Shown here piece after piece: positions 1-64,000 of a DNA stretch of 64,000 nucleotides (its first letter is position 1; each line of letters opens with the position of its first letter). The position numbers and the translations under genes are program-made. The notes under the pieces are model-generated. The model was not told the origin of the DNA, ran no database searches, and saw only the letters and a list, made by a program, of their open reading frames with translations. The stretch comes from Lytechinus pictus (Eukaryota), in assembly GCF_037042905.1 (NCBI RefSeq), contig NC_087246.1:17360001-17424000 (forward strand), in the 5' to 3' direction.

Positions 1-732
1 AATTTGACTTTGGGATCTTGCCTTCCATTTGGTATTTATGATTTTTATTAATTTTGTGTGAACTGTTAATGTGAGAAAATTTTGATTGAAAATCAAACTT
101 TTTCATAATTTTTAAAATGTGCGCAAATTATTTTTATTATTATTATTATTATTTATTTCGGCAGTGAAAAGTATAGAAATTGGTACAGTGAAGTACAATA
201 CATAATAAACATAACAGAGTATAGATTGAGCACCCACTGGACTGCCAGGGTCAAATAAAGTTAACTGAATTACTGTAGTCAATGAAGACCATTTGACCCT
301 ATCCAGTGGGTGCTTACATAAAACAGAAGCGGATAAAAGAGTGAGTATGAACAAAAAGGTTTAAGGTCAATTATAATAGAATAACATAGGTCTACTTGAT
401 ATCACTTCATCTTAACTTAAAATATCAATATCAATGAATTTAAATTTAAAAATAAAATAGTCGCTACGAAGATATAAAAACAACAAGGATAACTGCCACA
501 AACACCCCATCATACTTGTTTTCAAATTTAAGCGGAGGTAAATATGAAACTATTAACCTAATGGCTACTGCAGAAGGGGGGAATGAAGTCTACTTAGAAC
601 ATTTCGAGAGAAAGAGAGAGCTAACTAAGATTGGAGCTAACCTTATTATAGAGGGAGAAAAACAAAAGATGACAATAAAATGACCGAGTGGGACTGCTGT
701 GAAATTTTCATGTCAAGTTGTTGAGTTATCAT

Positions 733-900
733 GCTTACCATCGTGGTTGACCCAAGGAGGTTTCAGCAATTTCATCTCTTCTGGTGAGTTACTTTATCCA
801 ATAACTTTAACACTACAATCTCCTTGAGTTCTGCGAATTTTCATCTCAATTCAAACATTATTTTCAGCGTTCTTTCTTCTCAATCTCAGACGAGCTGTCA
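733..900 (-). other. Probable first exon of a divergent gene (ends ATG|gtaagc)
   Basis: Minus strand reads ...CAACCACGATG|GTAAGC (ATG at 741-739), about 280 bp from the MED31 ATG across a CpG-richer segment. No downstream exon is recognised in the window. Confidence 0.3.
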
Positions 901-1016
901 AACTCAGTCAAAGTGTGTGCGAATTTGGCTGGACTGTACCATACGTTAACGTTGGGGGCCTATTAAAAAAACTTCCTTCTTTGACTTTGTCGAGCTCCGA
1001 CAACGAATGTTAAAAA

Positions 1017-4000
1017 ATGGCAGGAAATTCGCAGCATCAAAGTCAAGGTATGTAGACCTATAGACTATCTAAATCCTGAGATAAAAAACAGTTGATTATT
1101 TGGTAAATATTTGAAGCGTGGATTTGTATTTTAATTCTGTGATAGAAAATTACCGCGGGTTGGAATGGAACATCAAATTCAGACTTCACTTCAGTCCCGC
1201 TTATGCAACTTGGTGTCTTCAATTCATGGACATGGTCCTTATATTCATTTATAAAATCAGGGTGACCAGACGTCCCGTATTTCCCACTCTAGGCGACACC
1301 CCAATACTTACCCGTGCAAATAAACTGGGACTCCACTCACGCGCATTTGGGCCGCCCTAGCTTAGAACTAAGCTTTGTTTTACTAAAAAATAAATCTTGT
1401 AATGATTCAATAAATGTTACTTAATAAATTAGTACTGTTAAATCGGTACTCACCGGTTCTTTTCTTGAATTTTCTGGCAATTTCCCACGCTTCTGGCTTC
1501 AATTCTGCGGCTGTTCCTGTCGCGGTAGACAACTACATATGCAACTTTATTTATAAATAGAGCGCCCCTTACGATAGTTGTTAAGAACGCGGCCAAATTG
1601 TTAGGTTTTTTGCACTGTGTCCAAGGCGTTTTTATTTTGTTTGATTTTTTATTTTTAATAAATATTTTGTTAAATAGCGATTTTTACGTCAAATATTAAA
1701 TTCATATCACAAAATATTTTTAATTGTAGAAATATATATAATATCATGCAATTATTCATTCTATATATATTTTATAATAAAATTTATAATTGTTGCGGTC
1801 TTTAAAAAAGGATAGTCGATTGATCAGGTGATGACCACACGTATCACGTGATCTGAAAATCAGCTTCATACCGCTTTGATCGCACTCGACGGTGACCGGA
1901 CTGACTGCCAAAAAAAGATCTAAAAATGACTCAAATGTAAGTTTCCCTTTATTTTATTAAATTCAAATTAGGAATAGGAATATATTTAATGGGCAATCTT
2001 TTAATAAATGATAAACAAACGAGGACAAAACTCATATTTTGGGAGTAATATCATACTTGGGTGCAGGAAACAGTACGTTTAGAAGTTCTAACCTGTTTTT
2101 AACGCATTGTCGCCTATGAGGTCCATACATGTTAATGTTTGGACCTCATTGGTACTAGGAGTGGTATTTCCCGGGATCGTCCCGTATTTTGCTCCTATGT
2201 CCCGGCGTCCCGACAAACCCTTCCCGGGACGCCTATTTGTCCTGTATTTCAGAATATTGAACTAATGCGGGGGGCCGATAACATAAATAACCATACTCCA
2301 TAGTATACACTCATTATAACTTACACACACTTCACACCGGGAGGAAATCCTACCTTTATCGTGTAATCTTGATCAAGCACGGCTCTCAGTACGTCTGCTA
2401 CGACTGGGGGTTTTGGTATGGATTCTTGTTCTTGTGACTGTGATTGCGTGTGTGGACCGGTACTGTATTGTGCTGCATTGGTGATGGGTGCAAATGTTCC
2501 CGCCGCTGCCGATGATCGTGTGACGTTGTCTTTTGTCTGCTTAACTACTATTAATCCCCTAACAGTATACTTCCCCCCACCCTAAAAAAAATTGGCATGA
2601 TTGGGGGCCTATTTCTTATACAACTTGACATAACTTAACATAAGGTATAACTCAACCTAACATAAGATAACCCTAAACATAAAATATTCATCAATGTAAT
2701 TCATTTGTTTTTCCTCTTTTTTTCTTGATCATATCTTTTTCTTTCCTTTCTTTTTTTTCTTATTCTTTGATCTCTTTTTCTCTTTCTGTTCTTGTTTCGT
2801 TTTCTGTTTCTTTTCTCCTTGATTCTGTTTTCGTCTGTGATTTTTTTTTCTTTTTCTTTTCTTCTTCTGACTTCTGTAATCTTTTTATTTTCTCTTGTGA
2901 TCTTTTTCTTTTCTTTCTCTGTGATCTTTTTTTGTGATCTTTTTCTTTTCTTATTTGTTCATGAACATAAATATAACACAAATATATACATCAATATATA
3001 CATCATTACCAAATACATCATTACCAAATCATACAAAATATTCTTACCCTGTCTCTGCCTTGATAAAAATTAAATAAGCTCACTACGCTTATCTATGTAC
3101 CTTAGTAAAAGAAACAAATATATTTTTATCAATATATAAACAATTATCATTGAGAAATACAGATTATTCCTTCTCATATGATAAACTGTAGAGTTCAATT
3201 TGCAATGAGTAACTATGTATTTCATTTTGTATAGAATATATTATATTTCATTCTTCCAATGCGGTATATACAAATTCAATACAAATATTTATCATTCAAT
3301 AAATATATATTATTTCTGCTCATACTTTTGTGTTCAAATTGCAAAGAATAACCATGTGAACAAAAAAGTGTATACCATATTCCATTCCCTCAATGTGCTA
3401 TATACAAATTCAATACACAACCATCATTTGAGAAATATAGATTATTCCTACGCATATGATAAACTCTATAGAGTTCAAATTGCAATGAGTAAACTATGTA
3501 TTTTATTGTTGTATAGAATATATTATATTTCATTCTTCCAATGCCGTATATACAAATTCAATACACAAACATTTGTCAATTGATAAATATAGAGAAATGC
3601 TGCTCATACAATTTACTCTATTGAAATTGCAAAAAGTAGATAAGACCCCAAGAATATGAACAACTATCATGTCATGGTTGCATTGCAATAGTGTATCATG
3701 AGAAGAGACCAGAGGCTCTCTGGAATCGGACACTTCCTCTACTTTATTCATTGTAGATGAGAAGGAAAAAAATAATTATACTCTAGTTAACTTCAATCAA
3801 AGGATTTTTTTTACAAAGATTCAATGAACAGTAGTAGTAGTAGACAAGTAGATAAGCTAAGAATGTTATGGCATGCATAGTTAAATACACATATTTATAT
3901 TATTCCAAATTATTATTAATTTGTAATATATGAAATAGATAGTTTAAGGATCTGAATTCAAATTAGCATTGACCTTGTTAAGTGATCTACGAGCTTCCTC

Positions 4001-7000
4001 TTCCTTGTATTGTGCAGTTCGTATTTCTAGCTGAAGGATTTCAACTCTTAATTCATGCTCACGTTTGAGCCATGCATGCTCTTCTCTTGCCAATTCAATC
4101 ATTACTTCTTGTGCTGGACTGAGACTTTTTTTCTTTGTGTTTGGTTCCAGCTGTTCTAGATAGTGCAAGCTTCTCTTGGCAGATGGTCTGGTTTCTGTAT
4201 TCCTTGAGGGGTTTGTTGGTTGCAGAGTAGATCCAGGTCCAGTAGGCTTGGTAATTTTTCTTGGAAGAATAGGTGGAATTGAAGTCTCTCTTGTTCCAGA
4301 GGTTGACGGTGTTAAGTCAGTTAGGGAAGATGGGACATTCTGTTGCTGGTTGCTTGTCCCAGAGGTTGATGGTTGATGGTTGACGGTTAAGTCTTGGGAA
4401 GCCAAATTCGTAGATTGGACGGTCTGTTGGTGGTAGCTTGCTCCAGAGGTTGATGGTTGATGGTTGACGATTAAGTCTAGGGATGCAAAATTTGCAGATT
4501 GGACATTCTTTTGCTGGTAGCTCAATTCACCATCCTCTAGATCTGTGGAGCAATCAACTTCCAGGGGCATGACGGGAGTACATGATCGTTGTTGGGGTGT
4601 GCAGGACTTTTATCCTGTAATCTTGATCAAGCACGGCTCTCAGTACGTCTGCTACGACTGGGGGTTTTGGTATGGAGTCTTGTTCTTGTGACTGTGATTG
4701 CGTGTGTAGTGTGTGGACCGGTACTGTATTGTGCTGCATTGGTGATGGGTGCAAATGTTCCCGCCGGTGCCGATGATCGTGTGACGTTGTCTATTGTCTG
4801 CTTAACTACTATTAATCCCCTAACACTATAGAACAAAATAATATAGTTAAATACATTTAAAAGTGACAAATTTTCATCAAATAATCAACAGATGACGAAG
4901 CAGCGACAACAATAAAATCGATAAACTTTTGCAAGTTCTTCTGTGATTTTCTTGCTAACGTAACCCAATACATTGCAAACGAACTGGCCTCCTGCTTGTG
5001 TGGTTACTAGCTAGGCATGTAGGATAAGAGCAGGTTCTCAATGGTGCGAACAATCTCACATGATTCAATTTTTCAATTCAATTCAATTCATTTATTTTCT
5101 CTTTCAATCTTTTTACATTTACAATGATAGTTCAATATACATATTTACAAAATATAACATTTAAATCATTTTTTTATAATACAATAATACCATGAAATCG
5201 AAAGGGAAGGAGACCAACTAAAAAGCAGAGCTTGTAGGGTGAAGGCCCCCTTTTATAAGTAAATTTTATGAATTAAAAATAAGATAAAATAAAGAAATAA
5301 ACAATATATATATATATAATGAATAAAAAAAATAAAAATAAAATTAAATAATAATAAAAATAAATGATTCAGTATACACTGTATACAGAGATCATAAAAC
5401 GATTAAACATATATACAAAGAGAAATTAATAAACACATTTACATATTAAGTTCTGAATTACATTACTTTGGGAAAAAACGATAATCTAATATGAATTCAG
5501 AAGATATTTTTTAAGTTTTCCTTTGAAATTGTGTATTGAATTACATTGTATAATATCCTTTGAAAAAGAATTCCATAATTTTGGACCAGTAAAAACAAAT
5601 GTCTTCTGTGCAAACGATGTTCTATTCAGAGGTAAATGAAAGGAACTCGCCTGGCGAGTGAAGTGTTTATGAATTGTATCATTTTTTATAAACATATTAT
5701 TAAAAGGTAACGGTAATTGTTTATTGATAAACTTGAACATTAACTGTCCGAGTTGAAAAGAATATAAATCTTTAATCTTCAAGACTTTATTTCTCAAAAA
5801 CAGAATATTTGTATGTGCCCTGAATTCTGCATGACTAATAATACGAATCACTCTTTTTTGTAAAATAAAAAGTCTATTAATTTGATAATTCGCTGCATTA
5901 CCCCACGCAACAACTCCGTAATTCAAGTAAGGTAAAATTAACGTTGAATACAATGATAACAAAATATAATGGGGTAAGAAGTAACTTAATTTTCTAATGA
6001 CACCGATGTTGCGTGCAATGATTTTACAAATATTATCAATATGTGCTTTCCAAGAAAGTTTGTCGTCAATGATCAGTCCCAAAAATTTAGTAGATCGCAC
6101 TCTTTGAATGACAATATCATTTAAAATTACATCTTTTGGTACACTCGTAATCTTGTTGCTAAATAGCATGTAGCTAGTTTTTGTCTCACCTGCATAGCAG
6201 AGTGAGACTATAGGCGCCGCTTTTCCGACGGCGGCGGCGACGGCGGCGGCGACGGCGACGGCGGCGGCGACGGCGGCGGCGGCGTCAACACCAAATCTTA
6301 ACCTGAGGTTAAGTTTTTGAAATGACAGCATAACTTAGAAAGTATATGTACCTAGTTCATGAAACTTGGCCATAAGGTTAATCAAGTATTACTGAACATC
6401 CTGCCTGAGTTTCATGTCACATGACCAAGGTCAAAGGTCATTTAGGGTCAATGAACTTAGACCATGTTGGGGGAATCAACATCAAAATCTTAACCTAAGG
6501 TTAAGTTTTTGAAATGTCATCATAACTTAGAAAATATATGGACCTAGTTCATGAAACTTATACATAAGGTTAATCAAGTATCACTGAACATCCTGCATGA
6601 GTTTCACGTCACATGACCAAGGTCAAAGGTCATTTAGGGTCAATGAACTTTGGCCAAATTGGGGGTATCTGTTGAATTACCATCATAACTTTGAAAGTTT
6701 ATGGATCTGATTCATGAAACTTGGACATAATAGTAATCAAGTATTACTGAACATTCTGTGCAAGTTTCAGGTCACATGATCAAGGTCAAAGGTCATTTAG
6801 GGTCAATGAACTTTGGCCAAATTGGGGTATTTGTTGAATTACAGCCATAAATTTGAAAGTGTGTTGGTCTAGTTCATAAAACTTGGACATAATAGTAATC
6901 AAGTATCACTGAACATCCTGTGCGAGTTTCAGGTCACATGATCAAGGTCAAAGGTCATGTAAGGTCAAAGAACTTTGGCCACGTTGGGGGTATTTGTTGA

Positions 7001-10000
7001 ATTGCCATCATATCTCTATAAGTGTATTGGTCTAGTTCATAAAACGTGGAAATACGAGTAACCAAGTATCACTGAACATCTTGCGCGAGTTATAGTAGTT
7101 TTCAAAATCAGCACTGCTGCTATATTGAATCGCGTGATGCAGGTGAGACGGCCAGAGGCATTCCACTTGTTTCTAGGTTAAGAGAGAGTTTGTTAGCTGT
7201 TATCCAATTAGACACATTTTTTAGTTCGTCATTGAATATTTGCGTCAATTGCTCTGGGTCGGGGTGCGACAGAAATATATTAGAGTCATCAGCGAAAAGT
7301 ATAAATTGGAGCAATCTAGATGACATATCAATATCATTTATATAAGTAATGAACAAAAGTGGGCCAAGAATGCTGCCCTGTGGAACTCCACAAAGGACAG
7401 GTTTACGTTCAGAAATATTACAATCAAGTGAAACGAACTGTGAACGCCCGGTTAGATAATTCTTGAACCACTTTAGTGGTTCCCCTCTTATTCCATAATG
7501 AGAAAGTTTATAAAGGAGAATGTTATGATCAACTGTATCGAATGCTTTTGAAAAATCTAAAAACAAACCAATCGTATTCGAAGACTTGTCATAAGCTTTG
7601 GCAACTGTTTGAACCAAAGAAAGTATTGCGTGGGAAGTGCTACTCTTTTCCCGGAAACCAAATTGAGTATCGGATAGGATGTTGTGCTTTTTAAAAAAAC
7701 ATATGGTTCGTATGTGAACCAATTTTTCAAGAATTTTAGATAAGTTTGTAAGCAATGAAATCGGTCTGTAATTACTTGCTAAAGAACTATCACCTTTTTT
7801 GAAGACTGGTATTATCTTAGAAATTTTCATTGATTTTGGAATATTTCCCGATGATAATGACAAATTGAATATATAAATAAGAGGGTCAATTATATAATTC
7901 ATAGTTTTTAGTAAAAGGTTGTTATCAATGTTATCAAATCCTGCACTTTTATTTGATTTTAGGCTAGATATAATTTTAATTATCTCCTGTGCGTTCGTAG
8001 GAGAGAAAAACATAGAACTTTGATTTCTATCCCCCAGATATTGATGAAATGAATGGGAGTTTGTTGGTATACTTCTAGAGAGCTTAAATCCAACTTGTGA
8101 AAAGTAATTGTTGAAAATATTTGCCATCTGAACTTTATCTTCAATAATAGAATCATTATGCATAAGCTTAGTTATCTTTGAAAACTTTGGTCCATTATTG
8201 ATGGTAGAATTGATCAATTTCCATGTTTTTTTAAGATCATTCTTGCATTGATTAAATTGATCATGGTAATATGCCTTTTTAGCAGTACGGATGACCCCTG
8301 TAAGTGTATTCTTATAATTAGTATATTGGCTCCGAGTATTCTCAGTTAATCTTGATATATATTTATAGTATAATCGATTTTTTCTATTTATCGAACGAAG
8401 AATTGAATTTGTTATCCAAGGTAGTCTGGGTGATCTTTTATAATTTTTGGACTTGGGCTTTGCAAAAGGAATATTTTCATTAACATGACTCATGAAGATA
8501 TCAATAAATGTTTCGTAGGACTTGTCAACACATTCTGTACTAAATACATCATCCCAAGATTCTTCTTCTAAACTCTGTTTCAAACGAGATATATTTATAT
8601 CACTATACACACGCCTCTTAGATACGTAATCGGGAAGTTTGTTTGGCTGATATTGATTAGAACAATACATGAAAATTGGGAAATGATCAGACATGTCTGA
8701 AATAATTATACCAGCTTTAAATTCTGAACGTATATTGGAGAAAAAATTGTCAATCAGAGTTGCGGAAGTATTAGTGATTCTAGTGGGTCGAGAAATAAGT
8801 GGCAAAAAGGAGGCAGAAAGGAATGTCTCTAAAAAGTCATTTGCAAAAATATTAGTATCACTCGCTAACAGGTCATAGTTAAAGTCTCCCATTATGATAC
8901 ATCTTTTGTTTTGAACAGAATGATAATGTAGTAAATTATTTAAAGTGTCTAGAAAATCAGCACTATTGCTGCGAGGAGGCTTATAAACAACTCCCAATAC
9001 AGTTTTTCTGTTATCACGATCACTAATTTCAATAAATAAAGTTTCTGCAGTTTCATTCATTAAATTCATGTCTTCAATAATAACATACTCAAATTGACTC
9101 GGCACAAAAATTGCAACACCACCACCAATTTTATCAACACGATTATTTGTAAGTATATCATAACCTGGGAGTGCATTCATATTAATATATTTATCTGACA
9201 GCCATGTCTCAGTTAAACCTATTACTGTATTTTGGGGAACACCTGAGTTATCTAAAAATAAACGAAATTGTTCAAAATTCTTGTTAAGGCTTCTGATATT
9301 TAGATGCAAAATAGACAAGCAGGAAGAAGGTAAACCTTTGAAAATGTTTTTGGCTGAAGCCTGAGTGTAGTAGTTTGAGGATATGACACTCGAAGCCCCA
9401 TCATTTGGATCTAAATCAATTTTAAGTTCATCATTGTTAGCTCCAATATCATTAATAACATCATTGGAATCATTGGAAATGTTCGTAATCATATCAAAGT
9501 CAATCATTATTTACATAAAACACCAGTATAATATAAACATATATGCGTAAGAGAGTTTTACTTAATTTTGTTCAGATCCTCTTCTCGATGAATTGCAACC
9601 GGTGGAACATTCGGGCTCTTCCTCACCAGAATGGTGCCATTCACTGTCCATAAGAACATGTATCCCGCCTTCTTTCTCTCGTCATTTGCCTTCTTCAGGA
9701 GAGACTTCTTAGCTGGGGCTAGATTTTCGTTGAGAAACACCTTTCCTTCATCTCTTGAGAATCCCAGTTGACGGGTTGATGTTTCCCTCAGTTTTTTCCG
9801 GCCTGAGTATAGAGTATCCCTCATCCTTCTGGTCGTGAATCTAACGATGATTGGTCTGGCTGGACCACCTTCTCTTCTCTGACCAAGTCGATGTGTCACA
9901 TCAATGTCGTCGTTGGATACCTCTGGTGAAATTTTCTTCATGACGTGAAGGACAGCCTCCCTCACATTCTCACCTTCCTTCTCAGGAACACCTGCCACTT

Positions 10001-13000
10001 CTAAGTTGATCCTTCTGTGATATTGATCCAAATCATTCACTTGGTGTTCAAGTGTCGTCATCTTTGCTTTCAGATCCTCATTTTCTTTCTTCATAGAAGC
10101 ATTCTCACTACTCAGCCTTTTCACCTCGCAGGTGAGCTCATCCACTTTATCGCTGAAGAACTCAGCAGATTTTCGAAGTTCATCTTGACCAGATTTAATT
10201 TCATTGAGTTGTGATGTTAGTGTTTTGTTTAGTTTTTGAAGTTCAGACTTGATTTCAATGAAATCTTCGAACGTTATGGACTGATTTTTCTTAGGTCCTG
10301 GCATACTCTGTTTATCGATGACGTCACACTGACCCGACCTGATTTGGATGAGATGGATGGAGATGGATGTTGCGCTTCAAAGATGCCTTTTAGCGTAAAG
10401 TCATATGCGTCTTAGTGATGCGCGTTAGTATCTCGCGCGTGATGTTGATTTTCAAACAAGATTGAATATTAAAATTGACGAAAATTAATGTTCTTACCGA
10501 CGATAACGTCGCAGTTTTCAAAAGTCAAACAATAAAAATCACATCACTGGCTTTGGTGTCCAATTAGCTTTCACACAATGTAAAATGAAGCAGTCATTTC
10601 AAAGTATTTCCAAGTATTTGTTGACAATATTCAGAGCAAAGCAAAAACACGTCTTCTCCCTCCAAATTATTTATCACCTGATAAACAGTTTCTCCACCAA
10701 AATAATTACAAATTTAGCGGGAAATTTTGAGAATCGGGAGGAACAACAAATAACTAGATCTAGTTGTTTCAGCTTTCATTTTGAGTCTTGTTGTGATCGG
10801 TGCGAACTTGTAATGAGATGGGAGATGCCTGTGTATGATGCCACCGTTATTTCATCTAATTTTTAAGTTTGACAATGTTTCACTTTTAAATCTTATTCAT
10901 TTCTAAAACATTTTATTTCTTAAAAATTGTAAGAATGTATTAAAAAACACCAAATATGATTTTTGTTAGATGATTGGATTTTTGTTGCTTGAAGTTTGAA
11001 TTTTTTCCTCTTTCTTTCTTTTTTATCCTTCTTTCTTCTATCCTTCCTGCTTGCCCTTTTTTATTCTAATTTCTATCTTTATTTACTATTTTTCTTTCCA
11101 GGCTGATCCTTTCTCTCTCTTAATTTTTTCTTTCCTTCTTTCTCTTACTTTCCTTCTTGTTCCTTTTTAAATTTCCTTCATTCTTTCTTTCCTTATTTTT
11201 TTGCTTCCTTTTCTCCCTTCCTCTCCTTTTTCTTTTCGTTCTTTCTCTCCTTCCATTATTTTCTTTTTTTTTCATTCTAGCTCTCCTCCTTTCATTCCGA
11301 CATTTATACAATATTTATTATATTTTAAAACATTAAAAAAAAAAAAAAATTATAATGAGAAGATGAGATCAAACTTACCGATGTTTACGTGGCCATCTTG
11401 TCCTCTTTGTTGGTAGCTAAGCTACGAGACGCATATAAAGGGCGGCAGATGTCTGCAAACAATTCACACACACATACAAAAGTGCATAATATATATGCGT
11501 GAGAGTTACTCCATTTTTATTGAGTCACTGTACTTGCATTACAATACTGTACAAGTGTACATTAGATAGTTTAATGTATTTGTAGAACAAGGAGAAAAAA
11601 GACAAAGGAGGACTGTCAAGTGTCAACATAAAAGAGTATATTGCTATAATAACGTCAAAAGAAAGTAAATTTTTTTATATATTTTGAGATTTTTTTAGCT
11701 GTAACGCCAAATGAAAATCAATTTTAAGTATCATAAAAGTAGATGTACATTAAGTGTATTTTCTAATCAGCTTCATCTTTATTCTTATTTTGTATATTTG
11801 TCTTATAAAGGAATGGAACCTCCACAAGACCAAGAGCAGATCCGATTTGAAGTGGAATTGGAGTTTGTTCAGTGCCTAGCCAACCCTCACTATCTTAACT
11901 GTAAGTATGAATAGTAGATACCTCTACTCTCTTAATGCAGTTCCTGAAATGTTCTTCAAATTCAGAATACTGGCTTACACTTAAAAAATCCTTACAATCT
12001 CTTCATATTTTATTGAACCATGTTGTTTTGGGACGGTACAAAACAAAAAAAATCCTTTTGATATTGTGTTAATAGTATATGCAATGAAAGAGATAGGAAT
12101 TCTCACAATTGTTCATAGAATACTTGTTATAAATCTTTATACGTTGTGGTACATCCCTTATCTTCAATTATTATTCTGATATTTTTCTTTCATTTTACAG
12201 TTCTTGCCCAGAGAGGTTACTTCAAAGATAAAAAGTTTGTTAACTATCTTCAGTATCTTCAATATTGGAAGGAGCCTAAGTATGCCAAATATCTCAAGTA
12301 AGAATCAGAGTTTGATTGTAATCCATTTAAGACTTATTCAAATCAACTTTCTTTGTTTTCTTTTTTTTTTAACCCATAGAAGTATGCTTATACCATTACT
12401 CATTGAATATGATTTGGAAAATCTACTGTAGAATTGATACTTTTTCCAGCACAATATATGGTGCTATTCCTTCAAGAGAATGAAACCCTTGAAACCAGTT
12501 GAATTCATAGAAAAGAGAAAACTCTAAGAAATAGAAACAGAAAGCTTGAGGAAGTTTGAATGAATGATAAGAAAGTTATGAGCATTTGAATATTGAGATC
12601 ACTAATGCTATGTAATGTCACACACATACAGTTTCCCCATGACTTTAATACATATCTACATGTAGTCTATCACAAGATTAGGTGTTCTTTTTATGAGAGG
12701 ATACGTAATAGAGGTTTTCACAACATAAAATCCTAAATGTGTTGTTTGTCATATTATTAGAATGATAAAAAAGTGATCCTTGAGTATATTTCAGAGTTCT
12801 TTCTTTATGATTAATGATGAAGGAAACCTTTAGTAATTATTCCCAGACAGGTCTGAATGGCCTGAGTGTGAAATAAGCTGACAAATTGAATCTGTTTAAG
12901 AGAGATTTGTGTCATGATTGGCTATACATATTTGAAATATTACTTTATACCAGAGATCAAATTAGAACTGAATTCAGTATACAGACATTAGCTTAGTAAC

Positions 13001-14264
13001 TACTATTTACATATAATTTCCAGGCTTGTTTGAAAGTCTTGTGCATCAAAATGAGTCAATAAAATTGAATTTGCTAAAATTAAGTGGTGCTAGAAAGATA
13101 TACACATGTATACTGGTGAGCGTGTCTAAAGTCAAATCTCTAAAGGACTACAGGAATCAGTCCCTGTTCGAAATAGCAGAGGTACTAAATAGCACATGTT
13201 TTTGCGTTATCTGGTCTTAAGTAAATACCAACACATTAGAGATTGAATTTTGAAGACTTAAAGGGGAAGTTCACCCTGAAGAAAAGTTTATTGTAAAAAT
13301 AGCAGAAAAAGTAATAAAAAATATTGGTGAAGGTTTGAAGATAATCCATCAAAGATTAAGAAAGTTATTAGAATTCAAAGTTTTGGATTTGTGACGTCAT
13401 ATGCGAGCAGCATTCCTACATAGCGAATGGTAAAAAATCAATGAAATGTCATTTTCTCAGAAAATTGAAAATGGTTTTACTGAGCCTTTTGTATATCAAT
13501 AGACAAATCATTTCACACCCAATCATAAATAGAAAACAAAATAAAGTCATCAGGAACCATAAAAAATTTGAAATTCATTGATTTTTTACCATTCGCTATG
13601 TAGAAATGCTGCACGCATATGAAGTCACAAATCCAAAACTTTGAATTCTAATAACTTTCTTTATCTTTAATCCTCAAACCTTCACCAATATTTTTTATTA
13701 TTTTTTCTGCTGTTTTTACAACAAACTTTTCTTCAGGGCGAACTTCCCCTTTAAATGTGTATGTAATACTTGATTGATTGATTTTTTTAAAGTGATCCAT
13801 TTGTTACTTGTTTTGGTATTAGATTTCCACAATGTCTTCATTTCTTGGAGCTGTTGCAGTATGAACACTTTAGGAGAGAATTAGCCAATGCACAGTGTGT
13901 CAAGTTTATTGAGGATCAGCAGCTTCTGCATTGGCAACACTACACTCGGAGGCGTATGAGACTACAACAGTCTCATCTAGAGAACATGCAGCAACATCAA
14001 CAACTCACCCAGCAACAGCAGCAACAAGGAGTCCCAGGAGCTGCCGGCGGAGTGGCAACAAGTGGGACTTCAAATCAGCCAGCAGGGATCATGCAAGCGC
14101 CCTTGCCACCTCAGCAACATCCTCATCAGCAGCAACAACAGCAGCAACATGCTTCACAACATCAGCAGCAACAACATCAACAAATGGCTTCACAAATGAG
14201 AACTGGTCAACAAGAACAAAAGCCATTACAACAAGGATCTACAACACAACAAACAATGAAATGA
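1017..14264 (+). CDS. MED31: Mediator complex subunit 31 (Soh1/MED31), 4 coding exons, 219 aa with Q-rich C-terminal tail
   Basis: Exons 1017-1047 (MAGNSQHQSQ-G|gtatgt), 11811-11900, 12201-12297, 13823-14264, all GT-AG and phase-consistent (660 nt). Translation contains [77 protein letters not shown], the Med31 domain. Exon 1 is inferred from its phase-1 donor and AAAATGG start context. Confidence 0.93.
1258..2255 (+). mobile_element. hAT-like MITE end (AGGGTGACCAGACGTCCCG with GTCCCG subterminal repeats), interrupted by a younger element
   Basis: CAGGGTGACCAGACGTCCCGTATTTCC resumes at 2172 as CGGGATCGTCCCGTATTT...GTCCCGGCGTCCCG. The opposite TIR was not found. Confidence 0.5.
1285..2163. 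mobile_element. 879-bp non-autonomous DNA transposon with perfect 8-bp TSD
   Basis: GTATTTCC at 1277-1284 and 2164-2171. Termini CACTC(T)AG...CTAGGAGTG, inverted subterminal motif TAGGCGACA/TGTCGCCTA. Confidence 0.75.
2354..4828. repeat. Local direct duplications (~2354-2565 vs ~4607-4825; ~3140-3335 vs ~3420-3630)
   Basis: Near-identical ~215-bp block (TAATCTTGATCAAGCACGGCTCTCAGTACG...ATTAATCCCCTAACA), plus a second ~200-bp AT-rich block, each present twice. Confidence 0.8.
3944..4570 (-). pseudogene. 208-aa ORF: S/T/P/Q-rich repeats plus C-terminal coiled coil; possibly the tail of a Harbinger-type Myb/SANT-like ORF
   Basis: Internal repeats (DLxVNHQPSTSG) and C-terminal ...AREEHAWLKREHELRVEILQLEI..., reminiscent of MSANTD/Harbinger ORF2 tails. 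No DNA-binding domain is visible. Confidence 0.3.
5486..9507 (-). pseudogene. LINE ORF2 (AP endonuclease + reverse transcriptase), interrupted by insertion 6181-7169
   Basis: APE motifs (HLNIRSL, LTETWL, GGGVAIF, GDFN, TLIDNFF, SDHFPI) and RT motifs (YRPISLL, DFSKAFD, GVPQGSILGP, FADD). Removing 6181-7169 joins KLSLNLE-KTSYMLF into one 1010-aa frame. Confidence 0.92.
6181..7169 (+). mobile_element. Helentron-associated non-autonomous element (HINE / DINE-1 / Tsp-like)
   Basis: Inserted in a T run without TSD. Subterminal IRs GTCTCACCTGCAT (6183-6195) / ATGCAGGTGAGAC (7137-7149); partial IR GTGAGAC 6202-6208; (GGC/GAC)n microsatellite 6227-6285; ~5 central tandem repeats of ~162-192 bp; short 3' hairpin GCC-AGA-GGC. 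Confidence 0.85.
9558..10304 (-). CDS. LINE ORF1 protein (coiled coil, L1-type RRM, FP-like C-terminal domain)
   Basis: 248-aa intact ORF: heptad coiled coil, LDQYHRRINLEVAGVPE, HRLG...RPIIVRF, VFLNENL...FLWTVNGTILVRK. Confidence 0.85.
   Translation of the reverse strand: MPGPKKNQSITFEDFIEIKSELQKLNKTLTSQLNEIKSGQDELRKSAEFFSDKVDELTCEVKRLSSENASMKKENEDLKAKMTTLEHQVNDLDQYHRRINLEVAGVPEKEGENVREAVLHVMKKISPEVSNDDIDVTHRLGQRREGGPARPIIVRFTTRRMRDTLYSGRKKLRETSTRQLGFSRDEGKVFLNENLAPAKKSLLKKANDERKKAGYMFLWTVNGTILVRKSPNVPPVAIHREEDLNKIK
13262..13750. mobile_element. Kolobok-like palindromic MITE (TTAA TSD, AGGGGAAG...CTTCCCCT)
   Basis: TTAA on both flanks, long imperfect inverted arms. Lies in MED31 intron 3. 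Confidence 0.8.
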
Positions 14265-14452
14265 TAATTAAGAATACAATCCCATTTATGCTTCTTCTGT
14301 GATGGCTAATACCTAGCCGCTGAAGTTAGCTTATGGAATTTCTTTGTATGAGAATATCAGAAGAAGATATTTAAAGACGTTGTTGGAAGAAAGATTGAAC
14401 ACCAAGTGGAGCTAAGTTGCATTACTTCCTACAGTTCAACCAAATTATTGTA

Positions 14453-14590
14453 GCCACATCGTCTAGTGGTTCAGACTTTTGACTTTCAATCTAAGGGTTG
14501 CAAGTGTACACCCACTCCAGGATGGTAATTTCCTTCAAGAAATTTGTCCACATGACCCAGGTGATGTACACATTTGGATGGTTCTGCTGG
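14453..14590 (+). mobile_element. Degenerate tRNA-derived SINE in MED31 3' UTR
   Basis: A-box-like GTCTAGTGG, decayed B box, downstream GACCCAGGTGA core. Confidence 0.4.
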
Positions 14591-17500
14591 TAGAATTTAT
14601 TCATTGAATGGACAAATCATATTGATGATGATTAATTGAACTAAAGCTGGAGTAGTAATATCTTTAGTTATATTAAAGTGCAAACATACTTTAGTTTATT
14701 ATAGCTGAAGCAACCTCAGAGACCAAAAAAGCTACAATTTTAGTTAAATGTTGTATTTTTCTACACAGTAAACTCAGTTTTCAACAAGATATTGCTATAT
14801 TTCTGATCCCTGCACTTAATCTCTGTTATAGAAAGTAATATCACCCAGTCCCCAAATTGCTGAATTGACAGCATCCTAGCACTTGACAGGGTGCATCTAC
14901 AATGATCTGTTGTTTAAGCCTATTTCAAGTTTTGGTAAAAAAAAATTATGGTATTGAATTGAATAATGACTCTTGTTTGTCCTTTAAAAAAAAATAAAAA
15001 TCTTTGGCTACTCAGCTGAATTAAATCTTGAGGTTAATCCAAGAATTGTGATGATCAAATTAAATTAATAAAAATGTATGAGTGATACTTGAAATTGGTT
15101 TTGATTTATATATTTTTATTTCCCTTTTGTACAGACAAGTTATGCATCAAAACTATCTTTTCTGAAATAAAAACAGCAATGAATTTTATGCACATGATAT
15201 TATTGTGATGATTCCCAATGTCAAATGGAATGTTAATGTTAAGTTGAGCATCACAACCCCCCTTCATATCCTCCCAATTATGCATCCAGGGTTGATGCTA
15301 AGGTAATTTTGATGGGGGAGGGAAAGATGACCCATAAAGGGTTTATTATATTAATTTTTAATGAAGATAACCCATATTGCAAACTAGACGAAGTGGTGTA
15401 GACCAAGCATGCATACATCTATCATTTTCTCATGGTTACTTTGTATTATTTCAGAGAGGTATTCTCCCTGTCTCTATATTTTGTAAATAAATATCAACTG
15501 AAAATTTACATGGTATTGAGTTTGATGATACTTGACTTATTGATGGTTGTGACTGAAATCTTACTTGACCACGAAAGCCTTGAATAGAGACCAGCTCCTT
15601 CTGACCCTAGCTGTGTCCTGAACTACACATTATTTTGTATCAGTGTGTACATGTGTGTCTTTGCTGTGAGTAAATGTGAAGTTTCTGTGAGGTAAAATGT
15701 TTGAGTTGTGTTTTAGAATACCCATGTTGTATGTTTGTTTGTTCTGTATTTGCTTGTGCATATATTTTGTTTGATTCCTTGTTAATTTTGGGAAATTTAC
15801 TCATCTACACTAAAAAAAAATGACTTCCAGAGTTGTGTCATTTTGCTGATTAAAAATGTTCTTCTTACACTAAAAATCTCAAAGCATTTTACCCAACATG
15901 TACTGTTTCAAAGAAAATGACAAATGACAGAATTCTAATGCCAAATATGCTTATATAAAAGATATAAATTCTGGTACTCTTAGTTTTGTGCTGTATTTGT
16001 GAGTTTTATCTATAATCCAAGTTTAGATTATTTAATTTGTGAAACCTATAACTCTAGTGCCCCAGTTGGGGATTCCAAAATAAAAGGGGAGTGAGATTAG
16101 ATTGATGAAGCAATCAGTGAGTTAGTGATTGCTGTGTTAGTGTATAAAGCACCATCTGTAATGCATACTGCCATACAAATGATACAAAATCCTTTCATCC
16201 ACAGTTTCTCTCAAGTTCATACCCCACGTTTTTTTTATATTAATTTATTACAACTATAGGATTTGGTGTAAAATAATAACATGATATTTTCTTTATTTAC
16301 TTGAAAAGATTATTCTGTAGAATTATTCTTTTTGTCGGGTAATATTGTAAATGGCATTGAAATACACATCAAATGTAAAAAAAAATATTTGCATAAATTA
16401 AAATCCAGTGGACAGGAAGTTAATGGTCTGAATATTGGATCTTGAAATGGATAAAATATTCCTCTTAAGTTTATCAGGGAAAGGATTTCAAACCAAAATT
16501 AATATAAAACTGAATATTTACTGATTACAATTTTATCCTTCAAAGTCTGATATGAATGAAGAAAGAGTGAAATAAAACTTCTGAGAGAAACAAACTTTAA
16601 TTGCAAATACATGTATGTATTGGAAGATTACAGCTATGTTCATTCGAATTTAAACAAATTGCATATGACTCTAAATGGTGGTGCAGTTGTGAAAATAATG
16701 ATAACCAATAGATGGTACATGATACCCAAATCTCTCCAGCTATTCTGTAAAATGCCACTTTCATTGAAAAAAAATGAAATTATTTTCTACTTGTGCGTTT
16801 CATATATCACTGCATATTGATATATTCAATCGTCATGAACCTGTAAAAAATTGCATTTCATGGAATTTATATGAAGGTCTAAATGACATACAGATCGTAT
16901 GTAACATCGATTCACAAGAAAGAAATATTTTAATTCAAATTATTATTATGTTTTTCCCCATTTATCATTAATTTGCCTTTCCTACTTTTTTTAATGGCTC
17001 TTATGTTTGATTTCCCCCCTTTAATATTACATCAGTACATATTATATTCTAGTTAATGAAAACCATGGCCTTTTTAGTACAGGGGGCAATAGTTTGTCTG
17101 ACATGAAAGTTTATTCTAAAACAAACAACATTATAAAAGTATAAGTGGACTGATGGCATAGACTAATACATATATTTATATTATTATTATACATACAGTT
17201 TTATTAATTTTCATATAGTGTGGAACTAATCATTTCTTTCTGTTCTCCCGCCCATGTTTTTTTCAACAATCAATTTATAATAACAAATGGTCTACGATTT
17301 AGTATACAAAGTTGATTATCAGTGCAAAACTAAGCGTAGTAAAACAAAATTCATGTATAACAAAAGTTGATAGGAATTAGTAATAGTACAATGACACAGA
17401 AATACCTGAAAGAATTACAACCTTTTATAATTGTATTATCTAACATGCTTGCTTTGGGTGTAGTAATGTCGGTCAAAATAATATTGTGTTTTGTTTTGTC

Positions 17501-18386
17501 TTGTTATTGCAGAAAAAAGGACAAACATCGGTTTGCTTACGTTTTAAATTGCATAAAACTCTCTCAGGGAAAATAAGCTACATGTATTCTACAATTTATG
17601 TGCAACCCCCCCCCCCCCAACAACAACTCTAGCCATGCCTGCCATGGTTCATACAATTTCGAACAGTATTTTTAAAATCGGATTTCTTGTTATAGCCAAG
17701 TTAAAATAGTTGATATTTTGTTTATTGCCAAACCACTTCTCATTTGGTCTGTGCAACCTTGAATCTTTATTTTTCCTATGCGTTAATGAACCATTAACCA
17801 GGAAAAGGTATTCAGAAAATTGTTTTTATTATAGTAGAATAGGTTGTTACAAAACCAAGACATTGACCTTCACCACATGAGTTCCATTTAATATAAAGGT
17901 AATGATATTTTCAGAGTAGGATGTGATTGTTTTCAGGGCCCTGGGAACTTCTTTTTTTAAACTGGGGGTGCTGGTGTAAATTTGTCTACCCCCTCCCCCC
18001 CCAAAAAAAAAAAAGGGTTTCACGACAAAATTAAGGATATTTTGGTTCAGAAAAATTTGACCAGCAGAAAAAGGGGGATTTCAGTACAAAATAAAGGTCA
18101 TTTCTCCATTTGTAACACCTACCAGAATTCCAGGGTGTGCTGCCAATAGAGAATGATACACGCAGGACCCCCGCTTCCCAAGGCCATGGGTATTTTAGAG
18201 GTGAAGTGTATCCTGCTGATTTGAATAATATCAGAAAACAGAGAAGTATATATGATGGTTTGACAAACAGCCATATCGAAGCACAACAGACTTTAAGATC
18301 AATGTTATTGTTAATTTTGTGACGCCACATAATCGCGCCCCGCCTCTAGATCCGTGCGCCTATCCATAACAAATAATAGGTTCCTA

Positions 18387-18544
18387 CCTCAGTCACATTA
18401 CCCCTATGGCGACCGTACGGCGAGTCGAAAACAGCCGCTTTAATATTTTTTGTACCAGCTTCATACAGGTGGTTTGAATCAAAGTGAATAAAACGGCTGT
18501 TTTCGACTCGCCTTACGACCGCCTTAGGGGAAATGTGACTGAGG
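18387..18544. mobile_element. 158-bp palindromic MITE, TA flanks
   Basis: CCTCAGTCACAT...GGCGAGTCGAAAACAGCCG / CGGCTGTTTTCGACTCGCC...ATGTGACTGAGG with TA on both sides. Confidence 0.8.
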
Positions 18545-20550
18545 TATTAGCTGCATGCATGCGCTTAAAAAAGATAACCGAAGTGTTGATGAATATGCAT
18601 CAAATCAAATATGGTCGAAATTGATAAATATTCTGATGGTTTAATTTGGCAATAATGACCATCAAAGTGGTCTATTTCTGTCTGCCATCTTCACTAACAC
18701 ATTGATCAGTATTTTGACCAATCTGAAAAGGTTGTGGTTTAGGTGGTGTAAAATGTCCTTTTGGTGTAAGGACGAATCAATAAATTCGATGGGGGACACG
18801 TGCCAATATCTTTCATGCATGTGCAAAGCTCACTGATGAATTCGTTACGTTTTGAAATATGGTTGTTCTCAAATAATTGCTATAAGACTTATTTTTTCTG
18901 AATCAGTTCAATAATGAAATATAATATATGGCGATCAGGGTAGGGAACAAGATGATAAAGTTCATCATTTCAATTTATTGGATAAGTTATAAAAAATATG
19001 ACCTCTAATTCGGTCGAAGGAAATAATTGTGGATGTAGAATGTTAGATTAGGCTCATTATATCAATCTTTATCAGTTTGTTTTGTAGTAATCTTTATTAT
19101 TCATTCACTTCAAATGAAATTCATGGACATCATACAAAATAATATAACAAATTAATTGCAGCTGTGAATACACAAATCAAATGACATAATAGACAATTGG
19201 AAAATAAACATAGCATATAAATTGTATCTGGACAGAGATATAATCCAAAATCATAAAAAATAACTTTTTCAACAACTGTATGCAGCTAAAGCAACTTAAA
19301 AAATATGACATTAAGGTAGCTACGCAAACTGAATCAATGAATGTATTTATATGCATTCTCCCGCCCCATGAGTCCCCCCCCCCCTGCATAATCAAGACAC
19401 CAATGCTGAACAAACTAACACACCAACAAAAACAACAGGAGAAGTAGGAGAAAAAAATACCATACACACAAAGGAGAAAGAGGGAGCAAGAGCGAGAGAA
19501 AAAAAGACAAGCAAAATACAGAAACAAAAACAACAACAAGGAACCAATAAACAGACAGGACAGAGAGCAGTTTACAGTGACAGTGATTGATCCTCTCCAT
19601 GCGCTGCCAGACGAGGGACCCCCTTCCTTTCTCATCTTTTTTATTTTGGTTGATATTAAAAACCTTTAAATATTCTAATTTGTTTATAGTGTCGCGTTAT
19701 TATGTTAATCACGATTTCCATTCTAATGCAGCGCGCTAACATCGTCAGCTTTCATCTTCTACCGATAGCTTCAACAACAATAATGAACTGCACGTCGTTG
19801 ATAAACATAAATCACCAACAACCGAACAGAAAATAAATTCGATTTAGAAAGAAATCCAATATACGAACTTTCGTCGGTCAATCATCGAAGTAGAATTACA
19901 CAAGAAAACCCTTTCCTGATTTGCATATCCCTTCTCTCTGTACCTCTCCCTTTCATTATTTTTATGGAGTCCCTCTCATATACCGGTGACGGTTCATGAC
20001 AATGGTTTTCTGAAATCGACCCGGTTCCTATTTGATATAGTACAAAGACCTTGTCATTTACAATCCTTTCAAAACATATTCTCAATAAACAGACCTATGA
20101 GAAACTATTAACGTATACACGTATCTGCTGATTACAATGGACTCGAAAAATATCAATGAGTAAATCAATTGAAGCATTTTGTTGTTATCTGATGCTTTGT
20201 ATATAGAGAGTGGATTACTAACTGGGCGTTATTTAGATGGTATATCTCCCAAAATGGATAGGAAACATTAGGCCTATTAACATATGAGAAACTGGAAATA
20301 ATTGCGGAGCTACATTCGGATATTTATATTATGGAATTATTATGTTTACTTAATTTAACAGGTTAATAAATATGATACAGCCAAAGGTGTTGGCCATATT
20401 GGCCGATAGTTGATTTTGCATATTTTACAGTGGTCATGGTATTAAAATGTTTGTAAATAAAGACTAACTTTTTTGGCGCTTTTTGGCACCGGACCTACGT
20501 CCCATCGGACGATGGAGGAGCGCGGGGTTAGGAGGCTATTATAATGGTCA

Positions 20551-20592
20551 TATAAAAAGAATATCGCCCTTTCAATCGGTCCTTAGTTCAGT
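20551..20592 (+). promoter_or_regulatory. TATA box and Inr-like element for PLA2 paralog 1
   Basis: TATAAAA at 20551-20557, TTAGTT/TCAGTC ~30-40 bp downstream, ~120 bp before the ATG. Confidence 0.4.
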
Positions 20593-20671
20593 CCGAAACC
20601 TCTCAACTGTTCTCACCCCACCAATAATCTCACTGTAATTCCCTCCTCCTGGGTAGTCGGAAGACGAGACG

Positions 20672-23600
20672 ATGCGGCCGTTGATTCTTTCCTTCGTAAT
20701 CGTATTAACGCGATGTTTGCAGTCACTTGCCGACATCGCCTGGAATCCACCGTCATCAAAGACGTCGCATCTTTCGTCACCGTCATGGTCATCGCAACAG
20801 TCTCAAATTAGATCGTTGAACTTCCTCAGCATCTCAAGGTCGATGGATGAACTCATGATCGTGCTGCACCTCGACGACGTCTCGGCTATCCAGAGGGTCG
20901 TCGGCGACCACAGAGGTACCCAGATGGTTATTCTCCAAGCAACAGACGGCAGGCATCTCATTCGTAATATCTACGATCCATCATACAATCTCAAGGAATG
21001 TAAGGCAACAAAAAATCAAGATGACATCGATGAATTCAGGTCAAGTTTCCAAACGAAATATTCCTTCGAGTATCTTTCAGAAGGTATCATCCACAGATAC
21101 AATCAACTGTCATTGAAACGCTCCCAATTACCCTCCCTTGCCAGTGTCAATTTGGAGTATGTCCACAACGCCACCAAGTCAACAGAGGTTTTTGTCCTAC
21201 CGAGAACCACGAGGAAAGAGGTTAGACTTCATCCTACGATTCGGATGATGACAGGAGTCATGGAGGCCCGAAGAGTATGTCGAGACATGGAGAAAAGTTT
21301 GAAGGCCCATCTGATGATGGCGGATAAAACTCGGAATGGTGATCGAGTGCTTGATGACCAGGAGCTTGGCGTCTACGAAGAAGGTGTAGAGTTGGATATC
21401 GAGGATGAACGAATCAGCAGAGAGAGGAGGAGTATCTTCATCGTTCCTGGGACACTTTGGTGTGGAGCGGGAAACATCGCAGAGTAAGTCTATACTCCTC
21501 CCCTTTTTTCCAAGCCTTAATTGTGAACGTCCATTATTGCATGGAGAAGATTATTTACTACAATTAACACATTTATCGTTCTACATGCATTAGTGTACTA
21601 GGCAGCTGCTGCAGCAACGCACATCCGCCTTGCTGCGCCAACCATTAAGGTCCATTCTGATTCAAATTATTTTGAGTTACATTCATCAAGAACTGAGTAT
21701 TATAAATCCCTTTTCAATATCGATAGTAATTATAATGAAGTATTTTATCAACGATCGTTTCCCTTACACCCCATACAGACAGATATACAGAATCGATAGA
21801 ATTCTTGCTAGTGCTTTATTTTAAGTGTATCATTTAAAAATCGTGAATATATGAATTCTTAATTTAGAGAAGGTCAATTTGATATCAAGATTTCAAACAA
21901 AGCATGTAACATACTAATTATATTTTCATGTATATTTAACATGTTTAAGCACGAACAAAGAGGACAGTCATTATATACAGGATGTTGGCTAAATATGTGT
22001 ACCTAAAATGATGTCATATAGAGCTGATAAAAGAGAAATCGATGTCATACGTGTCGTAAAAAAGGGAAACAATATCACCATGATGGGTATTCTATATCGA
22101 TTGCTTTTGAAATAGAGTAATTCACAAAAGTTAAACTATCTGTAACTCACCTAAACGTGTTGGAAATTCTTCCACTTTATTACTAAAAAAAATGTATGTG
22201 TCCCAAAACTATTATGGTGTGGATGATAATAATTATAGAATGACATCATGTTTTGGATGTATTTTCGATTTGCACGATAATTATTTTCGTCGAGATCCCT
22301 CCCCAAAATCAAAATAACAGCAATGGCTTTTTCCCTTTTTGTTTTAAAACCATTTCTCAAGTATGGACTGGGCCGAAAATTAAAGTATATAAACTTTGCT
22401 TGTAGCTTTCTGACATTCAATCACTTAATTTTTGTAAAATAAAAAGTTAAACTGCCTCTTCAAGGAAAAACATAAGGACCAACCAAAAGACACCGGCATA
22501 CACATGGGGGTGGTGAGAGGTCACACCCCCAAAAAAATTTCAAGACCAAGAAAAAAAAGGCGAAAAGGAGAGAAAGGTAAAGGGGAAAGCGTGAATTCCG
22601 GTATTACTGTCAGAATATTATGATAAAACCTAACACAAATTGGATTCTTGTTTTAAAAAGGTCGAAAAAATTAACTCGCTCGCTTCCTCGCTCGTAGCTT
22701 TTTTTTAATAGAAATTTTGCCACATGTGCTATGTCTGGCACCTCAATAATTTGGGCTCATTTCAAGTTTAACTTTTGCAAAGAATCACTGGATGGATATA
22801 ACGGTCATTACATTTTTGTATGATGGGAATGTTAATTGATATACTCTCCCAAAAATAATTCCCATTCTAACCTTTACCAAAGTACTGGAGAGACTGATAC
22901 ATTTGAAATACAGACATAAACATCTGAAAATATTTAAGCATGTTTAATGAAGGATAATTTTTATTTGGCGTCTGATGATCTTGTTTGAGATACTACTGCC
23001 ACAACCTGGCCCAGGTTGTATTTTACATTTTAGAACGAGACAGAAATTTGCCTTTGATGTACAAAGTACAAATGAATTATCAATGATATTGGTTAACTAT
23101 AAACGTGTGGTAAAATAAAACGACAAATTATCGAATAAATTAATAAATAAGCAAATAGATATGCATAATTATGATAAATTACAAATCAATCAGTCAATAA
23201 TGAATAGATTTTTTTCTTATTAATGTAAGAATGGTAAGAATATAATTATTTGGATATTTGGAATGTCTTTTTCTGCCATCTTATACAGTTACCGGAAATT
23301 GGTTGAATGGTCGTTAACCTTGTTGAAATCATTGCAAATTACTTTAAAGCTTCATCATATATATTCATTTCTTCCTTTTTTTTCTTTATCAGTTCGTATG
23401 ATGATCTCGGAGAACACGAAACTACGGATATGTGCTGTCGAGAACACGACCATTGCCCTCATACCATCGAAAGCTGGCAAAATAAATTCAGTATATTCAA
23501 TCATCGTCTCTACACCCTCAGTGATTGCCGATGTGATGTCAAGTAAGAATATTATTGAATTTTCTTTTCATGATTAGAAAAATATATAATATTTCGGTCG

Positions 23601-26150
23601 CTTCGCTCCCTCGCTTTTATACATCGTGACTAATTTACACTTTTTTGCCCCATTATAAAAAATGAATAAATAAATTAAATAAAGAAATAAATAAAGAAAA
23701 AAAAAGAGAAAGAAATGATAAATAAATAAAATCCTGACGATCGCTGGGGTAGTGGTACATGCAATTATTATTGCCTTTTGATTGGAATGGGTGTATGGTC
23801 TAATGTATAGCTCCACAGCTCTTGGTTTCCTTGGATTGAAGTGTTAGTGTCCTTAGATGACTTTAAGGTGTTATTCGCATATTTTTTTGTTAAGTTTCTT
23901 TCAATTAAATGCCTTTTTGATGCTATTTATTGGTATAACCATTTCTCAAGTAAGTCCATGGTATAACTTACTGTGCATGACCTTACAATATTAGTTTCCT
24001 TAAATCAAAGGGATTGTCCTCAGGAGAAGCGCCTTTTGATTTTGGTTTCCTTAAAATAAAGTGCTTGTCATTCAATATATCATTTTCACCCATTATAAAT
24101 ATGAAAACTTTTTTATACAAATAAACTAATCTAGCGTCGAAACCTTACTAAACAAAAAGAGAGTAATGAAATCGAATAGAATTTACTTTTGGTGTATAAT
24201 AACCATGTAATTTTACACAGTCATGACGGATGAAAAACCAAGGTTATACAGCTGTTAGATATTCCGCCATGGACCCATTCATAAATAATGACAGAGTTCA
24301 ATTCACTTCTGCGTAGCTAGGGGTGGATCCAGGATTTCATGGAAAACGATGCCAAGAAATTTTACGACAACCAGAAATTAGTTTTCACTTCCCCAAATTG
24401 CTTGATCAAAATCTAAAACCCCTAACAAGCCCCCCCCCCAAAAAAAAAAAAATGCTGACGGCTTTGAAAAGCACAAAGGGGGTTCTGACAATTTTGAGAT
24501 AAAGGGGGAAGAAGGGGCGTGCCCCACCCCCTCCCGACCCAATCCATCGATCTGCCACTACCTTTTAAACGGATGTTAGGACTCGCATTCTACACAATCC
24601 ATTTCCGTTATGTAGGTAACAAATCTAGAAACATTGAATTCTCTCTGCGTAATTGTCCTATTAATCTACCCTCTTTTCAAGGTTCCAGTTAACAACTCCA
24701 TATATATTTTAGGAGTTGTGCTCGTTTCTACTTTTAGAAGGACTTTGTGTTTGATCATTTGACTTTCCCAATGTATCAGATCATGACAATGAAACTATTG
24801 ATTAGTCTATATATCTCTCTCCACCTTTTTATCTAATAATTGATTGATATGGTAGCCCATGCATCAACGAAATTTAATAATAAAGATTATTTGATTTGGT
24901 AATATCTGACAATGCCATACGTGGATACTTTTACGATTAGTTTCGCTTAATCCACCTCAGAAATCACCAGAAAAAGCCTGTAAAGTACATATTGAATCAT
25001 TTTTTCCCCAGTGGTTATCAAATGGGCTAATAGCAATTCACTTGAGGATCCAGAAAAGCTTTCACATTTTACACATAACAGGTGCATTATCTGAGTTTTT
25101 ATATTTATTTTATGGGCCTAAATTTAAAAAAAAAAATCTACATCTGCTCCCGTGGGTTGCTATTCCGAATGATGTATAATGGAGTCTGATAGCTTATTTT
25201 ATATTGTTTTCAATTCGATTCTTACTGCATAAAAAGTTGACGGTGAAAGTGACTTTCAAGGAGTTCTTGAGAGGAATGTAATTGGATATTACGACAGCTT
25301 ATGCGCCAGAATCCCAAAGGAGAGTGTGCAACTTGATGAAAAGTGCAAGACCCTCTTGTAAAAAGAAAGAAAAAATATTTTCCCAGTGAGCATGAACACT
25401 AATCCGTCAACTATGTTTTGTGTGCAATGATAGATTTTAGTTTTATCTGAATAACTCTGGTTGTGATTGAATACGTTCTTTTCATTGTTTATGTCATTTG
25501 TATTAAAAAAAAATCTGATCGGATTGGATACCGAACTGCTGTTAGACGGAAGGGGTAGAAGGGGTTGGGATATTGCACATCATTAAAAGCGATGTCATAA
25601 TCGATTCAGCGTCGTCGTCGTCATCATCATCATTATTATTTTGCAGATATGTGTATAACAAAAATCATTTTAGAAACAAACTGACAAATAACTGTTAACT
25701 ACATGTATGTTTCTCCCCCCTCACTTTCTCTTCCCCCTATCTATTCTCCCTATTCCATACCTCCCTTTTGACATCTCCATTCTCTCTCTCTCTCTCTCCC
25801 TTCTTTCTCTAATCGTTTTTGCCTCTTCCCATTTTCCCCATGACCCCTTCTCTTTATCTCATTATATATTTCTTTCCCATCTCTACAATCTCTTTTAATC
25901 TGTGCCCCCCCCCCCTCCTTACCCTCTGTGTAGATTCCGTGATTGTTTGCTGAGAGTGAATACCAGTGTATCTCGTTCGGTTGGAGATGCTTACTTCAAC
26001 CTTCTAGGATGCGCCTGCTTCAACATCAAAGAAGAAGAGGAATGCATCTCTAGATCGTGGTGGCCATGGAATGCTTGCTCGAGGTATCAACAGATTAAAC
26101 GAGCCATCGTCAACTTTATTGGACCAGTACTCGATTTCATAACTATGTAA
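20672..26150 (+). CDS. Group III secretory phospholipase A2 (bee-venom/PLA2G3-like), paralog 1, 3 exons
   Basis: Exons 20672-21483, 23393-23542, 25934-26150 (phase-2 GT-AG introns). Signal peptide, long pro-region, RERR|SIFIVPGTLWCGAG (Ca loop), DMCCREHDHC (catalytic His-Asp), LSDCRCD, FRDCL, VGDAYFN, CxxxxWWxxxxC. Confidence 0.92.
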
Positions 26151-26391
26151 TGAATACTGATGTAAAAGTAAAGAAAAACCATGCCAAATCCTTTCGTCCA
26201 CTCCTTTCCCAAGCAAAGTGAACACCAGACACAGGTTTCTCTGGTGCCGCCCCGATGTGCCGCCTGCATACTCTCTTGTAATAGAAGCTTGAATATTTTG
26301 ACGAAATAAAAATGAAAAAAACAAACAAACAAACAAAAAAACATGGTTTTACAATGAATTGCAAAACCATGGTAATTTGGAAGCACTTATA

Positions 26392-26673
26392 CACTGTTAG
26401 AAAATTTATCCTTAAAATAAAAGAAGTTCCTGCAGCAGAGTCTCGAGAACACCTGTAATCTTACCAGATTGCGTAATCTTACAGGAAATTGGTATTTGGT
26501 GTATGGAACATTACAAATTTCCTTTAATAAAACACCCTTTTCCCCTTTTTAAACAGACCTGTTCTGTTAAATTGCAGAAAAATTCCTGTTTTATGAATTT
26601 ACAGAATGATTCTCTTATTGCTTTCTGCAAAATCTTCTTTTTCCCCCTGTAAAATCAGGTTTTTTTAACAGTG
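26392..26673. mobile_element. CACTG...CAGTG MITE (EnSpm/CACTA-like, TA flanks)
   Basis: TA|CACTGTTAGAAA...TTTTTAACAGTG|TA. Confidence 0.7.
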
Positions 26674-27258
26674 TAGGCCTACAGTTCTTTTACAGTGGTT
26701 TTGAACGGGATTTTATTGTGGTAAAAATCACAATGAAACCGTTTCACCCATGTTACTGTGGTATAAGATTATGTTTAAAAAATAACAATTCAAATGCACA
26801 GTTAATTCATGATGGATTAAACCATATTGGCCATGGCATAAAAAAACATACACTTCCCTTAGTTTTGATATGGCTATTATATGGGAAAATCGAAGTGATT
26901 TCTTTTTACAAGCGGGTTTGATAATGACAATGATCGGTAAAAAAGTAATTTGTAGTAATAGATAGATATATAGTAATAGATCAAACAATGATAAAATTAG
27001 TGGTGGTAGTAGGAGTGTCAGCGACATGTTGGCATCAGTGGTAGAATGGCGTTGCTATATGATCATATTGTTATTATTGTCTATTTCTAAACCATTGGGG
27101 GAATTGGCTAGATGTTGTGAAACGATATTTCATTCAGAGCTATTTATAAATTATGATAAATTCTTGACTAATCATTTTAATAAAAATAACCTTCATGTTT
27201 CGCATGTTCTCACATGCTCCTCCTTGCTTCCATTGCTTCAATGTTTGTTTCTTGTGTG

Positions 27259-28394
27259 CAGTGGCGTAACTACGGGGGGCATGGGGGGCACGTGCCCCCC
27301 CCCCCCAATCGGCTGACCAAAAAAAACGGGGAAAAGGAGAAAAAGACGGAGAAAGAAAGAGAAACGAAGTGGGAGAGAAGAACTTTTTATTCATTATAAT
27401 TTTATATCATAATTATGTTATGTTACATTACATAATAAACATTTTTATCATAACTTTATGAAACATAATTTTCTCAGGGCCTATGTCTTCATTGTTCTTG
27501 GTGCTTGCATTGTCTGTTTAATATGATATATAATCCTGTTGTACTAAAACCTCCCGTTTTCAAGTCAATATACACCAAATATATTTCCTCGCACTTCGAG
27601 TTATTATTGTTTTATGTAGTAACATATGCTTCTTTTTCATGACTACTTAAAGTGATTGCCCCATGTTAAGGTCTTAATATAAAACATTTCTTGTCCGTGA
27701 TTACGTTCGCATTAGTGGATTGGTGAGATATGTCTGCTCTCCATGAATATGGATCAGTCCTTGAAATGTCCCTTTTTTTCTGATGTGAATATCAAATTTT
27801 CAGCTCGCGCTTCGCGCTCGCATCACTTGATTAGTGAAATACGTATGGTCTTCGTGAATTCCTACAAACAAACCTTAAAATGCCCCTCTTCAGGTCTGAA
27901 TTATCTAAATTTTCAGCTCACGCTTCGCGCTCGCAATGTTTGATTAGTGAGATGCGTATGATATTCATGATTCATGACTACAAGTGCTTCATGTGTTTAG
28001 ATGTAATTCTAACAAAATCAGCAAGCGCTTGGCACTCGCATTAGATGACTATCATGACTATGGTTAGATATGTATACTCTTTATGGATTCCTAAAATATA
28101 GTCCTTAATATCTCCTTGTTTGGTGTCAATTTATACAAAAATTTCAGCTCGCGCTTCGCGCTCGCATCGTTTAGCGAGACAGGTACAAAAATTTGATTAT
28201 AATGTCCCTTTTTAGGTCTGAATATCAAAATTTTCAGCTCGCGCTTCGCACTCGCATTATTTGATTAGTGAGATACATATCCGTTTAAAATGTCTCTATT
28301 AAGTCAGTATACCTGGCAACTGAGCGCGCTCACGAAGTGACTCAAAATTTTTGCTGGTGCCCCCCCCCATGCCGTGACCCACGGTACGCCACTG
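27259..28394 (+). mobile_element. hAT-like MITE (CAGTGGCGTA...TACGCCACTG) with internal GCTCGCGCTTCGCGCTCGC repeats
   Basis: 10-bp TIR; 8-bp TSD CTTGTGTG/CTTGGGTG (7/8). Followed by (GT)n at ~28400-28433. Confidence 0.8.
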
Positions 28395-28399
28395 CTTGG

Positions 28400-28431
<32 letters not shown>

Positions 28432-31400
28432 GTGAGCAGGGGCGAATCCAGGATTTTCCAAGAGGTCGATTGGTCGTTCAAGTTCTATGATTTGTATTCC
28501 TTTTGCCCGAAATAACCTAAATAAACAAAATAAAGACTAAATTTCCTCTTGACTTATTTCCTTTCCCAAGGACACGTCTGACCAGTATAAGAGAAATGCA
28601 TATTGATGATTGTATATCAGCGTCATTCATTATTCATTGTGTGAATTTGTGTCAAACTGTATAGTGAAAATGATGGGAGAGAGAAAAACAAAACAACGGA
28701 AAATATTCTAAATATAAGGGGAGAGCGCAGTTTAAAGGGAAACGAGATGGAGCGACCGAGCGAGGGATAGAGAGAGGGGGGCAGGGGCGTTGGGAGGGTA
28801 TGGGCCTGGGCAAGACGAGGTGACGTCATTTTTCGTCAATTCAATAAGAATATTGTACATAGAATTTCACAACCCAGAACTCTCTCTCTGACACTCTTCT
28901 TCCTTTCTTATTTCTCCTATATTTTTTCATATCCCGTTTTTTCAGTACTGTTGAATGGTATCATTTTTTTTTCATTTACCGGTTCAAAAAAAAAACTCAC
29001 GAAAATATAAAGAGCTCTTATAACAAAACCTTTTATGTAATATAATGTCAACCTGCAAACTGAAACAAAGCAACATTGGTTGATTATAGAATGATAAAAT
29101 GAAATTTGGTTACGGCACATTTTGTTTGTAGAGTGGGATAGAAAATCAATATCAGAAAGATCGATGTGATAGGAAGTATACATTTAGGAATTATGCCCCC
29201 CCCCAAAAAAAAAAAAAAAAAAAAAAAACGACTCCCAACCCATGCCGAAATCATAACAAAACAAATACGAGTTGCCAAAATATTAACCCGGTCAGGAAAC
29301 AAAAAACATATCGGAAGCAAACTGGAGCAAGATAACCGATTTTGTGAATTAATATTTTTTGTGTGTATCTTTTTCCTCTGTAAGAGCAGCTCAAGTTTCC
29401 TGCCCTGTTGGGAGTGGTGTGTTAAACCTGACTTTATTTATAAATAATATAATATGTAGGCCTTTCTGTCAACTTTTATGTGATAATAATAATAATTGTT
29501 GCTCTAGAGCAGAATTAACAAATCTCCGGTCACGTTTTGGTTTCTTCTTGATTAGGGCAAGGCCATTTTCATTCACGATTTATTTTGGTCAACGTATACT
29601 ATACAGAATAGACCATCCCTTTTGTGTTGTTTCACAAGTGACCCGCTACACCAAGCTTAGCGATTGATCGCACTTTTCTTCTACAATTAATTGCACATAA
29701 TGATGATGAACACATTCAATCGTAAAAAATGGCCGTACGATCAAAGGTAAAGCGTTGTGTTACAGGGTCAAAGTATACCACGGTAAAGGTGTTTGGGTCG
29801 TATTATAACCCATTCAAACAAGGTCACGTTTCTCATTCATAAAAAAAGGATTTCAAAATATGGCTTTTATATAATTTCCATTGTACATTACTAAATTGCC
29901 AAGTATCACAATCAAGCAGATGTCAAACGTCTGGGTCGCGGGTAAGATTATGAAAACGTCGAGCCCTTGCAATCACGTGAGTGGATGCCATAATAATAAT
30001 ACTATTATAAAGACTCGTAATCAATCACTCAAAGTTAAATTTAGGATTTTAGTAGTGCAATATAAACTTAACTTCAGGTTTAATATCTTCATTTCTCAAA
30101 CCTCATTTTATGACTTAATATAGCAGGACCCTGGGAACGATTTTCAAATAGGGGGTGCTGGGGTTTTTTTTCAGAAAAAAATAAGTAAAAAAATATATAG
30201 GCCTACATTTCACTGCATGATGATGGAGACTTTGGTAAAGAAAATTTGGACAAGAAAAAAAAAGAAGAAAAAGAAGGGGGGGGGGGTTACTTCTCCCAAA
30301 TCTCCGTCACTGGGGAGCAATACCCCCCCCCTTTTAATTTTTTTTTTTTTTTTTTGCTTGTCAACCTGATTTCCAGGGGGTGCTGTTTATGGTAAATGGG
30401 GGAGTGCTTCAGCACCTCAGCAGCACCCCTGCTTTCCGAGGGCCATATAATATGAGTGCCTTTTTTAGAGGATTACTCGGGGGATTCGTAAGAGGAATCT
30501 TCATTTAACATTTATCTTCTGCTTAATAATGATCTGTTTACCATATCCCATAACCTTTGTTTGCGAGGCCGTCATGCCTTAATTCAAGTATAATAATGAA
30601 TCCTTCGTTTACAATATTGGATGAAGCAACGAACCAGTTCATTTGAAATTACTCTTTCCATGTATTAAAAACAATTGTTCGCTGCATGAACTTTTATTGA
30701 GTGCATAATTTTTGTACAACATTATCATTCATAAATGCAGAACTATAAAAGAACCAAAGAAACAAAGGAATTAAAATTCTGACCCTCTGCATGGAAAACC
30801 CCCTCTTTCGATGAAATGACGGACAATGTATATATGAATATTTTCTTTGATTACAATCGGACTGTAAATGTTGTGAATGGGGGTGCGAGTAGGGTCCATG
30901 GTTTGCGTAGGAGCGTAATCAGCAGCGGATGGGGTGAATCTCCCCCAACTTTCTTGGTGGGGGTACAATCATCCCCCCAGGTTTCAAGGTGGAAAAATAA
31001 TAATGTAATGAAATTCTTGTGAGGTTTACATGATATAAACTTACTTATTTCATTATCATATTACTTATTGTTATCATAATCATCATTATGCATTATACAA
31101 TGCAATTAAGTCATGAAAATAAGTATGATTTTTTTTCTCTCTCGCATCGCTCTCTCAAAAAAAAAAAGAGGTAGGTGGTTCCATAGTACACACTCACACA
31201 TGATTATGATAATACCCATACACACACTGACGTAGAGATTGGGGCATCCAGACATGGTAGCTCACTGAGTACTGTTATCGAGTGTCCGCCTCTTATCCAT
31301 TTCAGAAACTCGCTGGTCCGGACCAGACCGGGTTAATTAAGTCATAAAATTTTGAGTTTATGAATGGCGCGGGCTAAAATAGCCCGCGCTAGGGTTGGGC

Positions 31401-32252
31401 TATTTTGATGCTGCTTTTATCAGCACCAGTCCAGCGCCAGGCCCGCCGACCAAAGAGTTTATGAACGATATATTATATATAGCAGGACCAGGACAAGGCC
31501 AAAATATACACGGCGTGATCAGTTACCATAACAGTTATCATATTTATGTGCCCGAGAGTTTGAATTGGTGATCGCAATTTTTATTGTGTGATGAGGCACC
31601 ATGCACGCAATAAAAAGAATTGGTGCGGACTATTTTAGTGTGGGTCATGTAATGGTGCCGACCAAAACTCATGAGTTAGTGAAAGGGGTATCCCTTTCCC
31701 AAAGCTAACATAGAGGGCATTTGACTCCCAAGCCCTATAATCCAATGCCAATCCGCAGGTTTGTTATACTGCAGTTTTGTTGATCCGCAAGTTTTTTTTA
31801 AAATCATCAATCATAGCTCTGCTTTTTATGTAGGTTCCTTCATATTTCACTTTTATTTTCTGCCATTGTCATAATCGTCTGTATTCTGTATGCATCAAAT
31901 GTATTTCTTGTTTTATGTTATTATATTTTGTTGTGAAGTATGAAAATAAATTCAATTCAATCATGTGGGATTGCCCATTGGAAAATGAAATGAAATTGAT
32001 TCAAACCGTTAGACGAAAGGTTTTATTTAGTTTCTATATACATTGTTCTTTAATAAATAATTACATAATAAAACGTTACCATCCCAGAGATCTAAGTGCT
32101 ATTATGTGCTGCATTGTGCGTTTATCCATGACTTCTTAAATAATAATGTGATTGATACTACCACCATTACAGCAACAGAACTACCACTAAATACTAAAAA
32201 CACTCACCTATAAGCCTATTCCAAATGTACCGCTGCTGCTACTACCTCTACT

Positions 32253-32487
32253 NNNNNNNNNNNNNNNNNNNNNNNNNNNNNNNNNNNNNNNNNNNNNNNN
32301 NNNNNNNNNNNNNNNNNNNNNNNNNNNNNNNNNNNNNNNNNNNNNNNNNNNNNNNNNNNNNNNNNNNNNNNNNNNNNNNNNNNNNNNNNNNNNNNNNNNN
32401 NNNNNNNNNNNNNNNNNNNNNNNNNNNNNNNNNNNNNNNNNNNNNNNNNNNNNNNNNNNNNNNNNNNNNNNNNNNNNNNNNNNNNNN
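32253..32487. other. Assembly gap (235 N) within a (CTA)n-like microsatellite
   Basis: N run flanked by CTACTAC repeats. Confidence 0.98.
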
Positions 32488-32967
32488 CTACTACTACTTT
32501 TATAGAACTACAAGTATATAGCACTACATGAAGTAATGGTAACCACTACTTCATGTAGTGCTAATTAGGTAACCTATCACCATTGCCAGTTGCCGTTCAC
32601 ATTCCAAACTTAATTTGAAAATCAATTTTCTATGATTGTTTCATTCATGATTATAAACAAAACCTCTAAGAAAAAGGTAAATAATTACTATAATAACAAT
32701 GGGGTGTGGTGATCAGAAAAAAATGTGCCTCCAAACCCTGATGAAACACCGTGAATACAATATCCATCATCGGATTCAAAAAAGTTTATCAGGGAAAAGC
32801 ACCATCTGCATGATCTCTATTCTTTTACGATCAAAACTGAAGGTTTCTACAGATCAATATTTCCCTTGCGTAGATTGCTGCGGTTTTGATTCTCCCCAAA
32901 ACAAACGTCAAATGAAGCCGAACTATTCCACAAACACGGAATGATCGATTCTCATCAAATTTGAATT

Positions 32968-35900
32968 TCACGGTTCTTCCTTCCGATATTTCTTCCTCAT
33001 TCCACCCGATCTATTCATCTTCAGTGACTTTGGGAAAGACTGAGCTTCACGTAACAAGGCCGTAGGTCTCTTTTCATACCGATTGCACTTTCCCCACCAT
33101 TCCTTCTCCACACACTGTTTCTTCTGGCGAACAACGAAGCATTTAGAACGTAGGATGTTGAAATACCAATTACCAACGTCATACGAAACAGCATTGCGTA
33201 CCTGACGAAGGCATTTGTGAAATCTGTAAAGATTATTCAAAGAATATAAACATAAATTATTAAGTGATATGTGCACCTATCTACACACAGGGGAAAAATA
33301 ATTCACAAACATCGAAGGCGAAGTCCACCCAAAAGTAATTTTGATTTTAATACAATATGTAAGCCTACATCATAGAGATGGCCTACATTTATCTAAATAA
33401 GCAAAACATTCAGTAATTTTGAATTAAATGTAGAATAGGAAATTCCCAAATAAAGTAGGATAGCATATAAAACATCATAGGGTTCTTCAAGAAAGCCGTT
33501 AATTCTGAGAGAGAAGAAACAGTGCCCCCCCCCCACTTTTTGAAGCACTGAAAAAAGCCCCTTTTACGCAAGAAAAATGCCCCCTATATCGAACGTGTAT
33601 TGTGCCCCTTTAACCTGAGGAGGACCAGTTTTAGGTGTTACCAAGTGCCCTTTGTCGTATAAGGGCCAATTTTTACCCCCAAAAATCCCCTTCTCGAACG
33701 TGTTCTGTGCGCCTTGCACCTGAGAAGGACGCGTTTTATGTGTTAGAGAGAGCCATTTCTCGTATTAGTGCCCTTCTATACACAAGAAAAGTGCCCCTCA
33801 CGAACGTGTTCTTTCTGTGCCCCTTTCACCTGAGAAGGACCCGTTTTATGTGTGAGGGTGTGTGAGCAAGTACCCCCTTGCCTTCTTGTAAGTGCTCTTT
33901 CTCGAATTAGTGCCCCTTTTTACACAAGAAAAAGTGCCCCTCGTGAACGTGTTCTTTGCCCCTTTCATACCTGAGAAGGACCCGTTTTATGTGTTAACGA
34001 GTGCCCCTTTGCCTTTTCATATAGGCGCCTGTTCTTCGTCAAATAATTTGTCCTAAACTCTTTTCGTGCCCGATGAGCGCCCGGTTTTTTTTTGTTTAGC
34101 GTTCTGCTTCCTTCTGCAAGTGTATCCTTTAATCGCATAATCCCTTTCAAAATAATGATTTGCCCCATTTGCTATACGTCTTTTTCTTTTGATAATGAAA
34201 TTCATCTCCTTTAACCTGTAATTAAATGCCCTAATTTAAGAAACAAGAACACAATATTCTCATTTATATGTTCCTACTTATGAAGAAAAAAAAACTTGTA
34301 AGAATAATCCTAAGTGCCTTAAATTTCATGAGTCATGTGAGTGGGGTATAGATCATTAAGTAATTTTTCTTTGTTTTAAGATAGTGACATTTTCAAAAGA
34401 AAATGTGCCCTTTTTCCCTGTACCCCCCACTTTCAACTCCGCCGCCCCTGTCTATATCATTGATAAATATGGACGCAAAAATATGTTTGAAGGCATTAGC
34501 GAATAGGATAATTAATGTTTCAGATGGAATAATTGACAAAGATCAATTTGCATTACAACGCAAAACGTATACATGACGTATATCATTTTCTCAGGACTGA
34601 ACAGAAAACAGCTAGGATTCATTGCTTCAGTAGATTGCGTTTGATTCGCTAGACCATGGAGTAGGTCCATGGCTAGACCAAGAAGATTTTATGACTGGAG
34701 TTCCAACAGGTAACAAATTTATTCAAGCAGCTGTTCATTTCTAAAGAAGCACAAATTAAAGAAAGAACGGCAGTCAGTTTCAGTGAAAAAAATCAGAGGA
34801 GTGAAACTTTACGAATATCCATTTGTATCAATTTTCCATCTTTCATATTAAACTGAAATTTGAATGGATTACAAGACATCAATAACCAAGCACTATTACG
34901 CCGAGATATTTGCCCAGATTATATCAATTAACCTTAAATTAGTGAAAAAAGTAAGAATTTGACCTTTACTGAAACCAGATTTTAACACTTTTCCGATCGT
35001 TTGCGGCGAATGAAAGTAGCGCGTTTTCGCCCAGCGTCGAACGACGTAGAACGTAAGGGTCGTGTGCAAAAATCGCCAACTTCCATGGAAACAGAGGCCC
35101 GAGCGTTCTTGAGCTCAAATCACGGACGGTTCTTCCGCAAATTAGCGGGCGTCCGCATTAGAACGTAGGATTTGTCAACAGCCGTCAACAGCCAATCAGA
35201 TCGCTTGTAGAGCGAGCAAGCTGAGCCGATGTAAACACATTCGCCCATCGCGTGCATGCGGGCGCGGGATTTTCCCTAGTGGTGGTGACGTCATGCAGTC
35301 TACGTACTTCCGGTCGATCCGGCCGCGTTCAGCGATTTGCGAAACTGCTTACAAGCGAGAGTTGAGCGCGACGGACGCACGAACCAAGAGATCGTTCTAC
35401 GTCGTAGATAGCGTCGTACGACGCTGGGCGAAAACGCGCTAATGTCAAATGTGGTCGGTGGAATATTGTTATTCATTATTGTATATGCCAGATGAGTGCC
35501 CGTACATGCCCAGTCGAGTAAATTTGAGTCATATTTCAGGACATATTGCAGAGTTTATTTTTGCATGCCTCCGAATTATGTACTACACATATAACCAGAC
35601 CAAGATGCAGCAAAAAAGTAATTATTATCACAATAGCATATTTATATATGACCTATAGCTGCGGAGTCATGCGGGAATCATTTTGTCTACACAATTGCAA
35701 GAAATGTTGAGCAAAGTGCATGCCTGACATACTTTCTGCAGGCGGTTTTTAACCTTGTTCAAAGGGATTTTATTTGCTGTTACTCCATCTCATTTGAAAC
35801 CTCATTGGCTGGACCATGCATATTTATTTGAATGCTTTAATTCGTTTGGGTTAGGTGCATCCTTTATCAGGTGGGTTAAAGCTCTGTATAAAAATTTAGA

Positions 35901-38900
35901 AGGTTGTGTATAATGGTAAATCTAGGTGGATAGTTTCAAATTACGAGAGGAGTAAAGCAGGGTTCCCCTCTCCTCTATTCAAGGAAACCTGTTTCACAAG
36001 CTCTGCTTTTACAAGGTTTCCTCCATATGACTTTTTTTTTACATGTTACATGATTATTACCAATTATTCAGGGGCCGCGGAAGCGGGGGAGGTGGGGGTT
36101 GGCTGGCTTCAGCCCCCCACTTTTTTTTCCAAAACCGTGTATACAAAAACGTAAAAATGACCATTATGATTGTGATTTTTTTGCATGGGCAGCCTCCCCC
36201 CCCCCCACTTTTGGCTCAGCCCCCACTTTGAAAACCGTTCCGCGGCACCTGTTATTTGACTACTTTCACGAATGTATTGTATTGTTTTATTTCTATGTAA
36301 TCTAAATTGTATCTTTTCTATAATGACGTTGAGATGTAAAAATGTATTTACTTTGCTCTTATTGTGGAAATAAATGAAATGAAAATGTAATGAAATTTAT
36401 TTATCTATAATATGCTCTACGCATTAGAAATTCAGTTGATGTATAATGATATATAAGAGGTATATCTGGGGCCCGTTGCAGAAAGAGTTGCAATCAAACG
36501 CAACTCTAAAAATCATGCGCAGCTTGATTTTTAACCAATCAACAGCGCGCATTTGGGACTTGCGATTGATTTTTTGACTTGCGTTTAAACGCAACTCTTT
36601 CTGCAACGGACCCCGGGGTATATAAGTTGGTGCCATGCAGTGAATTAAAAAAAAAATTTATATTACGCAGACGATTTTTTATCATTTTGTTCAGATGATA
36701 ACTCTCTGAACTCGTGTTTCAGATAAAGAATTGGCATTGGCTCGTTCATTTATTTTATCTAACACAATCGACGTAAACCGCAGAGAATTCCAGTTCAAAA
36801 TATTGAACAATATTTTAAACCTGAAATATATTTGTATAAAATGAAAGAATTATTACTTCTATAATATGTTCTTTCTGTAATGTAGAAAACGAAACGATTG
36901 AACGTTTGTTTTGGAATTGTCCAATGACAATCCAAATCAGCTAGGAAAAGAACTTACTATATTTTATTTCTCATTGTCAACGGAAATTAAAAGCCTAAGG
37001 CCCGTATTCTGAACTCGGGTTTAAAGTTGTGGTTTAACTATGGAAATCCAATTGGAGCACAAATCCCTTATACAGTGACATTCAATATTAACTCATATGG
37101 CACCCAAATTGTTCATAATTGTCTGGGAATGATGACTCAAGTATTTTTCTTCGTTATGAAAGCAAAATGAAACAAAATAAAAAAAACATAAGAAATATAC
37201 AAATAAAGCAGAATTTTTGAAATTTTGGCTCCCATAATTTTAGCACAGAGTTAGACCGTGGTCTAAGTTAAACCTGACTTCAGAATACGGGCCTAAATAT
37301 CTAAGTTTGACTCTTTAGGATATCCAGAGTTCAACAGGCCACGAACCACACAACCAATCGGGATTTATTTAAAATGACTGGAATTCTTATAGCATATTGC
37401 CATCATAAATACACGCAGCGGGGCGAGGCAGAGTCCAAAACCGAGATGAAAATTTCATACAATCATGAAAAAATAAAGTCACTAGATCCTTTGGATTCAT
37501 GACTGATGTAAAAACGCTCTCATGATCAGCTCATTCGCCTCGTTCCCTCGCTTTTAACAATGTTTTGAACATTTTCTTGTCTATGAAGAGAAATAGATCA
37601 ATGTGTGTGGCAGCGCACAAATTGTTGTGTAACCTACCCAAATTAAAGAAATATGTAACCACCAAATTTGCTCATTTTAATTTCATATCTGATTTTGATG
37701 AAATTGTCATGCAGTGTTATGCTTCTTTGATTAACTTTTATGTTATAAAATATGATCTTTTGTTGAGGTAGACTTATCAACTTGCGTCGTGGGTGTGTCA
37801 TCATAAAAAGACCACATTACAATTTTACATGATTGCACGCTATGAAAAAGTCAACACTGAGCTGAGTTGTGTATTGTTATGTACAGACATTCATTTATTT
37901 TGTGAATTGTCTGCGTTCCACTGGAATGAAGACAAAATGGTATATCATGTTGAAATGATGGAAAACCGTAGTCCCACTGGCGAAACACAATCCTGGTCGA
38001 CATAATTTATAAATGACATACCATGGTTCGATTTGGAATCGTTTTCGTTGGTGTGACTGCGGCCCAAAGAAGGTCACCCACAATAATGCTCCTTGGAATA
38101 TGAGTCCAGGTATATCGTGAGCCGGGGAAAGTTCGTTGACATTATTGATCGGTATTTATGAATTAAATGCAGCTCACTGGCATAGTAATATCAGTAGTGT
38201 GTTTGGTGTATATAGGTTACTGATGTAAAGGGAATTGAATGCACAAAGCTAATAATGAGAATATATGCGATGGTGACGTACTCAACGTGACATTTAATAA
38301 TCATCATATTTGTGTATGGGTATATCCCGGGGTATATTGTCCAGGAAGGGAGGGGGTGACGAGCTCGTCATGTTTTATTGAAGAAAAGTAAGATCCCTCT
38401 GGCAAATCCTGCATATCGTCATTATTCCAGAATTTCACGACCAAGAAAAATGGAGAAAAGAAAGGAAAAGAATAGTAAGCGAAGCATGATATATTTTTAA
38501 AAATGTCAAAATCTATATCACAAATTAGACTTTTGTATTAAAGCGTCAAAAAACTTAATCGCTCGCTCGCAGGTGTGTATAAATTTTACCCTTTACGCCA
38601 TGTCTGGCTCCCTAAAACTTTAAACTCTCTAGCCACCCCCCTCCCCCCAAAAAAAACAAAGAAAAGAAAAGAAAAAACTAGCAGAGAACTAAATTCGTAT
38701 CAACCATCCCTGAGCACCGCTCGACACCGCTGTCAATATGTCTTATGTGGGTTCTCATAACATGGAGTGTACGTTTCAAAACGGAACCAAGCAAGGGTGT
38801 ACACCATGAATACAACTTTATTATTAATATTTGTAATCGTAATCTGCACATTGCCCAATTAGCTTCAGTGGATCTGAGTTGCGAGGATGCCCAAACGATG

Positions 38901-40439
38901 CAGAGAGGATACAGCGGAGATTTAACGGACATGGAACGTTTGTTGCTCGTATATGTTGCGGATTTACATCGTACCGGCGGAAAGTTCATATGTTCTATAT
39001 ATTAAAGTTTTGTGTATAGCTAAAAACTTTTTGCGCAGATGAAATCACAATGGACGGATGCTCGATGGATAGAGCGTATGTAACACGTATATGCAATGAG
39101 GATACAATGGGTGCATAGCGTTTTCCGACGGATGGCAAGATTTTTTTACGTTTTACATCCGCAAGTGCAGTGGGGCCGGGCTTTAAGCTATATAGGGGGT
39201 TATAAAAAAGTTCATAATTTTCAATTTGAGAGAACACTAGAAGATATATATATATATATATATATATATTTGTGGCCTGCCAGGTGTGCTAAAAATCTTT
39301 CATTTCAAATACGATATCATAATGGCAATCCGCTTGAGATACAAGAGGACTTGTCGAAGATTTGAACAGTAAACAGGTAAAGTAAATATGCAATTTATTG
39401 TTTCTTTTTCCTGGTACAAGCGTCTCTGAAGTCGTTTCAGGTCAGGAATACAATTTGGATAGTATTTAGCCTATTCAAGCTCTAAAGAAATACATACTCA
39501 CCGTTTATCACACGCACAATGACTGAGTGTAAACATGTTCTTATTGGTGAGGTAATGTTTGGTCTTGAACGCCAGTATTTGCATCTCCTTTGGACAAAAA
39601 TCATGGGATCTGCAGCATCGGTCGGTGAAGGTGTTGTCACCGAGAGCATACTCTGACTTGGCTCGATGACCGGCTCCGCACCACAGGGTTCCAGGGTAGG
39701 TGATACTTCGACGAGATCGAAGACGACCAGATAGGTGAATGTCGGAGAACGACGGATTACCTAGGTCGAGATTAGTCGAATTATGGTCGGAATGCATGGA
39801 TGAAAGAAATCGTCGACAGTCGTAGATCATTCTGCTTGTGGTGCTAAGTAAGTGCGGAGGAAAGGTGACGTTTGAAAATCTTCTGCATCCCTGGATACCA
39901 TCGGAAGACGTATTCTTCCAAGATGCAAGAAACTTGTCGGTAAAAAGAACATGTGAACTGTCATCTTCATTCTCATTGCCCAATTCCAAGAGAAAGTGGT
40001 TTGCTTCGTCTGGAACTTGAAGACAAAGAGCATGGTCCCTTTTGATGTCAAAAATAAACTGCTCGATCATTTTTAGATCTTGACTGATTTGGCATTCCCT
40101 TAATCGTCCGTATCCATCGAACACGACTGCCACGTGCGATAACCCATCTGTGATCTCTCGAAAAACATAATCAGCAAAAGGTCCCTCTTCTCTTTCCCAG
40201 GATGCAGTTTCTTGTATCCACGTTGTCCCTGATTTAATCGTCACCTGTCGACTACCTTCCAATGTCTGCCATACGATAAAGTTCTCGAGATCCGCCGTCG
40301 TCGGATGAATGTATCTTTGTCGGTGCGATGTCAGATCTCCATCATTTTCAGATCTGCCAATATTAAGACGACATAAGATGCTGAAAAGGAGAACATAGAT
40401 TTGAATGATTTTTCTGACACACATGTTTGGTATCACCAT
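32968..40439 (-). CDS. Group III secretory phospholipase A2, paralog 2, 2 exons
   Basis: Exons 40439-39502 (CG|gtgagt) and 33223-32968 (tttacag|A). Signal peptide, pro-region, RSRR|SITYPGTLWCGAG, DRCCRSHDFC, LSHCACD, RFHKCL, VGNWYFN, CVEKEWWGKC. Confidence 0.92.
33520..34450 (-). repeat. hAT-like MITE remnant with ~4 tandem ~110-130-bp units
   Basis: Repeated GTGCCCCT...CCTGAGAAGGACCCGTTTTATGTGT units; terminus CTCCGCCGCCCCTG at 34450. Confidence 0.55.
35019..35439. mobile_element. GC-rich MITE, TA flanks
   Basis: TIR GCGCGTTTTCGCCCAGCGTCG / CGACGCTGGGCGAAAACGCGC. Confidence 0.8.
36469..36613. mobile_element. Harbinger-like palindromic MITE
   Basis: GGGCCCGTTGCAGAAAGAGTTGC ... GCAACTCTTTCTGCAACGGACCC. 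Confidence 0.7.
36999..37293. mobile_element. PIF/Harbinger MITE, TAA TSD
   Basis: TAA|GGCCCGTATTCTGAA...TTCAGAATACGGGCC|TAA. Confidence 0.85.
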
Positions 40440-41869
40440 CGTAGAAGTGTCTGTAACGCAAACACCGTTTTACATCGAGGTTCGACAACGTATCTTGTTT
40501 TATTGGGACTATAAAAACAATAGCCTATAAAACCATGTGAATCCCACGTGAAGTAAGCGTCGGAGAGATCTCCGTTATAGTTCCAGTGCGAAGAGAGATA
40601 ATACTATTCGAAATTACTATCACAATGCTCAGTCCAAAATGCTTTCCATTATAATCCAGAGTAGAATCATGCACAAAATGAACCCTCTTTGAAAGGCGCA
40701 TTCAGACCCAGACCGTATGCATGTCTGCTGACAGTCCCAATCGTACAACGACTTGTTTTGAACTGTGCCGGGAATGAAAATAATGAGACAGCACGTGAAA
40801 TCAAATCGGTGAATGAAATAGTATTTGACGTCATCGCCACGGTCGGCGGCAACCAGCCAAGGCGGACACATTCACATCGACATACCTCATGACTATACCA
40901 GTTTCAGTGTGACGGTCAGGGAGATGGGAGATAGCCTTCCATCTCACCAGGATACGCATGCTAAATTCAGCCTTCTGTATGCAATGCAGTTTTGAAATAT
41001 TATTATGTGTAAAAAATGGCAGCTGCGGCGCCATGGTATTTTCAAAGGGGGGGGGGGGGGGGCAGGGGGACACACTGTACATTTCCCCCTGTCAATAATA
41101 CATTAAGGCCTAAAGGGGAAACGTGGGTGCCGTGTGGGTTGAAGAGTTACGGATCATACGCCTACCTATCGTTTTGACGTTAATCTCTCTCTCTTCCTAT
41201 TTATCCGCCTCTATTTCTTCTATTTATTTCTATTTCCCTAAGGCCCAAATGAGGATCGGGGGGGGGGGGCGAAGCGGCCGAGGCCTCCCTATAGTCTGCG
41301 CAAAAAAGGGAAGGAAAAGAAAAGAAAAAAAGGAAGGAGGGGAGAAAAAGAAAGATAAGCGAAGGAAGAAGAGTGAATGAAATATTAAAAGGGGAATAAC
41401 TGAAAAAAAAGTTTTAAAAATCTGTCAGGTCATTAAATAAAAATTTCGCTCGCGCTTCGCGCTTGCAATGACCGTTGTGCGACGTAATAATCTGTTTAAG
41501 AGGATAAATTGGGGTTTGAGAGAGAGAGAGAGAGAGAGCGGGGGGATGTCTCGTTTAGATTTTGATTCTTTTATTATCAGGCCTGCTTTTATACCTTAGG
41601 TAACCACAGGACCATCCCGAAAAAAAATGTTTTGAATCGATAGAGAAAAATCAGACGAGCATAAAAATCATCCAAATCGGATGTAAAATAGGAAAGTTGT
41701 GACATTTTAAAGTGTCAATTTATTATTATCATTTTTTTAATACAAAAGTCATCAATATGCACGACTCAGTGATGTGCAATAAGAGAGTCGATAATGTCGC
41801 TCACTTAATATTTCTTTTGTTTTTTATTGTTTGAATTATACAAAATTATATACCATACCTCTAAAATAA

Positions 41870-43540
41870 TACCCGGAATTTTAGTTGCCATTGATTTTTA
41901 AAAAGCTTTCGACTTAGTTTTACATATATTCTTTTTTACAAAATGTGTTACTAGTATATATTCATTCGGTTTTGGTCCATCCTTTCGTAAATGGAGTGAT
42001 ATTACCATGATTACGTACACTAATACCATCGGCTGTGTTATGAATTGATTTCCTTGCATAAATGCCAATAGGGGAGTAAGACAAGGAGATCCATTATCTC
42101 CCTATTTGTTTATTCTTTCTATTGAAACACTCTCTCGTGTGCTTTGAAATGATAATTTGGTTTTCGGTTTCCAATTTCGAGACACAGAAGTACTTTATGC
42201 CGATGATATTACCCTTTTTTGTTAAAAATCTAATTTCTATGAACCGTTTAGAAATAATTTTTGAAAGTATTGGATGTGTAAAAGGATTGAAAACAAATAA
42301 AGAAAAGACTTGTGTAATGTTACTAGGCAATCCTTATCAAGAAAAAACGGGGACACCCTTTTCCGGAAAAGTAGTACAATTTATAAAAATATTAGGGGTA
42401 TTTTTTTATAGCTTAGACTTTCAGGTAAAAGAGAGTATGACCTATACTAAACTTTGAGCAAAAAACTCCCTCTCGCGGTGGAAACAAAGAGACTTACCTA
42501 ATGCGTAAAATACAATTGTTATAAACTTTCATATAACTATAATCTTAAGTTTATAACGTTACTCAATCCAATTCCGCATTTTAGATTTCATAGATGATCT
42601 ATGATTTTTATGGAGAGGAAAATATAAAGTTAAGCGAACTGCGATGTTTCTTGATTATAAATAAGGGGGACTTTATTTTGAAATGTTTGTCAAATTTTAG
42701 AGAATTATGTGGGTGAAAAGATTATTAGGAATCAACAAATGAAATGGAAATCGTATTTCGATTATTGTACCCAATTTATCGGAGGATTTTTCATATTTCT
42801 CTGTAAATATGATATTCCACAGTTAAATCTGTCTTTATAGCCATTTTATTTAGAGCTATTGAAAACTGGTTGGAATCAGAAGACTTAAGACAAATCTGTA
42901 ACAATTATAAATTAGGTAATGAAGTAATTTTAAGAACAAAAATATATGTTTTCGAAGATTTCCTTTCTATCATGTAGATATCGAAATGTATATTCAGGTA
43001 AAACATATTGCAGATAAAGATGGTGAATTGAAAACAGATGCACATTTCAAAACTAAAGGTCTCACTTCATGGAATATACTACATATAAAACATAATATTT
43101 GCAAAAATTCTGCCCGTTTGGAAAAGGCAAATGCATTTCAAAGAAGAAAATAAAAGGGAAATAGATCTGGAAGAAATATAGAACTATTCTCAATTCCAAA
43201 TTAGAAGTCACTCCTGTAGTTAATCGTTTAAAATAATAATTTATTTTGTCTATTAGAGATATTGAAGACATTTTTCTTAGGCCAAGAAAAAATGTACTTT
43301 GAATAGTAAGCTGAGGGAATTTATATTCTTGGTAGACCCTTTGGTGATTATAGGGAAGACGTATTTATTAAATGTAATCCTGTTAGTTAGATTTAGATTT
43401 CAATCCAAAAAGAAAAACTATACTTAGTAATAGCAAAGAAGTAAAAGAATTTTTAGCAAGAAACCAAATTGAGGAAAAAAGGATAGCTCTGGATCGTAAC
43501 ACCTTATCTTTGCATCTCAAATGAATGGGAGAATTTTTAT
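41870..43540 (+). pseudogene. 5'-truncated, decayed Tx1/L1-clade LINE ORF2
   Basis: GILVAIDF*KAFDLV, RGVRQGDPLSPYLFILSIETL and YADDI motifs with many stops and frameshifts. Confidence 0.8.
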
Positions 43541-43818
43541 TCCGAATGAACGAAGGGTAGATTTTTTCTTTCTTTTTTACATTTACTTCAGTCTTTCCTT
43601 TCTCTTCTCTCTCCCCTCAATGTATACGTTGTAGGAGAAAATAGGTTTGTGTTGTGCATTGGTTTTCTACACATTATTATGTTTCGTTTTTCTTTTCTTT
43701 TGTAAGTTCCGAATGTAATTTGTTGGGGCTTGCCTGGGTCATGTGGGAAGGGAGTGGCCGGAGACGGCTTATGCCTTGGTGGGGCAGGGGGAGGGAGGGT
43801 GGGGAAGGAGGGGACCTG

Positions 43819-43975
43819 GGGGGCGTTTCATGAAAGGACTTGTCGGACGTTTTATCCGACAAGTCCCATTTTATCCGACAGTTACCATAGGAACAGTGCC
43901 TCTCAGCCAATCAAAATCATGGAAAGATGTCAGATCTGACAACCTTTCGGATGAAAATATTGATGAAACGCTCCC
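43819..43975. mobile_element. Harbinger-like MITE, CTG TSD
   Basis: CTG|GGGGGCGTTTCAT...ATGAAACGCTCCC|CTG. Confidence 0.75.
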
Positions 43976-45289
43976 CTGAACGTCAAGGATTTATTATTTT
44001 TGTGTGTGCGATGTGCGGGTGTGTTTATTATTCCTTTCCCTCTCTTTTCTGTATTATATTACTTAATTTATTTCAGTGAATTGGAAAATGAATGGATTAG
44101 TTCATAAATCATGTATATGTTTATGAATTACTTATTATTTTTACTGGTACCTATATCATGTATATGTATTATTTATAAAGTTATGATGTAGCATCTATAG
44201 AGGTTATGAAATGTAGAAAGTCAGTTTATGTTTGTATATATTCACTGGAATTAAAAAAATACTTAAAAAGAAAATAATACAAAAAACACACCTGGATGTA
44301 GGCATACATAATTTGAAGAGGAGGGGGGGGGGGCGCGACCTAAATGTGCGTTGGGGGCGGCTCTCACTGAATACTCTATTTGATTCCCCTCATTTTCCCT
44401 TATTTCCTACTATTTTTCTCTAATACTTGAAAAATCTTAGGTGGGATCCCAGGCCTAATTTTCATTTAGATCAAGGCCACTTTTCAAGAGGGCATATTTT
44501 ATAGTACAGTATACAATGGGGAAATGTAAAAAAAAGAAGCACCCCAAATGTCCAAGGCCAACATTAGGGGCATCAAATAGGTGGCTTAATTTGGATTAAT
44601 ATAAACCATAGGGTCGTCCCTTGCCCCTTATTTCTTCTATCTTTTCTTTGTTTGATTTGGCTGCATTGGCAACCAGTCAAGAAATAATTATTTTTGCCAG
44701 TGCTGTTTAGAGCTTTTTTCTTGTTTGAAAGAACTTATTTCGTATTTGAGCTATTTTCTTTTTCTTTCCCCTTTATTATTTTTCGCTATTTTTCATTTTT
44801 CTTTTCTTTTCTTTTTCTTTTTCTTTTTCTTTCCTTTATCTTTTTTCTTTTCTTCTTTATGTTTTACTTTTCTTTTCTTTAAAAACAAGTTTTACTTCTT
44901 GTTTGTTTTCTTTTCTTTTTTCCCTTTTTTCTCCTCCCTCTTTTTCTTTTCCGTTTTCCTTTCTTTGTTTCCCGTTTTAATTTTCTCTGATTTTTTTCTT
45001 ATTGCTTTTATTTTTCTTAACTTACCTTACTTTACTGTAGGCTTTACTTTTCTTTTTTCTTTTCCTCTTGTAAGTTTCTTTTCTTTTCCCTAGTCTTTTC
45101 CTGTTTTCTTTTTCTTGTTTAACCACCCTTAATTGTTTGCATACATTATTGTTGCAGCTTTTATCTTTCTTCCTAGGCCTAGGCTAAACAAAAATATTGT
45201 ATCATATAATCTATAATGTAATTTTGCATTTTATTAGTGAGTAACCCCTAGTATAAAACGGATCTGTATCTCGAATTGCGAAGCAGACC

Positions 45290-47110
45290 TGCGGTATTCG
45301 TTCTGAAAATGGAATACTACTCGGCATTCAGGCGAGGATTTGATTTATGACAGAGATGGGGGTGAGTTTGACAGTAGGCCTATGCCAAATTAGCATATAG
45401 GCCTTCTTAGTGAAAACATGAAGCTATAGCTCCATGGTGAAAACTTTGAACTGAACCTCTTTTCGCGCGGATCGTGCCGCTCCCGTGTTCGAAATCGACC
45501 AATCGAGGCGACCCACGATCAGATCATTTGCATAAGGGTAATTCGCCATTGCTACTCGAGATCGAACAAGGCCACGACGCTCGTCTCGGAACATCTATAA
45601 CTTCTAATTTCTTCTTTAATCTCAATAAGAGAGGCTACCAAAATGGTTTCAGATCATCCCTAGGAACAGTACCTCGCTGGATGGAGGGTCTTAGCCCGTG
45701 GATGGGCTACTTTTCTTGGCGATTTTCATCGCTGGGATACAGGTACGAATTACGATTAAACCAATGCAAAATGATGAGAGCGAGGTTTCATTGCAGTGGT
45801 CTATGGTCTATGGCTTGTGCACAGGGCAGGTGCATGGATGACTGAGGACTTCGCGATGTGTCCATGTACCGTACATGTCATTGGCAAGCAAGCAGCCAGG
45901 CAGTGCCGCCCATGTATGCGCACGGTGGCTGCTAGCGATGCCGAGCTGAAGCGGTGCCGGTGATGTGGTACCGTCAGCAGGCTAAGTAAGAGTAAGAAGT
46001 AAGAAGATTTAACATGTGAAGCTTTAGTTCTAAAATAAATCTGTATCATTTTTTTTTAATACCGGTATACCGGTACCGTTATTTTTCTATCTAGGCCCTA
46101 GGCCTAATCCAACAATTGCAATGTTTTTTTTCAACTCAATTTCATCTCATTTTCAATTCTAAAAATCTGTGAATTTTCGCGACTGCTAACGATGGCGATT
46201 CCACATCGGTTGCCCATTGTCATTGACTGTGACACAATTTCACAAACGGCCCACTCACATGTATTGTGTGAGGTTAGTAAAGTGCCCAAATATCACTTTT
46301 GTCTTATGCATAATTGGAGTCTGGACCAAAACAAAAATACAATCATTTAATCAAACAAAACTCATGTTTATTTCCGTAGCCAGGCTTAGTACAAATGTTG
46401 AATAGTAATTATTATGTCATGAAAAATAGAATTGAAAAAATATGGTAAATGGAAATTATTTACTAGGTACTACCACTTGTACCAGAAGCTTGTTTTTTTG
46501 CCAAATATCGGACACAGTTTCCAAATATTGGGCACGTAAAGTTGTGCGCCGCGATCAATTTCGGCAATTAAAATCGCGCTCTAAACTAGCTAGGAGTAGG
46601 AGGCTCCTAGAGAGTAAAAATCATTTACTAATGTATGCTTACTCTCAACGGAGCCAGGGATTCCTTCCCATTCATCTGCATGTACCGCCCTAAAACCTAA
46701 AACTTTCGCCCCTAAAGAATCTAGCCCTAAATCATGTAGATGGGGGATACAACTTCATTTCTGACATTTCTACAATATTGATTTCATTTTTAAACAAGAA
46801 TTCAAAAAAACAAAAAACAATGTTATCAAAAGACGGGGAAAACTTGCCACCGTGTTTACGTCGCCATCTTGATTTCATTGTCTTTCGCTTGGCGACAGCA
46901 CTCAAATCGTGCGAGTATTGGAAAAGAGCATCACCATGTTCGTCGACTTTGCCTAGTTTTTCCCTTAGTTTCGATATGGGCTTAAGTACGCAAATGTGAA
47001 CAGACCGGTTACTCCGAATTCCCAGCTGATCAAGGACCCTGGAAAATGAATTTTGCTGAACCTTGCGGTCCGGGTTGAAGGCGGGTTTTCCTTCTGGGCC
47101 CCAACGTTAA
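45290..47110 (+). promoter_or_regulatory. CpG-enriched promoter / 5' non-coding exon region of domino/SRCAP
   Basis: CCAAT 45499-45503, octamer ATTTGCAT 45526-45533, YY1-type CGCCATCTT at 46862. Candidate donors GG|gtgagt (45362) and AA|gtaaga (~45986); acceptor at 48453. Confidence 0.4.
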
Positions 47111-47786
47111 TAAGTGATAGTATGGATAGAGACACATCTTGCTTATTGTATTTTCATGAGAACATGCATATAATTGTATATAACTAATAATGCAATTTGA
47201 TGAATTGTAATAATAAATTTTACACCCATGTATGCGATTTCCGAAATGGCAAATTAAAGCACATTTGCCAATTTGAAAAATGTTGAAAAAGGTGCAAATT
47301 TAATGGTTGAAATTCATGAAATTGTATTTTGAAAGTATAAGATAATATCAAACATATTCAGAACAATGTTTATATGAGTTTTATGTGTATATTTGATTTA
47401 TTATTGGTAAAGTAGTATCTATAATAGGCAAATGTATTAGAGATGTAGTTTGTCGCTGACATCTAAATTTTGAACTAACCCTGAAAATGGCCATCTCCAT
47501 CCAGAGACTTCGAATCTGAAGAAGCCCAATTTTGAAGAGTTGGTACTCAATAATGGAGAATTGGATTGGGGTATATAAGTGGATTCATTTTCATTATCCT
47601 GTATGCTGTCTTAGATTTTGGGTTTCATTTTCCGTTAAGTTACATACCTATCGCAATGCATCACAGGATGCAATACAATGAATTTGTGGTCATTGAATTG
47701 ATTTAATCGACATCTTAATTTTCATTTGATTATACAATATTTTTTAAGAAATCAAGTGACTCGATAGGAAAAAAATCTTAATTTAA

Positions 47787-48377
47787 AGGAGAATGAAACC
47801 TTTAGAACAAGATAGCTTGTGTGAAAACAGAAAAATCAAAGAAACAGATCAACAAAAGTTTGAGAAAAATCAGACAAATAATATTAGAAAGTTATGAGCA
47901 TTTGAATATTGCATTGCGATCACTAATGCTATGGAGATCCCCACGTTGGCAATGCGACAAAGATGTGTGATGTCACTTGTGAACAACTCTCCCCATTACT
48001 TTAGTATATATTTCACTTAAATTGCCTCTTTTATCACATCTATCAGTAGATCATGTGTTCTTTCTATAGGAGGGCATGTAATACAGATTTTTAAAGAATA
48101 CATCATGGATAAAGAGCTTGTATCACCATAAGAAAAAGCAAAAAGAGACATTTTGGGGGTATTTTATAGTCCATCAAAGGGAAAGTTGTTCACATGTGAC
48201 ATCACACATCCCTGTCACATTGCCAATGGGAGGATCTCCATAGCATTAGTGATTGCTATATTCAAGTGCTCATAACTTTCTCATTGTTTGTCCGATTTTT
48301 CTCATACTTTCGTTGATCTGTTTCTTTGATTTTTCTGTTTTTCTCAAGCCTATTTATTCCAAAGGTTTCATTCCCCT
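47787..48377. mobile_element. Kolobok-like MITE (TTAA TSD)
   Basis: TTAA|AGGAGAATGAAACCTT...AAGGTTTCATTCCCCT|TTAA with long inverted arms. A decayed relative lies at ~12475-12780. Confidence 0.8.
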
Positions 48378-48470
48378 TTAATTGTCGAGTTAGATACTAT
48401 GCTTGATGAGTCCAAAATATTTTTAAATGTCTTTTATGTGTTTTTCATTATAGGGCTATAAGTAGGGACA

Positions 48471-51400
48471 ATGCAAAGAGGGGGAAGATTGGGTCATTGC
48501 ATACCATCTAGTGAAGTCCAGCCAGGACAAGAACCTTGCCTTGATTCTTCCACCCAACTCCAGAAAATTGTCAATGAAACGGTGCTACATCAAGAGCGTT
48601 CTGCTGGCCCACAAAGACAAATCGATCCTGTTAGGTACTCCAACCTTTCTCCAAGGGCAGTCAACCAAACTGGGGAAGTGTTATTTGGAGGTAGTCCGTC
48701 AGTTCATGCAGTTGAAGTCCATGGTCAACACCTACAGGTTGTGGCTCCAGAGCTCATCTCAGTTGCAGATTACTTGGCCCATTCAGCTGCTACTAGATCC
48801 ATTGGAGCATCACAGAGGCAGCTTGTACAACCTGACAGGGGTTCATTGGCATTTTCTGGTGAAACAATCTACCATACACCCAGTGGTCCTCCCTCCGTGG
48901 ATTCTGTAGTCCAATCAGCATTCCCAGGTAGTGGCCTGTGGTCAGGTTGCTCCCCTGGTTTACACGGGGCCAGTCCTACGACATCATCCCTTCCCTTCAG
49001 CCCTTCACGGACAAACCCTTTTCATTCCAGTCTTACTAAACCCGTCAAATTAAACATGAGTGCATCAATCACCAATCAACCACCCTCTGAGGTGGTTGAC
49101 CTCCGACGAAAAACTCTTGAAGAAAAGAGAAAGACATTGAAAGAAGTGCAAAACTCTTATGTGGATAAACTCACAGAGTTGTATTTCCTTCAGCAAAGCC
49201 ACAACATGATGGACTATGTGATATGGAAGAAGAAGCAACCAGATCCTCACTTGGCATCGTATTTGAAAAATAGACAGCTTGAAGAGCGTCCTTTCCAGGA
49301 CCTTAATACTGAGGTTTGTTTTGCTCTGAATTACCAATTAATGTTATGTTAGATGGAAGTATGTATGTCTCCAATTCATAGACTCCAATGATTTTGGTTT
49401 GTCTCTATCTCGTGTTTTTGAGACTTGAAAAATCAGTAATAAAACTGATATAGGTTCACTCAATGTTTTACACTTTGCATTACATGTAAAACAAAATTAC
49501 TGTTGTAAACAACTCATGAAATAGTATACTGGTATACAATGGCTTATCAAATGCAGATTTGTTTAGTTGTGGTAAATTTGAATAAGAAAGGAGTTTCACT
49601 ATTGACATAAATATAAGAAGCAAAGACTCATTCTATCTTTAACAGGTGTATTGGTGTTCTATTGAAATGTTTCATTAGATCATACGTGTATGATTTGCAA
49701 TTATTGATTTAGATATAAGAAATAATTGTGAATGTTTAAATGTCTCATATTCTTATTTCATGCAATGCATTCCATGCCATCAGGTTAAAACCGGTACAGC
49801 ATCCAGTAGCAAAGCCTCTCTCATCACTCTGGCAACTACATCTGCCCAGGAGGCGGCACCCCAACTGAAGAAACGCAGCGATGGGGATGATAGCAGCCGG
49901 AAAGGTCAGTTAGGATCATCAGGAGGATTGTCTGCAGCTTTGGCCAGTGAATCTAGGAAACGCAGCAGCAGTCAGGCAGGTCTTGACGAGGCTGGCGAAG
50001 GGCACTCTGTTAAACTCAAAGTTGGTGGGTCAGAAGTGTCCACTAAGAGTGAATCATCCTCTATAGGTATGCCTTGCTCTTAATCATTGATTACTGTGAG
50101 CTTGTAATTAGCATTATGAGGTGAATTGATAAGAATTGTTGGGGAGTAGGTGAGATAACAAGGAGTTGTGTGAGTTGCATGGAAAAGGGTCTGAAAATAG
50201 GTTCCCATGGTTGGAATGAAAATCAGAGAAGTTATAAAATCCTGCCATTAGCAAGTTTCATGCATGTTCATTGAACTTGATAAAACAATCCATATTTTGT
50301 AAGTTTCATTTAAAATGCCTTTCCAATTTTGAAAAAAACAAATGAAAGATTAGTCATAGCCAATATGGAACAGAATCTCAAATATCTGAACAATCAAACA
50401 CATATTGCCTTTCAAATAATGGTCAATTGTTTGTGGTACACATTTTTTATCCTTGCTCAGCATTGGTTTAATTTTTTACATTTTAGCTTCATCAAGAGCA
50501 TTGCCTTCAATAACTGTGATCCCTGCTACACCAACACCTGGTAACATGTCTGGTATTGAGGAAGCACCATTGGCCACTAAGATAACTGCTGATACTGTTG
50601 ATGTCAAAGGTTCAGTTGGTAAGTTACAAGGTCTCATTTAATCAGGGTTGTTGATTTTTTTGATTTTTAAAAAAAAGAAAAAAAATCGGATTATTTTGAT
50701 TTAAATCGGATTTTTATGATTTAAATCAGATTTTTAGAAAAATAATGGTTACACTTAACAAGTTTTAAACTATATTTAAACTGTTTTACACCAATAATAG
50801 TGGTCAAGTAGTCTTTTGAACATTGTGTATTGTACTATTTGACACAATAATCCACTTATATACAGGTAATTTTTTTTTTTTTTTTTTTTTATTTGCATTA
50901 TAGAGAGGTACATTTTATGGAAGCCCAAGTAATGTTATGTATTATGTATACATTTAAACTCTTGAAATTTTTATATCAGTCAGTTCAAAACATCCGAAGT
51001 GTTACTCCAATGCATGAAGTACTCAAAGAACTTGAGAATTTCCAACAAAATTGACATTATTAAAGGCCTGTAGGATAAGCACCACTGTCCACCACATCAT
51101 TGATGTGCTGTTTTTCAAACTATTACATGAACAAGCAAGCACAGCAGTTGTATTGCTGCATACAGTAACACTTGCCCAGCAACTTTCCCATTTTTAAATT
51201 CTTACTTATTAAGTATACATGTGTACTTTAAAATTGTGTAATTGAATGTATGGGTATTGATAAGAAAATACACAAGCATGCAAAAATACATGTAATTCTT
51301 ATCAAATGTACACATATGCCTTCAACTTAAGTAATTGAAAGAATGGGTATTAATAGTAACAAGAAGGAGGTACATACAAGTAGTTCAGCTGTTTTGTAAA

Positions 51401-54400
51401 AGTATCCAAGTTGTGGACTTTGAGCACCTTTGTAGATTTTATATATTATTTTATTGAAGATTTAACAGTTTGGTGTACATACAGAGAGTTATTTATCATT
51501 ACTTCGTTAGAAACTTGTTGTTTTCATCAGTTTTGCTTGTTTTACAATTTGAAAATAAAACAGTGGTGTTAAATCAGACTCCATGAGGGTGTATCATTCT
51601 TTTAAAGTATCTCTAAAGCATGTGGAACAGAAATGAAAATGATTACATTGAAAGTATCTGTTAAGAAGAAGAGAAAATAGAGAAAACTAATTTTTTTCAT
51701 AAAAGTTGATTTAAATCAGTGATTTTTTTGAAAAAAATCAAGTGATTTAAATCATGATTTAAATCGACATGATTTAAATCAAACAACCCTGCATTTAATC
51801 CAATGTCACTTAAGAAATCATGTAGGCATGTGAATAGAATATATGAAGATAATAATTTAGCTATTGACAATTTTGAGGCTTTCAGACTAGAGTCGCCAGT
51901 TCTGCTTATTGATAGTGTTCATGGTGCTTACAGCCTCGGAAATCAATTCCTAGTCTATATCCTCAGACAGATGTCTTATACATTGTCTGGCACCAGACTT
52001 GGGACATGGCTTGGTGCCAATTGTAACTTCTGTGTAGCTGCTCAAGTATCTGCATTTATAACTCCCCATCAAGGCATACTACTTGAGTACAGTATATTTG
52101 GATCATGTTTTGATTTTTCCTTAATAATGTTCCATGCTTCCCTACTTTGATGTTGGGTGACATTTCTTATATTTTGATTCTTGAATGATAATTTTCCAGG
52201 TCTTGCTTCGCCCATGCGTCGCAATGTAAGTGCTCCATCATCATTAGGTCAGATGACGAGTAAAAGCCTGGTCAAATCTCACCTTCCTACTGGGTTATCA
52301 AGAGAAAGGCAAGGAACCAGACAAGGAGCCCTCTCAGCAGTCTATGACTACACTATCGGTTCGCAAGAAATGATAGTAGAAAGGGCAAAACAGGTAACTA
52401 TTTTCTCAGTATAGATGTTCCACAGTATTCCTTGTATTTTTTGTGAGCATATGTTTAGTCCTGGATAGGAGCACTCATACTTTTTTCTGTTTTCAGTGGG
52501 CTCTATTTTCATGCATTCCATGTTGGTATTTGGAACTGTAATACATGGGCTTGTGGTGGATGTAGCAAATGAGAGAGAGGGACACATATTGGTTCCTGAT
52601 CAGACTGAATAATCAGTGCATGCAGCAATGATCTTGATTTGTCATAGCTATTTAGTGATTGATCGCCTTGGAAAAGAAATGAAACAGAAATTAATTATGA
52701 AGTTAATTGATATCACTGACATTGTCAATGTACAATGTCTTCGGAGTGGCAGGGGTTGTCAAGCTATCCTGTGCTTGTTGACTCGTACAACATTCCGTAG
52801 AACAAATCAGAATCTTCTCATTCTCAGGTTGTGCTGTTTAGTGCGGAACTTGAATTATAGCATTCATACAATCCCAGTTTGGTAAAATTTACATCAGCGC
52901 TCTTCGGGTTAAACTCGTTGCCTATTTGTTTGCTGTAATCTGTGTAAAAAATTATACATGTACTGTGTGCAGAGTTCTTGGTGAAAATTTCTACACGAAA
53001 TGCTCCCTAGGGGATGTTCCATCAATTATTGTCACCTGACAAATATTCGTGGATTTGATTGGCTGGGAAATACAGGTGTCTTACTGTAACTATCAAAGAA
53101 TTACAGCTTGCCACTTTAAAAATATTGTCCCTGGAAATGCACCTTCTTTTGAAAATTTATGTGATTTATGCATTGTGTGATTCAGCTGAAATGAGTGTTT
53201 CTAAGATCTTGGGGTCCACTTGCACGTTAATCTGTGAACTCACTTGTTTGCCAATTCTTCTCTCGTGTATAACAGGAAGCCCAGGTGATGCAGAGAATAG
53301 CAGAGTTAAGAAGGGATGGGCTGTGGTCAGCTAAGCGTCTTCCAAGAGTCCAGGAGCCTCCGAGGCACAAGTCACATTGGGATTACCTACTAGAAGAGAT
53401 GCAATGGCTTGCTACAGATTTTGCTCAGGAGAGAAGATGGAAGAAAAATGCTGCTAGAAAGGTATGCAGGGTCAGCCTGAACCAGATATTATACCAACTT
53501 TTGGTAGGATATAAGACTGAATTTGTTCAGTTCTTGTATTGGGTATCATTTGATATAGTTTCTATTTATGTAATTATTATTATTAAGTTCCATTTCATTC
53601 AATATGGTTTTATTCTATATTAATTAGTTGGTGAACATGCCCTAAAAGAATTATAATATTATTAGTTTGAGGCTTTCAGACTAGAGTCGCCAGTTCTGCT
53701 TATTGATAGTGTTCATGGTGCTTACAGCCTCAGACATCAACTCCTAGTCTATATCCTCAGACATATGTCTTATACATTGTCTGGCACCAGACTCGGGACA
53801 AATTATTTTCATGCAAATTTCTCTTTGAATTGAAGATGTGTGGTGTTTTGAAAGAACGAGGATGTGCTGCAATATTTCACTTCTGATGATTAAGAAGGTG
53901 TGATGCTCATGTAAAGATACTATTGTTCAGTAAGGGAATACACATGCTAATTGAGAAAAGGCACCTTTTACAGTTCTAAATATTTTTGCCACATATTTGA
54001 TAAACGCATGCACATGTTGGTACCAATAATGCATGTATCTCTTTCGTTTAATTGATTGTAAGAAAAAAGGGTTGTAACAGAATGCCTCGCTCTGAAGCAC
54101 AAAGTGCTGTGTCTGGAATCAAATCCATGACTTTCACATGCTTAGTCAGGCACCTTAGACCACTCAGCATAGGCTCCTCCATTGGTTCTTTGCCTTTGTT
54201 GGTAATCTTTAAAATAAACCAAGGTCAGGTGTATTAGTCATGTCAACAAAGATTTTGATGATCCAACCTGAATTCTTTGAGCTATCTCAGGCTAATATAT
54301 TTGATACAGTGAGAAATGCATAATATCTCCTCACTCTTTATTTCACAGCTGGCTCGAGCTGTAGCTAAACATCACCAGGAGCAAGAGGCTAAGGAAATGA

Positions 54401-57400
54401 AAGCTGGCAAGGAGGAGGTGCAGAAACTGAAGAGGATAGCAGGGAACATTGCCAAAGAAATCAAAGCATTTTGGGCTAATATTGAAAAGGTACAATTCAC
54501 TTTATTGTTGGTCATCCCATTGCGAGATGTGTGTAGTTTGGCTCTATAGGACTAGTTTTGTTTGATCTTTTGTAGATTGTTATTTCAGTGCTAGTCAGTA
54601 TTCTTCATTTTAAATGCAGACACTCAAATGTCAGAACAATAGAATGGCCTAGTGATAATAGGGATTCTGGAACCTCTATTGTTCTCTCCTGTTTGGGGTA
54701 AAGTTGAATGTAACTTGCAAATTAATACTGGCAGGGTCTGTAATTTTTGGCTCCTGGAGATGGTAGTAGACTATGCCATATTCGACTTGAGGGTGTGATT
54801 AGTATCAGTCTACACACTCTGCTTCGAGATGTGGCAAGATAAACATCCGGGTCATGACTGCTTCTGTACATGCTCAGTGTTCTTGTAGCATATACAGCAA
54901 TGGATCATGGCACATATGAAATTTGATAGGTTCATAATATAAGGAACACTCCTACTGAGTGTCCATACTGTATCATTGTTAACCCTATCTAGGCCGGGGG
55001 GGGGGGGGTGCCTCCGAGGCCCCACCCTCAATGAGTCGCGCAATATTTTCGCCGCGCAAAATTTTTTTGGCCGCGCTGCTCGCTGACTTTTTACTTTCAA
55101 GTCTTGCGCAACTTTTCTTAAGACCGATTTTGTGTTAACCGGGTACGCGGTTCCGAAATTCGCAACGTTATGTAAGTGCATGTCAGACCAAAAATTGCTC
55201 AAAAACTTGATTTCGTGTACAAAGCCAATGTAAATTGTGTTTTCAACCAAAAATCATAAATGTATCATTATTTTTAGTTTTGCTGGTCTAAATCTATGTA
55301 TTTTATGCTGTTTATGATCTTAGAAGAGTTCCCAACGAATTGCATTGAAAAAACAATGAAAAACAGAGGGTCCAAAAAAAATGAAATACATAAGAAATTG
55401 CAAAGAACAATATAATACATAAGAAATTGATCTGATATCACAATTTTTTTCATGTAAACTTGCTAAGAACACCACAAAGAGTTTCTATGCCAAAAATTAG
55501 AACATTTGGAGCTTTATTTATGAAGTTAGAGGATAAAGTATTATTTCGCATACTAATTACGCATAAATTAGCATAATTACTTAATAACAATTCGCATGAA
55601 ATAAATTACTCTACAATTTTGTAGATTATATCCCAGACAACCTGCATGCCAATTTTCGGCGCAAATCGCGTGGTCGATGGCTGAGATCTCAAGGGGGGGA
55701 CTGGGAGGCCCCCCCCCCCCCCCCCCCCCCCGTCCATATGAACTCTCAAAATACCCCGGCCTAGATAGGGTTAAACCTCAGAGGAAGCAACACATGCAAC
55801 TTCTGAGACTTGCTAAATATATTTGACTTTGGTCAATGAGGTTTGATCTTTTTAAAACAAATTAAAACTTCCTCATCAAAGTGAATTGTATTATCTTTCC
55901 TCACTGGAAACAAAGATTTATTCTAGGCAGTAGTCTCTCTTGTCACTTTTTACCATTGCTCATTATTTTCTTAATATTTGACATTGGTTTACATATTATA
56001 GTTTAATTGCCTTTTTCAGCAGTGTTAAATTGGTTTTAAGGAAGTTGCATTCATCCATCATCAAGTATGATGCATGATTTAATTCTATTATATGCATATG
56101 TAACTTATTATCTTTACATGTAGGTTGTGCAATATAAACAGCAGAGTAGGTTAGACGAGCGAAGGAAGAAGGCATTGGATCTTCAGCTGGATTTCATCGT
56201 TGGTCAGACTGAGAAGTATTCATCATGGTTGACTGAAGGACTTAATACCAGCACTGCAGGATCGTCCGCTCAGGGATCCTCAGTGTCGAGTCCCAGGTCT
56301 GATCGCATGGCAGATGGTAAGTTGAAAAATGTCTTTCATTTATATCTATTCTTGGTGATCATTCAAGTAGAGAATTGTGTACGTTTTCTCATGATGCACA
56401 TTTACATGTTAGCGGTACAGAAAATTTGCACAAGAAATTTATTGGATGACTACTTTACCTATGTGATGTGGAAATTGGAAGTGGTGAAATTTTCACTACC
56501 CCCCTCCCTCGTTACACACATGCACTTAGTAACAATTTGGTTACTTTAAATCTGACTGTAATTTTTATACTTTTGATTTTTTTTTTAAATTAAAGAGTAA
56601 ACTCTTCTGTACTATGATTCAATTAATGATAAACAATTGTAGGAACTTCAAAATTGTGTTTTAATTAGGGACAACCAGCATTCTTTATATCATAGAGAAG
56701 TTGTAGCCCTTGTTCTGTATGTTCCAAATATTCACAACCAACATTCCTTGTTTTGATATTTCCGCTCCAGATGTGGAATTTGAACCTCGGGGAGATGACA
56801 GTGATGATGACGAGGAGACGATAGACGTTGAGGAGAAGCAGGCTGCCAAGGCAGGTGAGGTTTCTGGTGTGAGTGAGATTGAACAGCTGCAGAGGGAAAG
56901 TGAGCTTCCAATAGAAGAATTGCTGAGCTCTCTACAGGAGGCACAGAAGGAGGAAGAGAAGAAGAGCTCAGGGAAAAAGGCGGAAGAGGACCCTTCCAAG
57001 AAACGGGAAGGGACACAGTCTACTGCCTCTCTGAAAGAAGTGGTGAGTCCACAAACAATGTCATAACCCTTCTCATTACAGGAAGCTGCCTTTTTACCAA
57101 AGCCACCAAGCCTTTTTCCATACGCATGCACAGAATTATTTCAATATTGTTTTGAAACTACCCTTTATATTCATACTTGCAATTTTTAATTTGAAATCCA
57201 TCATGTGCCTCCCCCCCCCCCCAAAAAAAAATGCCTGTCAGTCTGTCACATAGATGTTAAATTGATAAATATTAGTCAAACCATTTTTCCTCTTGCATAT
57301 AATCAACAAAAAATTTAACATCAATCCTCTTGTTGAATTGTTTTAAATCTTACTTATATTTGATTTCTAATCCCATTTCATGGCCCGTGTGACCAAAGCA

Positions 57401-60400
57401 CAAGTATACTACCAAAAGAAGAGAGAAATATATTCATACGATTCCATTTTGTCCACAGACTGCACCTGAATCAAAGATCACAGAGAGTACAGATGACAAA
57501 GACTTTGAATTATCAGCAGATGAAGACGATGAATTTGGTAAGTTTTTGTTCTGTCTACACTTTCATTGCCATCCAATGTTGGTTGAGGGGTGTTTAATGA
57601 AGCATCTTATGATTTTCATTGACAAATTGGTTATGAATCTATCAGATGCATGGTTTTAAGTAGCTCATCAAAAGTTAGTTAAAATCACTGACTGTTTGTT
57701 TCGTGAAATGCTATTAAGTTCTTGAAATTTTTTCCTCTAGTTAAAAAGTTCACTGAGGAATAATAGACTTCATAAGGATTGATTTGAGGAAGTAATTTCA
57801 AGCAATTCTTAGCCATTCTCATCCAAAATATCAATCAAATACTTGGGCAGGATTACTCATCAATGACTTTGTAGGGGTTGAATATTTATATAATATTGAC
57901 TGGTCTTGAGGGGAACATCAAATATATTGCCAGCAAAAGAATCATATTGGCCCGAGTCTTTAGACGAGGGCAATATGGGTCTTTAAAGGGCAATATATTT
58001 GATGTTCCCCGAAAGAAGGGCAGTCAATATTTTTAATATCATCCAAATCAGATATCTAGAGCAAAAATCATGATAACAGTGTTATCTTTTAACCCTAACT
58101 AGGCCGGGCTTTTTTGGCTGTTCTGTGGCCGGGGGGGGGTTGATTCAACCCCCCCCTGAGATCTCGGCTGTCGATCGCGCGAGGGCCGCAAAAATTTGCA
58201 CGCTGGTAGTGTGCGATGTAATCTACAAGGCTGTATGGTAAAATTTTCCAAAATAATGAGATTTTATTTTATATGAATTAATTATGCTAATTAATGCATA
58301 AATCATACTTTTTGCTCTAATTCACTAAATAAAGCTCCTAGAATGCTAATTTTTGGTAAAAATATTCTTTGTAGCATTCTTAACAATTGCAATTGAAAAA
58401 AACTTCGGTTTGGAAATCAATTTCTTATGTATTTTATTGTTTTATGAATTTCTTATGTATTTCTTTGTTTTTCAACCTTTTGTTTTTCTTTATTTTTTTC
58501 ACCAGATTTATTGCACAACCTTTTTGAAGCATAATTATGCTAAAATCAATTGCTTTCAGCTGTTTAAAGTAAAAATAATCATATCTTTATGAATAAGATG
58601 AGAAAACTCAATTTGCATTGACTTTGTACACAAAATCACGTTTTGGAACAATTTTTGGTCTGACATGCACTTACAAAATGTTGCGTAATTTCGGAACCGC
58701 GTACCCGGGCGTCGTAAATTTTGTCTCTAAAGATGCGCGAGACCTAAAAGTATAAACTCTGCGAGTGGCGCGGTCAAAGAATTTCGCGCGGCGAAATGAT
58801 CGCAGAAAATGTAGAGGGGGGGGTTGATTCAACCCCCCCCCGGCCATTTTAGGGTTAAGAATAGAGTTCTGTTGTGTCATGATAATATCAGTGTCTAGGC
58901 TCTGCACTTTACCATTATGACGTAATTGCAAGCGCCCAGATCCAGCGTTGTCTTTATTATGACGTATATCGTTGGTGCGCGGAACATTATGAAGCCTATC
59001 ACTTCATTCGCATCCTCAAAGGCCCGGATGTGAGACCAGGGAAAATACAAAGGTATATTTTGCGTCGTCTCTGCATGCAAAGTCAATACGCGCATTGAGA
59101 CCGAGGAAAATACAAACAATATACCTATCCCTTCCTGATAATAATAAAATACAGGGAAATACGGTTTTGTAAATGACCAGCTCAGATGTCTGATACGGGT
59201 GATAATTACTAATAAGTGTGTCATATATGATTGAAAACCTTCAATAATATAATCGAGGCTTTTGAATATCAAGTTTTTTTCTACAGAGTAGGGACATATC
59301 AGACTAATCTACCTTTGAAATGATTCTTTCTTTTATGCACTTAGATGATGATGAGAAGACCCTTGATGAGCAAGAAGAAAAGGAAGGTGATATTGATCAC
59401 AAGGCTGAACTGAATGATCTAGCTGCTGATGGGGAAATCCCAATTGAAGAACTTTTGAAGCAATACCAAGGAGCTTACGCTGAGGACTTTGATTTCTCTG
59501 ATGCAGATGAAGATGAGGAGAGTGAGGAAGATGAAGAGTCATCACAAGGTCAGTAGTTTGTTATTGGGTTACTTATTTTAAATGGGAAGGGGGTAGAATT
59601 TCTCATGTCCAAAATTATCGGCAGAGTGGAGAATTGATTCCAGTTTAGGTCAGCTTATTGGAAAGTCTTTTCACTTAAGATAATTTCTATCAATAACAAA
59701 GGAATGATGTGTATTGACAATAATTCACATTGAAAATGTGAAAAATAAAAGTTATTGAAAAATTTGAAACATTGCTGTTATAATCACGTGCATTGTTAAG
59801 TGTTGGAGTGGCAGGGGTTGTCAAGCTATCCTGTGCTTGTACAACTCGTACAACATTCCGTATATCAGATCAGAATCTTCTCATTCTCAGGTTGTGCTGT
59901 TTAGTGCAGAACTTGAATTATAGCATTCTAACACATTTTAAGTATCTATCATGTTCTCCACTTTCACGTACGGAAATCTCCCAGGCAATGTGTTCTTGAA
60001 AGCCTTTCAAAACCACATACCTTGTGAACTGCTTTCTGTTATCTTTGATCATTTAGTTTATCGGATAGATTTGGTATGTTGGTATGTCTGCATTAAGTTT
60101 TCTGATTTTTATTTTAAATTCATTATTTGAAGCAATCTACCCAGTGCATCATTTGGCAGCCAAGGAACTGGAGAGCAATTTAATCATTCTAACCATGATG
60201 ATTGTCCTGCTGCAAACCTATCGGTGCACTGTGAAGACTGTTGGAAATAGCCATGAGTCCAAATAAAAATGACAATGGTGGAAAGATTAATATTTTGTAT
60301 TTTTTCAACAACAAAATATAGAATCCTCATCTGAAGATGAAGAGGTAGATGAGGAGGATGCTGAACAGGACCAGGATGAGCTCAAGGATGTTGGAATGGA

Positions 60401-63400
60401 ATACCTCATCAACCCTGAAAAAGAAAATGTAGACCTTGAAGCAAAACCATCACAGGTATGTCATATGTGACTTTCAGATACTCTCCTATGACCCCTCATT
60501 CAGTTTCTTTTTACCTGTTCAATGTCAAGTTATCAGGGCTTTTAACCCTAAATCTCCCGGGGTATTTTGATTCTTCTCATTCGGGGGGGGGGGGGTGCAT
60601 TATGGCCCTCCCTTAAGATTTCAGCCGCGGATTGCGCGATCACAACGAAAATTTGCATGATGGTAGAGAATGACGTAATCTACGCAGTTGCATTGGTAAA
60701 TTTCACTGAATTCATACATTTTTATTTTATATGAACTAATTATGCTAATTTATTCATGAAATCATACTTTTTGCTCTGATTCACTAAATAAAGCTCCTAG
60801 AATGCTATTTTTTGGTGAAAATACAATTGTGAATGAAAAAAATTCTGGTACCAAGACCGATTTCTTATGTATTTTATTGTTTTTAAAATTTCTTATGTAT
60901 TTCTTTGTTTTTTCACTTTTTTTTTTTTTTTCCCGATGGAAATCGTTCCAGACTTAATTCTGATCATAAACAAGGCAAAATTAATTAAGTTTAATCAGTA
61001 AAAGTAGAAATAATGATACATTTATGAATTTTGGCTAAATACACAATTTGCATTGGATTTGTACATGAAATCACGTTTATGAGCAATTTTGGGTCTGAAA
61101 TGCACTTACATAATGTCGCAATGGTCTCAAAATTTGCATGAGACTTGAAAGTAAAAAGTCAGTGAGCGGCGAGGTCACAAAATTTTGGGCAGCAGATATA
61201 TCGCGAAAATTGTCGAAGGGGGGCCATTATGGCCCCCCCCCCCAGGAGAATTAGGGTTAAAGGGGAATCCAACCCAAATAAAAACTTGTTTTTATAACGA
61301 AAAAAAAAATCAGACAAGTTGATAGGTGAAAGTTTGAACAATATTGGACAAACCACAAGAAAGTTATGAATTTTTAAATGTTGTAAATGTTGGTAATCAC
61401 TATACCCATGGAGACTTCAAATTGGCCGCATATGGGATGTCATAGTGATGTAAGGCAAGGACTACTCTTCCATGTACTCCAATACATATTATGGCTAAAA
61501 TGTGAATTTTCCCAAAAGTTTTATTTCAAATTATATTTTTCTTTCATGAGGACATAAAACAGTATACTACCTGGGTCATATTTAGATTACTGCCCCAGGG
61601 GAATGGGAACTTAGGAGAAAACCACAAATCCCTGATAATAAAGTACATGGCCTATTGGAAAGTTGTCCTTGCCCCTTGTCATAATTTACTTACCCAGTTG
61701 CCAATTTGAAATCTACATAGTATTAGTGATCTCAATTTTAAAGCAGCTATAACTTTCTTATTGCTTGTCCGATTTCTTTCAAACTTTCACCATTCTGTTC
61801 AATTTATTTTTCTCCTTCCCAAAACAACATGTCATGGCCAAGGCTGGATTCCCCTTTAAAGTGCATTGTTTAATATTATAGACTCACAAGACATGTCTTT
61901 TCGAGGCAAATGACAGTTTATCACTAAATGAGTTGTCTGAAAATAATAATAAATTAATTGTTTTTTTGTTGAAAATAAAACACATATTACCACTTCTTAC
62001 TGAGGTAGTGGGGGCAAATGCGTTACTGTTGGTAACTACTTAAGTCTGAAATGAGCAAAAAAAAATTTACAAAGAAATATAGAAGAAAATTGTAACAATT
62101 TTTTATTTCATGGTATGTACTAAATAGTTTGAATGTTTTTTTCTACAGGGAACATCTGAAGAAGCTGGTCCAAACAGGGAGATCACAGACATTGCTGCTG
62201 CTGCTCAGAGTTTACAGCCAACAGGATATACTCTCCTAGATACAGAGGTATGACAAACTGCTTAAATGCAATCAATTGTAGTGAATTCATAGTTTATTTC
62301 TTTGCTTTTATCTGGGAATAATCGTCATGAAAAATTACACACGGGTTAGCGCAAAGCCCTGGAAAACTGAAAGAAAACTAAAAGAAACTAGGAAAACCCC
62401 CCCCCCCAGAAAATTGGGGAGAGTCCATATGAACTGTAATACGTACATTGTAGCAAATTTGGGTTTGGAAGCGAAATTTTTTTTCCCCAAATAAAAATAT
62501 ATTTTTTCCCCCCTCCTGTCAATATGATAAATTCGTAATGCATGTCCCCCATGTTAAAGGGGAATCCAACCCAACTAAAAACTTGTTTTTATAAGAAAAA
62601 GAAAAATCAGACAAGTTGATAGGTGAAAGTTTGAACAATATTGGACAAACAACAAGAAAGTTATGAATTTTTAAAAGTTGTAAATATTGGTAATCACTAT
62701 ATACCCATCAGACTTCAAATTGGCCGCATATGGGATGTCATAGTGATGTAAGGCAAGGACTACTCTTCCATGTACTCCAATACATATTATGGCTAAAATA
62801 TGTCATTTTCCCCAAAAGTTTTATTTCAAATTATATTTTTCTCTCATGATGACATAAAACAATATACTACCTGGATTATAATTAGATTACTGCCCCAGGG
62901 AAATGGGTACATAGGAGAAAACCACAAATCCCTGATAATAAAGTACATGGCCTATGGGAAAGTTGTCCTTGCCCCTTGTCATAATTTACTTACCCAGTTG
63001 CCAATTTGAAATCTACATACTATTAGTGATCTCAATTTTAAAGCAGCTATAATTTTCTTATTGCTTGTCAGATTTCTTTCAAACTTTCGCCATTCTGTTC
63101 AATCTATTTTCTCCTTTCCTACACAACATTTTATGGCCAAGGCTGGATTCCCCTTTAAGTGTATCAAATTTTAGATATTTGTTAAAATGCCAACTGAAAA
63201 GAAAAAATAAAACCCATGAAATTAGTCATTTTATGGACATGTGGCGTGAAATTTTCTTTCACCTATAACTCCCAAGAGTCCAACATGTCTTGGTATCCAG
63301 CCATTAAGAATAATGCATATAAATTGTTTTGATGGCAAGCTTTATGTAATGGATTTAATGAACCAATGGAATGAGGTTTGACTATCCATATCTCCACAAC

Positions 63401-63639
63401 CTGATTCATGTAGGAAAGCTCTTTGGAAAAGGTAATAATAGGTCTTTCCTTTGCCTTGTAGGTTAAAACCAAAGTGCCCTTCTTGCTTCGTCACACCCTA
63501 CGTGAATACCAGCATATAGGACTGGACTGGTTGGTGACCATGCTGGAGAAGAAACTCAATGGTATCCTGGCAGATGAGATGGGTTTGGGCAAGACTATCC
63601 AAACCATTGCATTATTAAGCCATCTTGCCTGTGAAGAAG
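48471..63639 (+). CDS. SRCAP: Domino/SRCAP/EP400-family SWR1-type chromatin-remodelling ATPase, 5' part (continues beyond window)
   Basis: 13 phase-consistent GT-AG exons: 48471-49313, 49784-50066, 50487-50618, 52200-52393, 53276-53461, 54349-54489, 56124-56316, 56771-57042, 57459-57537, 59345-59548, 60322-60455, 62149-62247, 63462-63639. HSA domain ([37 protein letters not shown]), acidic linkers, [22 protein letters not shown]2 motif I ([30 protein letters not shown]). Confidence 0.95.
50643..51791. mobile_element. hAT-like MITE with perfect 8-bp TSD
   Basis: CATTTAAT|CAGGGTTG...CAACCCTG|CATTTAAT; GATTTAAATC subterminal repeats. Confidence 0.85.
51873..52009 (+). ncRNA. Box H/ACA snoRNA, SNORA3(ACA3)-like, copy 1
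   Basis: Hairpin GAGGCT..AGCCTC, H box AAATCA 51940-45, second hairpin, ACA 52004-06. Pockets CAGACTAGAGTC/GCTTA and TATCC/CACC match 28S UGAGC-UU-GACUCUAGUCUG and GGUG-UA-GGAUA. Confidence 0.85.
52742..52873 (+). ncRNA. Box H/ACA snoRNA predicted to guide two 18S rRNA sites, copy 1
   Basis: Hairpin CGGAGTG..CATTCCG, H box AGAACA 52799-804, ACA 52868-70. Pockets GGCAGG/CGTA and CTCATTC/ATTATAG lie 15 and 14 nt from the boxes. Confidence 0.85.
53667..53803 (+). ncRNA. Box H/ACA snoRNA, SNORA3-like, copy 2
   Basis: Near-identical to 51873-52009, with similarity ending right after ACA (53798-800). H box ACATCA 53734-39. Confidence 0.85.
54080..54175 (-). mobile_element. Degenerate tRNA-derived SINE
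   Basis: Minus strand GCTGAGTGGTCTAAGGTGCCTGAC...GATTTGATTCC: decayed A/B boxes, no intact cloverleaf. Confidence 0.5.
54774..54917 (+). ncRNA. Box H/ACA snoRNA, 3' pocket SNORA1(ACA1)-like (28S)
   Basis: TGCCATAT..ATGTGGCA hairpin, H box AGATAA 54837-42, GTCATGA..TCATGGC hairpin, ACA 54912-14. Pocket CTGCTT/CAATG, 14 nt from ACA, matches 28S CAUUG-UG-AAGCAG. Confidence 0.75.
54983..55770 (-). mobile_element. piggyBac-like MITE (TTAA TSD, CCCT...AGGG), inverted relative to the two downstream relatives
   Basis: TTAA|CCCTATCTAGGCCGGGG...CCCCGGCCTAGATAGGG|TTAA. Confidence 0.85.
57882..59215. mobile_element. Possible Crypton-type non-autonomous element hosting a piggyBac-like MITE
   Basis: Internal long hairpin (GGGGAACATCAAATATATTGCC / GGCAATATATTTGATGTTCCCC) with GCCCGAG..CGAGGGC core. 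No TIR/TSD seen; boundaries approximate. Confidence 0.4.
58093..58854 (+). mobile_element. piggyBac-like MITE
   Basis: TTAA|CCCTAA...TTAGGG|TTAA; interior related to 54983-55770 (reverse) and 60546-61256. Confidence 0.85.
59804..59936 (+). ncRNA. Box H/ACA snoRNA (18S-guide family), copy 2
   Basis: Near-identical to 52742-52873; H box ATATCA 59862-67, ACA 59931-33; both pockets unchanged. Confidence 0.85.
60546..61256 (+). mobile_element. piggyBac-like MITE
   Basis: TTAA|CCCTAA...TTAGGG|TTAA; right TTAA (61257-60) shared with the next element. Confidence 0.85.
61261..61855 (+). mobile_element. Kolobok-like MITE, copy A
   Basis: TTAA|AGGGGAATCCAACC...GGCTGGATTCCCCT|TTAA. Confidence 0.85.
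62558..63154 (+). mobile_element. Kolobok-like MITE, copy B (direct repeat of copy A)
   Basis: Same termini and TTAA flanks; highly similar interior. Confidence 0.85.
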
Positions 63640-63774
63640 GTAGGCTTTTATTCACTTATTCTATTTCTTTAGGTTTATTATTTGATTCTGCCATCCCATA
63701 GACTTTATCAGATTTAAAAGCATAGATAGGGTTATACATCCTGTTCAGTATTATGACTACTATTTAGGCCTGGG

Positions 63775-64000
63775 ACTTCCGGGTATTTTTGTTTTCGGGT
63801 ACCCGAGGCAATTTTCGGGCGGGTACCCGAAATTCATGTTGCATGAAATATGACAAGTGGAAAAAGCCCCATAGGTGACATCATCCAGCCACTGCGCCGC
63901 AAGCAAACTTATGCATGAAAATATAGTAAGCATGCGCAGTGCAAGCCTCCCGTGCCCCACGCATTATTCCATAAAAACAAGTCTGTAATACTCTGTCACC
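63775..64000 (+). mobile_element. Start of a hAT-like MITE (TAGGCCTGGG..., CGGGTACCCG repeats), truncated by window end
   Basis: TAGG terminus and repeated CGGGTACCCG subterminal motifs. Confidence 0.45.

Follow-up and report, generated by a model that had tools for sequence, protein, structure and literature searches.

What RNA is encoded by a sequence that occurs twice in the introns of an EP400/domino-type gene of the sea urchin Lytechinus pictus, and which uridines would it guide for modification? The window examined here is a 64,000-nucleotide stretch of DNA (contig NC_087246.1, positions 17,360,001 to 17,424,000 of the forward strand), in which all positions below are numbered unless a contig is named. 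A first-pass annotation had read the repeated sequence as a duplicated dual-guide H/ACA RNA aimed at two 18S uridines. Our analysis indicates that the two segments, on the plus strand and at the coordinates given in that annotation, are probably paralogous copies of one box H/ACA snoRNA encoded in the introns of the EP400/domino pre-mRNA. The basis of this reading is the sequence, fold, boxes, spacing, complementarity and intronic position, together with the conservation of the copies and of the guides. The element appears to represent a real new family within a known class of RNA, an ordinary gene type with unusual predicted targets.

52742-52873, plus strand: copy A, probable H/ACA snoRNA of 132 nt with a hairpin-hinge-hairpin-tail fold; covariance-model score 163 bits
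59804-59936, plus strand: copy B, probable H/ACA snoRNA of 133 nt; fold z-score -3.7, covariance-model score 169 bits

The copies are identical at 122 of 133 aligned positions (92%), with a similarity that reaches the predicted RNA ends and goes no further, stopping 3 nt past the ACA. The flanks, taken over 100-200 nt on each side, show 58-66% identity, compared with a shuffled mean of 61% under the same scoring. A search of the whole genome (812 Mb) found copies A and B as the only copies. A loose genome-wide pattern for the 3' pocket gave 244 matches against 199 in the control, which is chance level, so this pattern speaks neither for nor against extra diverged paralogues. Thirteen columns differ between the copies, with copy-specific bases at columns 38-40, 60, 62 and 105 among them. 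Every stem pair, box A and guide base is left intact; the probability that they would miss all 29 guide and box positions by chance is about 0.03. The earlier observation that the copies vary in H-box filler and stems and share their pockets agrees with the alignment (AGAACA versus ATATCA, with identical pocket strings).

Folded whole or as separate halves (RNAfold), both copies form a hairpin, an H box, a second hairpin and an ACA 3 nt before the predicted 3' end, which is the hairpin-hinge-hairpin-tail arrangement of the H/ACA class. The stems are retained across three sequences, in whose structural alignment 98.9% of cells are paired, versus 29-47% when the partners are slid. The H box conforms to ANANNA in both copies, which differ there at N positions only. 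Each hairpin has a bipartite guide pocket lying 14-15 nt from its box; in copy A, the first base of the CGUACAA strand is 15 nt before the H box and the first base of AUUAUAGC is 14 nt before the ACA. Counting against our reading, the minimum-energy fold of the free RNA partly closes both pockets. The terminal loops UAUCCUGU and UGUUUAGU contain no CAB box (UGAG) of the kind that marks Cajal-body scaRNAs in either copy, which argues against a Cajal-body guide for snRNAs. The elements of the two copies, with their predicted pairing, are as follows.

52749-52753, plus strand: copy A, 5' hairpin pocket, 5' strand GCAGG (with G52748 at the top of the lower stem); predicted to pair with 18S CCUGC(C) 3' of U1628
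52784-52790, plus strand: copy A, 5' hairpin pocket, 3' strand CGUACAA, of which CGUA is predicted to pair with 18S UACG 5' of U1628
52799-52804, plus strand: copy A, H box AGAACA (ANANNA)
52814-52823, plus strand: copy A, 3' hairpin pocket, 5' strand CUUCUCAUUC, of which CUCAUUC (52817-52823) is predicted to pair with 18S GAAUGAG 3' of U515
52854-52861, plus strand: copy A, 3' hairpin pocket, 3' strand AUUAUAGC, of which AUUAUAG is predicted to pair with 18S CUGUAAU (one G-U) 5' of U515
52868-52870, plus strand: copy A, ACA box; similarity to copy B ends 3 nt later
59810-59815, plus strand: copy B, 5' guide strand GGCAGG
59847-59850, plus strand: copy B, 5' hairpin, 3' guide strand CGUA
59862-59867, plus strand: copy B, H box AUAUCA
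59880-59886, plus strand: copy B, 3' hairpin, guide strand CUCAUUC
59917-59923, plus strand: copy B, 3' hairpin, guide strand AUUAUAG
59931-59933, plus strand: copy B, ACA box; similarity to copy A ends 3 nt later

Both copies lie in the sense orientation within introns of the host gene, whose Pfam domains in the window include EP400_N (48471-49352) and SNF2 (63474-63644). The intron that carries copy A is 883 nt long, between the exon ending at 52388 and the exon starting at 53271, and this splice was observed in RNA contigs and reads. The intron of copy B lies downstream of a coding stretch at about 59320-59556, as placed from the list of open reading frames. Adjacent introns contain SNORA3-like H/ACA genes at 51880-52009 and 53674-53803, which match RF00334 over the full length, at scores below threshold (E 0.09-0.16).

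52199-52388, plus strand: host-gene exon that precedes copy A; joined to 53271 in RNA contigs whose sequence is identical to that of the window
53271-53461, plus strand: host-gene exon at the start of the HSA domain of the EP400/domino-type SWI2/SNF2 ATPase; splice joints and Pfam HSA

The target scan covered the 18S, 5.8S and 28S rRNAs of the host alone, from its rDNA contig (L015, with 18S at 527-2343). The annotation had named the absence of its target uridines from host 18S as grounds for giving up its proposal, and both strings are present there, CUGUAAU[U515]G-GAAUGAG and UACG[U1628]C-CCUGCC. The 3' pocket, proposed as CTCATTC/ATTATAG with 7+7 bp and one G-U, pairs as proposed around U515; none of 2000 shuffled pockets and one of 2000 random ones equalled its 7+7 bp. 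For the 5' pocket, proposed as GGCAGG/CGTA, the target string stands at U1628 with 4+6 Watson-Crick pairs, a score equalled by 22 of 2000 shuffled and 27 of 2000 random pockets; the proposal needs one correction, which concerns its sixth pair. That pair uses G7, which also forms the top pair of the lower stem, so the open pocket of the free RNA offers 5+4 bp. The 5' guide is thus short: the open pocket gives 9 bp, and a tenth requires the top of the lower stem to open (shuffle p about 0.01). An alternative register of the 3' pocket on 18S U514 (6+8 bp, two G-U) was rejected as it would require a non-canonical pocket, and alternative 5' targets at 18S U1445, 28S U2507 and 28S U2538 were rejected as weaker and rich in G-U. 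Fold, boxes, the 14-15 nt spacing, the intronic sense position and the host targets all support the dual-guide H/ACA reading.

The human equivalents of host U515 and U1628 are U557 and U1681, and host U1628 lies 22 nt 5' of the equivalent of the decoding-site Cm1703. To our knowledge, yeast leaves both equivalent positions unmodified, and we know of rRNA pseudouridine maps for very few animals and almost no marine invertebrates. The annotation had supposed that neither target is a human pseudouridine site. The complete human map made by mass spectrometry bears this out, as no entry for pseudouridine falls in the interval bounded by Cm517 and psi572 or in that bounded by Am1678 and psi1692, from which it follows that human U557 and U1681 are unmodified. 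Its RNase fragments AUUAmAG (1675-1680) and AmAGU (1678-1681) also agree with the statement that the 5' target is a UUACG variant, unlike the human UUAAG. In a table of Arabidopsis sites the equivalents of U515 and U1628 are likewise unlisted, as they are among the yeast equivalents given there. A literature search on psi557 and psi1681, including yeast numbering, and on sea-urchin H/ACA snoRNAs found nothing.

Comparison with other species gave a mixed record of retention and change. In a closely related species, the orthologue of copy A carries 2 substitutions in 132 nt, versus 17 substitutions and 5 indels in 353 nt of upstream intron (Fisher p = 0.03), and both substitutions convert a U.G pair into U-A. 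In other invertebrate contigs this host gene carries one guide or the other: L027 has the guide for U1628, and L016 and L017 have that for U515. The L027 homologue (67-204), which sits about 0.9 kb 5' of the HSA exon, retains GGCAGG/CGUA, an H box (AAAACA) and the ACA. Its lower stem has been rebuilt (G-C to A-U, G.U to G-C, and G-C to G.U), and its 3' guide differs from that of the urchin. The hairpins in L017 (8700-8765) and L016 (7590-7650) come from a distant taxon, in which the EP400_N exon is 30% identical. They have textbook form, with ACUCAUUC/AUUACA giving 8+6 Watson-Crick bp on U515 and with wholly different stems; the L017 hairpin has a fold z of -5.1, and the L016 hairpin has AUA in place of ACA. 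Neither contig shows an obvious 5' hairpin or H box beside its hairpin.

The L016 and L017 hairpins were recovered only by the three-sequence model R2 and the guide scan. The two-copy covariance model gave no match in the HSA-exon loci of L016-L021 and L026. In L019-L021, which are closer relatives of L016 and L017, the hairpin is absent within 3.5 kb upstream of the HSA exon, and L028, a second contig from the L017 sample, gave no match. Both guides together were found nowhere outside the urchin. Scanning metagenomes for the two strands of the 3' pocket yielded 4 matches, where chance would give about 3, and the model confirmed none of them. Candidates from loose scans (L019 918-996, L003 970-1013 and L021 2569-2674) were rejected as AT-rich or unstructured, and two guide scans were excluded from the evidence as too permissive, because G-U pairs are abundant in AT-rich DNA.

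Expression data touch copy A. A 154-nt contig of depth 2.3, from a same-species run presumed to be RNA, covers 52716-52868 and begins 26 nt upstream of the predicted 5' end. One raw RNA-seq run from a related species contained zero reads of the element. We infer that the element is processed into a stable RNA.

Could the repeated sequence instead lack a function as an RNA and be an intronic element that was duplicated, for instance a dead snoRNA retrocopy or a piece of a repeat, with fortuitous complementarity to rRNA? The expression record, one contig at depth 2.3 from a presumed RNA run, would suit this idea, as would the frequency of AT-rich guide-like strings in the genome (244 loose matches versus 199). 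Set against it are the count of only two copies in 812 Mb, a similarity that ends exactly at the predicted RNA ends, changes that are all compatible with the structure, and guides conserved in other taxa, and we hold it to be very improbable. More weight, although it too seems improbable, belongs to the suggestion that the RNA is not new and is a diverged orthologue of a named vertebrate family with switched guides, either SNORA49 or a relative of the SNORA3/45-like neighbours. Human and mouse EP400 host SNORA49, shuffling of antisense elements between and within vertebrate families is documented (PMC6984369), and the L027 homologue does carry a different 3' guide. However, at E up to 10 the copies, L027 and L017 were matched by none of the Rfam H/ACA models, among which SNORA49 and SNORA3 count if they are part of release 15, the same search does detect the SNORA3-like neighbours, and SNORA49 lies between exons 28 and 29, distant from the HSA-domain exons.

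The RNA could also be a genuine H/ACA snoRNA with one or both rRNA targets wrongly assigned, an outcome that we consider rather unlikely and that concerns the 5' hairpin especially, which might be an orphan, act on another RNA (snRNA, mRNA or pre-rRNA spacer) or serve as a chaperone that does not modify. The 5' guide of 9-10 bp, with a score equalled in 1-3% of control trials, leaves room for this, as do the limits of the scan to 18S, 5.8S and 28S and the many vertebrate H/ACA RNAs that are still orphans, such as SNORA49 in human EP400. The retention of each guide in another species despite changed stems argues the other way, as do pockets that leave the canonical two target bases unpaired 14-15 nt from the box, a U515 match that no shuffle equalled, and terminal loops that lack a CAB box.

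On the reading that we prefer, a dual-guide H/ACA snoRNA acting on 18S rRNA, both copies would be released from introns of the EP400/domino pre-mRNA by RNA processing. By analogy with studied H/ACA RNPs, each hairpin would bind dyskerin/Cbf5, Nop10, Nhp2 and Gar1. Through its internal loop, each would pair with pre-18S rRNA on either side of one uridine, so that two target bases, this uridine and the nucleotide 3' of it, remain single-stranded. They would sit where the upper stem begins, at a distance of 14-15 nt from the H or ACA box, and there the synthase would isomerise the uridine. The 3' hairpin is predicted to direct pseudouridine formation at host 18S U515 (human U557), and the 5' hairpin at host 18S U1628 (human U1681).

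The layout is that of canonical H/ACA guides, the vertebrate SNORA and yeast snR RNAs: hairpin-H-hairpin-ACA, about 130 nt, intron-encoded in the sense orientation, with two guides per RNA and bipartite pockets that leave the target uridine and one further base unpaired 14-15 nt from the box. The urchin RNA differs from them in having no sequence or structure match in Rfam 15 and in that both predicted targets are unmodified in human. Against Rfam 15, the window was without a match at gathering score and neither copy had an H/ACA match at E up to 10, and Rfam H/ACA searches of L027 and L017 were also without a match; weak C/D and miRNA matches on the copies were dismissed as noise. The suggestion of an undescribed invertebrate family has thus come through its Rfam check, and homologous guides in other invertebrate contigs add support. 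The SNORA3/SNORA45-like neighbours share the host gene, strand and class of the two-copy RNA and form one intronic snoRNA cluster with it, but they match RF00334 below threshold and it does not. SNORA49, an orphan H/ACA snoRNA between exons 28 and 29 of human and mouse EP400 (PMC12824223), likewise sits in the orthologous chromatin-remodeller gene. Its intron is a different one, distant from the HSA exons, and no covariance-model similarity to it was detected; SNORA49 has no validated rRNA target (PMC12824223), in contrast to the two clear rRNA complementarities of the urchin RNA.

A further parallel comes from Xenopus, in which lineage-specific guides address "unexpected" 18S positions (pug18S-124, -137, -211, -324 and -1279; PMC6984369). 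There, as here, non-human snoRNAs predict pseudouridines that are absent from human rRNA, and guide elements have been reshuffled or exchanged between hairpins. The text of that paper names no Xenopus site that corresponds to U557 or U1681, and the urchin case concerns an invertebrate and is predicted from sequence. Loss of a guide in Xenopus accompanies a base change in the rRNA target (PMC6984369), with which the urchin UUACG and human UUAAG may be compared.

We raise as a tentative and somewhat doubtful idea that the two guides mark old invertebrate 18S pseudouridines that vertebrates have lost, carried and reshuffled in EP400/domino introns since before the urchin split from the distant lineage. 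If so, that lineage would possibly be lophotrochozoan, and guides would have been reshuffled between hairpins over time. In vertebrates, loss of the U1681 guide would have gone hand in hand with the C-to-A change in the sequence that it targets, in a region that carries Am1678 instead, and the U1681-equivalent site would belong to the neck, 22 nt 5' of the decoding-site Cm1703. The urchin H/ACA RNA reveals no new mechanism; it predicts two precise and cheaply testable sites, both unmodified in human and one adjoining the decoding region, and offers an example of guide hairpins retained, swapped or lost inside one long-lived host gene. If confirmed, it would provide a new family for the annotation of echinoderm snoRNAs and a case of lineage-specific ribosome modification.

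Only two copies of the element occur in the entire 812-Mb assembly according to a genome-wide search, and both lie in introns of one EP400/domino-type gene, whose EP400_N, HSA and SNF2 domains are encoded by forward-strand exons of the window. The elements in this gene are:

52742-52873, + strand: copy A, H/ACA element, from alignment with copy B and its fold
59804-59936, + strand: copy B, H/ACA element, from alignment with copy A and its fold
51880-52009, + strand: full-length sub-threshold match to SNORA3/SNORA45 (RF00334), 26 bits, E = 0.09
53674-53803, + strand: full-length sub-threshold match to SNORA3/SNORA45 (RF00334), 25 bits, E = 0.16

Copies A and B are identical at 122 of 133 alignment columns. 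Their similarity runs from the base of the first stem to 3 nt past the ACA, and the flanks (100-200 nt on each side) fall to 58-66% identity, the level of shuffled sequence under the same scoring (mean 61%). Folding gave the same layout for both: hairpin, hinge, hairpin and a tail of ACA plus three bases. The hinge carries an H box (AGAACA in copy A, AUAUCA in copy B) that conforms to ANANNA and differs only at N positions, and the terminal loops UAUCCUGU and UGUUUAGU lack a CAB box. Every sequence-level hallmark of a box H/ACA pseudouridylation guide is present in both copies, and we consider it very likely that they are H/ACA snoRNAs.

Copy A and copy B differ in 13 columns. At the foot of hairpin 1, one converts a C-G pair into U.G. 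The 3' strand of the first upper stem is rebuilt by three, which replace U.G, G.U and a gap with U-A, G-C and U-A, and in the second upper stem one turns U.G into U-A. Two are the N positions of the H box, one more lies in the hinge, and five fall between the last stem and the ACA or past the ACA. None touches the guide bases or the box A's (chance about 0.03). The copy A orthologue of a close relative, recovered from sequencing runs, has 2 substitutions in 132 nt, both U.G to U-A and both matching the state of copy B, whereas 353 nt of upstream intron hold 17 substitutions and 5 indels (Fisher p = 0.03 counting indels).

RNA contigs and reads support a splice from 52388 to 53271, which places copy A in sense orientation inside an 883-nt intron; copy B occupies a later intron. 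The RF00334-like matches occupy the introns flanking that of copy A, so the gene hosts an H/ACA snoRNA cluster. In one run from the window's own species, presumed to be RNA, the exon contigs match the window at 100% identity. The sole unique intronic piece recovered in that run is a 154-nt contig (52716-52868, depth 2.3), whose start precedes the predicted 5' end of copy A by 26 nt. Contigs of the close relative extend from exon through intron to slightly beyond the element, and no reads covered the element in one run of its raw RNA-seq reads. Such a pattern would fit a small RNA that is not polyadenylated but does not prove one. Two other short intronic pieces (52616-52663 and 53036-53070) have high contig depth; their contigs continue into unrelated sequence with several mismatches, and a dispersed repeat that is transcribed has probably contributed these fragments.

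Potential targets were sought by scanning both pockets, in several registers, across the host 18S, 5.8S and 28S from an unplaced rDNA array (Rfam: 527-2343, 2734-2889 and 3240-7003, respectively). The best match of the 3' pocket is 18S U515 (CUGUAAU[UG]GAAUGAG, 7+7 bp including one G-U), with a score reached by 0 of 2000 composition-preserving shuffles and 1 of 2000 random pockets. That of the 5' pocket is 18S U1628 (UACG[UC]CCUGCC, 4+6 Watson-Crick bp), with a score reached by 22 of 2000 shuffles and 27 of 2000 random pockets. The sixth pair of this guide needs G7, which is also the top of the lower stem; the open pocket gives 5+4 bp. From the first guide base after the upper stem, the distance is 14 nt to the ACA in the 3' hairpin and 15 nt to the H box in the 5' hairpin. 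The 3' guide is thus predicted, with good confidence, to act on U515, and the 5' guide, with moderate confidence, on U1628; our confidence that both assignments are true together is somewhat lower. The rDNA arrays of the assembly lie on many unplaced contigs (C112, C115, C135, C170 and others) with a unit of ~14.3-16.3 kb. The 18S copies on C112 are irregularly spaced (30.9, 17.1 and 14.3 kb), and the chromosome-scale contigs C13 and C18 bear lone 18S-like target strings as well.

Equivalent positions were derived from anchors in an Arabidopsis table (At U580 = Hs Um627 = Sc Um578; At C1641 = Hs Cm1703 = Sc Cm1639). Host U515 lies 70 nt 5' of the Um627 anchor and thus corresponds to human U557, yeast U508 and Arabidopsis U510; U1628 lies 22 nt 5' of the Cm1703 anchor and corresponds to human U1681, yeast U1617 and Arabidopsis U1619. 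Fragments AUUAmAG (1675-1680), AmAGU (1678-1681) and UCCACU-psi-UAAAm... (566-586) of a human mass-spectrometry map confirm the U557/U1681 numbering. Consecutive rows of that map run from Cm517 to psi572 and from Am1678 to psi1692, so human U557 and U1681 are unmodified. Three positions upstream of the U1681 equivalent, human 18S carries a 2'-O-methyl group (Am1678, 94%); vertebrates thus modify the same small 18S region by another chemistry. The U1628 region reads UUACG in the urchin but UUAAG in human, a change that would disrupt the second pair of the 5' guide's four-pair arm. The Arabidopsis table has pseudouridine at neither U510 nor U1619, and its comparison has no yeast entries for the two sites. 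Yeast is not known to carry pseudouridine at either equivalent site.

Contigs of other species were retrieved using the HSA exon as a handle. Homologous guides were found on L027, which comes from a marine metagenome and shares 84% identity with the urchin in its HSA exon, and on two further invertebrate contigs, L016 and L017:

L027, 67-204: homologue ~0.9 kb upstream of the HSA exon, cmsearch E = 6e-5
L017, 8700-8765: U515-guide hairpin, textbook H/ACA, 1.3 kb upstream of the HSA exon in the same gene
L016, 7590-7650: U515-guide hairpin, textbook H/ACA, 2.4 kb upstream of the HSA exon in the same gene
L016, 14653-14775; L017, 11086-11206, 11564-11684 and 12047-12162: second multi-copy H/ACA-like family, weak matches to a three-sequence covariance model

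L027 retains the GGCAGG/CGUA guide, the H box (AAAACA) and the ACA on a lower stem rebuilt by one double compensatory and two single changes, and all six pairs of its GGCAGG arm lie within the open pocket. Its 3' hairpin (130-204) has a different pocket that predicts host 18S U955 (AGCAUU[UG]CCAAGAAUGU, 10+6 bp), by offset probably the conserved human psi1004/Arabidopsis psi948 site. The difference in pockets resembles a guide switch inside one RNA family.

The L016 and L017 taxa are distant from the urchin: their EP400_N exon is 30% identical to the urchin's, and their HSA exon has the ERKWKK signature in common with the zebra-mussel protein. Their pocket, ACUCAUUC/AUUACA, forms 8+6 Watson-Crick pairs on U515 within stems wholly unlike the urchin's, and the box follows at 14 nt in L017 (ACA) and 13 nt in L016 (AUA instead of ACA). 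Neither hairpin was seen to be preceded by a convincing 5' hairpin or H box; they may be RNAs of a single hairpin or may carry an atypical 5' domain. In L019-L021, closer relatives of L016 and L017, the ~3.5 kb preceding the HSA exon lacks the hairpin. In the distant taxa, the second H/ACA-like family (CGAGUUGAGAG...GUAGUAAA...CGUAGAAxA...) sits in introns of the same gene that follow the HSA exon. Retention of the U1628 guide in L027 and of the U515 guide in L016 and L017 indicates that each was conserved independently under changing stems, and the pairing of both in one RNA is so far confined to the urchin lineage.

Rfam searches placed neither copies A and B nor the L027 and L017 elements in any family, and we conclude that copies A and B are a real, uncatalogued H/ACA snoRNA family with two members in this genome. 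Human EP400 hosts the orphan H/ACA RNA SNORA49 between exons 28 and 29 (PMC12824223); although both are EP400-hosted H/ACA RNAs, SNORA49 and the urchin element differ in intron and have no detectable similarity. The nearest precedent is the Xenopus-specific guides for human-unmodified positions, with shuffling of antisense elements; those named for 18S address positions 124, 137, 211, 324 and 1279, and equivalents of U515 and U1628 are not among them (PMC6984369). The urchin family offers two predicted, apparently non-vertebrate 18S pseudouridines that are open to test, and its homologues point to a long association of the guides for these two sites with one host gene.
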